DNA from: an uncultured Actinomycetota bacterium
GTDB taxonomy: Bacteria > Actinomycetota > Actinomycetes > Nanopelagicales > Nanopelagicaceae
Assembly: GCA_963844465.1 (NCBI GenBank)
Contig: CAWJOR010000011.1
Span: 11,128-75,127, forward strand
DNA length: 64,000 nucleotides
Direction of reading: 5' to 3'
The notes under the pieces were generated by a model. It did not search any database, had not been told where the DNA came from, and worked only from the letters and a program-made list of their open reading frames with translations. Positions 1-64,000 of this stretch are shown here, one piece after another. Numbering within the stretch: the first letter of the stretch is position 1; the number at the start of each line of letters is the position of its first letter. The position numbers were made by a program, and so were the translations under genes.

Positions 1-387
1 ATTTGCCAGAAATTGGGGTTCACCGGCGCCCTCGGTAGCCGCGCCGAAGTGAAAGATGGGATTTACACCGGCCAGATGATTGGAAATCTTCTGCATGGCA
101 AAGAGAAGGCAACGGCCATAAAGGAGCTTGCGGTCGAACGTGGCTTTGATCTCTCGGAGTGCTATGCCTATTCCGACAGCCATAACGACCTTCCGCTGCT
201 GATGGCTGTGGGCCATCCGAGCGCGATCAATCCGGACGCCGTCCTGCGTATCCGCGCCCTGCGAGAGTCCTGGCCGATTCACGACTTCCGCCGCGCTCAA
301 ACGCTCAACCGCGTGCTCGGTCCAGTAGCTAGTTGGATGGCTGCGCTGGGCGTGCTTCTGACGCCTCGACGAAATAAAGATAGGTAA
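1..387 (+). CDS. HAD-IB family hydrolase (SerB-like), C-terminal part; the 5' end lies outside the window
   Basis: The frame is open from nt 1 (track ORF 13..387). GKEKATAIKELA...YAYSDSHNDLPLL...INPD matches the C-terminal motifs of HAD-IB phosphatases. Confidence 0.7.
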   Translation: MCQKLGFTGALGSRAEVKDGIYTGQMIGNLLHGKEKATAIKELAVERGFDLSECYAYSDSHNDLPLLMAVGHPSAINPDAVLRIRALRESWPIHDFRRAQTLNRVLGPVASWMAALGVLLTPRRNKDR

Positions 388-423
388 ACACCGAAGCAGA
401 TCACCCGCTAATGTAGAGCGGTT

Positions 424-2619
424 ATGGAAACGCGCTCTTTTGCAGATTACCTTCGTGGGCTAGGCGACCCCGAACTACTCTCACTTTTTGCGCTCAGGCC
501 GGATTTGGTCTCACCCGTCCCTCATGACATTGCCTCGCTGGCAGTCCGTGCGAACTCTGCGCCGAGTCTTTCCCGCGCGGTTGAGCGTCTTAATGAGTGG
601 CAGTTTCAAGTTTTAGAAGCATGTGCCGCCCTTGATGAACCTATGAGCGAGAAAGAAATCGTTTCGGTAACTGATTCGTCCGCGAAGTTCGTCATTCCCC
701 ACCTGGCGAATATGGCACTGTTGTACAAATCCAAAGACGGTTACCGACTTCCAAATTCCCTTCGTGAAGTACTGGGAAATGAACCAGCCGGGTTAGGGCC
801 TGCTTCAATGGCCAAACTATCGATGAAGAAACTCGCTGAAGCACCAGAGGCAGCAAAGAAAGTTCTAGAGAAACTTACTTGGGGTCCTCCGCGCGGAAGC
901 GTCGGAGATATCCGCAATCCCGGACCCGGAATCGCATGGCTGCTTAAAGAGAATTTCCTTGTCCCACTTGATCAACGCACCGTCATTCTTCCGCGAAGCG
1001 TCGCGATCTATTTGCGAGGCGGCAAGATCCACAAACACCCCTCACCCAATCCTCCTGTGCTCACGGGGCGATCAATCCAGCAGAAGGTTTCTGATAGAGC
1101 AGCAATCGCCAACATCTCAACGATCTTGCGATGGTGCGAGGAGATTTTGAACTTCTGGTCGGAGGAGCCACCAAGTGCTCTCCGTGCCGGAGGTCTGGGA
1201 GTACGAGACCTAAAAGCTGCAGCACAGCATCTCGGGGTGGACGAAAGTTGCGCAGCATTCGTTGCTGAGCTTGTCTATTTGAGCGGTTTGGTTGTCCTGG
1301 AAGGAAACGATCAAGTTCTTCCAACGCACGCCTTTGACATCTGGCTGACGCAAAGCCCGCAGACACGCTGGCGCGCGATTGTTTCTCTCTGGCTAATTAC
1401 TTCGCGTGTAAGCGGATTGATCGGCCGAGCTGAATCGAAACACATCTCGGCCCTAGGTCCCGAACTCGATCGCGTCAACGCATCAAGTACCCGCCGGCTG
1501 ACCCTGGAAGTTCTCGCCCAACATCCCGAAATTTCCCCCGATGTTGAAGCGCTACTTGCGCTTATTAAATGGAGAGCACCGGCAAGGCGAAACCCCGGAT
1601 TCCAGAGCGACCTCGTCAGGTGGACCCTTCGAGAAGCCGAATGGCTGGGGATCACCGGACAGGGCGCAATGTCAAAGTACGGCCTTGCCTTCTTAAGCGG
1701 GCGCGAGGACTGTGAAATCGACTCGGACTTACCCAAGCCAATCGACCATATTCTTATTCAGAGCGACAACACCGCTATCGCCCCAGGTCGCCTAGAAATA
1801 GGTATAGCCCGCGTATTGGACTCCATTGCAGATATCGAAAGTCGTGGAGGCGCAACTGTCTACCGCTTCAGCGAAGCATCCATCCGACGAGGGTTGGACC
1901 ATGGCAAGACGGGTGAGGAGATAAAGGATTTTCTCCGTAAAACATCCAAAACACCGGTGCCGCAGCCTCTTGATTATCTAATTGGAGACGTTGCAAAACG
2001 TCACGGCCGACTCCGTGTCGGAAATACGAGCTCCTACCTTCGCTGCGAGGATCCCACACTTCTCACTCAGATAATCAGCGACAAAAAACTAGAGGGATTC
2101 CCACTCCGTCGAATCGCCTCCGAAGTCCTTGTCTGCGATCTTGACGCGAACGAATTCATGATCGCTCTTCGCGGCGCCGGATACATGCCAGCTGCAGAAT
2201 CGAGCACAGGCATCTTGATAACTGGACAGAAAGTGAATCGTGCCAAATCAAAACCCCGTCCACCTCGGGTGATTGGCGAAATAGAAACACCTTCTGAGGA
2301 ATCTCTAACCTCTGCCGTTCGCGCGCTTCGCGTCGCCGAACGTTCGAGCCACAAGCAAACCTCGCTTCGCGAGATCGCCGCCAACGCCCTCGGATCCCTT
2401 CCACGAACCACAGCCAACGAAACACTGGACTTGTTGCACAAATTCATTGTCGAAGGACAGACGCTCTCAATCGGATATGCAGACAACAACGGCTCGGTCA
2501 CTCATCGAATCATCGACCCACTTAGCATCAGCGCAGGCTCACTGATTGCGCGAGATCATGGAACAGGTGAAATCCAAACCTTCAGGATCCCTCGAATCAC
2601 CGGAGTTGCACCACTCTAA
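424..2619 (+). CDS. Helicase-associated protein, the conserved actinobacterial neighbour of XPB (Rv0862c-like)
   Basis: 731-aa uninterrupted ORF. The family assignment rests on size and on my memory of the XPB partner gene in mycobacteria. I recognised no catalytic motif. Confidence 0.5.
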   Translation: METRSFADYLRGLGDPELLSLFALRPDLVSPVPHDIASLAVRANSAPSLSRAVERLNEWQFQVLEACAALDEPMSEKEIVSVTDSSAKFVIPHLANMALLYKSKDGYRLPNSLREVLGNEPAGLGPASMAKLSMKKLAEAPEAAKKVLEKLTWGPPRGSVGDIRNPGPGIAWLLKENFLVPLDQRTVILPRSVAIYLRGGKIHKHPSPNPPVLTGRSIQQKVSDRAAIANISTILRWCEEILNFWSEEPPSALRAGGLGVRDLKAAAQHLGVDESCAAFVAELVYLSGLVVLEGNDQVLPTHAFDIWLTQSPQTRWRAIVSLWLITSRVSGLIGRAESKHISALGPELDRVNASSTRRLTLEVLAQHPEISPDVEALLALIKWRAPARRNPGFQSDLVRWTLREAEWLGITGQGAMSKYGLAFLSGREDCEIDSDLPKPIDHILIQSDNTAIAPGRLEIGIARVLDSIADIESRGGATVYRFSEASIRRGLDHGKTGEEIKDFLRKTSKTPVPQPLDYLIGDVAKRHGRLRVGNTSSYLRCEDPTLLTQIISDKKLEGFPLRRIASEVLVCDLDANEFMIALRGAGYMPAAESSTGILITGQKVNRAKSKPRPPRVIGEIETPSEESLTSAVRALRVAERSSHKQTSLREIAANALGSLPRTTANETLDLLHKFIVEGQTLSIGYADNNGSVTHRIIDPLSISAGSLIARDHGTGEIQTFRIPRITGVAPL

Positions 2620-2672
2620 GCGCCACAAAATGATGAACCCGGACACCCGATCCTGGACTAAGAACGAAATTA

Positions 2673-2699
2673 AGTATAGTTTAGTGCTTAAACTATACT
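2673..2699. promoter_or_regulatory. Perfect 11-bp inverted repeat (AGTATAGTTTA-N5-TAAACTATACT) upstream of fic; candidate operator
   Basis: The arms at 2673-2683 and 2689-2699 are exact reverse complements. The repeat lies in an AT-rich spacer, with a TAGAAT -10-like hexamer at 2712-2717 and the fic ATG at 2763. Confidence 0.4.
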
Positions 2700-2762
2700 A
2701 ATTGTCATCCATAGAATAGTTTAAATGCTAGCCTTTACTGCAAGTTGGCAGAGGGAGGGGTC

Positions 2763-3965
2763 ATGCGAGGCAAATTTGTACGCCGAACGTGGGAGTACAA
2801 CCCCGCTCATTACGCCCCTCCTGGCTATCGCCGAGCCTGCCACTACGAAGCCTTCATTCCAGATGACCTCGCCAACTTCGCTGAACCGCTGACGGGGGAA
2901 CTTGCAGGGGCGGTTTCTGAGGCTGAGACCGCCATACACCAACTGAATGCACGGGCACTTCCGGCGCTAGCGCCTTTGGCCCGGTTGCTTTTGCGCTCCG
3001 AATCAATCGCTTCTTCCAAAGTTGAGGGAATGCAGGTCGATTCGCGCGATCTGGCTCGAGCAGAAGCCAAACTCGAAACGGGCGGAAAGGCCGGTCCGAA
3101 CGCCCGGGAGATCCTCGCCAATATCGATGCGATGGAATTGGCAATCGACCATGCCACCATTGCGGAAACCATCACCGTAGAGAATATTGTCGATATCCAT
3201 CGGATCCTCTTGGCATCGGCGACCAATCACCATGTGGCTGGAGTGATTCGAAACGAACAGAATTGGATTGGTGGAAATGATTACAATCCTTGCGATGCCG
3301 ATTTCGTGCCGCCACCGCAAGAGGAAGTCTCACGGCTTCTTGCCGATCTTTGCAAAGCGATAAACGAAGATCACCTTCCACCAGTTGTTCAGGCAGGTTT
3401 AGTTCACGCGCAATTCGAAACGATCCATCCATTTCATGATGGCAACGGTCGAACAGGCCGAGCCCTCATACATGTCGTATTGAGGCGCCGTGGAATGACA
3501 CCTCAATACGTGCCGCCGATAAGCATTGTGCTCGCATCAAGCAAAGAACGTTATGTACGGGGTCTGTCGAATTTTAGAGAAGGCGATTTTACTGACTGGT
3601 TGACCACTTTCGCGGCGGCGGCGACGCAGTCAGCTAATCTAGCCAGCAGCTATCTGGGCGAAGTTGAGATGCTCCAGAAAGAATGGAGAGCGGCGCTGGG
3701 TGCGGCGGCAAATCCCCGAGCCGATGCCGCTGCTTGGAAGATTATTGAGGCACTGCCGGCTCACCCGATGATTACTGTGGCCGTTGCTGTAGTGATGGTG
3801 GGACGGACTAAAGCCGCGGTCAGTGAAGCAATGGCGCAACTTGAACTTGCAGGTGTCCTAATTCGTGAATCGCAAGGTCAGAGAAATAGAACATGGGAAG
3901 CCAGGGGACTTTTGAACCTTCTTAACGATCTTGAATCCGGGGTGATCCCAAAAAAACGAGGTTGA
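2763..3965 (+). CDS. Fic family protein (AMPylase-type, class II with an intramolecular inhibitory motif) and a C-terminal winged-helix-like tail
   Basis: Canonical Fic motif HPFHDGNGRTGRA. An N-terminal SSKVEG fits the [ST]xxxE[GN] inhibitory helix. The ATG at 2763 follows GAGGGAGGGG, so the track start at 2745 looks over-extended. Confidence 0.85.
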   Translation: MRGKFVRRTWEYNPAHYAPPGYRRACHYEAFIPDDLANFAEPLTGELAGAVSEAETAIHQLNARALPALAPLARLLLRSESIASSKVEGMQVDSRDLARAEAKLETGGKAGPNAREILANIDAMELAIDHATIAETITVENIVDIHRILLASATNHHVAGVIRNEQNWIGGNDYNPCDADFVPPPQEEVSRLLADLCKAINEDHLPPVVQAGLVHAQFETIHPFHDGNGRTGRALIHVVLRRRGMTPQYVPPISIVLASSKERYVRGLSNFREGDFTDWLTTFAAAATQSANLASSYLGEVEMLQKEWRAALGAAANPRADAAAWKIIEALPAHPMITVAVAVVMVGRTKAAVSEAMAQLELAGVLIRESQGQRNRTWEARGLLNLLNDLESGVIPKKRG

Positions 3966-4129
3966 AGATTTATATTGCACAGAGAGCCTTTATGATCCCA
4001 TTGCTTCCAAATCAAAATAAGAGGGAGGCTGATTTGGAGATGAGGTCACACACAAGCCGGGTTGCCGATGCACGTCGCATATTCAAATCAAACACTCACG
4101 GAAAATAACTACTCCTGTAGCATCCCCTG

Positions 4130-4816
4130 ATGATAACAATCGGATTACTTGGCGACCGGAATCCATCTTTCATAACTCATCAAGCAATTGATAGGGCGCT
4201 CGATCTTTTCAATAATCGTGGTCAGAATGTAGAGGCCGCCTGGTTAGGGACCAAGCATGTTTCATTACACGAACTCATAGCAGTTGAGGGCCTTTGGGTG
4301 CTTCCTGGAACACCGTATGAAAATGAGGAAATTGTCTTTGAGGCCTTGAGTATGCGACGCGAGGAGAATCGTCCAACTCTCGGTACGTGCGGTGGGTTTC
4401 AACATATGGTTTTGGAATTTGCGCGGAATAAGGTGGGGCTCCAGAGCGCCTCCCATGAAGAGACCGCAGGTGACGGCGGGCCCCTAGTTATTAGTTCTCT
4501 GCCATGTAGTTTGGTGGGCGAAGAACGATTGGTCCATTGTGTATCCGGAACAAGAATGGCTCAGATTTGTGGAAGCGAACCGTTTGTGGGATTCCACTAC
4601 TGCAACTATGGGGTCAACCCCGACTATCAAGCGGCGCTAGAGAAAGCCGGCTTGCGTCTGTCTGCCTTTGCTGAGGATGCCGGTATCGAGGCCATAGAGT
4701 TGAACGCCCACCCTTTCTATATGGGGACTTTGTTCCAACCACAAATGGGGCTACTTCAGGGATTTGGACTGCATCCACTGATTGAAAGCTTTTTGAACGT
4801 CGCCCAAACGGCGTAG
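4130..4816 (+). CDS. Stand-alone CTP-synthase C-terminal-domain-like class I glutamine amidotransferase homologue; His/Glu of the catalytic triad are replaced
   Basis: GTCGGFQ nucleophile elbow, FHYCNYGVN, and HPFYMGTLFQPQ where CTP synthases have HPxFxxxQFHPE. Confidence 0.6.
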   Translation: MITIGLLGDRNPSFITHQAIDRALDLFNNRGQNVEAAWLGTKHVSLHELIAVEGLWVLPGTPYENEEIVFEALSMRREENRPTLGTCGGFQHMVLEFARNKVGLQSASHEETAGDGGPLVISSLPCSLVGEERLVHCVSGTRMAQICGSEPFVGFHYCNYGVNPDYQAALEKAGLRLSAFAEDAGIEAIELNAHPFYMGTLFQPQMGLLQGFGLHPLIESFLNVAQTA

Positions 4817-4883
4817 TCGATTCCCTGCCACCTGCATGCCGAATGAATTCGACGCAAAGTTGCTTCGGTTTTGGAAATGATCG

Positions 4884-4918
4884 CAGGGATTGTATTAACG
4901 ATTGGCGGGATTGCCGAG
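4884..4918 (+). repeat. Intergenic island repeat, copy 1 (CAGGGATTGTATTAACGATTGGCGGGATTGCCGAG)
   Basis: Shares the 24-nt core TTG[TC]ATTAACGATT[GA]G[TC]GGG[GA]TTG with copies at 6586, 7425 and 7937. It lies 68 nt after the stop of the GATase-like gene. Confidence 0.8.
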
Positions 4919-5042
4919 TTCTGTTGAGTAACCTTCGCGGGCCAGACCGCACATAGCAAGATGCGGGTCGCGAATAGGCGTTCAGACCGCCATATTAGCG
5001 ATATTCATTCTGGAAAAATTCCAACCAAAGGATTCAGCAGCA

Positions 5043-5714
5043 ATGCATATAAAAAGCGAACCTTCGATTTTGTATTTTGGAACCCCTGTTATTCTCATTA
5101 GCACTCTCAACGAAGATGGCACCTCCAATCTTGCACCTATGTCATCGGCATTTTGGCTTGGTTGGCGCTGCATACTTGGTTTATCTGCTAAATCGAAAAC
5201 TACACAGAACATGATTCGTACCGGTGCGTGTGTACTGAATTTGCCATCTGTAGAGGAAGTTGCTGCTGTTAATTGTCTGGCAAGGACGACGGGTTCCAAT
5301 CCCGTTCCTGAATCTAAGACGCTCAAAGGATACCGGTATGAATCCGACAAGTTTGGTATTGCTGGATTGACGCCGATAGCATCGGAAACAGTCGCGGCAC
5401 CACGAGTGCAAGAATGCCCCGTGCAACTTGAAGCAGTCGTCGAAGCTACACACGGGATCGCTGAAGATGACTTGAGGCAGCGTGGACATCTCGTTTGTAT
5501 TGAGGTGCGTATCCAGCGTGTGCATGTTGAAGAGTCAATATTGATGAGCGGAGAACCTAACCGGATTGATCCGAACAAGTGGCGTCCACTTATCATGAGC
5601 TTTCAAGAGTTCTATGGGCTTGGGCCACAGTTGCAAGCTTCAACACTGGCGCAAATCTCAGAGTCCTTGTATCGAAGCCCGGATGTTGACCGGGCCCGTA
5701 ATGTGAAAGAATAA
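5043..5714 (+). CDS. Flavin reductase family protein (FMN-binding split-barrel)
   Basis: 223-aa ORF. Its length and overall sequence resemble flavin reductase-like domain proteins. The call is by recognition only. Confidence 0.55.
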   Translation: MHIKSEPSILYFGTPVILISTLNEDGTSNLAPMSSAFWLGWRCILGLSAKSKTTQNMIRTGACVLNLPSVEEVAAVNCLARTTGSNPVPESKTLKGYRYESDKFGIAGLTPIASETVAAPRVQECPVQLEAVVEATHGIAEDDLRQRGHLVCIEVRIQRVHVEESILMSGEPNRIDPNKWRPLIMSFQEFYGLGPQLQASTLAQISESLYRSPDVDRARNVKE

Positions 5715-5717
5715 TTT

Positions 5718-6572
5718 ATGGCGCAGAATGTTTCGAGTATCCAAAAATCAGATTATGACCGCATCGCCGAAGCAATTTCTTTCATTACCAGCCGAGTAAA
5801 TGATCAGCCGACATTAGAAGAGATAGCGGGGCACTTGCACTTAAGTCCCTTTCACTTCCAACGCCTATTCTGTCGCTGGGCCGGCGTGACGCCGAAAAGA
5901 TATTTGCAAGTACTTACTCTGGAGCGGGCCAAGCAATTGCTGAGCGAATCGAAATCCGTGCTCGAAGTTTCAGACTCCCTGGGGTTGAGCAGTGGTTCGC
6001 GCTTATACGATCACTTCGTCCAATTGGAAGCTGTTACTCCCGGAGAATTCAAGATGAGAGGAACGGGTGTAACCATCGAATATGCCATACAGGACACCCC
6101 TTTTGGGAAGGCGTTTCTTGCCACTACTCCCAGAGGAATTTGTAGTTTTGCATTTCTTGAGAACACAGAAATTAATGAGCATTTGTCTGATCTACACAAG
6201 AAGTGGCCACATGCGATTTTGCATGAAAATCAACAATCAACGCTTGCTGTGATTCAGGCAATGTTCGGAGAAGGGCGGGTATTAAGTCGTCCAATATCTT
6301 TGCACGTTTCTGGTACTAATTTTCAGATCAATGTGTGGAGAGCGTTATTACAGATACCTCCGGCGACAGTGGTGAGTTACTCTCAAGTGGCAAGCGCAAT
6401 TGGCCATCCGAAGTCCGCGAGAGCCGTGGGCCTTGCCGTTGGTAACAACCCTGTTGCATTTCTTATCCCTTGCCATCGCGTGATTCAACAAAGTGGCCAG
6501 ATTGGTGGTTATTACTGGGGCGAGACGCGAAAGCAAGCAATTCATGCATGGGAATCTGCCAGGCATGAATAG
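5718..6572 (+). CDS. AraC-type HTH fused to methylated-DNA-protein-cysteine methyltransferase (Ada/Ogt-like)
   Basis: The N-terminal LSPFHFQRLFCRWAGVTPKRYLQ is an AraC HTH. The C-terminal domain has the PCHRV active site (IPCHRVIQ). It starts 3 nt after the flavin reductase gene. Confidence 0.85.
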   Translation: MAQNVSSIQKSDYDRIAEAISFITSRVNDQPTLEEIAGHLHLSPFHFQRLFCRWAGVTPKRYLQVLTLERAKQLLSESKSVLEVSDSLGLSSGSRLYDHFVQLEAVTPGEFKMRGTGVTIEYAIQDTPFGKAFLATTPRGICSFAFLENTEINEHLSDLHKKWPHAILHENQQSTLAVIQAMFGEGRVLSRPISLHVSGTNFQINVWRALLQIPPATVVSYSQVASAIGHPKSARAVGLAVGNNPVAFLIPCHRVIQQSGQIGGYYWGETRKQAIHAWESARHE

Positions 6573-6580
6573 CCCTTACC

Positions 6581-6614
6581 CAGGGTTGTATTAACGATTG
6601 GTGGGGTTGGCGGA
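6581..6614 (+). repeat. Intergenic island repeat, copy 2 (CAGGGTTGTATTAACGATTGGTGGGGTTGGCGGA)
   Basis: Same core and orientation as copies 1, 3 and 4. It begins 9 nt after the AraC-MGMT stop codon. Confidence 0.8.
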
Positions 6615-6620
6615 TTTGAT

Positions 6621-6657
6621 CGTTCATGCTCTAGCGTTCATGTTTGTTCATGAACAA
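6621..6657. promoter_or_regulatory. Three GTTCATG half-sites ending in a perfect 14-bp palindrome TTGTTCATGAACAA; candidate operator for the PNPOx-family gene
   Basis: CGTTCATG occurs at 6621-6628 and 6635-6642. The palindrome is at 6644-6657, 43 nt upstream of the ORF start at 6700. Confidence 0.4.
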
Positions 6658-6699
6658 TGATCTTCCAAGATTCCCCGATAAGTTGAGTCCGACCAAATC

Positions 6700-7293
6700 G
6701 TGGGATGCTTGATCGCCGTCTCACATCTCGCTGATATAGTCGATTACGTGGGACAGGTTCACGAGCGCATCGACGGCAGACTCCGCGAGTTCATCGAGGC
6801 GCAGCACATCTACTTCGTGGGCACGGCGCCGCTAGAGGCTGACGGCCACATTAACCTCTCTCCGAAGGGGCATCGAGATACGTTCGCGGTACTGAACGAG
6901 CACACCGTTGCCTACCTCGACCTCACGGGAAGCGGAGTCGAATCGCTCGCGCACATCCGGCAGAACGGTCGCGTCGTCGTTATGTTCTGCGCGTTCGAAG
7001 GGCCGCCGAACATCGTGCGACTGCACGGCAAGGGCACGGTTCATACGCAAGGCGACGAGAACTTCGACGAACTCGCGGGGTTATTTCCGTCACGGCCGGG
7101 TGCCCGAGCCGTGGTGATCGTCGACGTGTCGCGTGTCAGCAGTTCCTGCGGCTTCGCCGTGCCGTCCTTCGACCACGTTGGCGACCGGGACTTGCTGGAG
7201 AAGTGGACCGAACGTAAAACCGATGAAGAACTCGCCAACTACCGAGCGACGAAGAACAAAACAAGCATTGACGGGTTACCTGCCCTGGACTGA
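6700..7293 (+). CDS. Pyridoxamine 5'-phosphate oxidase family (FMN/F420-binding split-barrel) protein
   Basis: 197-aa ORF with a GTG start in the track. The sequence has PNPOx-like character (HINLSPKG...VVVMF). It is visibly more GC-rich than neighbouring genes. Confidence 0.55.
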   Translation: MGCLIAVSHLADIVDYVGQVHERIDGRLREFIEAQHIYFVGTAPLEADGHINLSPKGHRDTFAVLNEHTVAYLDLTGSGVESLAHIRQNGRVVVMFCAFEGPPNIVRLHGKGTVHTQGDENFDELAGLFPSRPGARAVVIVDVSRVSSSCGFAVPSFDHVGDRDLLEKWTERKTDEELANYRATKNKTSIDGLPALD

Positions 7294-7316
7294 TGAGATA
7301 GACCGCCCAGTCATCG

Positions 7317-7351
7317 CTTCAAAATTTCGGGACATTTGAAGGGCCTTTTTT
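7317..7351 (+). terminator. Weak rho-independent terminator-like hairpin after the PNPOx-family gene
   Basis: CTTCAAA (7317-7323) pairs with TTTGAAG (7335-7341), followed by GGCCTTTTTT. The stem is short and AT-rich. Confidence 0.3.
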
Positions 7352-7419
7352 GGTCTGCCAGTGCGGTCATAACCTGTCAACGGCATATGCACGCCCTCGA
7401 GATGTTGGTTGAGAGTTAG

Positions 7420-7453
7420 AGAAGATGCATTAACGATTAGTGGGGTTGCCCGA
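7420..7453 (+). repeat. Intergenic island repeat, copy 3 (AGAAGATGCATTAACGATTAGTGGGGTTGCCCGA)
   Basis: Same core and orientation. It lies between the PNPOx stop (7293) and the stop of the minus-strand VOC gene (7464). Confidence 0.75.
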
Positions 7454-7463
7454 TAACGCTGCT

Positions 7464-7856
7464 CTATTTTGGTTGTAGAAATTCGAGACGATTGCCGAAC
7501 GGATCCTCAGAGTAGAAGCGATGGAATCCGGGAAAGTTATCATCCCATGTGACCGGGACACCATGCTTTTGAAGATGTTCGGCGAATGAAGCGAGGTCAC
7601 TTACGAGGATGCCTGGGTGTGCCTTTCGTATAGGAGAAAAGTCCTTGCCAACTCCGAGGTGGACTTCCAATCCACCGCCTCGGAACCAGCAACCGCCACG
7701 TGCTGCAAGTACTGGCGGTTTTCCGAGTTCAACCATGCCAAGGATTGTTCCCCAAAAGTTGCGGCATTGTTCCTCACTGCCAATGGGAATAGTCAAATTA
7801 ATATGATGCAGACCTTTGAAACCGAAGGGCAAATCATTCATCATGGGTTGAATCAT
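7464..7856 (-). CDS. VOC (glyoxalase/bleomycin-resistance/dioxygenase) family protein
   Basis: FKGLHHINLTIP...HLGV...HPGILV...GNRLEF is a typical VOC fold pattern. I place the start at the ATG at 7856 (MIQPMMNDL); the track start at 7979 would run through repeat copy 4. Confidence 0.65.
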   Translation of the reverse strand: MIQPMMNDLPFGFKGLHHINLTIPIGSEEQCRNFWGTILGMVELGKPPVLAARGGCWFRGGGLEVHLGVGKDFSPIRKAHPGILVSDLASFAEHLQKHGVPVTWDDNFPGFHRFYSEDPFGNRLEFLQPK

Positions 7857-7930
7857 GTCATCACCGACTTCACTGACATTCGGTGCCTCGCCGCAAACGT
7901 TGGTCAGAGTTCGACAGGGTAATGACAGAT

Positions 7931-7965
7931 ATGGGGTTGCATTAACGATTGGTGGGGTTGACCAA
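7931..7965 (+). repeat. Intergenic island repeat, copy 4 (ATGGGGTTGCATTAACGATTGGTGGGGTTGACCAA)
   Basis: Same core and orientation. It lies upstream of the VOC start and about 120 nt from the 3' end of the tRNA-like gene. Confidence 0.8.
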
Positions 7966-7986
7966 GGTTCTGTACACACAAATCGA

Positions 7987-8014
7987 AAGGGCTTCGAGTT
8001 TCCCCGAAGCCCTT
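7987..8014 (-). terminator. GC-rich 10-bp hairpin downstream of the tRNA-like gene (minus-strand sense)
   Basis: AAGGGCTTCG (7987-7996) pairs with CGAAGCCCTT (8005-8014). On the minus strand the hairpin is followed by TCGATTTGTGTG. Confidence 0.45.
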
Positions 8015-8077
8015 GCTCAACTCTCCTGACTTCTTGATCGGTGCCAATAGATCAGTCAAGAGAACTTGAGGCTACGG

Positions 8078-16248: not shown

Positions 16249-17058
16249 ATGTCTGAAACGAAGCCGGGTTTTGCTCGCGATTGGTTTGAATTCACAGATC
16301 CAAACGATGAGCTTGAAATCTTCAAATGCGATCTCACGTGGTTAACGTCCTACTGGACGTGCATTTACGGTGACGGCTGCAAAGGTGTTTTCGCCGATCG
16401 ACCAAATGATGGGTGTTGCACAGAAGGCGCCATGTATTCAGACGATGATGACGAAGCGCGAGTGCTCAAAGCCGCTGCAGATCTCACCCCCGATATGTGG
16501 CAATTTTATGTGGAGTCCCGACCAAAGCGCTTCGGCGGCGAGCTAAACATTTCAGAGAAAGATGAGGACAACGAGAGGAAGACTCGGACAGCCAACGGCT
16601 CATGCATCTTCCTCAATCGCAAGGGCTATGAAGCCAATGGATTCACTGGCTCTTTTGGCTGCGTACTTCACCATCTGGCACTCAAAGAGGGCCGCCACTT
16701 TGTTGAGACAAAGCCTGATGTCTGCTGGCAGCTGCCGATGCGACGAAGTTTTGAAACGCGAGAAGTTGGCGACCGTGAATACTCAATCACCGTTATCGGA
16801 GAGTACGAACGTCTTGCTTGGGGCGATGGTGGCAACGATTTCGATTGGTACTGCACGAGTGATTCCGACGCCCATGTCGGCACCGAGCCGGTCTACATCT
16901 CCAACCGAGTAGAACTCGTCGCCCTTCTCGGGCAAGAGGCCTACGAGATCTTGGCAAAACACTGCGATGCTCGAATGCAAGCGATCCGCGAGATCGAGAA
17001 GAAGACTCTTCCTCTGTTCGTGATCCAGCACCCTGCAACGCTTGCGGCTAGAAGCTAG
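16249..17058 (+). CDS. Conserved Cys-rich hypothetical protein
   Basis: 269-aa ORF with several Cys clusters (CDLTWLTSYWTCIYGDGCKG, DGCCTEG, GSCIF, FGCVLHH). I could not recognise a family with confidence. Confidence 0.4.
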   Translation: MSETKPGFARDWFEFTDPNDELEIFKCDLTWLTSYWTCIYGDGCKGVFADRPNDGCCTEGAMYSDDDDEARVLKAAADLTPDMWQFYVESRPKRFGGELNISEKDEDNERKTRTANGSCIFLNRKGYEANGFTGSFGCVLHHLALKEGRHFVETKPDVCWQLPMRRSFETREVGDREYSITVIGEYERLAWGDGGNDFDWYCTSDSDAHVGTEPVYISNRVELVALLGQEAYEILAKHCDARMQAIREIEKKTLPLFVIQHPATLAARS

Positions 17059-17087
17059 CGCCAACCGTCAGGGCTGCACCCTAGGCT

Positions 17088-18461
17088 GTGCCCATGGCAA
17101 AACCTACGACGGATCCCTACCGCTGTTCTGAATGCGGATGGACCACCAGTAAATGGGTCGGCCGGTGCGGCGAATGCCAAGTCTGGGGAAGCGTCGAAGA
17201 GATCGCCGCACCAAAGCGACTCTCACTCGTTCCTGGAGCCGTGACCAGAGTCGCGACACCCATTGGGGATGTGGATCTTTCATCGGCCGGTGCGCGATCC
17301 ACTGGCGTAAGCGAACTCGACCGAGTTCTAGGCGGAGGTTTGGTTCCTGGCGCAGCGATTCTCCTTGCAGGCGAGCCTGGCGTGGGCAAGTCCACCCTCC
17401 TGCTTACCGTCGCCGCCAAGAGTGCATCACGCGGAATCAGATCCCTTTTCATCAGCGGCGAAGAATCTGCATCGCAAGTGCGCCTCCGCGCCGAGCGCAT
17501 CGGTGCAGTAGATCCAATCTTGTGGCTCGCATCTGAAAACGATCTTGGCGCTGTCATCACGCACATCGATTCTGTTAAGCCCCAACTTCTGATCATCGAC
17601 AGCATTCAAACCATGAACAGCGCGGCAGCCGAGGGAGCAGCCGGTGGAGTCACACAGGTTCGCGAAGTTGCCGCTGCACTGATCCGCATCGCGAAGGAAC
17701 GCGACATCACTTTGCTACTAGTTGGTCATGTTACAAAGGACGGCTCCATTGCAGGGCCTCGATTACTGGAACACATCGTCGACGTCGTCCTCTCCTTCGA
17801 AGGAGAAAGACATTCGAGGCTTCGCCTCATCCGCGCAACCAAGAATCGTTTTGGTGCCAGCGATGAAGTCGGCTGTTTTGACTTGAATGACGGCGGAATC
17901 GAAAGCGTCGTGGACCCGACTGGGCTCTTCACGACCAGACATGCAGAACCGGTGCCCGGCACCTGCGTCACTGTCACCCTCGAAGGGCGAAGGCCATTAC
18001 TTGCAGAAATCCAAGCACTAGTAGGGGTGGGGCGCGATAACGACTACGGTAATGCCCGACGTGTTACAAGCGGCCTTGACTCTGCGCGCACCTCAATGAC
18101 ACTGGCGGTGCTCGAATTGCGCGCCAATATCCGGATTGCAGGACGGGATGTCTACGCAGCCACAGTCGGCGGAATGAAGATGTCCGAACCCGCAGCAGAT
18201 CTAGCATTGGCATTAGCTGTCGCTTCCGCGGCAAAAGGACTTGCCCTTCCCGGTGATCTCGTGGCAATCGGCGAAGTCGGATTGGCGGGTGAAATTCGCA
18301 AAGTCAGCGGCGTCGAGCGCCGCCTCTCCGAGGCATTCCGACTTGGATTCAAGCGTGCTCTTGTTCCGCAAGGAAGTGACACGAAGATCGCGGGCATGGA
18401 GATCGTCGAGGTCTCACGGTTGGACCAAGCGCTGCAACGGGTGAAGATCACTGGGGAATGA
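17088..18461 (+). CDS. radA: DNA repair protein RadA
   Basis: Zinc finger YRCSECGWTTSKWVGRCGEC, Walker A GEPGVGKST, KNRFG motif and a Lon-like C-terminal domain. Confidence 0.95.
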   Translation: MPMAKPTTDPYRCSECGWTTSKWVGRCGECQVWGSVEEIAAPKRLSLVPGAVTRVATPIGDVDLSSAGARSTGVSELDRVLGGGLVPGAAILLAGEPGVGKSTLLLTVAAKSASRGIRSLFISGEESASQVRLRAERIGAVDPILWLASENDLGAVITHIDSVKPQLLIIDSIQTMNSAAAEGAAGGVTQVREVAAALIRIAKERDITLLLVGHVTKDGSIAGPRLLEHIVDVVLSFEGERHSRLRLIRATKNRFGASDEVGCFDLNDGGIESVVDPTGLFTTRHAEPVPGTCVTVTLEGRRPLLAEIQALVGVGRDNDYGNARRVTSGLDSARTSMTLAVLELRANIRIAGRDVYAATVGGMKMSEPAADLALALAVASAAKGLALPGDLVAIGEVGLAGEIRKVSGVERRLSEAFRLGFKRALVPQGSDTKIAGMEIVEVSRLDQALQRVKITGE

Positions 18462-19315
18462 GTTCTCTAGAAAAGACAATCATCGATTGGTTCGCCGCAA
18501 ATAAGCGCGACCTGCCTTGGCGCAATTCCACTGCATGGGGAGTGATGGTCAGCGAATTCATGCTGCAGCAAACCCCTGTCGTCCGCGTCCTTCCGAAATG
18601 GAACGAGTGGATGCATCGCTGGCCAACCCCACAAGATCTCGCAACAGCTTCTACGGCAGAGGTCATCACAGCTTGGGGTCGTCTTGGCTATCCACGAAGA
18701 GCTTTGCGCCTGCATGAATGCGCGAAAATCATCTCCAAGGAGTACGGGGGCAAAGTTCCCGAAACCGAGGAAGTCCTTAGAACTCTTCCTGGCGTTGGCG
18801 ATTACACGGCAGCCGCAATAGTTGCCTTCGCCTATGACGCCAGAACTCTCGTGCTCGATATCAACATTCGCCGGCTATTTTGCCGCGTTGTTGACGGCGT
18901 GGAGGCACCCAAGCCAAGTCTTTCCAATCAGGAACGACGGGCACGCGCCGAATTGATTCCAATTAGTGATGCTCATGTTTGGGCAGTGGCCACGATGGAA
19001 CTCGGCGCATTGGTCTGCACGTCGCGCAATCCCAGTTGTGACCAATGTCCGCTTTCGTCAATATGCCAATGGAAGGCAGCGGGTTTTCCCAGATCTGATG
19101 CACTCCGCAAGACACAAGCCTGGCATGGCACCGACCGTCAATGTCGCGGCGTCATCGTGCAGGCACTCAGGGAGAACGCGACCCTAACCAAGCACGAGAT
19201 TCGAAAACTCTGGCACGAAGATTCACAAATGGAGAAGGCGCTATCCACGCTCATAAAGGATGGATTGATTTCACTCAATAATGATTTCCTCTACTCCTTG
19301 CCACAAAATCCCTAA
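18458..19315 (+). CDS. mutY: A/G-specific adenine DNA glycosylase
   Basis: HhH-GPD motif LPGVGDYTAAAI and Fe-S cluster loop CTSRNPSCDQCPLSSIC. It overlaps the radA stop with ATGA. Confidence 0.85.
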   Translation: MSSLEKTIIDWFAANKRDLPWRNSTAWGVMVSEFMLQQTPVVRVLPKWNEWMHRWPTPQDLATASTAEVITAWGRLGYPRRALRLHECAKIISKEYGGKVPETEEVLRTLPGVGDYTAAAIVAFAYDARTLVLDINIRRLFCRVVDGVEAPKPSLSNQERRARAELIPISDAHVWAVATMELGALVCTSRNPSCDQCPLSSICQWKAAGFPRSDALRKTQAWHGTDRQCRGVIVQALRENATLTKHEIRKLWHEDSQMEKALSTLIKDGLISLNNDFLYSLPQNP

Positions 19316-19322
19316 GCACGCC

Positions 19323-20420
19323 CTATGAAATAACGGATATTCGCTCTCCGGGCACGTCAACTTCAAGAAGATCGGCTTTCATCCCAATCGCTATCTCACC
19401 GCGATTATGGAGCCCGAGTGCCTGTGCCGCGACTTTAGAGGTTGCCGCAACGGCCTGGACCATTGAGCATCCCAGCAAAGCCTGCAAGTTGAAAAAAGAT
19501 TTATCCATAGTCAGCGTACTTCCTGCTAGTGCGCCATTCGAATCGAGGCGAGCCACGGAATTCTTAACGGTGACGGGTAGTTGTCCAATCAAGTAGTGCC
19601 CATCCGAACTTCCCGCAGCACACATTGCATCCGTAACCAATGCAAGTCGATTAGAAGCCACTCGATAGATGCGCTTTGCGACTTCGCCGCTCACATGGTG
19701 ACCGTCAAGGATCATCTCCAAACAAAGGCGCGTATCTTGCATTGCTAGATCAGCCAGCGTGTGGCCTTCGTCGTCCAATTTCGAAACAGCATTGGGGAAG
19801 TGAGTGACGATCGTTGCACCCGCTTCAACTCCTCGAAGCGTCGAATCAAAATCAGCCGCAGAATGGCCTATCGCAACTTTAACGTTATGAGCAGCCAAAT
19901 ATTCTATGGATTCAATTGCGCCGTTCAATTCCGGCGCGATCGTTACCATCTTGATGAATCCCTTTCCGATGGAAAGTAGCTCTGCGAGTTCATTCACTCT
20001 TGGATTGCGCAAGAGAGAAGGATCATGAGCACCGCACCGAGTACGAGCCAAATATGGACCTTCAAGGTGAATCCCGAGGATTTTCTCCGCCTCTGCGAAA
20101 GCCACCAACCGCTGAACTTGAGTCTTAAGAACTTCCAATGGTGCTGTGACAAGACTGGCGACCAAGGTAGTCGTGCCGTGAGAATGGTGAGTATCTATTG
20201 CCTGCTCAATCTCCAATGGATCCAGGTTTGAAAAGTAGGATCCTCCGCCTCCATGGCAGTGCATATCGACAAAGCCAGGGATGAGGATTCCACTAACCAC
20301 CCGATCGGCGTTAGACACCTCACCAGTATTAATTGAGGAAATCAAGCCGCTCTTAACCTCAAGCCATACGCTTTCACGTAAAGCACCATCAATCACTGCC
20401 GACTTCGCTTGAATAATCAT
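19323..20420 (-). CDS. nagA: N-acetylglucosamine-6-phosphate deacetylase
   Basis: GFVDMHCHGGGG motif and amidohydrolase-fold length (365 aa). Confidence 0.85.
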   Translation of the reverse strand: MIIQAKSAVIDGALRESVWLEVKSGLISSINTGEVSNADRVVSGILIPGFVDMHCHGGGGSYFSNLDPLEIEQAIDTHHSHGTTTLVASLVTAPLEVLKTQVQRLVAFAEAEKILGIHLEGPYLARTRCGAHDPSLLRNPRVNELAELLSIGKGFIKMVTIAPELNGAIESIEYLAAHNVKVAIGHSAADFDSTLRGVEAGATIVTHFPNAVSKLDDEGHTLADLAMQDTRLCLEMILDGHHVSGEVAKRIYRVASNRLALVTDAMCAAGSSDGHYLIGQLPVTVKNSVARLDSNGALAGSTLTMDKSFFNLQALLGCSMVQAVAATSKVAAQALGLHNRGEIAIGMKADLLEVDVPGERISVIS

Positions 20421-20530
20421 TTGAGCGTGACAATCTCCTCTAAGAAGAACTTCATCCTAATCTAAATCAATATTTTTTCACGGTTTTCACGAATTAACAC
20501 CGTCGCTATCCAATATGCAATGATTATCGC

Positions 20531-21565
20531 GTGCGAGAATTCGGATCGATAATGTCTTCGGAAATAGCGGAAACACCCAGTGTTTTTCGCCGAATTATCG
20601 ATGCAATGCCCACTGCGCAGGCAATCAGAGAAGTACTCAGCGAGGGTGAGATTCAGTCAGTCTTGATCCTTGCCCGCGGCACTTCCGACAACGCAGCGCA
20701 CTTTCTCAAATATCTAATAGAAACAAAACTGGGCCTTCCCTGTGGATTGACTTCTCCTTCATCTGTGACGCTATACAACAGCACACTACATTTCAAAGGC
20801 ACTCTAGTTATTGCCATCAGCCAGAGCGGTCAGTCACCAGACCTCGTTCAATTTGCGACTGCAGCACGAAGTTCTGGCGCGCTAATTATCGCGATGACAA
20901 ATGATTCTCAATCTCCGCTGGCTATGCTGGCCCACTTGCACCTTGCCCTTCAAGCTGGACCCGAACTAGCCGTTGCGGCGACGAAGACCTATTCGGCCCA
21001 GCTCCTTACCTCCTATCTCTTGGTGGCGAAATGGGCCAATTTCCCAACCTATGAAACACAGATCATCGATCAAGCACGAATATTGGTCAATGATTTGCAC
21101 CTCGTAGATGAGGCAGTAAATGCCTGCGATCGCGCTGAGGAGATCGTAGTTTTGGGACGTGGATTTGCCTACCCGAATGCTCGTGAGTTGGCTCTAAAGA
21201 TTCAAGAAACAAGCAAAATTTCTGTGCAAGGGCTTTCAACTGCGGACTATTTACACGGTCCGATTTCGGCTCTTACTCGTAAAACCCAGGTCTTCATCGT
21301 CGCACCCTTGCATATGCCCGCCGGATCGATCGATGAAGCAATCTCAAAAATACGTCCGCAAGTAGATAGGATTTTCTGGTTGGGCAACGGCGGAACGCCT
21401 CAGGGATCTGACATTGTGATTGCCGGAGCCAACTGTGAAGATGAGATATCTACTTCGATAGTTGATGCCATACCTGTCCAACGCTTTGCACTTGAATTTG
21501 CCGCAAAATCGGGATTCGATCCAGACGCCCCAGAGGGCCTGTCGAAGGTGACCTTAACGCTCTAA
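20531..21565 (+). CDS. Two-SIS-domain sugar-phosphate isomerase/deaminase (GlmS C-terminal-like; candidate GlcN-6-P deaminase NagB-II)
   Basis: Two SIS modules (ARGTSDNAA...ISQSGQSPD and a second in the C-terminal half). It is divergent from nagA. The true start may be the internal Met at MSSEIAET. Confidence 0.6.
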   Translation: MREFGSIMSSEIAETPSVFRRIIDAMPTAQAIREVLSEGEIQSVLILARGTSDNAAHFLKYLIETKLGLPCGLTSPSSVTLYNSTLHFKGTLVIAISQSGQSPDLVQFATAARSSGALIIAMTNDSQSPLAMLAHLHLALQAGPELAVAATKTYSAQLLTSYLLVAKWANFPTYETQIIDQARILVNDLHLVDEAVNACDRAEEIVVLGRGFAYPNARELALKIQETSKISVQGLSTADYLHGPISALTRKTQVFIVAPLHMPAGSIDEAISKIRPQVDRIFWLGNGGTPQGSDIVIAGANCEDEISTSIVDAIPVQRFALEFAAKSGFDPDAPEGLSKVTLTL

Positions 21566-21599
21566 CCTCTGTTCGCAACTTCGCTAGTTAGGATTTGAT

Positions 21600-22976
21600 A
21601 TGGCTTTGTTAGCAAGTCAGCTCGCAAACCTCATTGGATCTGAAAATGTGCGTAGCGACTCCACATCCCTTGAAGCTTATAGTCATGATGCCACTCCGCT
21701 CTTTCGTGGCCTGCCCGAGGTAATTGTGACGCCCCGTAATACCGAGGATGTAGCACGGATAATTCGTTTTGCACTCGATTCCAGGACACCGATAATTCCA
21801 CGTGGCGCAGGCAGCAATCTCTGTGCAGCAACTGTCCCCCTCAACGGCGGAATTGTTTTGAGCATGGCACACATGAACAAGGTCCTAGAGATCTCACCTT
21901 CAGAAATGTTAGCGGTGGTCCAGCCTGGAGTTACTAACCTTCAGCTCGATACTGAAGTTGGTAAATACAATCTGATGTTTGTCCCAGATCCAGGATCGCG
22001 AAATGTCTCGACAATCGGTGGAAATGTGGCAACCAGTGCGGGCGGACTCCGCGGGCTTAAGTATGGAACAACGAAGAATTACGTGCTCGGACTTGAAGTC
22101 GTTCTCGGCACCGGAGAGATTATTCGAACTGGCGGGCGATTAGTAAAGGATGTGGCGGGGTATGACATAACTCGATTATTGGTAGGAAGCGAAGGCACTT
22201 TAGGTGTTTTTACGGAAATCACTGCTGTCTTGGTCCCACGACCCGAAGCATCTGAATACGGCGTTGCTTATTTTGAAAACCTTGCAGCTGCTTCGATCGC
22301 CGTTGATCTGATTATCACAAGCGGTATCGTTCCCTCCACGCTCGAGTTCCTGGACAACACTTGTATTGTCGCCGTTGAGGATTTTGCTCGATTGGGTCTG
22401 GATGTAGAAGCAGGCGCACTCTTGCTCTTTGGAGACCACGGCGACTCCGGATACGTGGAACACATCGTCGAGAAGATGGCAGAAATCATCCGATCTGTTC
22501 CAGATTGCCGCGGGGTGACGCTCGCGCCAGACATAGCCACGGCGGAGGAACTCCTCTATGCCAGACGTTGCTCTTTGCCGGCGTTGGCTCGACTCGGGAC
22601 ACTATCAATCCTTGAAGATATCGCAGTGCCCCGTCCACACATGGCCGAAACCGTGAAGCGAATTGAGATGATCGCGCAAAAGTACGCATTGCGAATTGGC
22701 ACGTTTGGCCACGCAGGGGATGGCAACCTTCATCCAACGATCGTGATCGACAAGGATGACCAACTCGCCGTGCTGAGTGCGGAAAGAGCCATGGGTGAGA
22801 TCTTCAGCCTGGCCTTGGAAATGGGCGGAACCATTACAGGCGAACATGGTGTCGGAAGCGCCAAATTGCCATACTTGCAGGCTCGACTTGGCAGCGTGCA
22901 GATGGAACTCCAACGCTCCATAAAGAAAGTGTTTGATCCGCATAGCATTCTTAATCCCGGAAGGCTGGGATCGTGA
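21600..22976 (+). CDS. FAD-linked oxidase, GlcD family (glycolate or D-lactate dehydrogenase subunit)
   Basis: PCMH-type FAD-binding motif IIPRGAGSNL and a C-terminal GEHGVG...DP..ILNPG signature. Confidence 0.8.
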   Translation: MALLASQLANLIGSENVRSDSTSLEAYSHDATPLFRGLPEVIVTPRNTEDVARIIRFALDSRTPIIPRGAGSNLCAATVPLNGGIVLSMAHMNKVLEISPSEMLAVVQPGVTNLQLDTEVGKYNLMFVPDPGSRNVSTIGGNVATSAGGLRGLKYGTTKNYVLGLEVVLGTGEIIRTGGRLVKDVAGYDITRLLVGSEGTLGVFTEITAVLVPRPEASEYGVAYFENLAAASIAVDLIITSGIVPSTLEFLDNTCIVAVEDFARLGLDVEAGALLLFGDHGDSGYVEHIVEKMAEIIRSVPDCRGVTLAPDIATAEELLYARRCSLPALARLGTLSILEDIAVPRPHMAETVKRIEMIAQKYALRIGTFGHAGDGNLHPTIVIDKDDQLAVLSAERAMGEIFSLALEMGGTITGEHGVGSAKLPYLQARLGSVQMELQRSIKKVFDPHSILNPGRLGS

Positions 22977-24019
22977 GGGAGAAGTTCACTCAATCAAAAC
23001 TTGATCGATGCATCTCCTGCGGCTATTGCCTCCCCGCCTGCCCCACCTATCAGTTGACCGGAGCTGAGGAGTCTTCGCCTCGTGGGCGAATTACCCTTAT
23101 GAGAGCCGTACAAGACGGACGATTGCCCAAGGAGAATCTCCTCGCAGAATCAGGCTTCTGTTTGGGCTGTCGTGCATGCGAACCCGTCTGTCCTGCCGGG
23201 GTCGAGTATGGAGTCTTGTTGGAAGAGATGCGCGAAATGGTGTGGCAAGGGAAGAACCGACCGCTCATTGTTCGCGGACTTCTAGCTCTCGTACGAACGC
23301 AATGGAGGGTTCGACTTATCGGCGCATTTTCGCCAATTGGTCGAAAACGAAAAGCAGATGAAGATCTGCATTTACTGCTCGGGTGTTTTGAGAGAAGACT
23401 CTTTCCAAGAGTAAGCCGGATACTTTTTAAGATTGCCCCGGAGGTTTCCATTACAAAGAGTCAGGGTTGTTGTGGGGCACTTCACGCTCATAATGGTGAA
23501 TTGAAATTGGGTACCGAAATGGCCGAGGAACTAGGAAGGAAGCTCAACGGCACAATTCTTACCACGGCAGGTGGCTGCGCCGCCCACCTATCCTCCGTAC
23601 TCGGCCAAGAGCGAGTGAGGGAATTTTCAGAATGGTGGTTCTTCAAATCAATCGAACTTCATAAGATTGAGAAAGATGGATTGCCCATACGTATCGGATT
23701 CCAGGACTCCTGCCATCTTCGAAATGGCTTAGGCGTTTTCAAAGAACCACGGGCAATCCTCAATCAAATTGGCGACTACATCGAGGTTCCGAACGCAAGT
23801 GGGTGTTGTGGCGCGGCTGGAAGTTACTCCTTATTGCAAAGGAAAAACAGCCGAAAAATCCTTGCGCCCAAGGTCAATGCGATTCGCGACTTGAAACTTG
23901 ATTACCTAGCAACCGTCAACCCAGGGTGCACGCGACAACTAGCAAAGGAACTCAAACGGGGAGGGATCAGGACTAAAGTCGTTCACATCTCAGAGTTGGT
24001 TTCGAAGGCTAAATCTTAG
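22973..24019 (+). CDS. Fe-S oxidoreductase, GlcF-like (two 4Fe-4S motifs plus CCG domains)
   Basis: CISCGYCLPACP and CLGCRACEPVCP motifs. CCG motifs GCCGALHAH and GCCGAAGSY. GTGA overlap with the upstream GlcD-like gene. Confidence 0.8.
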   Translation: MREKFTQSKLDRCISCGYCLPACPTYQLTGAEESSPRGRITLMRAVQDGRLPKENLLAESGFCLGCRACEPVCPAGVEYGVLLEEMREMVWQGKNRPLIVRGLLALVRTQWRVRLIGAFSPIGRKRKADEDLHLLLGCFERRLFPRVSRILFKIAPEVSITKSQGCCGALHAHNGELKLGTEMAEELGRKLNGTILTTAGGCAAHLSSVLGQERVREFSEWWFFKSIELHKIEKDGLPIRIGFQDSCHLRNGLGVFKEPRAILNQIGDYIEVPNASGCCGAAGSYSLLQRKNSRKILAPKVNAIRDLKLDYLATVNPGCTRQLAKELKRGGIRTKVVHISELVSKAKS

Positions 24020-24956
24020 GCACCCTGGCTTTCTCACTCACCTCAATATCTGGCTTCTTTCCTGATCGACTTCCAACTACTTTTCTAGACAGATCAAGCG
24101 CGGCTTTTGTCTCCTTCCAGTTTCTTTGAGCGAGAGCTACGCAAAGGCAGTCAACCACCGTCAATTGTGCAATTCGGCTGGCAGTGGCCCCACTTCGAAA
24201 GGTTGTCTCTCTTGCGGATGTGAAGAGGACAAGATCCGCAATCGCCGTCGCCGGACCACGAAAATTATTTGTAATCAATATGACCGTCACGCCTCGTGAC
24301 TTGAACTCAGTCATAACATCCACAATGTCAAGGGTGGTACCGCTGTGGCTGACAGCCACCAGCACGTCATTTGGTTTTAGTAGCGAAATCGACGTCAATG
24401 CCGAATGCGCATCCGTCCAAGCGGTGGCCCGTTTGCCCAAGCGGTTCAATTTCAATTGCAAATCCATGACAACGTACCCGCTGGAGGCAATTCCGATCAA
24501 TCCGATCATCTCAGCCTTATCCCATGCGTCTACAGCCGCTATGAAACTTTCGACATCCAACCGTTCGGCGGTGGACTGGATTGCTCTCGCGTCTGCTTGT
24601 GAGATTTTGCGGATGACCTCTTCGGGTGAATCTTGGAGTGTGATCCCTCCGTCCAATTCGCTTCCGTTTATCCCAAGGTGCTCTCTCCGGCTCAAATCTC
24701 CCACGAGAGCCATTCGAAAATCGGGAAACCCCTTGAACCCCATTGCCTTGCTAAATCGCACAATCGATGCAACCGATGTGGAACTGAAGGTTGCCAACTG
24801 TGAAATGTTCATTCGTGCCACATGGTCGGGGTGATCGAGCACAGCATGGGCGATCGCCGCTTCGCTGGCATGAAATGACGGGAACGAATTTGCTATATCT
24901 CCAAGAAGATCCTGATAATTCTTGGGTATCGATTCTGAAATAGCCTTACGCGCCAT
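24009..24956 (-). CDS. MurR/RpiR family transcriptional regulator (HTH plus SIS domain)
   Basis: N-terminal RpiR-type HTH (SQLATFSSTSVASIVRFSKAMGF) and a C-terminal SIS domain (GIASSGYV...VSHSGTT). Confidence 0.8.
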   Translation of the reverse strand: MARKAISESIPKNYQDLLGDIANSFPSFHASEAAIAHAVLDHPDHVARMNISQLATFSSTSVASIVRFSKAMGFKGFPDFRMALVGDLSRREHLGINGSELDGGITLQDSPEEVIRKISQADARAIQSTAERLDVESFIAAVDAWDKAEMIGLIGIASSGYVVMDLQLKLNRLGKRATAWTDAHSALTSISLLKPNDVLVAVSHSGTTLDIVDVMTEFKSRGVTVILITNNFRGPATAIADLVLFTSARETTFRSGATASRIAQLTVVDCLCVALAQRNWKETKAALDLSRKVVGSRSGKKPDIEVSEKARVPKI

Positions 24957-24977
24957 GGTGCCTCCCGTATTTCATGA

Positions 24978-26069
24978 TCACGCAGAATGAAGTTTCTGGT
25001 GGGTCGACTCTAAAAAGGGTTGCCACAACAGCTCAGTAGGCGATGGAATTCCGCGCACGTGCAGTCGGTTGGTCATCAGTGCGACAACGCAATCATGGGA
25101 TGGAGAGAACCCTAGAGCAATCCCTGGAAAGCCAGTATGCCCAAAAAATTCAGCGGTACAGCCTCGATATGTGTGACTCCAACTTCTAAATCCGAGTTGT
25201 TGACCGAGATCGGGGCCGGTAGTGAGGAACTCTTGTGCGATCTTTTGTGAGTAGGGTCCCTCTCCCCTAAAGCTCGCGTTCATGATCTCTCCAAAAGTTA
25301 GAAGGTCATCTGCAGTCGAAAACAGACCAGCGTGGCCTGCGATGCCGTCAAAAACGTGAAAAGCATTTCCGTCGTTTACTTCCCCGACAAGGATGTGTTC
25401 GCGCCAACGTCCGAAGTCGGCTACTTCTTCGGGAACAGGAAATGGAATCTTCGATATGACCATTTCTTTCTCTATAGAATCGCCGAAGGAGGTAGCCGCA
25501 ACAGAGGTACGAGTAACTGGGGTGGCAAACTTGGTTTCACTCAATTGAAGAGGTCTCAAAACAAGGTCGTTGATACTCGCCTTCAATTCCTCGCCCATAA
25601 TCCTTACTAGTATCTGTCCTAGTGAAATAAATCCCAAATCTGAATAATGGCGTCCGGCATTTACGGAATACCTCAAAGGTATTTCACTTAGTCGTCGCAT
25701 CGCATTCGATGGATCCCGGTCGTGAATGTAAAGCGGTCGCCACTCCCACAAACCACTTCGATGCAGAAGCAGATCCCTAACAGTTATCTCGTCCTTTTCT
25801 GTTCCTGCCCACTCAGATAGGAACTTCGAGGCAAGGTCGTCAAGAGAAAGAACACCAGTATCAACTAAACGCATGATCCCCGCAGTAGTCGCGAGGACTT
25901 TGGTTATCGAACCAAGGTCGAAGAATGTCCGTGGGTCCATGGATAAGGGCGAGTCCACTCCGAAAACTTGCCGGTCGCCAAATGCGGCAATCTCGCGCTT
26001 GCCTCCTACCGATAGTCCGAGGACAAATCCGGGTACGTGGGCGAGTGTGCCCTCTATTAAATCCTTCAT
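24978..26069 (-). CDS. Serine hydrolase of the beta-lactamase / D-peptidase family
   Basis: SxxK motif in LGSITKVLAT. I set the start at the ATG at 26069, which forms an ATGA overlap with the epimerase stop. Confidence 0.7.
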   Translation of the reverse strand: MKDLIEGTLAHVPGFVLGLSVGGKREIAAFGDRQVFGVDSPLSMDPRTFFDLGSITKVLATTAGIMRLVDTGVLSLDDLASKFLSEWAGTEKDEITVRDLLLHRSGLWEWRPLYIHDRDPSNAMRRLSEIPLRYSVNAGRHYSDLGFISLGQILVRIMGEELKASINDLVLRPLQLSETKFATPVTRTSVAATSFGDSIEKEMVISKIPFPVPEEVADFGRWREHILVGEVNDGNAFHVFDGIAGHAGLFSTADDLLTFGEIMNASFRGEGPYSQKIAQEFLTTGPDLGQQLGFRSWSHTYRGCTAEFFGHTGFPGIALGFSPSHDCVVALMTNRLHVRGIPSPTELLWQPFLESTHQKLHSA

Positions 26070-27100
26070 TGCAGGACTACCTCTCCTGCCTCGTACTTGA
26101 TTCTGGAATCTTTCGCCCACCACGAGGCATCCAAATCATGGACGTCATTGGGGGCAAGGGCGCTGGCCAAACAAGCCGACGCGAACACTCCCACATCGCC
26201 TTCCATCATGCTTCCCATGCGCACGCCTAGCCCAGCTTCTTGCGCCACACCTGCCATCTTTAGGGTTGGAGTTATCCCGCCCGACTTGAGAAGCTTCAAA
26301 TTAACGAGATCTACTGCCCCATATTCAATCAGTCGAAGAAGATCTTCCATATTAAAACAAGATTCATCGGCCATAATCGGAATTTCGGTATTCCGCCTAA
26401 TTTCGGCCAAGGCTTTTTTATCATCGGCTGGAGTGGGCTGTTCTAGATAATCAATGAAAATGCCGGTGCCGTTGATTTTCTCCAAGAAGGTCAGTGTGTG
26501 CGCAACTGTCCAGGCCTGATTGGGGTCGATCCGGATTCCACACCTTCCATTCGCAACTTGATTGATCAACTCCAGTTTTTGAATCGAGTCCTCTACTGGT
26601 TCCATCGTAAGTTTGACTTTGAAAGAATTGAAACCGTCTCTCAAGCGAGCGGATAAAAGACGTTCGATTTCTCCACTATCTGCGATCGGTATTGTCACAT
26701 CCGTTGCCACCGATGAACGAGTGCACCCCAGCAACTCATCGAGCGTACTTCTCCGTTTGGCAGCTTCAAGAAAGTACAGAGCCATATCTGCCGCAGCTTT
26801 CGCACTCGATACCGCCGGGGTCTTGGCAACTTGCTCTACAAGTTCCAACGGTGAAGAAAATGGAATACCTTCAAGCACTTCGCTTATCGGGCCGAGAAGG
26901 TCGTCCTCGATCATCTTCCGTGTATCACCAGTAATTGCTGGTGTCTCCACTGCCTCGCCTTTTGCCCACAGGCCATCATCAGTCTCAATATGAAACTCGA
27001 TGACGTCAAAATTAGTGACGGATCGGAGAGATGTTCGAAAAGGCTCACTTAAGGAACGAGGTGTCACGTGACAAGTTATTCTCGAAATCGAACTCATCAA
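26066..27100 (-). CDS. Dipeptide epimerase of the enolase superfamily (L-Ala-D/L-Glu epimerase, YcjG-like)
   Basis: FKVKLT (KxK), IRIDPNQAW, MADES and KLLKSGG motifs typical of MLE-subgroup dipeptide epimerases. Confidence 0.7.
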   Translation of the reverse strand: MMSSISRITCHVTPRSLSEPFRTSLRSVTNFDVIEFHIETDDGLWAKGEAVETPAITGDTRKMIEDDLLGPISEVLEGIPFSSPLELVEQVAKTPAVSSAKAAADMALYFLEAAKRRSTLDELLGCTRSSVATDVTIPIADSGEIERLLSARLRDGFNSFKVKLTMEPVEDSIQKLELINQVANGRCGIRIDPNQAWTVAHTLTFLEKINGTGIFIDYLEQPTPADDKKALAEIRRNTEIPIMADESCFNMEDLLRLIEYGAVDLVNLKLLKSGGITPTLKMAGVAQEAGLGVRMGSMMEGDVGVFASACLASALAPNDVHDLDASWWAKDSRIKYEAGEVVLQ

Positions 27101-27133
27101 TTCACCTGCCTTGCTAGGATTGATTTCGTGACG

Positions 27134-27640
27134 ATGACAGTGCGACCAGGTAATGCAGAAGATATTGATGCAATAGTGAGAATCTTTCGCGCTTGCTGGC
27201 AGGAGTCATATCGCGATTTGCTCAACGAAGATGTTCGCAGTGCAATGACCCTTGAAAATGCAAGAGAATTGTGGCTTCCTGCCTTGACATCACATTCAGA
27301 TCGCGAAACATTGGTCGCGTGTATCGGAGAGAAGCCAATTGGAATGTCGCGAATCGGTCGCGATCCCGATTTTGCAGATCGTGGACACCTGTTTTCACTG
27401 TACATCGATCCGGAATATGCAGGTAAAGGCTTCGGAAAGGCTTTACTTACCGCCACTCTTAGCAGGTTATCTGAGCGTGGTTCTAGAGAAATTTCACTCT
27501 GGGTGTTCAAGGCTAACCTTGGGGCTCTTGGACTCTACAAAAAGATGGGGTTTAAGCCGACCGGCAGAGAGCGCACGGATACCCGCTGGCAAAGCGTGGA
27601 GATTGAAATGCTCCATGATCAGATTACTTCGCTACTCTGA
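27134..27640 (+). CDS. GNAT family N-acetyltransferase
   Basis: Acetyl-CoA motif YAGKGFGKALL. The ATG at 27134 is preferred over the track start at 27068. Its 3' end converges with and overlaps anmK. Confidence 0.7.
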   Translation: MTVRPGNAEDIDAIVRIFRACWQESYRDLLNEDVRSAMTLENARELWLPALTSHSDRETLVACIGEKPIGMSRIGRDPDFADRGHLFSLYIDPEYAGKGFGKALLTATLSRLSERGSREISLWVFKANLGALGLYKKMGFKPTGRERTDTRWQSVEIEMLHDQITSLL

Positions 27641-28793
27641 TTCTTGTTGGTGCAATTGCTGAAGGAAGCGGAATTTGGAGCGGGCCAGTTCCTGGAGTGA
27701 GAGAGCCCAGTAGCCTTTCGCCACTTGCGCCTGTACAACTTGGAATCTGGCCAGGCAGACCATGAAGGGTGAGGTACCCGATCAGCGCGAAAGTGACCGA
27801 TTCTTTCGCCCTTGGATCGATGCCTAGTTCAGCAATCGAGAGAACTTCGCAGTTCGTCAAGCGTTCTTGCATACGTTTCATCATGAATGGATTCGCAGAT
27901 CCACCGCCTGCAACATACAACTTCGACAAAGAATATTTCTCGACTTCTCGGGCAACGGTTTCAACGGTCAATTCGAGCAATGTGGCCATTAGATTCTCAA
28001 TCTTCCATGAAAGCACGGGGCCTGCATGGGCAATCAAATAGGGCAGGTGGAACAGTTCTTTGCCCGTCGATTTTGGAGAGGGAAGGGAGTAGTACGGTTC
28101 CTCCAGAAGCGACTCCAAAAGTTCAGAGTCAACGACACCAGCAGCGGCCAATCGACCATCTTCGTCGAAGGACGCCTTACCTTCTGAATAAGCCGAAATG
28201 GCCGCATCCAGTAACCCGTTGGCTGGGCCAATGTCGTAAGCCATCGGCTCCATTGACCTACCAGCAATTGTTATATTTGAAATACCGCCTAAATTGAGAG
28301 CACCCTCAGGTTTCTCGCCATATCCAAGAAGAAGTTGGTCGAGGATGCTCACGAGGGGTGCACCATGCCCACCTGCCGCGACGTCTCTCGCACGAATATT
28401 GGACAAGACCTGGACACCGGTGTCTTCAGCAATCCAGGATGCCTCGCCAAGTTGCAGTGTGCCTTTGGCCTCATGATTTGCGTCGATCCAATGAAAAAGT
28501 GTCTGGCCGTGGGAAACAATCAAATCTGGTTGAAATGAAAATTCTGACATTACCGACTGAGCTGCCCTCGAAAAAGCCTGGCCTATCAAGGTATTGAGGA
28601 CACACACTCGCTCCATATCCACCGAGCGGGGAGGCATGGAGTCAGCGATCAGTTGGTGAAGATCATCCGGATACTCAAACGATGAAAACCCGATCTGTTT
28701 TAGTTCGATCACACCGCCGTCTTGAGTAAATTCACAACATGCAACATCAATTCCGTCAAAAGAGGTGCCAGAGATCATGCCGATGATTTTCAT
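27624..28793 (-). CDS. anmK: Anhydro-N-acetylmuramic acid kinase
   Basis: N-terminal MKIIGMISGTSFDGIDV signature. The ATG at 28793 forms an ATGA overlap with the upstream ABC ATPase stop. Confidence 0.85.
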   Translation of the reverse strand: MKIIGMISGTSFDGIDVACCEFTQDGGVIELKQIGFSSFEYPDDLHQLIADSMPPRSVDMERVCVLNTLIGQAFSRAAQSVMSEFSFQPDLIVSHGQTLFHWIDANHEAKGTLQLGEASWIAEDTGVQVLSNIRARDVAAGGHGAPLVSILDQLLLGYGEKPEGALNLGGISNITIAGRSMEPMAYDIGPANGLLDAAISAYSEGKASFDEDGRLAAAGVVDSELLESLLEEPYYSLPSPKSTGKELFHLPYLIAHAGPVLSWKIENLMATLLELTVETVAREVEKYSLSKLYVAGGGSANPFMMKRMQERLTNCEVLSIAELGIDPRAKESVTFALIGYLTLHGLPGQIPSCTGASGERLLGSLTPGTGPLQIPLPSAIAPTRIRVAK

Positions 28794-29743
28794 GCCTTTA
28801 CCTCCGGACAAGCGACAAAGTGAGTGTTCGATACTTCAAGGAGAGAAGGGGAACGGGTTGTGCAAATTGGCACCGCAATCGGGCATCGCGCATGGAAAGC
28901 GCAACCTGAGGGCATATGCGCGGGATCTGGAACCTCTCCTTGTAGGGTCTTAGAGAGTGTTTCAGGATTTCCGATAATGCTGTGGTCAGGCATCGCTGCA
29001 ATTAGAGCCCGAGTGTACGGATGCAACGGCTTTTCGATGACTGTCTCCCAGTCACCGAACTCAACAACTCGTCCAAGGTACATGACTGCAATCACATCGC
29101 TGATGTATCGAATCATTCCCAAGTCGTGGCTGATAAAGATGTACGTCAAATTGAATTTCTCGCGTAAGTCGATCAACAAGTTCATGACCTCGGCACGCAC
29201 CGAAACATCCAATGCCGACACTGGTTCATCCAGAATGAGAAGGTCTGGCTCGGATGCAAGTGCGCGCGCGATGCTGACCCGCTGCCTTTGACCACCAGAA
29301 AGTTGGTGGGGATATCGATATTGCAGGTCAGAGGAAAGCCCGACAATAGAGAGCAATTCTTCTACTCGGGCATTAATCCCATTCTTTGGACGCAATTTGT
29401 GAACAGTAATAACTTCCGCGATCGCAGCGCCGATCTGCTGGCGTGGATTTAGAGACGAATAAGGATCCTGAAAGACCAGTTGAACCCTGGATCTTTGCGG
29501 ACGAAAATGATTCTTCGCTTTATCCGAGATGCCTTCCCCCTCCCACAGGATGCTTCCGGCGCTGGGCCTTTCAAGCCCGGCAATTACACGAGCAAGCGTG
29601 GACTTGCCGCACCCGCTCTCTCCAACGATCCCCAGTGTCTCGCCTCTTTTTAGGGAAATTGAGACCCCATTGAGCGCATTTATGTGAATCCCACTGGCCC
29701 TAACCTTGTACTGCTTCTCGACATTTTCAATCTGAAGGCTCAT
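28790..29743 (-). CDS. Peptide-type ABC transporter ATP-binding protein (OppF/DppF-like)
   Basis: Walker A GESGCGKST, signature LSGGQRQR, Walker B LLILDEP, and the C-terminal oligopeptide-transporter extension. Confidence 0.85.
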   Translation of the reverse strand: MSLQIENVEKQYKVRASGIHINALNGVSISLKRGETLGIVGESGCGKSTLARVIAGLERPSAGSILWEGEGISDKAKNHFRPQRSRVQLVFQDPYSSLNPRQQIGAAIAEVITVHKLRPKNGINARVEELLSIVGLSSDLQYRYPHQLSGGQRQRVSIARALASEPDLLILDEPVSALDVSVRAEVMNLLIDLREKFNLTYIFISHDLGMIRYISDVIAVMYLGRVVEFGDWETVIEKPLHPYTRALIAAMPDHSIIGNPETLSKTLQGEVPDPAHMPSGCAFHARCPIAVPICTTRSPSLLEVSNTHFVACPEVKA

Positions 29744-30714
29744 GATTCAACCCCCACTGGATGAAAACAGGCGACACTCTTCTCAAGGGTCCCTAGAAGT
29801 TGCGGAATCTGACTCTTGCATTCGGGCTTTACATTGAAGCAACGCGGAGCGAAGGAACACGATTGACCGACCAACCACGGTTTCTGCGGAACTCCCGCGA
29901 TAGAAGTAAGGCGCTTGCGAGATTTGTCAGTAGTTATGGGCAGTGAGGCTAACAATCCGTAGGTGTAAGGGTGTTGAGGGTTGGAGAAGATTTCCCTCAC
30001 CGTCCCCGACTCCACTATGCGCCCGGCATACATGACGATCAATCGGTCAACGAGGTTTGCAACTACGCCAAGGTCATGAGTGATCCAAAGCATGGACATA
30101 TTGCGCTTGCGACGCTCTTCCGCCACGAGGGCAAGTATCTGCTGCTGAATCGTCACGTCAAGCGCAGTAGTGGGTTCGTCGGCTATCAACAACTTCGGCG
30201 AAAGAATCAGTGCCATTGCGATCATGACACGCTGGCGCATTCCTCCTGAAAATTCGTGCGGGTAACTCGCCATCGCTCGCGTTACGTCTGGGATTCCCAC
30301 TTCTCTTAGGGCTTCGCGTACGCGCTCCTCTGAAGAATCGTCGATTTTCTCATGGGACTCGATAACTTCAAGAAGTTGATCGCCAATCTTCATTACCGGA
30401 TTCAAGGCAGTCATCGGGTCTTGATACACCATTGAAATCTCTGAGCCACGAATCCTTCGCATCTCTTGTGGGGATATCTTCGCCAAATCAATGCCGTTGT
30501 ACTCGATGGACCCTTCTGCCACCGCCACACCGCGTGGGAGCAGTCCAAGTATCGACAGCGCTGAGAGCGTTTTGCCTGATCCGCTTTCTCCGACGACCCC
30601 AACAGCCTCACCTTCATGAACCTCGAATGTCACATCGTTGATGAGAACACGTGGATCCTGCAATGTGGAAATAACTAGATGTTCAACAGAAAGCAGTGGC
30701 TTCGACTGACTCAT
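29740..30714 (-). CDS. Peptide-type ABC transporter ATP-binding protein (OppD/DppD-like)
   Basis: Walker A GESGSGKT, signature FSGGMRQR and Walker B LLIADEP. Confidence 0.85.
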
Positions 30715-31568
30715 GAGCTCCTCCTGGCGGGATCCCAGGCGTCACGTAGTCCATCTCCAACAAGGTTCAAACCAACGACGACGACGGTGATAAAAATCGA
30801 GGGGAACGCAAGGGTCCACCAGGCAAGGGCAGCCAGAGACTGCGCGTCAGAAACCATAAGTCCAAGGGAGGCATCCGGCGGTTGCGTTCCCAGACCGAGG
30901 AAACTCAGACCAGACTCCGTGAGTATCGCCCATGAAAGGGAAAGTGCGGTCTGAACGACGATGGGTGCGGTGACGTTGGGCAGGATATGTTTAATGAGGA
31001 TTCGCGGTGAGGAGTAACCGAGAATGCGAGATACCTTGATGTAGTCCATTTCCTTTGCGGCCAATACTGGACCTCGAGCGACGCGGATGAATATCGGCGT
31101 GTACACAATTCCGATGGAGATCGCCGTGTCATACCAAGCGGTACCAAGGCTGCTAACAATTGCGAGGGCCAGAAGTATTGCTGGAAACGCAAAGAGAGCA
31201 TCGCTCATGCGGGTCACAAATATGTCAAACCACTTGCCCAGGTAGCCACCCAGAATCCCCAAAGGAATACCGATCAACGCAGCAATCGACACAGCGGTGA
31301 TCGAGACGGTTAGGGAGCGACGCATGCCATCGAGTGTGCGCGAGAAAATGTCCCGCCCGAATTGATCAGTGCCGAACCAAAACTTTCCAGACGGTCCCTT
31401 CAGAATATTGTCGATATTCTGATCCAACGGATGATGGGGCAACCAGCCAAACGCAGCGCATAAGGATCCGATTATCATCAACAGCAGCAGAATGGCCCCA
31501 ATAACTCCACTCTTGCTCTGGAAGTAATAGTGCAGACCGCCTTTAGTTGCATTCTCTCTGCTCTTCAT
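30711..31568 (-). CDS. ABC transporter permease (DppC/OppC-like)
   Basis: Multi-TM ORF with a BPD-type permease loop, in an operon with the ATPases. Confidence 0.8.
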   Translation of the reverse strand: MKSRENATKGGLHYYFQSKSGVIGAILLLLMIIGSLCAAFGWLPHHPLDQNIDNILKGPSGKFWFGTDQFGRDIFSRTLDGMRRSLTVSITAVSIAALIGIPLGILGGYLGKWFDIFVTRMSDALFAFPAILLALAIVSSLGTAWYDTAISIGIVYTPIFIRVARGPVLAAKEMDYIKVSRILGYSSPRILIKHILPNVTAPIVVQTALSLSWAILTESGLSFLGLGTQPPDASLGLMVSDAQSLAALAWWTLAFPSIFITVVVVGLNLVGDGLRDAWDPARRSS

Positions 31569-32548
31569 TATTTTATCCTCGGATCAATCCTGCGATACAC
31601 AAGGTCGGTCAAGACGTTGATCGTCACGAACATTATGGCAAAAATCATCACACTGCTCTGGACTGTTGCGTATTCGCGCTTGGTAATAGCTTCAAGAACT
31701 TGCCTGCCCATTCCTGGCAAAGCGAAAATCTTCTCAACTATCACCGCACCGCCCAATAAATAGCCAAATTGAATGCCAGTCATGGTCACGATCGGTATTA
31801 GCGAATTGCGCAGGACGTGACGCAACTGAACTTTTCCGGGGGCGACACCTTTTCCGTGAGCGGTACGAACAAAATCTTTATCAACCGTCTCAAGGAGCGC
31901 AGACCTCGTCGTGCGCATCACTGGCGCTGCTACTGCAATACCGAGCACTAATCCTGGAAACATCATCTGTTGGAAATTTACCCAGGGGTTTTCCCAAGGC
32001 GTCATATATTCCAAGCCATTAGGGAAGTAATGAAATACGTTCGCCATAACAGTGACAATCGCCGTGCTAAGAACAAATCCTGGAATTGCAAGTGCCAACA
32101 GACCAAAAAGTTGCCCACCGAAGTCGCGAAAGCTGCCTGGTTTGCTGGCGCTAAACATTCCTACGGCGATTCCCATTATGACGCCCAAAATGGTTCCAAT
32201 GAGAGCGAGCTCAATTGTCACTGGGAGCGCGGATTCAGTTAGGTGAAGAATCGATACTCCAGTGGAGAAAGAGTACCCGAGGTGTCCGGTTAAGAAACTC
32301 CCCATCCATGACAGGTACTGCGCAAGAAGTGATTTGTCGATGCCGTAGTAGTGACGAAGTTCAACTATTTGCTGCGGGGTCAGTACGCCTGTTTCAATTC
32401 CGAAAGAACCCGTAATTGTGTTCCCAGGAATCACTCTTAGAACTATGAAAACGAAGATGGAAATTCCAAAAAGGGTTGTTGCAATGCTTGAGAGCCGAAC
32501 GAATACCGGAGAGAAAATAAGGCGCTGTAGCCTATTCACTTTCAGCAC
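31568..32548 (-). CDS. ABC transporter permease (DppB/OppB-like)
   Basis: Multi-TM ORF with the EAA-like loop FVRTAHGKGVAPGKV typical of DppB/OppB. Confidence 0.8.
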   Translation of the reverse strand: MLKVNRLQRLIFSPVFVRLSSIATTLFGISIFVFIVLRVIPGNTITGSFGIETGVLTPQQIVELRHYYGIDKSLLAQYLSWMGSFLTGHLGYSFSTGVSILHLTESALPVTIELALIGTILGVIMGIAVGMFSASKPGSFRDFGGQLFGLLALAIPGFVLSTAIVTVMANVFHYFPNGLEYMTPWENPWVNFQQMMFPGLVLGIAVAAPVMRTTRSALLETVDKDFVRTAHGKGVAPGKVQLRHVLRNSLIPIVTMTGIQFGYLLGGAVIVEKIFALPGMGRQVLEAITKREYATVQSSVMIFAIMFVTINVLTDLVYRRIDPRIK

Positions 32549-32649
32549 GGCGGCTCGCCCCTCCCAAGTTGATAAAAAAGATGGATAATCGTGACAATTT
32601 GAAGAAGCGGGCGGTGTGTAGAAATTGATCTACACACCGCCTCTTCTGA

Positions 32650-34161
32650 TTAACTCAGATCTGCCTTGCGTAGCTCAAGCAAAGAGCCAGTTGCAAGCGG
32701 CACAAAACCAGTCAACTTCTTGGATGCAACGCGATATTCGTATGGCGAGAAGAGCCAAATCCATACTGCATTGTTCTCCAATTCTTCGGAAATGCTCTTG
32801 TATGCAGCCTTGCGCTGAGGAACATTCCCAGTGGACTTTCCAAGGGCGAAGAGCGAGTCAAGCTTTGCCGAAGAGTACCCAGCAACCTTGTTCAGGTTAC
32901 CAGTGGAGGTGAAGTAACGGGTGTACATGGTGTCCGGATCAATACGACCGCCATTGTTTGCAATTGCGGTTTCAAAATCAGCCGCGAGCCAGCGAGAAAT
33001 GAAGGTTGAGTCATCCACCAACTCGAGCTGCAAAGTGATGCCAGCTTTAGCCAGTTGAGACTTCAAACTTTGAGCAACAGCAGATGCAGTTGCAAACTGT
33101 GTTGGTGCAACAATCGACTTAATGGTCAAGCCGTTTGAATAGCCAGCGGCAGTTAGGTACTGCTTTGCCTTTGCGATATCTGCATTTGGACACGGACGAT
33201 CTGATGGGTCTGACCTGTATGCAGGGCTAGTGATTGGTCCAATGACGGTTCCCTCACCTGACTGCGCAGTCTTCACAACCTCTTGTCTGCTAATCGCACA
33301 CTGAATTGCCAGGCGCACGTTGACATTGTCCAATGGAGCTTTTCGAGCATTAAGTTGCAGTGCCATGTAGGCAAGTGAAGGAGTTGAATACTTCTTTAGA
33401 TTCTTCCCAACCTGCTTTGCAATGAGTGGATCAGTGATAACTGCAAATTGAACGCTTCCTGCATTCAGAGCCGAAAGGACGGAGGATTCGCTAGGAATGA
33501 CTCGGAAAGTGACTGTGTCGATCTTTGGCTCATGACCCCAATAGGTGGGGTTGCTAGCCAACTTGACCGACTGGCCGGCATCCCAAGAAAGAAACTTAAA
33601 TGGGCCGGTTCCGTTTACAGTCTTTCCGACCGTGCCGGCAGCAATGTCCTTCGCTGACAACATTGCCATGTTGACGCCGTCGAGGGCTGCAAGAATCGGA
33701 ACGTTCGGGATGGTCAAATCAAGAACAACATCGTTGCCCACGACAGTTATTGTCTTAATCGTCAGCAAGTTGGAGCGTGCCGCCGCCTTTGTGGCTGGGT
33801 CGAGAATTCTCTGAATTGAGGCCTTTACATCGGCCGGACCAAAGGCAGTGCCGTCTTGGAACTTGACGCCTTTACGGATGTGCAGTCGCAATTGAGTTCC
33901 AGCTGAATTGAAGGACCAGGATGTTGCCAAACCTGGACGGATATCGAGTTTTGGCCCTACTTCGACCAAGCTTCCATATACCAGCCCAAGGGCGCGCACG
34001 GTCGCAAAACTGGTGGCGGCCTGTGGATCTAATTTGTCGATATCAAGGGTGATGCCAATCACAAGGTCTTTACTCGCGGCTTGTGCTGGTGCTACGAGCG
34101 TTACTCCAGCCAGCAGCGCAGTAATCACGCCAGCGACTGCAAATTTCTTTCTTAGTCTCAC
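32650..34161 (-). CDS. ABC transporter substrate-binding protein, family 5 (peptide / murein-peptide type)
   Basis: Signal peptide MRLRKKFAVAGVITALLAGVTLVAPAQA. 503 aa, with family-5 SBP sequence character. Confidence 0.8.
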   Translation of the reverse strand: MRLRKKFAVAGVITALLAGVTLVAPAQAASKDLVIGITLDIDKLDPQAATSFATVRALGLVYGSLVEVGPKLDIRPGLATSWSFNSAGTQLRLHIRKGVKFQDGTAFGPADVKASIQRILDPATKAAARSNLLTIKTITVVGNDVVLDLTIPNVPILAALDGVNMAMLSAKDIAAGTVGKTVNGTGPFKFLSWDAGQSVKLASNPTYWGHEPKIDTVTFRVIPSESSVLSALNAGSVQFAVITDPLIAKQVGKNLKKYSTPSLAYMALQLNARKAPLDNVNVRLAIQCAISRQEVVKTAQSGEGTVIGPITSPAYRSDPSDRPCPNADIAKAKQYLTAAGYSNGLTIKSIVAPTQFATASAVAQSLKSQLAKAGITLQLELVDDSTFISRWLAADFETAIANNGGRIDPDTMYTRYFTSTGNLNKVAGYSSAKLDSLFALGKSTGNVPQRKAAYKSISEELENNAVWIWLFSPYEYRVASKKLTGFVPLATGSLLELRKADLS

Positions 34162-34292
34162 TAAATTCCCCTTCCAAGGTTAGAACCACATTGAAAGCGA
34201 GGTCTGTGAAAAAAACCTTCACAGGCGCAGGCGATCGGTGGAAATCATTGCCCTAATTCTTCAGAAGGTCAAGAGGAAACCATCACAAAGAT

Positions 34293-35210
34293 CTAACGAT
34301 TTTTGAGGGCGTCCCGGACTCTATTTGAGGCGGAAGAAAGACGCTCGCGAGCCGAGGGGGCGTCAACTCCTAGAAGAATCATCACGATGGCGACTTTGAC
34401 CTCGTCCCCTGAATCTGCCAGGGCTTGAGAGGCCTCGTTGCGAGAGACACCGGTGGCTTGACTGATTATGCGCTTGGCCCGATCTCGCAACTTCTCGTTT
34501 GTAATCTGGAGATCAACCATGAGATTTCCAAAAGTTTTGCCCAGGCGCACCATCGTGATCGTGGAAATCATATTAAGCACCAATTTCTGAGCGGTGCCAG
34601 ATTTCAGGCGCGTGGAGCCAGCCAACATTTCGGGTCCCGAATCGATTTCAATCGGGTGATCAACGTGTTGTGATATTTCTGAGTTCGGGTTCCCTGTCAA
34701 ACCCACCTTGAGCGCGCCAATTCTCTCAGCGTAGGCCAGACCGCCCAATACATAGGGCGTCCGTCCGCTTGCTGCAATTCCGACAACCACGTCCTTTGAA
34801 TTCAAGTGAATGGATTTCAAGTCTTCCGCACCTGCATCAAAATCATCTTCTGCGCCTTCAACTGCGTGCGTAAGCGCACTCTCTCCGCCGGCGATAAATG
34901 CCATGACTTGTTCATCCGATACCGAAAAGGTTGGTCCACACTCTGCGGCGTCCAGAACGCCAAGCCGTCCAGATGTTCCAGCGCCAATGTAAATAAGTCT
35001 GCCGCCAGCCAACATGCGATCCACGATCGCATTGATTGCACTTTCGATCTCTGGCAACACCTTGGAGATCGCCCTCGGCACTTCAAGATCCCCCTCATTC
35101 ATGGCATGAAGAAGCTCCGACACTGACATAACGTCCAACTCTCGGTATTTCGTATCTACCTGTTCGGTGCGAAGTAGACCAAGAGTCATGTCTTCGGTGT
35201 TGCTGGCCAT
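34293..35210 (-). CDS. murQ: N-acetylmuramic acid 6-phosphate etherase
   Basis: SIS-domain signature IYIGAGTSGRLGVLDAAECGPTF and a C-terminal ...AIVM... tail typical of MurQ. Confidence 0.9.
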   Translation of the reverse strand: MASNTEDMTLGLLRTEQVDTKYRELDVMSVSELLHAMNEGDLEVPRAISKVLPEIESAINAIVDRMLAGGRLIYIGAGTSGRLGVLDAAECGPTFSVSDEQVMAFIAGGESALTHAVEGAEDDFDAGAEDLKSIHLNSKDVVVGIAASGRTPYVLGGLAYAERIGALKVGLTGNPNSEISQHVDHPIEIDSGPEMLAGSTRLKSGTAQKLVLNMISTITMVRLGKTFGNLMVDLQITNEKLRDRAKRIISQATGVSRNEASQALADSGDEVKVAIVMILLGVDAPSARERLSSASNRVRDALKNR

Positions 35211-35292
35211 GGATGCCCTTCTTTTGAAGTAAGAGATTAAACCCTCTCGAGGCTTTATGGGAAACGCCGCAATATATCCCTAGGCTTAGGCG

Positions 35293-35850
35293 GTGAGCAA
35301 TTACTTGCTAGCTGTAGCAGTAATCGCAGGAGCAAATTTGCTCCCTGCCTTTGCTCCCCCTACGTGGTCGATCCTCGTCTTCTTCACACTTAGATATCAC
35401 ATGAACCCAGTTGCATTAGTGCTCCTTGGTGTAATGAGCGCAACTCTCGGGAGAGCAATCCTCGCAAATGTGTTCCGTGCGATTCGTGGATGGTTGCCGA
35501 AGGGATATGTGGCAAACATGGAGAGAATCGGCGTCAAGATCGAAGAGAATCCAAGACGCGCACTTGGTTTGCTCACGTTGTTTTTTCTCTCTCCAATTTC
35601 CTCGGCCCAACTCTTTGAAGCCGCAGGAATCATCAAACGGATCTCACTCGGTCCACTTCTTCTTGCCTTTGCCGGAGGACGCTTAATCAGTTATTCGATC
35701 TACGTCTCCGGTGCGAGCGTCCTGAGGGAATCTTCACTAGGCCAGATCGTTCAGAAGAGAATTCACATCTCCAGTTGCAATCGCAGTTCAAGTGCTCCTG
35801 ATTATCGGACTTGTTGCCCTCGGAAATGTGAAGTGGAACGGGGCCAATAA
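35293..35850 (+). CDS. Small integral membrane protein; the 3' end is probably frameshifted
   Basis: Hydrophobic helices run up to about codon 150, then a Cys/Arg-rich tail. The +1 frame (35741..35854) encodes a clean terminal TM segment, PVAIAVQVLLIIGLVALGNVKW. Confidence 0.5.
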   Translation: MSNYLLAVAVIAGANLLPAFAPPTWSILVFFTLRYHMNPVALVLLGVMSATLGRAILANVFRAIRGWLPKGYVANMERIGVKIEENPRRALGLLTLFFLSPISSAQLFEAAGIIKRISLGPLLLAFAGGRLISYSIYVSGASVLRESSLGQIVQKRIHISSCNRSSSAPDYRTCCPRKCEVERGQ

Positions 35851-35991
35851 TTAGGGTTTTCCCTTACCGCAGATCAAAGGTCTCAAAAAGACGGGCGGAG
35901 AAGTGATTCCTTAGGCTTCTACCCGACCCCAAGTTGTAAGGTTGCGCCACTGGGAATCCGATCCATCCCTGCTCACAGTCTGGAGAGAATT

Positions 35992-36738
35992 GTGAATGAG
36001 AACGTATTTCCATTTAGCCCGCAACAAGGCGGTAAGAAGGGCGATCGTATACTGATTCTGCGCCTGCCTCAGGACTCTGTCGTACTTGAAGCTGCCAGTA
36101 TGGAAATTGACGAGAAGACAGACAGCCTCACAGCCACACATGTGGAGGCGCTCACTTCGCCTTTTGAAAACGCATCAGAATTTGGAGTCTCTCACCAGTC
36201 ACCTCAGGCGCCTAGAATGCGCCGACGTACGAGACGCAGAGCAAATTGGGTGCGACTTATTAATATCGCCTTCATAGTTTTCGTTACTTTAACTGTGATA
36301 ACTCCAGTTCTTCTCTCTTCAACCCTAGGAATAGCAATCTACGCATCAAATACAGACGCACACGACGCCAAGATTCACCTTGGTGATCTGATGATTTCGG
36401 AAATCAAGCCAGTCATTGAATTGAACGACAATGACGTGCTGCTTCTCCACAATGAATATACATGGCAGCGAGAAATCCGACGAGTGATCTCCAAGTCAGT
36501 GGATGGAAATATGGTCAAATTAACGACCAGTGATGGGATCGATGAGACTTCCACTGACTCATACACGGTCAAACACTCAACGAGAATTCACAAAGTCATA
36601 CGCGTCGTCCCTATGTTTGGCTACTGGGTAACGATCCTCACCTCAGTGCCTGCAAAGATACTCGTGGGCCTCGCAGTGATTGCCATGAACCTCACCGTTC
36701 AAATCCGAAGGGCCCGAAGACTCCGAAACGGATCTTAG
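35992..36738 (+). CDS. Hypothetical membrane protein (two TM segments flanking a beta-rich domain)
   Basis: The GTG at 35992 is preceded by TGGAGAGA. TM segments are [23 protein letters not shown] and [24 protein letters not shown]. The start codon is uncertain. Confidence 0.45.
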
Positions 36739-39230
36739 GCTGTTGGCGCTAGATCACTCGGAGAGTCAGGGGCGAGTGACTTGGGTGAGCCGGCAAAGGT
36801 GAACTTTGCCTCTGCGCCTTCGCCCTCGACATCAACGAGCACAATTTCGCCAGCCTTCAGTTCGCCAAAGAGAATCTTCTCGGACAAGCTGTCCTCAATC
36901 TCTCTTTGGATGGTTCGACGAAGCGGTCGGGCACCAAGCAACGGGTCGTAGCCGCGCAACGCAAGAAGATCCTTGGCCGCAGTCGTCAATTCGATTGCCA
37001 TGTCTTTGGCCTTGAGGCGATCATCGAGATTTGTGATCATCAGATCAACTATTTGAACGATCTCAGGCTTGGTCAACTGGTGGAAGACGATGATGTCGTC
37101 AATACGGTTGAGGAACTCTGGGCGGAAATGTGTTTTGAGTTCATCTCCGACCTTGGCCTTCATCCGCTCGTAATTGCTCATCTCGTCTTCGGAGTTCGCA
37201 AAACCAAGACCCGCGCCCTTGGAGATGTCGCGAGTACCAAGGTTGGTCGTCATGATGATGACGGTGTTCTTGAAGTCGACGACGCGACCCTGTGAATCGG
37301 TCAGACGACCATCTTCAAGAACCTGAAGAAGGGAGTTGAAGATATCCGGGTGTGCTTTTTCGATTTCATCGAAGAGCACAACAGAGAACGGCTTGCGACG
37401 GACTTTCTCGGTCAACTGACCACCCTCGTCGTATCCGACATATCCTGGAGGCGCACCGAAAAGTCGTGAAGCCGTATGGCGCTCGGAGTACTCGGACATA
37501 TCAAGTTGAATCAGCGCATCCGCTGTGCCGAACAAGAAATTGGCCAGTGTGCGCGAAAGTTCAGTCTTGCCGACACCTGAGGGGCCAGCGAATATGAAGG
37601 ATCCACCAGGGCGCTTTGGATCTTTCAATCCCGCACGTGTACGGCGAATTGCTTGAGAAAGTGCCTTGATCGCTTGATCTTGGCCGATAACACGACGGTG
37701 GAGTTCATCTTCCATGTGAAGCAAACGCGCAGTCTCTTCCTCGGTCAATTTGAATACTGGAATGCCCGTTGCAGTTGAGAGAACTTCGGCAATGAGTTCT
37801 TCATCGACCTCGGTGACCATATCGAGGTCACCAGCCTTCCAGGTCTTTTCGCGCTCGTGCTTCTCGTTCATCAATTGCTTCTCGTTGTCGCGCAATGACG
37901 CAGCCTTTTCGAAGTCCTGGCTATCAATGGCCGATTCCTTCTCACGGCGAACCGTGGCGATTTTGTCGTCAAACTCGCGCAACTCAGGAGGCGCAGTCAT
38001 GCGACGAATACGCAAGCGCGAACCAGCCTCGTCGATCAAGTCGATTGCCTTGTCCGGCAAGAAACGATCGGAGACGTAGCGATCGGCAAGAGTTGCCGCT
38101 GCAACTATCGCAGAATCAGAGATCGAAACTCGGTGGTGGGACTCGTAGCGATCGCGAAGTCCTTTGAGAATGGCAATGGTGTGCTCAAGCGTCGGCTCGG
38201 CAACTTGGATTGGCTGAAAGCGACGCTCAAGAGCGGCATCTTTCTCGAGGTGCTTGCGGTACTCATCAAGTGTTGTCGCGCCGATTGTCTGGAGTTCGCC
38301 ACGTGCGAGCATCGGCTTCAAGATGCTTGCAGCATCAATCGCGCCTTCTGCTGCACCAGCACCGACAAGGGTGTGAATTTCATCGATGAACAAAATGATG
38401 TCTCCGCGTGTGCGGATTTCTTTCAAAACTTTCTTAAGGCGCTCTTCGAAATCTCCGCGGTAGCGGCTGCCTGCGACAAGGGCGCCGAGGTCGAGGGAGT
38501 AGAGCTGTTTGTCTTTCAAAGTCTCCGGAACATCGCCACGGACAATTGCCTGCGCAAGTCCTTCGACGACTGCGGTCTTGCCGACACCTGGCTCACCGAT
38601 GAGCACCGGGTTGTTTTTGGTGCGACGAGAGAGAACCTGCATCACGCGCTCAATTTCTTTTTCGCGGCCGATAACAGGATCAAGTTTTCCTTCACGTGCA
38701 GCCTGTGTCAGGTTGCGTCCGAACTGATCGAGAATCAGAGAAGTCGAGGGAGTTCCCTCTGCGGGACCACCCGTGGTCACCGGCTCCTTGCCCTGATAGC
38801 CAGAGAGAAGTTGGATGACTTGCTGGCGTACTCGCGAAAGATCTGCGCCCAGCTTCATCAATACTTGGGCGGCGACGCCTTCGCCTTCACGGATAAGTCC
38901 AAGCAAAATATGTTCGGTGCCGATGTAGTTGTGGCCCAACTGAAGAGCCTCTCGTAGGGAGAGTTCAAGGACCTTCTTCGCGCGCGGGGTAAATGGGATG
39001 TGGCCGCTCGGGGCTTGCTGGCCCTGTCCGATGATCTCTTCAACCTGCGAGCGCACGGCTTCGAGGGAGATGCCGAGGGATTCGAGGGCTTTGGCGGCGA
39101 CGCCTTCGCCTTCGTGGATGAGACCAAGGAGAATGTGCTCGGTGCCGATGTAGTTGTGGTTGAGCATGCGGGCTTCTTCTTGTGCCAGCACGACGACTCG
39201 CCTCGCCCTATCCGTAAAACGCTCAAACAT
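36735..39230 (-). CDS. clpC: ATP-dependent Clp protease ATP-binding subunit ClpC
   Basis: Duplicated Clp_N repeats, Walker A motifs GEPGVGKT and GPSGVGKT, and a UVR-like linker. 831 aa. Confidence 0.95.
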
Positions 39231-39387
39231 CGTGGCTCCCTTTTTGATTTCTTACTCTTCTAAGCCTAAACCAAGTGCGGTTTAGGAGCGAAACGTGACG
39301 CCTGACCCATATAACCGCAGGTCGATGAGTTTTATGCCCAATCCATGGTGACTATCTGTAGACGCAGATCCTGTGCCGTCCAATTGA

Positions 39388-39882
39388 CTATAGATATTTC
39401 AACATGCGGGTATTCCCCAAGGTATTGGGCTTAACGCTCTCCAAATCGAGGAATTCGGCGATACCGGTGTCATAGGAGTGAAGCAGTTGGGTGTAGACCT
39501 CGGGATCGACGGGAGTTCCATGAATTTCCTCAAAGCCATGACGGCCAAAGAAGTCGGTCTCAAAGGTCAGACAGAAGATTCTCTTGACCCCGATCTCTCG
39601 GGCACGCTCGATGATCGCCTCGAGAATTCGATGCCCGATCCCCTGTCCTCGATAATTCTCAGCGACTGCGACAGTTCTTACTTCTGCCAGGTCTTCCCAG
39701 AGAACATGGAGGGCCCCGCAGCCAATGACCTCGCCCTTGTCGATGGCAACAGTGAATTCTTGGACGCTCTCATAGAGTGTCACTGTCTCCTTGGAAAGAA
39801 GTCGGCGTTGTGGAGCGTAGGTATCGATGAGTTTGCGGATGCCCTTGACGTCGGTGGATTTCGCTGAGCGAATCTCAACCAT
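39388..39882 (-). CDS. GNAT family N-acetyltransferase (amino-acid N-acetyltransferase-like)
   Basis: YRGQGIGHRILEAI acetyl-CoA binding motif. 164 aa. Confidence 0.7.
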   Translation of the reverse strand: MVEIRSAKSTDVKGIRKLIDTYAPQRRLLSKETVTLYESVQEFTVAIDKGEVIGCGALHVLWEDLAEVRTVAVAENYRGQGIGHRILEAIIERAREIGVKRIFCLTFETDFFGRHGFEEIHGTPVDPEVYTQLLHSYDTGIAEFLDLESVKPNTLGNTRMLKYL

Positions 39883-39884
39883 GG

Positions 39885-41393
39885 TTAGTCGATCTCTGGT
39901 TTCACCAGCGGGAAGAGAATCGTCTCGCGAATACCAAGACCGGTAAGGGCCATCAGCAGTCGATCAACACCCATTCCCATTCCACCCATGGGCGGCATGC
40001 CAAATTCCATCGCACGCAAGAAGTCTTCATCAACGCTCATCGCCTCGACGTCGCCCTTAGCCCCAAGGCGCCCCTGTTCCACAAGGCGCTCGCGCTGAAT
40101 GACCGGGTCTATGAGTTCTGAATATCCCGTTGCTAATTCGAAGCCGTCGACGTACAGATCCCATTTCTCAACGACTCCGGGAATTGTGCGGTGCGCGCGT
40201 ACCAACGGAGCGTTGTCCGTTGGAAAGCCCATGACAAATGTTGGCTCTTTGAGTCTGTCGGCCGCAACGTGTTCAAAGATTTCCTCTGCCAGTTTGCCTT
40301 TAATCCAACTTGGGTCAACCTTGATACCCAATCTCTCGGCGAATTTCTTCAAGTCCTCCGTAGAAGTCAATGCAGTGACCGTTTCGCCAACGCCTTCAGA
40401 AATAGCGTCGAATAGGGAGATTTCCCGCCATGTACCGCCCAGATCAGATTCGCGTCCATCGTGATGGGTTACGACATGCGTGCCGAAAATATCCATCGCA
40501 ACATTTTGGACGAGGGATCGGGTCAATTCAGCCACGGTTCGCCAGTCCCCATAAGCCTCATAACTTTCAATCATCGCAAATTCCGGCGAGTGGCTTGAAT
40601 CAGCGCCCTCGTTACGGAAATTGCGATTGATTTCATAGACTCGCTCAATTCCGCCGACAACACAGCGCTTCAAGAACAGCTCCGGCGCGATACGCAGGAA
40701 GAGATCCATGTCGTATGCATTGCTGTACGTCTTGAATGGTCGTGCTGCCGCCCCACCCGGTTGCACTTGCAACATGGGGGTCTCAACTTCCAAGTAGTCG
40801 CGCTCGTGGTAGGTATCGCGCAACGAACGCATGACCGCAGGTCGAAGTCGTGCGTTGCTTCGAGCCTCAGGGCGCACGATCAGATCGACATAGCGCATGC
40901 GAACGCGGGTCTCCTCAGACATGGGCTTATGTTCGTTTGGCAGCGGGCGCAGTGACTTGGAGGCAAGAGCCCATTCGTTTGCAAGGATTGAGAGTTCCCC
41001 ACGCTTCGACGTGATGATTTCACCAGAAACGCTGACAATGTCTCCTAGATCGATATCGCTCTTCCATGAGGCAAGAGAATCCTCTCCCACCTTGTCGAGT
41101 GAGATCATGGCTTGGAGCGTCGTCCCGTCGCCTTCGCGCAACGTTGCAAAACAAAGTTTTCCCGTATCGCGCTTAAAGATGATGCGTCCCGTGACGCTTT
41201 CCAGATCACCGGTGGCGACATCGATGGCGAGATCTGCGTAGATAGTCCGGATGCGGGCAAGGGATTTCGTGCGTGGAACCGAAACGGGATACGGCTCAAC
41301 ACCGCGGTCCAGCAGTCCGGCGCGCTTTTCGCGCCTGATGCGTAACTGTTCCGGGAGATCGTCTTCTTCTGGCGAGATGGGGGTGTCTGACAT
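39885..41393 (-). CDS. lysS: Lysine-tRNA ligase, class II
   Basis: OB-fold N-domain and class II motifs (FRNEG..., GMGMGVDRLLM). 502 aa. Confidence 0.95.
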   Translation of the reverse strand: MSDTPISPEEDDLPEQLRIRREKRAGLLDRGVEPYPVSVPRTKSLARIRTIYADLAIDVATGDLESVTGRIIFKRDTGKLCFATLREGDGTTLQAMISLDKVGEDSLASWKSDIDLGDIVSVSGEIITSKRGELSILANEWALASKSLRPLPNEHKPMSEETRVRMRYVDLIVRPEARSNARLRPAVMRSLRDTYHERDYLEVETPMLQVQPGGAAARPFKTYSNAYDMDLFLRIAPELFLKRCVVGGIERVYEINRNFRNEGADSSHSPEFAMIESYEAYGDWRTVAELTRSLVQNVAMDIFGTHVVTHHDGRESDLGGTWREISLFDAISEGVGETVTALTSTEDLKKFAERLGIKVDPSWIKGKLAEEIFEHVAADRLKEPTFVMGFPTDNAPLVRAHRTIPGVVEKWDLYVDGFELATGYSELIDPVIQRERLVEQGRLGAKGDVEAMSVDEDFLRAMEFGMPPMGGMGMGVDRLLMALTGLGIRETILFPLVKPEID

Positions 41394-41413
41394 AGTGCGC
41401 GAAGTCTACCTAT

Positions 41414-42181
41414 TCAGGCATTTCGCTCGTGAATGAGGCGAAGTCCGATCAGCGTTAGATCCGGCTCGTGGTGGCCGATGGTCTCCGATATTCCAAGGAC
41501 CAACGGAGCCAAGCCCCCCGTCGCGATGACCGAAGGTGCTTGCGGATATGACTGCTTGAGTTCGGCGCTGATGCGGTGGACCAAGCCGTCCACCTGGCCG
41601 GCAAAACCGTAGATTGCCCCTGATTGAAGGGCCTCGACGGTGTTCTTTCCAATGACCGATCGTGGACGGATGAGTTCGACTTTTCGAAGTTGAGCGGCGC
41701 GGGCTGCAAGTGCATCGATAGAGATCTCAATTCCGGGAGCAAGAGCGCCTCCGAGGAACTCCCCCTTGTCCGAGACAACATCGAAGTTGGTTGAAGTTCC
41801 AAAATCGACCACGATCGCCGGTCCATCCGGATAGAGAGTATGTGCCGCGAGCGTATTGACGATCCGGTCGGCGCCGATCTCCTTGGGATTATCGTAAAGC
41901 AACGGGACTCCTGTCTTAATCCCAGGTTCCACAATGGTCACTCGGATATCTGGAAAATAAGCGTTGATCATGGTGCGCAATTCGCGAAGTGTCGCCGGAA
42001 CCGTGGAGCAAACGGCTAATCCGGTAATTTCGTAATCGGCAACGAGGGATCCAAACTGCAACCAGAGTTCATCCGATGTGTTGCGGGCATCTGTCTTGAC
42101 TCTCCAAGATCGAACCAATACCTTTCCATCAAAGACACCAAGGACTGTGTTTGTATTTCCCACATCAATTGTTAGCAACAT
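41414..42181 (-). CDS. coaX: Type III pantothenate kinase
   Basis: MLLTIDVGNTNTVLG N-terminus and GADR and ATGG motifs. Confidence 0.9.
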   Translation of the reverse strand: MLLTIDVGNTNTVLGVFDGKVLVRSWRVKTDARNTSDELWLQFGSLVADYEITGLAVCSTVPATLRELRTMINAYFPDIRVTIVEPGIKTGVPLLYDNPKEIGADRIVNTLAAHTLYPDGPAIVVDFGTSTNFDVVSDKGEFLGGALAPGIEISIDALAARAAQLRKVELIRPRSVIGKNTVEALQSGAIYGFAGQVDGLVHRISAELKQSYPQAPSVIATGGLAPLVLGISETIGHHEPDLTLIGLRLIHERNA

Positions 42182-43072
42182 TTAGATCTCCGCCTTAAGG
42201 TCGAGTCCGATATCCAACACAGGTGCAGAGTGAGTGAGCGCGCCAACCGCCAAATAATCGACGCCCGTGCGCGCATATGCCTTTGCATTCTCAAGTGAGA
42301 GCCCACCAGATGCCTCCAATTTACAGCGACCATCAACTATGGCAACTGCCTGGCGACATTCATCAATACTCATATTGTCCAGCAATATGAGGTCAGGTTT
42401 GTGAGAGAGGATCTCCTTTAGTTGAACAAGAGAATCGACTTCCACCTCAATTTCAATCTGCGGATACAGCGCGCGCACCCGTTCAAAGGCTTTGCCGACA
42501 CTGCCCACGGCTTCAACGTGATTGTCCTTGATCAGGGCAGATTCACTCAATGACATTCGGTGGTTGGTACCTCCGCCCATGCGCACGGCGTACTTCTCCA
42601 AAACTCGCATGCCGGGCGTAGTTTTCCGGGTGTCTCGTATCGCAGTGTCGTAATCCTTTACTTCATCCACCCATCTTCGTGTGAGGGTTGCAATGCCGCT
42701 GAGATGGCCAAGAAAATTGAGTGACGTACGCTCGGCAAGCAGCAGTGCTCTCGTGTTTCCGCGGGCAGACAACACCACTGTGCCTGCTTCGACATTGTGA
42801 GCACACAAGACCCCGGATTGAAGATCGGTCACGCCAACTAATTCGAGAGCAACTTTTGCAACGTCAATTCCTGCAATTACGCCGTTGACGCGGACACGAT
42901 ACTCCGCCGTTGACGTGTGCTCTGCTGGAATCGTCGCTACAGAAGTCACGTCATCTCCGCCTGCCAAATCCTCTTGAAATGCACGCATCACGAGGTCGAC
43001 AGTATGTTCTGGATCAAGGGAGGCATTTATAAGAGCCTGACGAGTCTGCGACGAGATCTCTGCGAACTTCAT
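42182..43072 (-). CDS. nadC: Nicotinate-nucleotide diphosphorylase (carboxylating)
   Basis: QPRTase sequence character (RKTTPG, IKDNH, LLDNM). The ATG at 43072 forms an ATGA overlap with the nadB stop. Confidence 0.9.
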   Translation of the reverse strand: MKFAEISSQTRQALINASLDPEHTVDLVMRAFQEDLAGGDDVTSVATIPAEHTSTAEYRVRVNGVIAGIDVAKVALELVGVTDLQSGVLCAHNVEAGTVVLSARGNTRALLLAERTSLNFLGHLSGIATLTRRWVDEVKDYDTAIRDTRKTTPGMRVLEKYAVRMGGGTNHRMSLSESALIKDNHVEAVGSVGKAFERVRALYPQIEIEVEVDSLVQLKEILSHKPDLILLDNMSIDECRQAVAIVDGRCKLEASGGLSLENAKAYARTGVDYLAVGALTHSAPVLDIGLDLKAEI

Positions 43073-44682
43073 GACTTGATCACCTCCTCGAATCCAGAAC
43101 TCCAATTCCCTTCAAGATCCATCCGCTGAAGAATATGTTTTTCCCAAGCGGCCAAGGACTCCGGGAAATCCTCTCTCCAGTGTGAACCTCGAGTCTCCTC
43201 TCGCAGCAAGGCAGAGCGCACAATTGCAGTGGCAAGATGAAAGAGGTTTGTCGTTTCCCAGGCCTCAACGCACGGTTGTGCACTGAACTGCTTTCCAATC
43301 TCCTCAAGATCCTTACTGGCGTTGAGGAGGGAATCACGCGAACGCAGGACGCCTGCGCCTGCGCTCATGCTTATCTGAAGTCTCTTTCGGATATCTGGAT
43401 CAAGCAATATGGTCTGTTGAGGAATCTCGATTGGTTCTGAGAATTCGGGAAGATTCGCAGCGATATCGGCGGCGATGCGCGCGCTGAAGACCAACCCTTC
43501 AAGCAGCGAATTGGAAGCCAGACGATTCGCACCATGGACGCCAGTGCAGGCGGTTTCCCCACACGCATACAAACCAGACATGTTCGAGCGGCCGTTCATA
43601 TCAACTCGCACTCCTCCTGATGCGTAATGCGAGGCCGGCGCAACGGGAATCAATTGCCTTAGCGGGTCAATTCCGTGGGCCAGACAAGAGGCATAGATAG
43701 TGGGGAAGCGATCGGTGAATCCTTCTATGTTCCGCACATCCAGCCAGACATGATGAGCGCCGGTTTTTTCCATGTGGCGCATGATTGCCTTTGCGACGAC
43801 ATCGCGAGGCGCAAGCTCGGCCATCGGATGCTGGCCAACCATGAATCGCACGCCTTCGTCATCAACCAAGTGCCCGCCTTCACCCCGCACCGCTTCGCTG
43901 ATAAGTGGCTGCTGGCCTTGCGAGGCATCGCCCAACCACATCACCGTCGGGTGGAATTGAATAAATTCGACATCTGCAACATCGGCTCCCGCACGAAGGG
44001 CGAGGGCGACGCCATCTCCCGTAGAGACAGAGGGATTGGTTGTTTGAGAAAAAACTTGACCAAGGCCGCCCGTAGCAAGAACCGTTGCGCGGGCAATAGC
44101 GCGTCCAACCCCATCACGAGTTCCTGCACCAATAACATGCAGAGTCACTCCGCAAACTTTTCCCTGGGAATCTTTAAGCGCATCGAGCACAAGTGCGTGT
44201 TCCAAAACTTCAATCTGCGGATCATTCCTCACGGCAGCAAGCAGCGCCCGCGAAACTTCCGCACCAGTTGCATCTCCCCCGGCATGAAGGATGCGATTTC
44301 GGTGGTGTCCGCCTTCACGAGTTAAGGAAATCTCGCCACTGGCCTCCTTATCAAACACTGCACCTCGTGCAATAAGTTTCCGTACTGCCTCAGGTCCCTC
44401 TGACACCAGAACTTTGACCGCAGGTTCATCACACAGCCCCGCCCCTGCTACAAGTGTGTCCTTCTCATGCTGGTCGGGTGTATCTCCCGGTCCTAACGCA
44501 GCGGCGATGCCACCTTGGGCCCATTTGGTAGAACCTGCATCCACTCGTGCTTTAGTAACCAATAGAACTGAAAGACCGAAACTTCTTATTTGAAGTGCAG
44601 TCGTCAGCCCAGCAACTCCTGAGCCAACAACGATTACGTCCGCGCGCGCGGTCCAACCCGGACTGGGTGCAAGCAATTTCAT
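43069..44682 (-). CDS. nadB: L-aspartate oxidase
   Basis: FAD motif VIVVGSGVAGL and C-terminal ETRGSHWREDFP. The ATG at 44682 forms an ATGA overlap with the panC stop. Confidence 0.9.
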   Translation of the reverse strand: MKLLAPSPGWTARADVIVVGSGVAGLTTALQIRSFGLSVLLVTKARVDAGSTKWAQGGIAAALGPGDTPDQHEKDTLVAGAGLCDEPAVKVLVSEGPEAVRKLIARGAVFDKEASGEISLTREGGHHRNRILHAGGDATGAEVSRALLAAVRNDPQIEVLEHALVLDALKDSQGKVCGVTLHVIGAGTRDGVGRAIARATVLATGGLGQVFSQTTNPSVSTGDGVALALRAGADVADVEFIQFHPTVMWLGDASQGQQPLISEAVRGEGGHLVDDEGVRFMVGQHPMAELAPRDVVAKAIMRHMEKTGAHHVWLDVRNIEGFTDRFPTIYASCLAHGIDPLRQLIPVAPASHYASGGVRVDMNGRSNMSGLYACGETACTGVHGANRLASNSLLEGLVFSARIAADIAANLPEFSEPIEIPQQTILLDPDIRKRLQISMSAGAGVLRSRDSLLNASKDLEEIGKQFSAQPCVEAWETTNLFHLATAIVRSALLREETRGSHWREDFPESLAAWEKHILQRMDLEGNWSSGFEEVIKS

Positions 44683-45497
44683 CGGGTTGAGCCAACCATG
44701 GGCATATTGTCGATCAAACGGACCCCATTTACCCAACCGGCGATCAATGCGCGTTTTCTCCGCGTTGAATCAGTTGCCAGAGAGAAGTCCTTTTCATCGA
44801 TAATTTCTGCATATTCACACTTGAATCCAGGTTCGGCGGCAAGGGTCCTATCTATTTCTTGCCGCATCAAGTCGATGGATCCCATTCGAGAAGCATTGAT
44901 TAAAGCACTGGAAATGACCAGCGCGATCTGAAGATCATCAGGGCTCAAGCGGGCATTTCGCGACGAAATGGCCAAGCCGGTAGCTTCACGAACCGTTGGA
45001 ACGGCCACGATCTCGACGCCAAGGTCAAAATCCTTCACCATCTTACGGATGAGGAAAAGTTGCTGAAAATCCTTCTCACCGAAGAGTGCCCATGTAGGTT
45101 GGACAAGATCGAATAGTCGTTTGACAACCGTCAGCATCCCTTCGAAATGTCCTTTGCGCATCGCACCTTCGTAGAGGCCGCCAATGGGTCCAGGATCGAG
45201 TTTTGCGATGGGCCCTGGGAATATCTCCTCATACGTGGGAATCCAGAGGATTCGGGCACCAGATTCTTCGGCGGTCTGGATATCGGATTCCGGAGTGCGT
45301 GGATATTTCTCCAGATCCACGACATCGTCGAATTGAAGGGGATTGACGAAGATGCTCACCAGGACCGATTCTGAAAATTGGCTTGCTCGGTGAATAAGTG
45401 CTCCGTGCCCCTTGTGCAAGGCTCCCATGGTTGGGACAAGGGCAACGGGGCCAAGTTCTGATCTATCCACATGGCTTAAGTGATCGACTACCTGCAT
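44679..45497 (-). CDS. panC: Pantoate-beta-alanine ligase
   Basis: PTMGALHKGH (HIGH-like) motif. 272 aa. Confidence 0.95.
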   Translation of the reverse strand: MQVVDHLSHVDRSELGPVALVPTMGALHKGHGALIHRASQFSESVLVSIFVNPLQFDDVVDLEKYPRTPESDIQTAEESGARILWIPTYEEIFPGPIAKLDPGPIGGLYEGAMRKGHFEGMLTVVKRLFDLVQPTWALFGEKDFQQLFLIRKMVKDFDLGVEIVAVPTVREATGLAISSRNARLSPDDLQIALVISSALINASRMGSIDLMRQEIDRTLAAEPGFKCEYAEIIDEKDFSLATDSTRRKRALIAGWVNGVRLIDNMPMVGSTR

Positions 45498-45542
45498 CTG
45501 CTCCAGTCCTTCCTTGGTACCGGGCTCTCTAGAACCTAAAGA

Positions 45543-45998
45543 TTACTTGGAAGGAGGTAACTCCACCAAAATATCCCTCACTCGACCGTGAAGTGGAAGC
45601 TCGGCATTTGGATCAATTTCCAACCACGGCTCAAGAACAAATCGTCGCTCATGAGCTCTTGGGTGAGGCAAAATCAAATCCTCTTCATCGCTCGCCATGT
45701 CTCCATATGTGATCAAGTCAAGGTCTATCACTCTAGGGCCCCATCGCTCATCGCGAACGCGTCCCATGCTCTTCTCAATTCCATGAAGAAGATCCAATAA
45801 ATCATGGGCCGGCAAGTCCGAATCAACGATACAGACCGCATTCACATAGTCAGGCTGTGGTGGTCCACCAACTGGTTTGGTCGAATAGAGAGAGGAACGC
45901 GCGATCAAATCAGTGGACTGTTCTAAGAGGGCAATGGCTAATTCAACAGCTCCTATTGGATCTTCCAAATTAGCACCTAGTGCGACAACAGCCCTCAT
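45543..45998 (-). CDS. folK: 2-amino-4-hydroxy-6-hydroxymethyldihydropteridine diphosphokinase
   Basis: VVALGANL N-terminus and the RWGPRVIDLDL motif. Confidence 0.9.
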   Translation of the reverse strand: MRAVVALGANLEDPIGAVELAIALLEQSTDLIARSSLYSTKPVGGPPQPDYVNAVCIVDSDLPAHDLLDLLHGIEKSMGRVRDERWGPRVIDLDLITYGDMASDEEDLILPHPRAHERRFVLEPWLEIDPNAELPLHGRVRDILVELPPSK

Positions 45999-46357
45999 CG
46001 ACTTCGCACTATGGAAACGGAAATGTCCTCAATCTTCGCCGCTACCGGTGCATCCGGCTTATGTACTGTGACTCGAACCGATTCAACCTTCGGATAGTCT
46101 CGCAGGATCAATTCGGCAATCTGTCCGGCGAGCCTCTCGATCAAGGTCACAGGCGGGCCAACAATTTGGGCAAGCACCAGATCACAGACAGTGCTGTAGT
46201 TGACGGTGTCGTCGATGGAATCGCTCTTCGTTACTTTTGATAAATCCATATTCAAGATCAAATCGACTAAGAATCCTTGACCGTTTTCGCGTTCATCTTC
46301 AAAAAGCCCATGGTATCCAAAACCGAATAATCCAGTGATTTCAATCCGGTCACTCAT
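45995..46357 (-). CDS. folB: Dihydroneopterin aldolase
   Basis: 120 aa, with GYHGLFEDERENGQ and ..VTVHKP motifs. ATGA overlaps on both sides within the fol operon. Confidence 0.9.
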   Translation of the reverse strand: MSDRIEITGLFGFGYHGLFEDERENGQGFLVDLILNMDLSKVTKSDSIDDTVNYSTVCDLVLAQIVGPPVTLIERLAGQIAELILRDYPKVESVRVTVHKPDAPVAAKIEDISVSIVRSR

Positions 46358-47172
46358 CTCATGCTCCTCGCTACTGCAATTGCATCCATATGTGGTTTCA
46401 CGCTGTGCACCCGAACGCCCCAGATTCCCTTCGTGGCGAGGAGGGCGGTAAGGGCAATGGTGGCAGATTCTCTTTCATCCGTCTTGTCGGCACCGACCAA
46501 TTTTCCAAGAAAGCGCTTGCGTGAGGCGCCGACCAAAACGGGAAAGCCGATGGCCTTGAATGCTTCCAAGTTATTCAGAATTGACCAGTTGTGCTCAGCT
46601 TCCTTGGCAAAGCCAATGCCCGGATCAAGGATTAGGTTTTCAGGAGAGATGCCTGCCGCAAGGCATGCATCAGCCCTTTCTCTTAATTCGTCTGCGACCT
46701 CTTTTACAACGTCGTCATAGACCGCGCGCACGTGCATATCTGCCGATTCTCCCCGCGTATGCATCGCAATATAGGGACACTCCAACGAAGCAACAGCGGC
46801 CAACATTTCAGGATCGGATAGACCCGCGCTCACATCGTTGACGATATGCGCACCCGCCTTCACCGCTTCTCGCGCCGTGATTGCGCGTTTGGTGTCGATG
46901 CTAATCACTGCGCCACTAGAAGCTAATGCTTGAATGACGGGAAGAACCCTGCGCAATTCCTCATCGGTGGCAATCGAATGGGATCCGGGCCTTGTGGACT
47001 CGCCGCCAACGTCGATGATGTCCGCACCTTCTTCGAGCATTTCATGGCCGCGCTTGAGCGCAGTATCAAGACTCGCAAACCGTCCGCCATCTGCAAAGGA
47101 GTCGGGGGTGACATTCAATATCCCCATCACGATCGGACGATCATTCGGAAAGTTCATCTGCGAAAGTAACAT
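46354..47172 (-). CDS. folP: Dihydropteroate synthase
   Basis: GILNVTPDSFADGG, DVGGESTRPG and GASRKRF motifs. Confidence 0.95.
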   Translation of the reverse strand: MLLSQMNFPNDRPIVMGILNVTPDSFADGGRFASLDTALKRGHEMLEEGADIIDVGGESTRPGSHSIATDEELRRVLPVIQALASSGAVISIDTKRAITAREAVKAGAHIVNDVSAGLSDPEMLAAVASLECPYIAMHTRGESADMHVRAVYDDVVKEVADELRERADACLAAGISPENLILDPGIGFAKEAEHNWSILNNLEAFKAIGFPVLVGASRKRFLGKLVGADKTDERESATIALTALLATKGIWGVRVHSVKPHMDAIAVARSMR

Positions 47173-47180
47173 GTCGAAAA

Positions 47181-47792
47181 TTACCTTTTTGTAATGAGAC
47201 TGATCGCTTCGGCGCGTGTTGCAGGGTCCCGGAGTATTCCGCGGACTGCACTTGTCACAGTTCGTGCCTCAGCCTTTCTCACACCTCGCATCGACATACA
47301 AAGGTGTTCGCATTCGACGATGACTATCACGCCTGCGGGTTTGAGAATTTCTACCAAAGCATCCGCTATCTGTGTGGTCATTCGCTCCTGCACTTGTGGG
47401 CGGCGTGCGAATAGATCTACTAAGCGCGCGATCTTCGACAATCCTGTGATGCGCCCGGAAGGGATATATCCCACGTGGGCCACGCCATGAAATGGAGTGA
47501 GGTGATGTTCGCAATGGGAAAAGACTTCGATATCTTTAACGATCACGAGTTCCTCATGGCCAATATCGAAAGTTGTGGTGAGCACCTCTTCAGGTGCTTG
47601 CCACAATCCTGCAAAGTTCTCCGCGAATGCTCGAGCAACTCTTGCCGGAGTGTCCTGCAACCCATCTCGATTCGGATCTTCTCCAAGAGCTAGGAGCAAC
47701 TCCCTTACCGCTCGCTCGGCGCGTTCCTGGTCGTAAGGATGGGCTGCACGCCCATCCTGGGGACCCATCGAAACTGGGTTGACCTCACTCAT
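47181..47792 (-). CDS. folE: GTP cyclohydrolase I
   Basis: [12 protein letters not shown] zinc motif. I prefer the start at MSEVNP (47792) over the track start at 47855, which overlaps ftsH by 71 nt. Confidence 0.9.
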
Positions 47793-49860
47793 CAGTTTTC
47801 TTCGTTCTCGGTGCTCGCTTTTTTGCGACCTTCTTCTCCTTGTGCTGTTCTTCAACCTTTGCAGTCGACGAACTCCCGCTGGAAAGAGCCATACGAGTTG
47901 GGATTGGTGGAAGGTCCGAAGGTTTGCGGGATGCAGATCCCGTCCACGAGGGCCGGGAAGGACGCGGCGCTACCCCTTCGAAGATCGCGGCGATCTCCTC
48001 CTTATTGAGCGTTTCACGCTCCAAAAGTTGAACGACCATCCCGTCCAAAATTGAGCGGTTTTCATTCAAAATGTCGAATGCCTCCTGATGTGCGTTTTCG
48101 ATCATCTTGCGAATTTCCGAATCGATTAGTGCCGCAACTTGCTCAGAGAAATCGCGAGTATGACCGTAGTCGCGACCCATGAAAGGCTCTGACACGTCGG
48201 TTCCGAGCTTTATCGCACCGATAGCCTCAGTCATTCCGTATTGAGTGACCATCGCCCGTGCCAGTGTCGTGGCCTTTTCAATATCGTCGCTCGCGCCAGT
48301 AGATGGGTCGTGGAAGATGAGTTCCTCGGCGGCACGCCCTCCCAGAGAGTAGGCAAGTTTGTCCAAGAGCTGATTGCGGGTAACTGAGTATCTGTCTTCA
48401 TCGGGAAGAACCATCGTGTAGCCCAGCGCTCGGCCGCGAGGCATGATCGTAATCTTGTGAACAGGATCAGTGTGAGGTAGGGCGTGAGCAACGAGTGCGT
48501 GACCGGCCTCGTGATATGCCGTCACACGCCGCTCTTCTTCGCTCATGACGCGACTCTTGCGGGCAGGACCCGCCATGACACGATCGATAGCCTCATCGAG
48601 GGCAGCATTGGTGATCACTTTCTCGTTCTCGCGCGCTGTAAGAAGTGCCGCTTCGTTAAGCACGTTTGCTAGATCAGCACCCGTGAATCCCGGCGTGCGT
48701 CGCGCAAATGCAATGAGGTCAACTTCCTTTGCAATCGGCTTACCCTTCGCATGCACCTTCAAGATTGCCTCGCGGCCTTTGAGGTCAGGTCGCTCTACAG
48801 GAATCTGTCGATCGAATCGGCCGGGGCGAAGAAGTGCGGGGTCCAAAATATCTGGGCGGTTGGTTGCCGCAATAAGGATGACAGAACTGTTCTCCTCAAA
48901 ACCATCCATCTCCACCAACAACTGATTAAGGGTTTGCTCACGTTCATCGTGGCCACCACCTAAACCTGCGCCACGTTGGCGTCCCACTGCATCGATCTCA
49001 TCCACGAAAACGATGGCCGGAGCATTCTCCTTCGCTTGATTGAAGAGATCGCGCACGCGTGCTGCTCCGACACCGACAAACATCTCGACGAAGTCAGATC
49101 CAGATATGGAATAGAAAGGAACATTGGCCTCTCCTGCAACAGCCCGTGCAAGAAGAGTCTTTCCGGTTCCTGGAGGGCCATAGAGCAAGACGCCTTTGGG
49201 AATCTTTGCCCCGAGATTCTTGTATTTCGGCGGATTGGCCAGAAAATCCTTTATTTCATTGAGTTCTGCCACGGCCTCGTCGGCACCCGCGACATCTGCG
49301 AAGGTCGTCTTCGGGACATCATCTGTCTGCAACTTTGCACGCGAGCGCCCAAATGAGAACGCCCGGTTTCCGCCCTGAGCGTTGCTCATCATTAGGAAGA
49401 AGAGGAAGCCGATAAGAAGGAAGGGGCCGAAAGAGAAGAGCAGGCTGACAAGGAGGGATTGACTGCCTACTTTTACCGACCAGGCGTGTGGTGGCGGATT
49501 ACTTACAAGCAGATCAACAAGGGTGGGCTCTTCGCCTGTGATGTAGGAGGACTCGACCTTCGATGATCCCTCTATCAAGATTCCTGATTTGAGTTTGACT
49601 TGGATCTTTTGTTCTCTGTCTATAAGCAGAGCGGAGTCAACTTGATTCTGCGAAATGGCAGCAAGTATCTGGGAAGTGTTTACCTTCGTGTACTTGTTTC
49701 CAGCCGCCGAAATTTGACCGAAGATGGTGACCGCGATGATGGCTGCGACGATCCAAAAAAGAGGACCGCGCAAGACGCGCTGAAGTCGCGTCTGTGGCTT
49801 CTTATTGGGAAGTTTCTTTTTTCTAACCATTTTGTTAGCCATTTTATTCGAAGGTCTCAT
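47785..49860 (-). CDS. ftsH: ATP-dependent zinc metalloprotease FtsH
   Basis: Walker [12 protein letters not shown], second region of homology, and the HEAGHA zinc motif. Confidence 0.95.
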
Positions 49861-49863
49861 CTC

Positions 49864-50415
49864 TTAAGAATAGATATGTCGCGCTAGTACACCGACAAAG
49901 GGAAGGTTGCGATATTTCTCATTGAAATCCAGACCGTACCCGACAACGAAATCGGCTGGAATTTCAAAGCCAACGTACTTGACCTTGACGTCGACCTTGG
50001 CGGCTTCAGGTTTGCGCAAGATCGCAAGGACCTCCACGCTCTTCGCTCCGCGTGATTCGAGGTTTGCCTTCAACCACGAAAGCGTGAGACCTGAGTCAAC
50101 GATGTCTTCGACAATAAGCACATCACGCCCGGTGATATCTCTATCGAGGTCTTTTAGAATTCGGACAACGCCGCTCGACTTCGTGCCAGAGCCGTAGGAA
50201 GAGACGGCCATCCAGTCCATATCAACATGGCGCTGCAAAGCCCGCGAGAGATCAGCCATTGCCATGATCGCACCCTTGAGAACGCCAACCATCAGCAAAT
50301 CACGATCGCGGTAATCAGTGTCGATCCGCATGGCGAGTTCTTTCACTTTTGCCTTGAGCTGTTCTTCAGTGACAATCACTTTTTCAATGTCGCCACTAAC
50401 CTCTGATAGATCCAC
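49864..50415 (-). CDS. hpt: Hypoxanthine phosphoribosyltransferase
   Basis: PRPP-binding motif VLIVEDIVDSGLTL. 183 aa. Confidence 0.9.
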   Translation of the reverse strand: MDLSEVSGDIEKVIVTEEQLKAKVKELAMRIDTDYRDRDLLMVGVLKGAIMAMADLSRALQRHVDMDWMAVSSYGSGTKSSGVVRILKDLDRDITGRDVLIVEDIVDSGLTLSWLKANLESRGAKSVEVLAILRKPEAAKVDVKVKYVGFEIPADFVVGYGLDFNEKYRNLPFVGVLARHIYS

Positions 50416-50430
50416 GGTTCCTCGCTGCTT

Positions 50431-51405
50431 CTAATTAGTCGGGGGTAAGAGCGAAAGTCTGCCCGATATTCGCCTAGCCTTCACACCGCCGGGCAAACTC
50501 ACCTCTCCTTGACCATGCCATGAGGTGATCAAAGACTCAACTGCGGCCACGTGATCTGCAGTGACCGAGCCCTGAGGGGCGCCGCAGGCGTAAATCCCGG
50601 CCCGGATAAGGCGTGTCCGGACCGCACGGGGGAGTTCGGCCAGGGAGGAGACTTCCATGGATTCTGGGTTCCGCTCTGAGAATTCTCGGGATGCCCACCC
50701 GTCCAAAGCGTCTGCATCATCTCTGAGCAAACCCGCGCTACGGGCCAGTGCCGCAGCCACCCCGGGGCCGATGGATCGTTCGAGAGCCGGGAGAGCGTCA
50801 AGGCGAACTCTGACTCGAAGATATTGCCGGTCTTGATTGTGGGGGTCATCCCAAGGCACCAACTTTGCCTCGAAGCAAGCAGCAACGGTGGCCTCCCGCG
50901 TGATACCCAAGAGCGGTCGGACGTACTTTCCCATGATGGGCGCCATCCCCGACAGGGATCTTGTCCCAGACCCACGCGCGAGGCCAAGAAGCACGGTCTC
51001 GGCCTGATCGTCACGGGTATGACCCAGAAAAATCTTCACCGCGTTGAGCTTGGTCGCCGCCTCTTCCAGCGCCTGATATCGCACACGTCGAGCAGAGGCC
51101 TCCATCCCATCTGTTTTATCGACGGTTACCTGCACTATTTCTGTGGGGACGCCCATAGATGCGAGTTGTCTTTCAACGCTCCTCGCTTGAACCCCAGAGT
51201 TAGCCTGCAATTGATGATCAATGGTGACCCCTATTACTCGAAGTGCGATCTTCTCTGCCTCCTTTGCTAGCGCAAAGGCAAGCGCCAATGAATCTGCTCC
51301 CCCTGAGCAGGCGGCGATAACTACATCGCCGGGAAGGCAATCAGCGAGTTGGGCGCGCACTGCAGCACGAATTTCCACCATCGCGCTGCTGGCGGAACGT
51401 GACAT
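50431..51405 (-). CDS. tilS: tRNA(Ile)-lysidine synthase
   Basis: PP-loop motif ACSGGADSLAL and its position upstream of hpt-ftsH. Confidence 0.85.
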   Translation of the reverse strand: MSRSASSAMVEIRAAVRAQLADCLPGDVVIAACSGGADSLALAFALAKEAEKIALRVIGVTIDHQLQANSGVQARSVERQLASMGVPTEIVQVTVDKTDGMEASARRVRYQALEEAATKLNAVKIFLGHTRDDQAETVLLGLARGSGTRSLSGMAPIMGKYVRPLLGITREATVAACFEAKLVPWDDPHNQDRQYLRVRVRLDALPALERSIGPGVAAALARSAGLLRDDADALDGWASREFSERNPESMEVSSLAELPRAVRTRLIRAGIYACGAPQGSVTADHVAAVESLITSWHGQGEVSLPGGVKARRISGRLSLLPPTN

Positions 51406-51415
51406 ACCGATAAGA

Positions 51416-52618
51416 CTAGACCCTGCCCCCGAATGGCATCATGCCCTTAACACTGTATATGTTCGAGTATAGAAGGCCGGTCCTCGTGGAATTGGCCTCC
51501 CACATCATTCCATCGCCGGCATAAATACCCATGTGATGGATGCTCCCTACCGTGCCATTGTAGGAGTAGAAAAGTAGGTCACCAGGCAGAAGAGCATTGA
51601 GTTTCACATGCATCGTTGCTACTGAATAAAGAGCTGCGTTGAGTCGACTCCAATACGGCCATCCCAAACCTGCTGACTTGTATGCGGCATACACCAGACC
51701 TGAGCAATCAAAGGAGTTCGGACCTTGTGCGCCCCACACGTAAGGCTTGCGAGCAAGAACTTGCTTCTTTGCGTATGCGACTGCGGCCGTCCGCTGTGCC
51801 TGCGTGGAAATAAACGACGCACGACCTTTGAAGCCTCGGTCATCCCAGATACTTTTCTGTCCAGGAGTTTGCGAAGCCTTCTTCGCGTTTGCCTCCTCCA
51901 AAAGTGCTAACTGACGCTGCTGCTCAAGTGTTATTCGAACCTTCTTCGCACTTGCCAGTTCGCGCATTAATTCATCTTGAACCTTCTGCAACTTTTCAAC
52001 TTCGGCCTGCTGGGCAGCCTTCGCATCGTCGGCTGCCTTCTTCGCAGATGCGACTTCATTTGTTGCCGCTTGTTGTGCGGCTTTTGCGGCGTCGGCTTCT
52101 CGCTTCGCAGAGGCTGCTACAACTTGCGCAGCCTTGTAACGATCCAGGGCCGTCGAATTATGGGCACCGATCGTACTTAAGGTGGAAAGTCGATCAACCA
52201 AATCCTGCGGCCCATTTGAACTGAGCAGCGGCTCGATATCCGTGAGTCCGCCGCCCATGATGTACGCGTTGGTTGCGAGTTTGCCAATGGTCCTATGAGC
52301 CGAACTCACCGAAGCGGCTGTGATTCGCGCATGCAACGCAGCGGCCTTAGAAATTTTAATCGCGACAGCGAGTTGTTGCTGTGCTCGCACATACCGCGCA
52401 CGCGCGGCATCTGCGTCCGCCGTCAATTGGCGAAGAGTCTGATTTGCTCTAGCCAGTCGTGCGGCTGCAGCATTTGCGGCGGCGCGCTTGGCATCCTCAG
52501 CCTTTTTTGCCGCCTGTATCTGTGCGAGGCTCGGCTTAGGTGATTTCGCATAGGCGGGGGTGGTCCCGGCTATGAAGCCAATCGCCAGCACGCATGCAAA
52601 TACCCGATTTCGAAGCAC
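51416..52618 (-). CDS. Secreted NlpC/P60 peptidoglycan endopeptidase with an N-terminal coiled-coil (RipA-like)
   Basis: Signal peptide, long Ala/Gln/Lys coiled-coil, and a C-terminal FDCSGLVYAAY...HHMGIY catalytic Cys/His domain. Confidence 0.85.
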   Translation of the reverse strand: MLRNRVFACVLAIGFIAGTTPAYAKSPKPSLAQIQAAKKAEDAKRAAANAAAARLARANQTLRQLTADADAARARYVRAQQQLAVAIKISKAAALHARITAASVSSAHRTIGKLATNAYIMGGGLTDIEPLLSSNGPQDLVDRLSTLSTIGAHNSTALDRYKAAQVVAASAKREADAAKAAQQAATNEVASAKKAADDAKAAQQAEVEKLQKVQDELMRELASAKKVRITLEQQRQLALLEEANAKKASQTPGQKSIWDDRGFKGRASFISTQAQRTAAVAYAKKQVLARKPYVWGAQGPNSFDCSGLVYAAYKSAGLGWPYWSRLNAALYSVATMHVKLNALLPGDLLFYSYNGTVGSIHHMGIYAGDGMMWEANSTRTGLLYSNIYSVKGMMPFGGRV

Positions 52619-52687
52619 AATCCACCTCCCGAACAGGAGATACTAAAGGCTCAACCTGAGAATTAGACTTTCGTAGGTGGCGTGTCC

Positions 52688-53479
52688 TTAATTAGTTACA
52701 TCTCTGCGCCGAAAGAGCACGCTTGCCACGAAAACCCCGATGACTAGGTATCCCGATAAGACAAGTAAGGCGTGCGAGTAGGAGGCATTGAAATCCCCGC
52801 CCGCCGCAATCGTGTTGATGAGTTGTCCCGGCATCCACTTGCCCGAATGCTTCACTGTTGCGGCAATGATGTTTTCAATGACAAGCAACCAGGCAACACC
52901 GATGGAAATGGCGCTAATCGGAGAACGAAGAAATAGTCCAAGAATCATGCCGATAGTGCCGGAGGCAATTACCGACACCAAGACATTCACAAAAGTGTGC
53001 AGAACCCCGATACGCGCATCCGATGTCGACCATGCAGAGGTCACGACCTTGGCTCTGCCGGAGAGAGCAAATGCCAACGTAATGCTCACGATGGCCGAGA
53101 GGATGACCGAGATCACCGCAAACAGACACATCGCCAGAAATTTGCCAAGCAGCAGTGTTAGTCGACGAGGTTGACGCACCAAGAGATTGCGCAAGGTGCC
53201 ATGGGTGTATTCCTGCGCAGTTTGGGAAGCGAAGATGCAAAGAGCGACAAGACCCAATAGTCCAGCCGAACTGCTAAAACCTATTGATAGCCCTTGTGGG
53301 AGTTCAAGGCTGGCACGAGTAATTACTTGTCCTTCACGTGCATTTCCTTGCGCAGAATCGATGAGCAAAAAAAGGAGGGAGGTGACCAGCGCGCTGGCTC
53401 CCATAATCGCTGCCATGGTGCCGATGAACAAAGAGGGACGTCGCAATTTTCGCCACTCGGCAAAGAAAACGCGGATCAT
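52688..53479 (-). CDS. ABC-2 type transporter permease
   Basis: 263-aa polytopic membrane ORF, translationally coupled (ATGA) to the upstream ABC ATPase. Confidence 0.7.
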   Translation of the reverse strand: MIRVFFAEWRKLRRPSLFIGTMAAIMGASALVTSLLFLLIDSAQGNAREGQVITRASLELPQGLSIGFSSSAGLLGLVALCIFASQTAQEYTHGTLRNLLVRQPRRLTLLLGKFLAMCLFAVISVILSAIVSITLAFALSGRAKVVTSAWSTSDARIGVLHTFVNVLVSVIASGTIGMILGLFLRSPISAISIGVAWLLVIENIIAATVKHSGKWMPGQLINTIAAGGDFNASYSHALLVLSGYLVIGVFVASVLFRRRDVTN

Positions 53480-54399
53480 TCGCCTGTTCCTGTCATCTCA
53501 AAGAATGTCTCTTCCAGACTCGGTAGCACCGGTGAAAGAAGTGCCAACACGATTCCAGATTCGAATGCCAACTGGTTGAGAGTGGGAGCCCATTCTCGTG
53601 GTCCCAGAATATGTGCGACTCCCCCGATGATTGAGCCTTCGTGCCCTGCATCATGGGCAATCTTTAATAGCCGCCGAAGATCATCGGGGTTTTCACTTCT
53701 TGCCAGAATTGTCGGTTGTTGTTGAAGCAAGAGGTCTTGTGTCTTGCCAGCAAAGATGACCTCGCCCTCGCGAAGCATGACAAGTGAATCGCTGATTGCT
53801 TCGATCTCGGCAAGCAAGTGCGATGAGACAAAGACCGTGGTTCCATCGTTTGCCAACGAACGCAAGAGGTCACGGATCTCCTGAATCCCTGCAGGATCCA
53901 ATCCATTGGTTGGCTCATCAAGTATCAGCAGTTGCGGATTTGGCAGCAGTGCCGCGGCAATCCCCAACCTCTGCTTCATGCCAAGTGAATAAGTCTTGTA
54001 TTTGGATTTCGCCCGGTCTCCAAGACCGACGCGATCAAGAAGTCCCTGTATCTGCTCCAAGGAGTGACCACCTAATGTTGCGAGGACTCGCAGGTTCTCG
54101 GCACCGCTCAAGGCTGGATAGAAGGCCGGCCCCTCGATCATCGCGCCGACTCGATCCAGGTACTTGGCTGGGTCATGTATGGGTTGGCCAAGCACGGTTC
54201 CGCTACCGGCGGTTGGGGAGATGAGTCCCAAGAGCATCCGCATCGTGGTTGTCTTGCCGGATCCGTTCGGGCCGACAAAACCGCAGACGGTTCCCATCGG
54301 TACATCAAAATTCGCGTGAGAGACCGCTGCACGCTCTCCGTAATGTTTGGTGAGGTCGGTTACGGAGATGGCCAGATCCGACGCGGAGGCAGGGAGCAT
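53476..54399 (-). CDS. ABC transporter ATP-binding protein
   Basis: Walker A GPNGSGKTT, signature YSLGMKQRL and Walker B LLILDEP. I set the start at the ATG at 54399 (MLPASASDLAISVTDL); the track start at 54552 overlaps metZ. Confidence 0.85.
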   Translation of the reverse strand: MLPASASDLAISVTDLTKHYGERAAVSHANFDVPMGTVCGFVGPNGSGKTTTMRMLLGLISPTAGSGTVLGQPIHDPAKYLDRVGAMIEGPAFYPALSGAENLRVLATLGGHSLEQIQGLLDRVGLGDRAKSKYKTYSLGMKQRLGIAAALLPNPQLLILDEPTNGLDPAGIQEIRDLLRSLANDGTTVFVSSHLLAEIEAISDSLVMLREGEVIFAGKTQDLLLQQQPTILARSENPDDLRRLLKIAHDAGHEGSIIGGVAHILGPREWAPTLNQLAFESGIVLALLSPVLPSLEETFFEMTGTGE

Positions 54400-54422
54400 G
54401 GCAGAAACCCTACACTTCAACC

Positions 54423-55643
54423 ATGAGCAAACGCCCTTGGGGTTACCAGCCATTGCCCGAACGACCAGATCCACAGTGGACGCTTCATCCAGAAACCCAT
54501 GCAGTCCGAGCTGGCCTGGCTCGTTCTGGATTTGGCGAAACAGCCGAAGCACTCTACTTAACGAGCGGCTTCACGTACGCGAGCGCCGAAGAAGCCGTTG
54601 ACTCGTTCACTGACGAGACAGATCACTATGTTTATGGTCGTTTTGCCAATCCGACCATCTCGATGTTCGAACAGCGCTTGGCAGCCATCGAGGGTGCAGA
54701 GTTCTGCGTTGCCACGGGGTCTGGAATGTCTGCGATGTTCGCCTCGGTGGCCTGCCTTGTTCAGGCCGGGGATCACGTTGTGGCATCGGCGGCAATGTTT
54801 AGTTCCTGCTATGTCGTGCTAACAGAGATCCTGCCCAAGTGGGGCGTCACTTTCGAGTTGGTCAAGGGAAACGATCCGGCTGTTTGGGCGAAGGCTCTTT
54901 CAAAGCCGACTAAGGCCGTCTTCATTGAAACCCCTAGCAATCCAATGCTTGAAATCGTAGACATTGAGATGGTTAGCAATTTGGCCCATCTTGTTGGCGC
55001 GACAGTCATCGTGGACAACGTGATGGCATCGCCGATTCTGCAGAAGCCCTTGGAACTAGGCGCCGACGTAGTCATGTACTCAGCGACCAAGCATATTGAC
55101 GGTCAGGGTCGTGTCCTGGCTGGGGCAATTCTCGGAAGTTTTTCCTACATACAAGAAAAACTCAATCCTTTTGTGCGTCATACAGGTCCATCGCTCAGCC
55201 CCTTCAATGCCTGGGTTCTCGTGAAGTCCCTCGAGACGATGAGCATGCGCGTTGAGAAGATGAGCAATAGCGCACAGACCCTCGCGCAGTATCTCGAGAC
55301 GTGTCCGCAAATAGAGAGCGTGCGTTATCCCGGCTTGAAATCCCATGCGGGCTACGAGACGGCACAGAAGCAGATGTCAGGTGGGGGCTCGACGATCGGC
55401 ATCGAATTCAAAGGACCGAGGGCCGAAGTCTTCACATTCATGAACGCACTTCGAGTTATAGATATCTCCAACAACCTTGGCGATAGCAAGTCGCTGATCA
55501 CTCACCCTGCTTCTACGACTCACCGTCGCCTAGCACCTGAAATTCAGGCCGAGATGGGAATTACAGATTCAGTGTTAAGGCTTTCCGTGGGACTGGAATA
55601 TGCAGGTGATCTTCTGGCAGATATCGAGCAAGCCCTCAACTAA
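54423..55643 (+). CDS. metZ: O-succinylhomoserine sulfhydrylase / Cys-Met metabolism PLP enzyme
   Basis: PLP-lysine motif YSATKHIDGQGR and N-terminal ETAEALYLTSGF. 406 aa. Confidence 0.8.
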   Translation: MSKRPWGYQPLPERPDPQWTLHPETHAVRAGLARSGFGETAEALYLTSGFTYASAEEAVDSFTDETDHYVYGRFANPTISMFEQRLAAIEGAEFCVATGSGMSAMFASVACLVQAGDHVVASAAMFSSCYVVLTEILPKWGVTFELVKGNDPAVWAKALSKPTKAVFIETPSNPMLEIVDIEMVSNLAHLVGATVIVDNVMASPILQKPLELGADVVMYSATKHIDGQGRVLAGAILGSFSYIQEKLNPFVRHTGPSLSPFNAWVLVKSLETMSMRVEKMSNSAQTLAQYLETCPQIESVRYPGLKSHAGYETAQKQMSGGGSTIGIEFKGPRAEVFTFMNALRVIDISNNLGDSKSLITHPASTTHRRLAPEIQAEMGITDSVLRLSVGLEYAGDLLADIEQALN

Positions 55644-56535
55644 CTAACTGAGCTACCACTAAGAGAATTGAAAAAAGACTTAAGTAGCTGATGGACCACT
55701 GGAAAATCTTTCCTGCAACTTTGCTGTACGAATCCGTCTTGTCATTCAATTGAAGAAGTTGGAAAGCGAAAACTAAGCCGAGAGCAATCGTAACGATCAT
55801 TGACCACAGCGGAAGTCTTGCCAATTGGATCATTGCCACCGAAGACACAATCATTGCAATGGTATGGAACCACATTTGAGCCCGCACTTGGGTCTTCGTC
55901 GCAACAACCGGAAGCATCGGGATGCCTGCGGCTGAATAGTCGTCTTTGTACTTGATTGCCAATGCCCAGAAATGCGGTGGCGTCCAAAAAAAGATGACCA
56001 TGAAGAAAGCAACCGCTGCCCAAGAAATAGAGTTGGTGATTGCAGCCCACCCGATAAATACGGGCATGCACCCCGCTGCCCCGCCCCAGACTATGTTCTG
56101 AGAAGTTCGCCGCTTAAGGGCCATCGTGTAGATCACCACGTAATAGGCAATGGCGATGAAGGTGAAAAGCGTGGCCATTGGCGTAGTGAAGAACCAGAAG
56201 ATGAGCAGTGAAATCAGCCCAATCGCACTTGCGAAAACGATTGCGGCGCGGCCAGTAATGACCCCGGTCACGAGAGGGCGTTTTGATGTTCGCGCCATGA
56301 CACGGTCCACGTCGCTTTCGATGACCATGTTGAATGAGTTCGCAGATCCAGCCGCGAGCGTGCCACCGAGGATCGTCGCGATGCTCACGCCCGCACTGGG
56401 AATCCCCTTCTGGGCAAGGACAAGTGCAGGCAGGGTCGTGACGAGTAGTAGTTCTACAACGCGCAGTTTCATGAGAGCGATGTAGCCACCCATCACCTCG
56501 CGGATCCCAACGCGATGGGCCATAGTCATTGGCAT
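55636..56535 (-). CDS. ctaB: Protoheme IX farnesyltransferase
   Basis: UbiA-family motif NSFNMVIESDVDRVMARTSKRPL, and polytopic. Confidence 0.9.
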   Translation of the reverse strand: MPMTMAHRVGIREVMGGYIALMKLRVVELLLVTTLPALVLAQKGIPSAGVSIATILGGTLAAGSANSFNMVIESDVDRVMARTSKRPLVTGVITGRAAIVFASAIGLISLLIFWFFTTPMATLFTFIAIAYYVVIYTMALKRRTSQNIVWGGAAGCMPVFIGWAAITNSISWAAVAFFMVIFFWTPPHFWALAIKYKDDYSAAGIPMLPVVATKTQVRAQMWFHTIAMIVSSVAMIQLARLPLWSMIVTIALGLVFAFQLLQLNDKTDSYSKVAGKIFQWSISYLSLFSILLVVAQLVS

Positions 56536-56627
56536 AGATTACTCAGCAAGAATGAGTCTCGTTCTCAGAGTCCTCCCAGTTGGCACGGTTAGTTTTTGGC
56601 CACCGAGAGAGAAGACGAGGAAAGACT

Positions 56628-57071
56628 ATGAAGGCAGAAGATTCCACCCCAGAATGGTTCCAATTGGCCAAAGCCGATGCATTCGAACCCAAACCCAAGA
56701 ACAAGAGGGTCTTGAGGGCCATGGCCCTTGCCACCCCGCTCTTTGTTCTCGGAGCCGGAATGGTCTTCGCTCAGACTCAAGACAGCCCAACCGCCTCAGC
56801 AAGCAGCCTCGTGGCCTCCGCTTCTGCTGACCCCATTTCTCTTTCCACCACACCAACTGCGACCACGCCAGTGCCAGCTTCGGCCCCAGCAGCCTCTGAG
56901 CCAGCCGCTTCGGCCCCAGCGCCAAGATCAGCAAGCAATGTGGTTTCGGTCTCACAGACATCCTCGGTAACGCCAACAACTCAGACGTCGATAACTATCA
57001 AGAAACCAGCAATCACAATGCCAACCGGCGGCGGCGATGATGACGACGAACGCGATAGCGACGACGACTAA
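56628..57071 (+). CDS. Small membrane-anchored low-complexity protein (Ala/Ser/Pro/Thr-rich with an acidic tail)
   Basis: The ATG at 56628 is preceded by GAGGAAAG. One TM segment (ALATPLFVLGAGMVFA), then an ASP-rich region and GGGDDDDERDSDDD. Confidence 0.45.
   Translation: MKAEDSTPEWFQLAKADAFEPKPKNKRVLRAMALATPLFVLGAGMVFAQTQDSPTASASSLVASASADPISLSTTPTATTPVPASAPAASEPAASAPAPRSASNVVSVSQTSSVTPTTQTSITIKKPAITMPTGGGDDDDERDSDDD

Positions 57072-64000: not shown

Follow-up and report, generated by a model that had tools for sequence, protein, structure and literature searches.

Integron arrays are built of compact, co-oriented and mostly single-gene units with one site at each junction, and arrays without an adjacent integrase (CALINs) exist. 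The arrays described here have the same layout. They also share with integrons a cargo of GNAT, VOC and NUDIX proteins and toxin-antitoxins, cassettes common to several arrays, and an apparent division of the site in which most of it goes with the upstream cassette and the crossover falls at the distal edge. The attC site is defined by its structure, whereas the present site is a conserved sequence without inverted repeats or a foldable strand. At the loci examined there is neither IntI nor an attI/Pc platform, cassette genes are found on both strands and each needs a promoter of its own, and the anchor of the array is a non-coding RNA module. According to an IntegronFinder survey, integrons are reportedly absent from Actinomycetota.

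Islands of the type described for Planktophila (GI2-4), Actinomarinales and Prochlorococcus receive small cassettes at hot spots and exchange them between genera, by an integration mechanism stated to be unknown (PMC7771536; PMC12817590; bioRxiv 2026.04.03.716425). The island studied here resembles such tRNA-linked additive flexible islands, and tycheposons, in being hypervariable, additive and located beside a tRNA(-like) gene in streamlined aquatic bacteria. Tycheposons carry their own integrases. In tRNA-linked islands the repeat is a fragment of the tRNA gene, whereas a tRNA-fragment identity was rejected for the present repeat, which lies ~110 nt and ~200-260 nt from the gene, on both sides. 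In addition, the 'tRNA' is atypical here and no integrase was seen in the window (the whole 64-kb stretch of DNA that we analysed) or in the array surroundings examined.

The pdif modules of Acinetobacter plasmids and the SCC/pseudo-SCC elements of staphylococci are small recombinase-free modules with short conserved sites that are shuffled among replicons by a recombinase acting in trans. The present modules are likewise small, lack a recombinase and are bounded by short conserved sites. However, pdif sites are recognised by XerC/XerD, measure 28 bp and have palindromic arms and alternating orientation; SCC elements are much larger and use a single rlmH insertion site and Ccr serine recombinases; the present site matches neither. 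In shufflons, the tyrosine recombinase Rci acts on asymmetric sfx sites with one conserved arm. Because of this precedent, missing dyad symmetry is compatible with site-specific recombination, although shufflon sites are inverted and drive inversions inside one gene, unlike the cassette capture considered here.

Junction sites and units of the window

The initial annotation had described four copies of a motif, all on the + strand and always intergenic, and both statements were borne out. ATTAACGATTRGYGGGRTTG occurs four times on the same strand where 0.12 copies are expected, and 0/100 dinucleotide shuffles attained four. The cores (4894-4913, 6590-6609, 7429-7448 and 7941-7960) are on the + strand and intergenic in 4/4 cases, and a profile made from 42 instances found no further copy in the 64-kb window. 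A mechanically called ORF (7464-7979) overlaps copy 4, but the most likely start of this VOC gene is the ATG at 7856. The four copies are alike over ~27-34 nt and their flanks do not align.

The island is bounded on the left by a core gene for a 731-aa protein (424-2619, + strand; Pfam Helicase_C_3 and WYL), whose orthologues (66-100% identity) are named Nanopelagicaceae or Planktophila, and on the right by a core M20 peptidase gene (8503-9579, +; Pfam). The first unit (2620-4039, +) holds a Fic/DOC gene at about 2763-3965 (Pfam Fic and Fic_N). Its left edge has no recognisable site and directly adjoins the stop codon of the 731-aa gene. The unit is common to the window and loci L064, L003 and L004, and in L004 a full motif copy lies upstream of it. 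A decayed junction-site relic at 4040-4068 (+; ATGAGGTCACACACAAGCCGGGTTGCCGA, ATGAGGT...GGGTTGCCGA; recognised by alignment to the consensus) marks the boundary with the next unit. L029 has a genuine motif half at the homologous position, and homology ends at the relic, at 4068 for L003 and at 4070 for the close relative L064. A degenerate fifth copy that had been proposed at 3922-3945 found no support: the profile has no match at E<10 and no homology breakpoint is present there.

The next unit (4069-4883, +; gene 4130-4816, Pfam GATase) is class-I glutamine-amidotransferase-like and 88% identical to L010 1-729, where it is also followed by a motif copy. Copy 1 (4884-4924, +; core ATTAACGATTGGCGGGATTG at 4894-4913, T(+30) at 4924, profile E=1.5e-9) separates it from a two-gene unit (4918-6582, +) consisting of a flavin reductase (5043-5714) and an AraC-MGMT fusion (5718-6572), both identified with Pfam. 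Homology to L010 stops at copy 1, where homology to L005 begins; the two-gene unit matches L005 4053-5777 from one motif to the next at 84% identity, and its genomic context there is different. Copy 2 (6580-6620, +; core 6590-6609, profile E=1.9e-9) lies 11 nt past the AraC-MGMT stop codon, and homology to L005 stops at 6609. It is followed by a PNPOx-family unit (6615-7419, +; gene 6700-7293, Pfam PNPOx_N) without a homologue among the array loci compared. The units had been said to differ visibly in GC content, which holds for the PNPOx unit (0.57) but not for the others (0.48-0.52). Copy 3 (7419-7459, +; core 7429-7448, profile E=2.9e-9), with C at +30, follows the PNPOx unit and precedes the 3' end of the VOC gene. 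The VOC/glyoxalase unit (7454-7929, −; gene 7464-7856, −) was assigned from a weak Pfam Glyoxalase match, its translation and a likely start codon.

Copy 4 (7930-7971, +; core 7941-7960, profile E=1.8e-10) separates the VOC unit from the non-coding RNA unit. Between it and the 3' end of the tRNA-like gene are 116 nt, and the same layout of site, spacer and tRNA-like gene is found in L011, L017, L019, L020, L021 and L025. T(+30) is carried by three of the four window copies. At its right edge (8377-8440) the island ends in a remnant of the palindrome GTTACTCGGAGTAAC (8377-8390) and, after it, a distal junction site that has decayed, as placed with the help of an alignment of 21 units; this region is kept in L064 and L032.

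The site and the turnover of units

The site has an asymmetric consensus of ~41 bp, aWGGGGKTGY-ATTAACGATT-RGYGGGRTTG-sCsR-n6-T. In a profile of 163 copies, conservation spans -10 to +23, counted from the A of ATTAACGATT, and a lone T at +30 is also conserved; some positions are invariant, and just 3-4 admit transitions. The site contains direct half-repeats (GGGKTG and GGGRTTG) at a distance of ~21 bp. No hairpin or dyad was detected on either strand (fold z-scores -1.3 to +1.5), in agreement with the initial annotation. A dif-like identity was rejected for want of any likeness to actinobacterial dif (CACGCCGATAATGCACATTATGTCAAGT), and so was an attC-like identity, there being no hairpin or dyad and no IntI-like gene next to the arrays.

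The profile recovered 169 copies in about 60 loci of freshwater Actinomycetota (Nanopelagicaceae-like). Exact copies came from 35 genome loci and 26 metagenome loci, nearly all of Actinomycetota, with several per genome assembly. Orientation is uniform within each locus (169/169 copies, none on the opposite strand). Copies within an array are spaced 0.07-2.2 kb apart; 15 loci have at least four and L055 has at least 12.

As the initial annotation had proposed, we compared gene content among relatives, at the locus between the 731-aa gene and the M20 peptidase gene, where the flanking protein is 89-97% identical. Seven configurations were found (window, L014, L064, L065, L066/67, L068 and L069), and units of the window recur elsewhere, flanked by the motif, with other neighbours. 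One configuration is empty: in L066 and L067 the M20 peptidase gene directly adjoins the 731-aa gene across a 38-nt spacer. The window and L064 (flanking protein 97% identical) share 91.6% nucleotide identity as far as 4070, the edge of the relic site, past which ~3.9 kb has been exchanged for other cassettes. Identity is 74% over 7929-8088, from copy 4 to the start of the tRNA-like gene, positions 8088-8377 of the window are missing from L064, and 91% identity resumes from 8377. The sites of L064 are intact and its tRNA-like and small-RNA genes are deleted. Recognisable site copies number zero in the L068 island and one in the L069 island. Turnover is not fast, since the island is invariant within one clonal population of 24 contigs.

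Across arrays, units have a median length of 728 bp and mostly contain one ORF, a small accessory gene. A Pfam scan of representatives from 58 cassette families matched 70 Pfam families, the 25 commonest of which include GNAT (x8), NUDIX, HAD, VOC, HepT/MNT, PIN and zeta-like. Dozens of pairs of units from different arrays are homologous from motif to motif, and a 256-aa Abi-like unit has four different downstream neighbours in L030, L052, L055 and L062. Alignments end at most 15 nt from a site at 241 of 655 internal ends, compared with 25 expected (p~1e-162), an enrichment of about tenfold. Within the window, too, the sequence is a mosaic whose breakpoints fall at sites. As judged from these alignments, units are shown to travel between arrays and loci as site-bounded blocks. 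The content turnover, the mobile units and the breakpoints on the motif support the earlier reading of the island as a cassette array or a series of insertions near a tRNA. We consider it likely that the site marks the borders of cassettes that can be exchanged independently of one another, and that these make up the hypervariable arrays of an integron-like system in Nanopelagicaceae-like freshwater Actinomycetota.

The non-coding module

The arrays are tied, in one polarity, to a conserved module of a tRNA-like gene, a covarying antisense small RNA and a trailer hairpin. The tRNA-like gene that had been noted beside the last copy (8076-8149, −) is real, detected by ARAGORN and Rfam (tRNA, 45.9 bits), but not an ordinary tRNA: it has an 8-nt anticodon loop, UUAGCCAA, and is part of a special non-coding module lying between motif copies. 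Members of the family normally have 9-nt loops, UU(U/C)-N-R-CCAA, and the cloverleaf covaries at 11/20 pairs. The trailer (7972-8075, −) contains a hairpin (8035-8054) and an intrinsic terminator (7986-8014). The hairpin loop UAUUGGCA is predicted to pair with the anticodon loop, with loop-loop covariation (GC, 10; AU, 7) and no mismatch at the covarying pair.

A putative small RNA (8232-8353, −) is preceded by a -10-like element, TGTCAGAAT, at 8359-8367, and has a terminator hairpin within 8232-8271. Its seed (8267-8285) is complementary to the 3' end of the tRNA-like gene, seen in the window as a 17-nt inverted repeat (8076-8092 and 8267-8283, 94% complementary), and this helix covaries across 10 units. 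The tRNA-like genes are on the strand opposite the motif in 22/22 cases. The distance to the upstream site is 109-116 nt in 13 of the 15 that have one, and that to the downstream site is 184-202 or 252-261 nt in 15 of 17.

Proposed recombination at the site and alternative explanations

We infer site-specific recombination at the site. Each cassette would carry most of the site at its right end, and a recombinase acting in trans would exchange, insert or excise cassettes between two site copies, much as in attC x attC or attC x attI recombination of integrons. The crossover would be near the 3' edge of the site, at about +17 to +21. Cassette-linked identity starts at +21/22, upstream identity extends to +18..+21 in high-identity pairs, rare +19 variants go with the downstream cassette, and in three genomes the Fic cassette has kept its decayed site. 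Primary sites would flank the module of small RNA, tRNA-like gene and trailer hairpin; arrays would extend from either flank and unused terminal sites would decay. In the window, cassettes would have gathered on the 3' side of the module, and three sites would have decayed: the distal one (about 8400-8440), the one on the Fic side and the one at 4040-4068. The distal site is decayed in the window and L032, and in L014 the proximal site is decayed and the cassettes are on the other flank of the tRNA-like unit.

The site lacks dyad symmetry, unlike most tyrosine and serine recombinase core sites. A domain scan of window ORFs of at least 180 aa found no recombinase, transposase or reverse transcriptase, as the initial annotation had stated for recombinases. 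None was apparent beside the arrays (ORF maps of 62 loci with all-vs-all clustering, and about 30 flanking proteins inspected by eye), nor in the cassettes or same-locus regions (Pfam, 25 commonest of 70 matched families; 12 regions, L064-L075). Only two transposases were seen, one IS30-like (L004, by eye) and one of IS3 type (L069), both kilobases off and non-recurrent. No excised circle or empty junction was observed directly.

The missing recombinase near any array examined or in the window also fits an explanation that we regard as possible but rather unlikely, namely that the motif is kept for another reason, such as protein binding or insulation, and that swapping between short identical copies is RecA-dependent, for example after uptake of foreign DNA, with no dedicated recombinase. 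Papers on these lineages report additive islands flanked by tRNAs, and the word 'integrase' is absent from PMC12817590. Apparent switch points within the motif differ among high-identity pairs, some of which differ at several positions inside the site, and variable positions are only weakly linked to either neighbouring cassette; on these alignments, crossover points may vary, that is, homologous recombination may occur within the site. The joint replacement of several cassettes between the window and L064 is as expected from a double crossover. Against this, identity over ~30 bp barely suffices for RecA to recombine efficiently. Selection for evolvability is weak and second-order, and would leave unexplained the invariant positions across genomes with core genes 70-80% identical. 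Decay of terminal unused copies next to intact between-cassette copies better fits sites imported with cassettes than sites maintained in place, and neither strict co-orientation nor fixed polarity to the tRNA-like module would be required.

The module raises a further possibility, which we judge improbable: its RNAs would guide a recombinase to the site, or the tRNA-like RNA would prime reverse transcription from the small RNA, the array being the product of RNA-dependent gene capture. The module lies between two site copies in one polarity (22/22). The + strand core of the site, GATTGGYG, is also the sequence of Ala-type small-RNA seeds and of the trailer loop, and its complement resembles the anticodon loop RCCAAUC. 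In Val-type units the seed UGGAG... base-pairs with the final 12-17 nt of the tRNA-like RNA, the added A76 position among them, and resembles a primer-binding site; twelve pairs of this helix are 99% paired and five are compensatory. However, the sequence shared by site and RNAs is only 5-9 nt long and the motif profile has no match in the RNAs. Variable site positions are independent of the neighbouring loop; the window loop is GCC-type, yet three of the four sites have T at position 12. Many arrays lack the module in the available sequence (L055, L023), the L064 sites are intact despite deletion of the tRNA-like and small-RNA genes, and no reverse transcriptase or IS110-like gene is present among the window ORFs, listed cassette families and same-locus regions.

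That the site is an operator or promoter of a detoxification and stress regulon, with an incidental cassette layout, is very hard to sustain. The flavin reductase, Ada-like AraC-MGMT, PNPOx and VOC units encode plausible stress enzymes, and a regulator that binds in tandem could well use half-repeats at a distance of 21 bp. The shared regulator suggested initially nevertheless fails because motif orientation is constant while genes run either way (56 ORFs with the motif, 51 against) and the site is found at 5' and 3' gene ends alike. Moreover, the 163-copy profile shows no conserved -10 or -35 element near the site, the cargo has no common function (toxin-antitoxins, Abi-like proteins, kinases, membrane proteins, an RNA gene), and homology breakpoints coincide with the site. 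We give almost no credence to a known repeat class, whether a genome-wide REP/MITE-type element, as had also been suggested, or a degenerate attC or Xer/dif-type site: the motif is short, intergenic and repeated and its cargo integron-cassette-like, but copies are few and clustered (four in the 64-kb window; one exact-match locus in a complete 2.1-Mb chromosome and three in a 2.16-Mb contig), with no hairpin or dyad, dif likeness or IntI-like gene by the arrays examined.

Under site-specific recombination, the reading that we prefer, the site itself is best regarded as of a previously undescribed kind. With it, there is a defined DNA site whose causal role in the hypervariable islands of abundant freshwater actinobacteria can be put to the test.

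A conserved polar site at unit junctions

The island is bounded by a 731-aa Helicase_C_3/WYL gene (424-2619, + strand) on one side and by an M20 peptidase gene (8503-9579, + strand), followed by an XPB helicase gene, on the other. Pfam agrees with the genes called in the initial annotation: Fic, a weak class-I amidotransferase, flavin reductase, an AraC-MGMT fusion, PNPOx and VOC. Four matches to the pattern ATTAACGATTNGNGGGNTTG lie in the window (4894, 6590, 7429 and 7941), always on the + strand, whereas shuffled sequence gave an expectation of 0.12. All four copies are intergenic; a long mechanical ORF across copy 4 is an artefact, and the VOC gene most likely starts at 7856. When the copies were aligned, their flanks diverged past about 27-34 nt.

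We scanned species-representative genomes with ATTAACGATTRGYGGGRTTG and recovered 35 loci, nearly all from freshwater Actinomycetota assemblies labelled Nanopelagicaceae, Planktophila, 'Actinomycetes' or 'uncultured Bifidobacterium', the last probably a mislabel on the assemblies concerned. Single assemblies contributed several loci, and copies were frequently clustered. By our own estimate, about 9 chance matches are expected for the searched pattern. Single matches in a Piscirickettsiaceae genome (L001) and a Tenericutes genome (L013) lie inside ORFs of genomes of other composition and were treated as chance. The sole match on a viral contig (L036), inside an AT-rich phage ORF, was likewise attributed to chance, and a phage attP origin was rejected. 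A metagenome scan added 26 motif loci.

A profile trained on 42 instances revealed many degenerate copies, for a total of 169 at E<=0.05. All 169 lie on the strand of the best copy of their own locus and none on the opposite strand. At this cut-off, 43 loci have at least two copies, 15 have at least four, and one (L055) has 12 within 7.2 kb. The same profile found nothing in the full 64-kb window besides the four clustered copies. Counted from a fixed core A, the logo extends from -10 to +23 with a further conserved T at +30: aWGGGGKTGY ATTAACGATT RGYGGGRTTG sCsR n6 T. Variable positions are few, and the changes are mostly transitions. The site contains two half-repeats, GGGKTG and GGGRTTG, about 21 bp apart and without a dyad; since the site is G-rich on the same strand at both ends, these are direct rather than inverted. 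DNA folding of 80-nt segments around all four window copies, on both strands, gave z-scores of -1.3 to +1.5 and no hairpin. No -10 or -35 element is conserved at a fixed distance from the site, which leaves a promoter reading unsupported. Rfam searches of the whole window at gathering thresholds and of 7400-8600 at E<=1 returned only tRNA, so the site matches no family there, and the motif sequence was absent from the literature searched. Pairs of sites about 70 nt apart (L033, 1594/1666; L042, 1292/1365; L055, 5601/5671) may be empty units left after cassette loss.

Modular units and their exchange

An inter-site unit usually carries one ORF of 100-300 aa (median unit, 728 bp), and cassette ORFs run along the motif in 56 cases and opposite to it in 51. 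Pfam searches on representatives of 58 cassette families returned GNAT acetyltransferases (8), NUDIX (3), HAD hydrolases, AAA_33/zeta-like kinases, HepT/MNT and PIN/Rv0623 toxin-antitoxin pairs, VOC, SnoaL, DUF4440 and others, a cargo profile familiar from chromosomal integrons. YoeB, HepT/MNT, PIN and zeta-like genes were identified in the arrays by Pfam; judged by eye, several cassette or array-edge genes in several loci also look defence- or toxin-like, among them those for a DUF4062-like protein and an AbiD/F-like protein (L040, 4332-5372 on the - strand; the 256-aa unit of L030, L052, L055 and L062). The arrays may double as small defence islands. Housekeeping genes flank the arrays (msiK, trpS, corC, groEL, ffh and dapD; sequences judged by eye). 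In L020, an msiK RNA motif (Rfam RF01747, 61 bits; 2975-3034, - strand) precedes the msiK ABC ATPase gene, a gene that flanks several arrays, and confirms the actinobacterial core context.

These units are bounded by the site and relocate between arrays and loci. In an all-against-all blastn comparison, dozens of homologies spanned one motif copy to the next while the neighbours differed, and 241 of 655 distinct internal alignment ends fell within 15 nt of a site copy, against 25 expected. The window island is itself a mosaic of this kind. Positions 1-2618 (the core gene) match L014; 2650-2860 match the segment of L004 directly after its last motif; 3165-4068 (Fic) match L003; 4059-4180 match L029, beginning within a motif half there; and 4181-4909 (the GATase-like unit) match L010 at 88%. 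The flavin reductase and AraC-MGMT segment (4891-6609) matches L005 from motif to motif at 84%, in another genomic context. Copy 4, the spacer and the tRNA-like gene (7926-8157) match L011, L017, L019, L020, L021 and L025 at 75-80%. A degenerate fifth copy had been proposed at 3922-3945; neither a profile match nor a breakpoint falls there, and we dropped it in favour of a relic site at 4040-4068. Two adjoining cassettes in L005 (119/138 aa and 143 aa; 5743-6842), with a site between them, are fused in L010 (3329-4366) with an 18-nt gap; cassettes can therefore merge into multi-gene units on site loss, a possible origin of the two-gene unit at window 4918-6582.

The 731-aa protein has many orthologues, which carry the names Nanopelagicaceae or Planktophila. 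Exact matches to it are confined to the source contig and a short contig identical to it, and the exact M20 protein of the window has no database record. With the window protein as reference, the content between the 731-aa and M20 genes changes from relative to relative. The window carries Fic, GATase-like, flavin reductase plus AraC-MGMT, PNPOx, VOC and the RNA module (tRNA-like gene, small RNA and trailer hairpin); L064 (97% in the 731-aa protein) carries Fic, DUF2268, a 170-aa protein, GNAT, a 187-aa protein and NUDIX; and L065 (95%) carries NUDIX only. In L014 (94%) the RNA module comes first and cassettes follow. The locus is empty in L066 and L067 (92%), with the core genes 38 nt apart, and two further configurations at 89% hold GNAT and ArsR plus AHSA1 (L068) or MNT-HepT and YoeB (L069-L075). 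Recognizable site copies number none in L068 and only one in L069. The initial annotation had put forward variation in inter-repeat content as a test, and the outcome favours the cassette array suggested there.

Blocks of units have been replaced between close relatives, with end points at sites. The window and L064 are 91.6% identical over 1-4070, ending exactly at the right edge of the relic site at 4040-4068; beyond 4070 they have nothing in common for about 3.9 kb, and similarity returns at copy 4 (7929, 74%) and at 8377 (91%). The island is identical in all 24 contigs sharing one identical flanking protein, so turnover is not rapid.

Two further observations concern the island's edges. 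The outer junctions in the window read GCGCC on the left (2620-2624) and GCACC on the right (about 8470-8474), and the empty locus L066 has a single GCGCC (11955-11959) between both core genes; a target duplication or microhomology could have been left when the island as a whole was inserted or deleted. The stretch at 2658-2739, a short way upstream of the Fic gene, holds inverted repeats of 26-28 nt that are nested and rich in TATAGTTTA/TAAACTATA; they probably serve the Fic cassette as an operator or promoter structure.

The tRNA-like gene and its RNA module

ARAGORN called 22 tRNA genes in the loci, as Ala or Val, and all 22 lie on the strand opposite the motif. They form one tRNA-like family, present in the window and in L003, L011, L014, L017, L019-L021, L025, L028, L032, L035, L043, L044, L050, L052, L059, L061 and L062. 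The window gene occupies 8076-8149 on the - strand. Spacing to the sites is regular: the upstream site, beyond the 3′ end of the tRNA-like gene, is 109-116 nt away in 13 of the 15 genes that have one, and the downstream site, on its 5′ side, is 184-202 nt ('Ala-type') or 252-261 nt ('Val-type') away in 15 of 17.

The genes fold as cloverleaves with D and T arms and score 39-46 bits against the Rfam tRNA model; RNAalifold on 17 members found compensatory changes in 11 of 20 cloverleaf pairs. The anticodon loop is atypical. A canonical loop has 7 nt, with U33 and a purine at 37; here 21 genes have a 9-nt loop, UU(U/C)-N-R-CCAA, and the window gene has one of 8 nt, and the Rfam alignments show two additional anticodon-loop nucleotides. 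The acceptor stems read (L014, L019 and the window) lack the G3:U70 expected of tRNA-Ala, and the T arm and UU..GCCAA loop resemble those of tRNA-Gly(GCC). What has been reported in these lineages as 'tRNAs' flanking additive islands may be such genes. An MprF/LysX-like gene 53 kb away (61449-63143, + strand), encoding a phosphatidylglycerol lysyltransferase C-terminal domain, belongs to an aminoacyl-tRNA-dependent class of enzyme and is a conceivable consumer of a non-translational tRNA-like RNA.

Alignment of 21 units showed that the entire interval between the module's two sites is conserved, and the module keeps a fixed polarity relative to the site. In the tRNA sense, a 15-bp palindrome (GTTACTCCGAGTAAC) is followed by a -10-like TGnCATAnT and a short transcript with an intrinsic terminator, then by a second promoter-like region, the tRNA-like gene, a trailer hairpin (TGATC-TATTGGYAY-GATCA) and a strong terminator. 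The perfect palindrome (GTTACTCGGAGTAAC; window 8377-8390; also L003, L004, L017, L019, L028, L035 and others) lies about 20 nt from the distal site, overlaps the presumed small-RNA promoter and has the appearance of an operator bound by a DNA-binding protein.

The putative small RNA (window 8232-8353, - strand, with its own -10-like box and intrinsic terminator; equivalents in 20 other units) sits upstream of each tRNA-like gene and carries a 5′ seed (8267-8285 in the window) complementary to the tRNA-like RNA. Ala-type seeds use 13-17 nt to pair with the segment from anticodon loop to T stem. The seeds of Val-type units are UGGAGUUGCCGA-like and pair with the tRNA-like RNA over 12-17 nt at its 3′ terminus; the helix has 12 pairs, 99% paired, five of them with compensatory changes, and no shuffle equals it. 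This 3′-end pairing resembles a primer-binding site. The window seed matches at 16 of 17 nt (8076-8092 against 8267-8283). The trailer hairpin (8035-8054, - strand; loop UAUUGGYA) covaries with the anticodon loop (8112-8120, - strand): the covarying pair between UUGGY and RCCAA is GC in 10 cases and AU in 7 and is never mismatched, which suggests a loop-loop contact or a common third partner. The junction-site core contains the same GATTGGYG string as these RNA loops.

The module may stand at the left end, the right end or the interior of an array. In L014 it adjoins the 731-aa gene; the proximal site is decayed, and the cassettes lie 5′ of the module. In the window and L032 its neighbour is the M20 gene, the distal site is decayed, and the cassettes lie 3′ of the module. 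In L064 the genes for the tRNA-like RNA and the small RNA have been lost, while the relic edges persist.

Proposed recombination at the site and rival explanations

We mapped the crossover from homologous cassettes in different contexts. Identity exceeds background only from +21/22 at left ends and drops from about -7 at right ends, and variable site positions in between show weak linkage to either neighbouring side. In the high-identity pairs L023/L042, L049/L055 and L011/L057, upstream-cassette identity often reaches +18 to +21, while rare +19 variants go with the downstream cassette (L023/L055, L055/L060). The decayed post-Fic site is common to the window, L003 and L064 as far as TTGCCGA and diverges beyond. 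Taken together, the variable positions point to a crossover zone at about +17 to +21, with exceptions, so that most of the site would be owned by the upstream cassette, as in integrons. Crossovers may also occur elsewhere within the site, because some pairs differ at several internal positions.

We infer that a trans-acting enzyme recombines site copies near their 3′ edge. Each incoming cassette would import its own site, which would explain the contrast between intact internal sites and decayed terminal ones. Pfam found no domain of a recombinase, transposase or reverse transcriptase in window ORFs of at least 180 aa. No recombinase or reverse transcriptase was apparent beside the arrays (flanking proteins read by eye and Pfam-annotated neighbourhoods) or as cargo among the 25 commonest of 70 Pfam families in the cassette representatives. 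The only transposase genes, IS30-like in L004 and IS3-type in L069, are unrelated to the arrays.

The strongest competing explanation is plain homologous recombination across the 30-bp identities. It would explain why the enzyme is missing and why the switch points are fuzzy, but leaves unexplained both the strict conservation of the site across divergent genomes and its decay at unused ends; we consider it unlikely. That the module RNAs take part in recombination is an attractive but tentative idea. The site core GATTGGYG recurs in the seed and the trailer loop, and the anticodon loop resembles its complement; against this, the match is only 5-9 nt, site variants in the window do not covary with the adjacent tRNA-like loop, and some arrays have no module in view. 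The fullest version, which we rate as quite improbable, is a gene-capture system of freshwater Actinomycetota's own, an analogue of integrons of different construction, in which a sequence-defined, non-hairpin site of about 41 bp would be served by a non-coding RNA locus as platform, replacing the integrase gene and attI. That locus would comprise the tRNA-like RNA with its 9-nt anticodon loop, the matching antisense small RNA and the trailer hairpin as kissing partner, with the RNAs acting as guide, primer or cofactor; the system would be the mechanism behind the 'tRNA-bounded' additive islands of Nanopelagicales.

Functionally, the arrays resemble both integron cassette arrays and the tRNA-linked additive islands known from Actinomarinales and Planktophila (PMC7771536, PMC12817590, bioRxiv 2026.04.03.716425), yet they depart from the defining features of each. 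As in integrons, units are compact and co-oriented, with one site per junction, and exchangeable between arrays. An attC site, however, consists of imperfect inverted repeats (R''-L''/L'-R') that fold as a single-stranded hairpin, whereas this site has neither inverted repeats nor fold; and in place of an IntI tyrosine recombinase, attI and Pc by the first cassette, we found housekeeping flanks. Unlike the repeat of tRNA-targeting integrative islands, the site is not a tRNA fragment, and in most units it lies 109-116 nt beyond the 3′ end or 184-261 nt upstream of the tRNA-like gene. We rejected an origin as a tRNA fragment or anticodon-arm copy: only 5-10 nt around RCCAAUC are in common, and the profile misses the tRNA-like genes. 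Nor was the integrase gene that such islands carry next to the tRNA found within the island in the window, the loci maps or the same-locus relatives L064-L075. Xer/dif-type sites (IMEX, pdif) are host-dif-like and comprise 28 bp, with two partly palindromic 11-bp arms around a 6-8-bp centre; the present site has no palindromic inner arm. A dif-like site was also discarded, as there is no similarity to predicted actinobacterial dif (PMC3025954).

Two alternatives raised in the initial annotation did not survive. A regulator site shared by the island genes is contradicted by the motif survey and by the unit and same-locus data, the site orientation being constant while genes lie on both strands. 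REP/MITE-like repeats are usually palindromic and occur in many copies through ordinary intergenic regions; a genome-wide element of this kind is contradicted by a non-palindromic repeat with only four clustered copies in 64 kb and few exact-match loci on megabase-scale contigs.

Among freshwater bacterioplankton the Nanopelagicales are the most abundant group, and a large part of their strain-level diversity lies in additive islands 'flanked by tRNAs' (PMC12817590), which papers on these lineages describe without a mechanism, one stating that the integration mechanism still needs identifying (PMC12817590, bioRxiv 2026.04.03.716425). The site that marks each cassette junction, together with its inferred crossover zone and the RNA module of fixed polarity, makes the mechanism of these islands experimentally testable. 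The motif profile is also a simple marker for annotating cassette arrays, which often break metagenome assemblies, in metagenome-assembled genomes. Actinomycetota are not known to carry integrons. If confirmed, the present system would represent integron-like capture in this phylum by a site without the attC hairpin, and some of the 'tRNAs' reported to border these islands would be atypical tRNA-like genes. If the RNA module is part of the machinery, the system would be categorically new.
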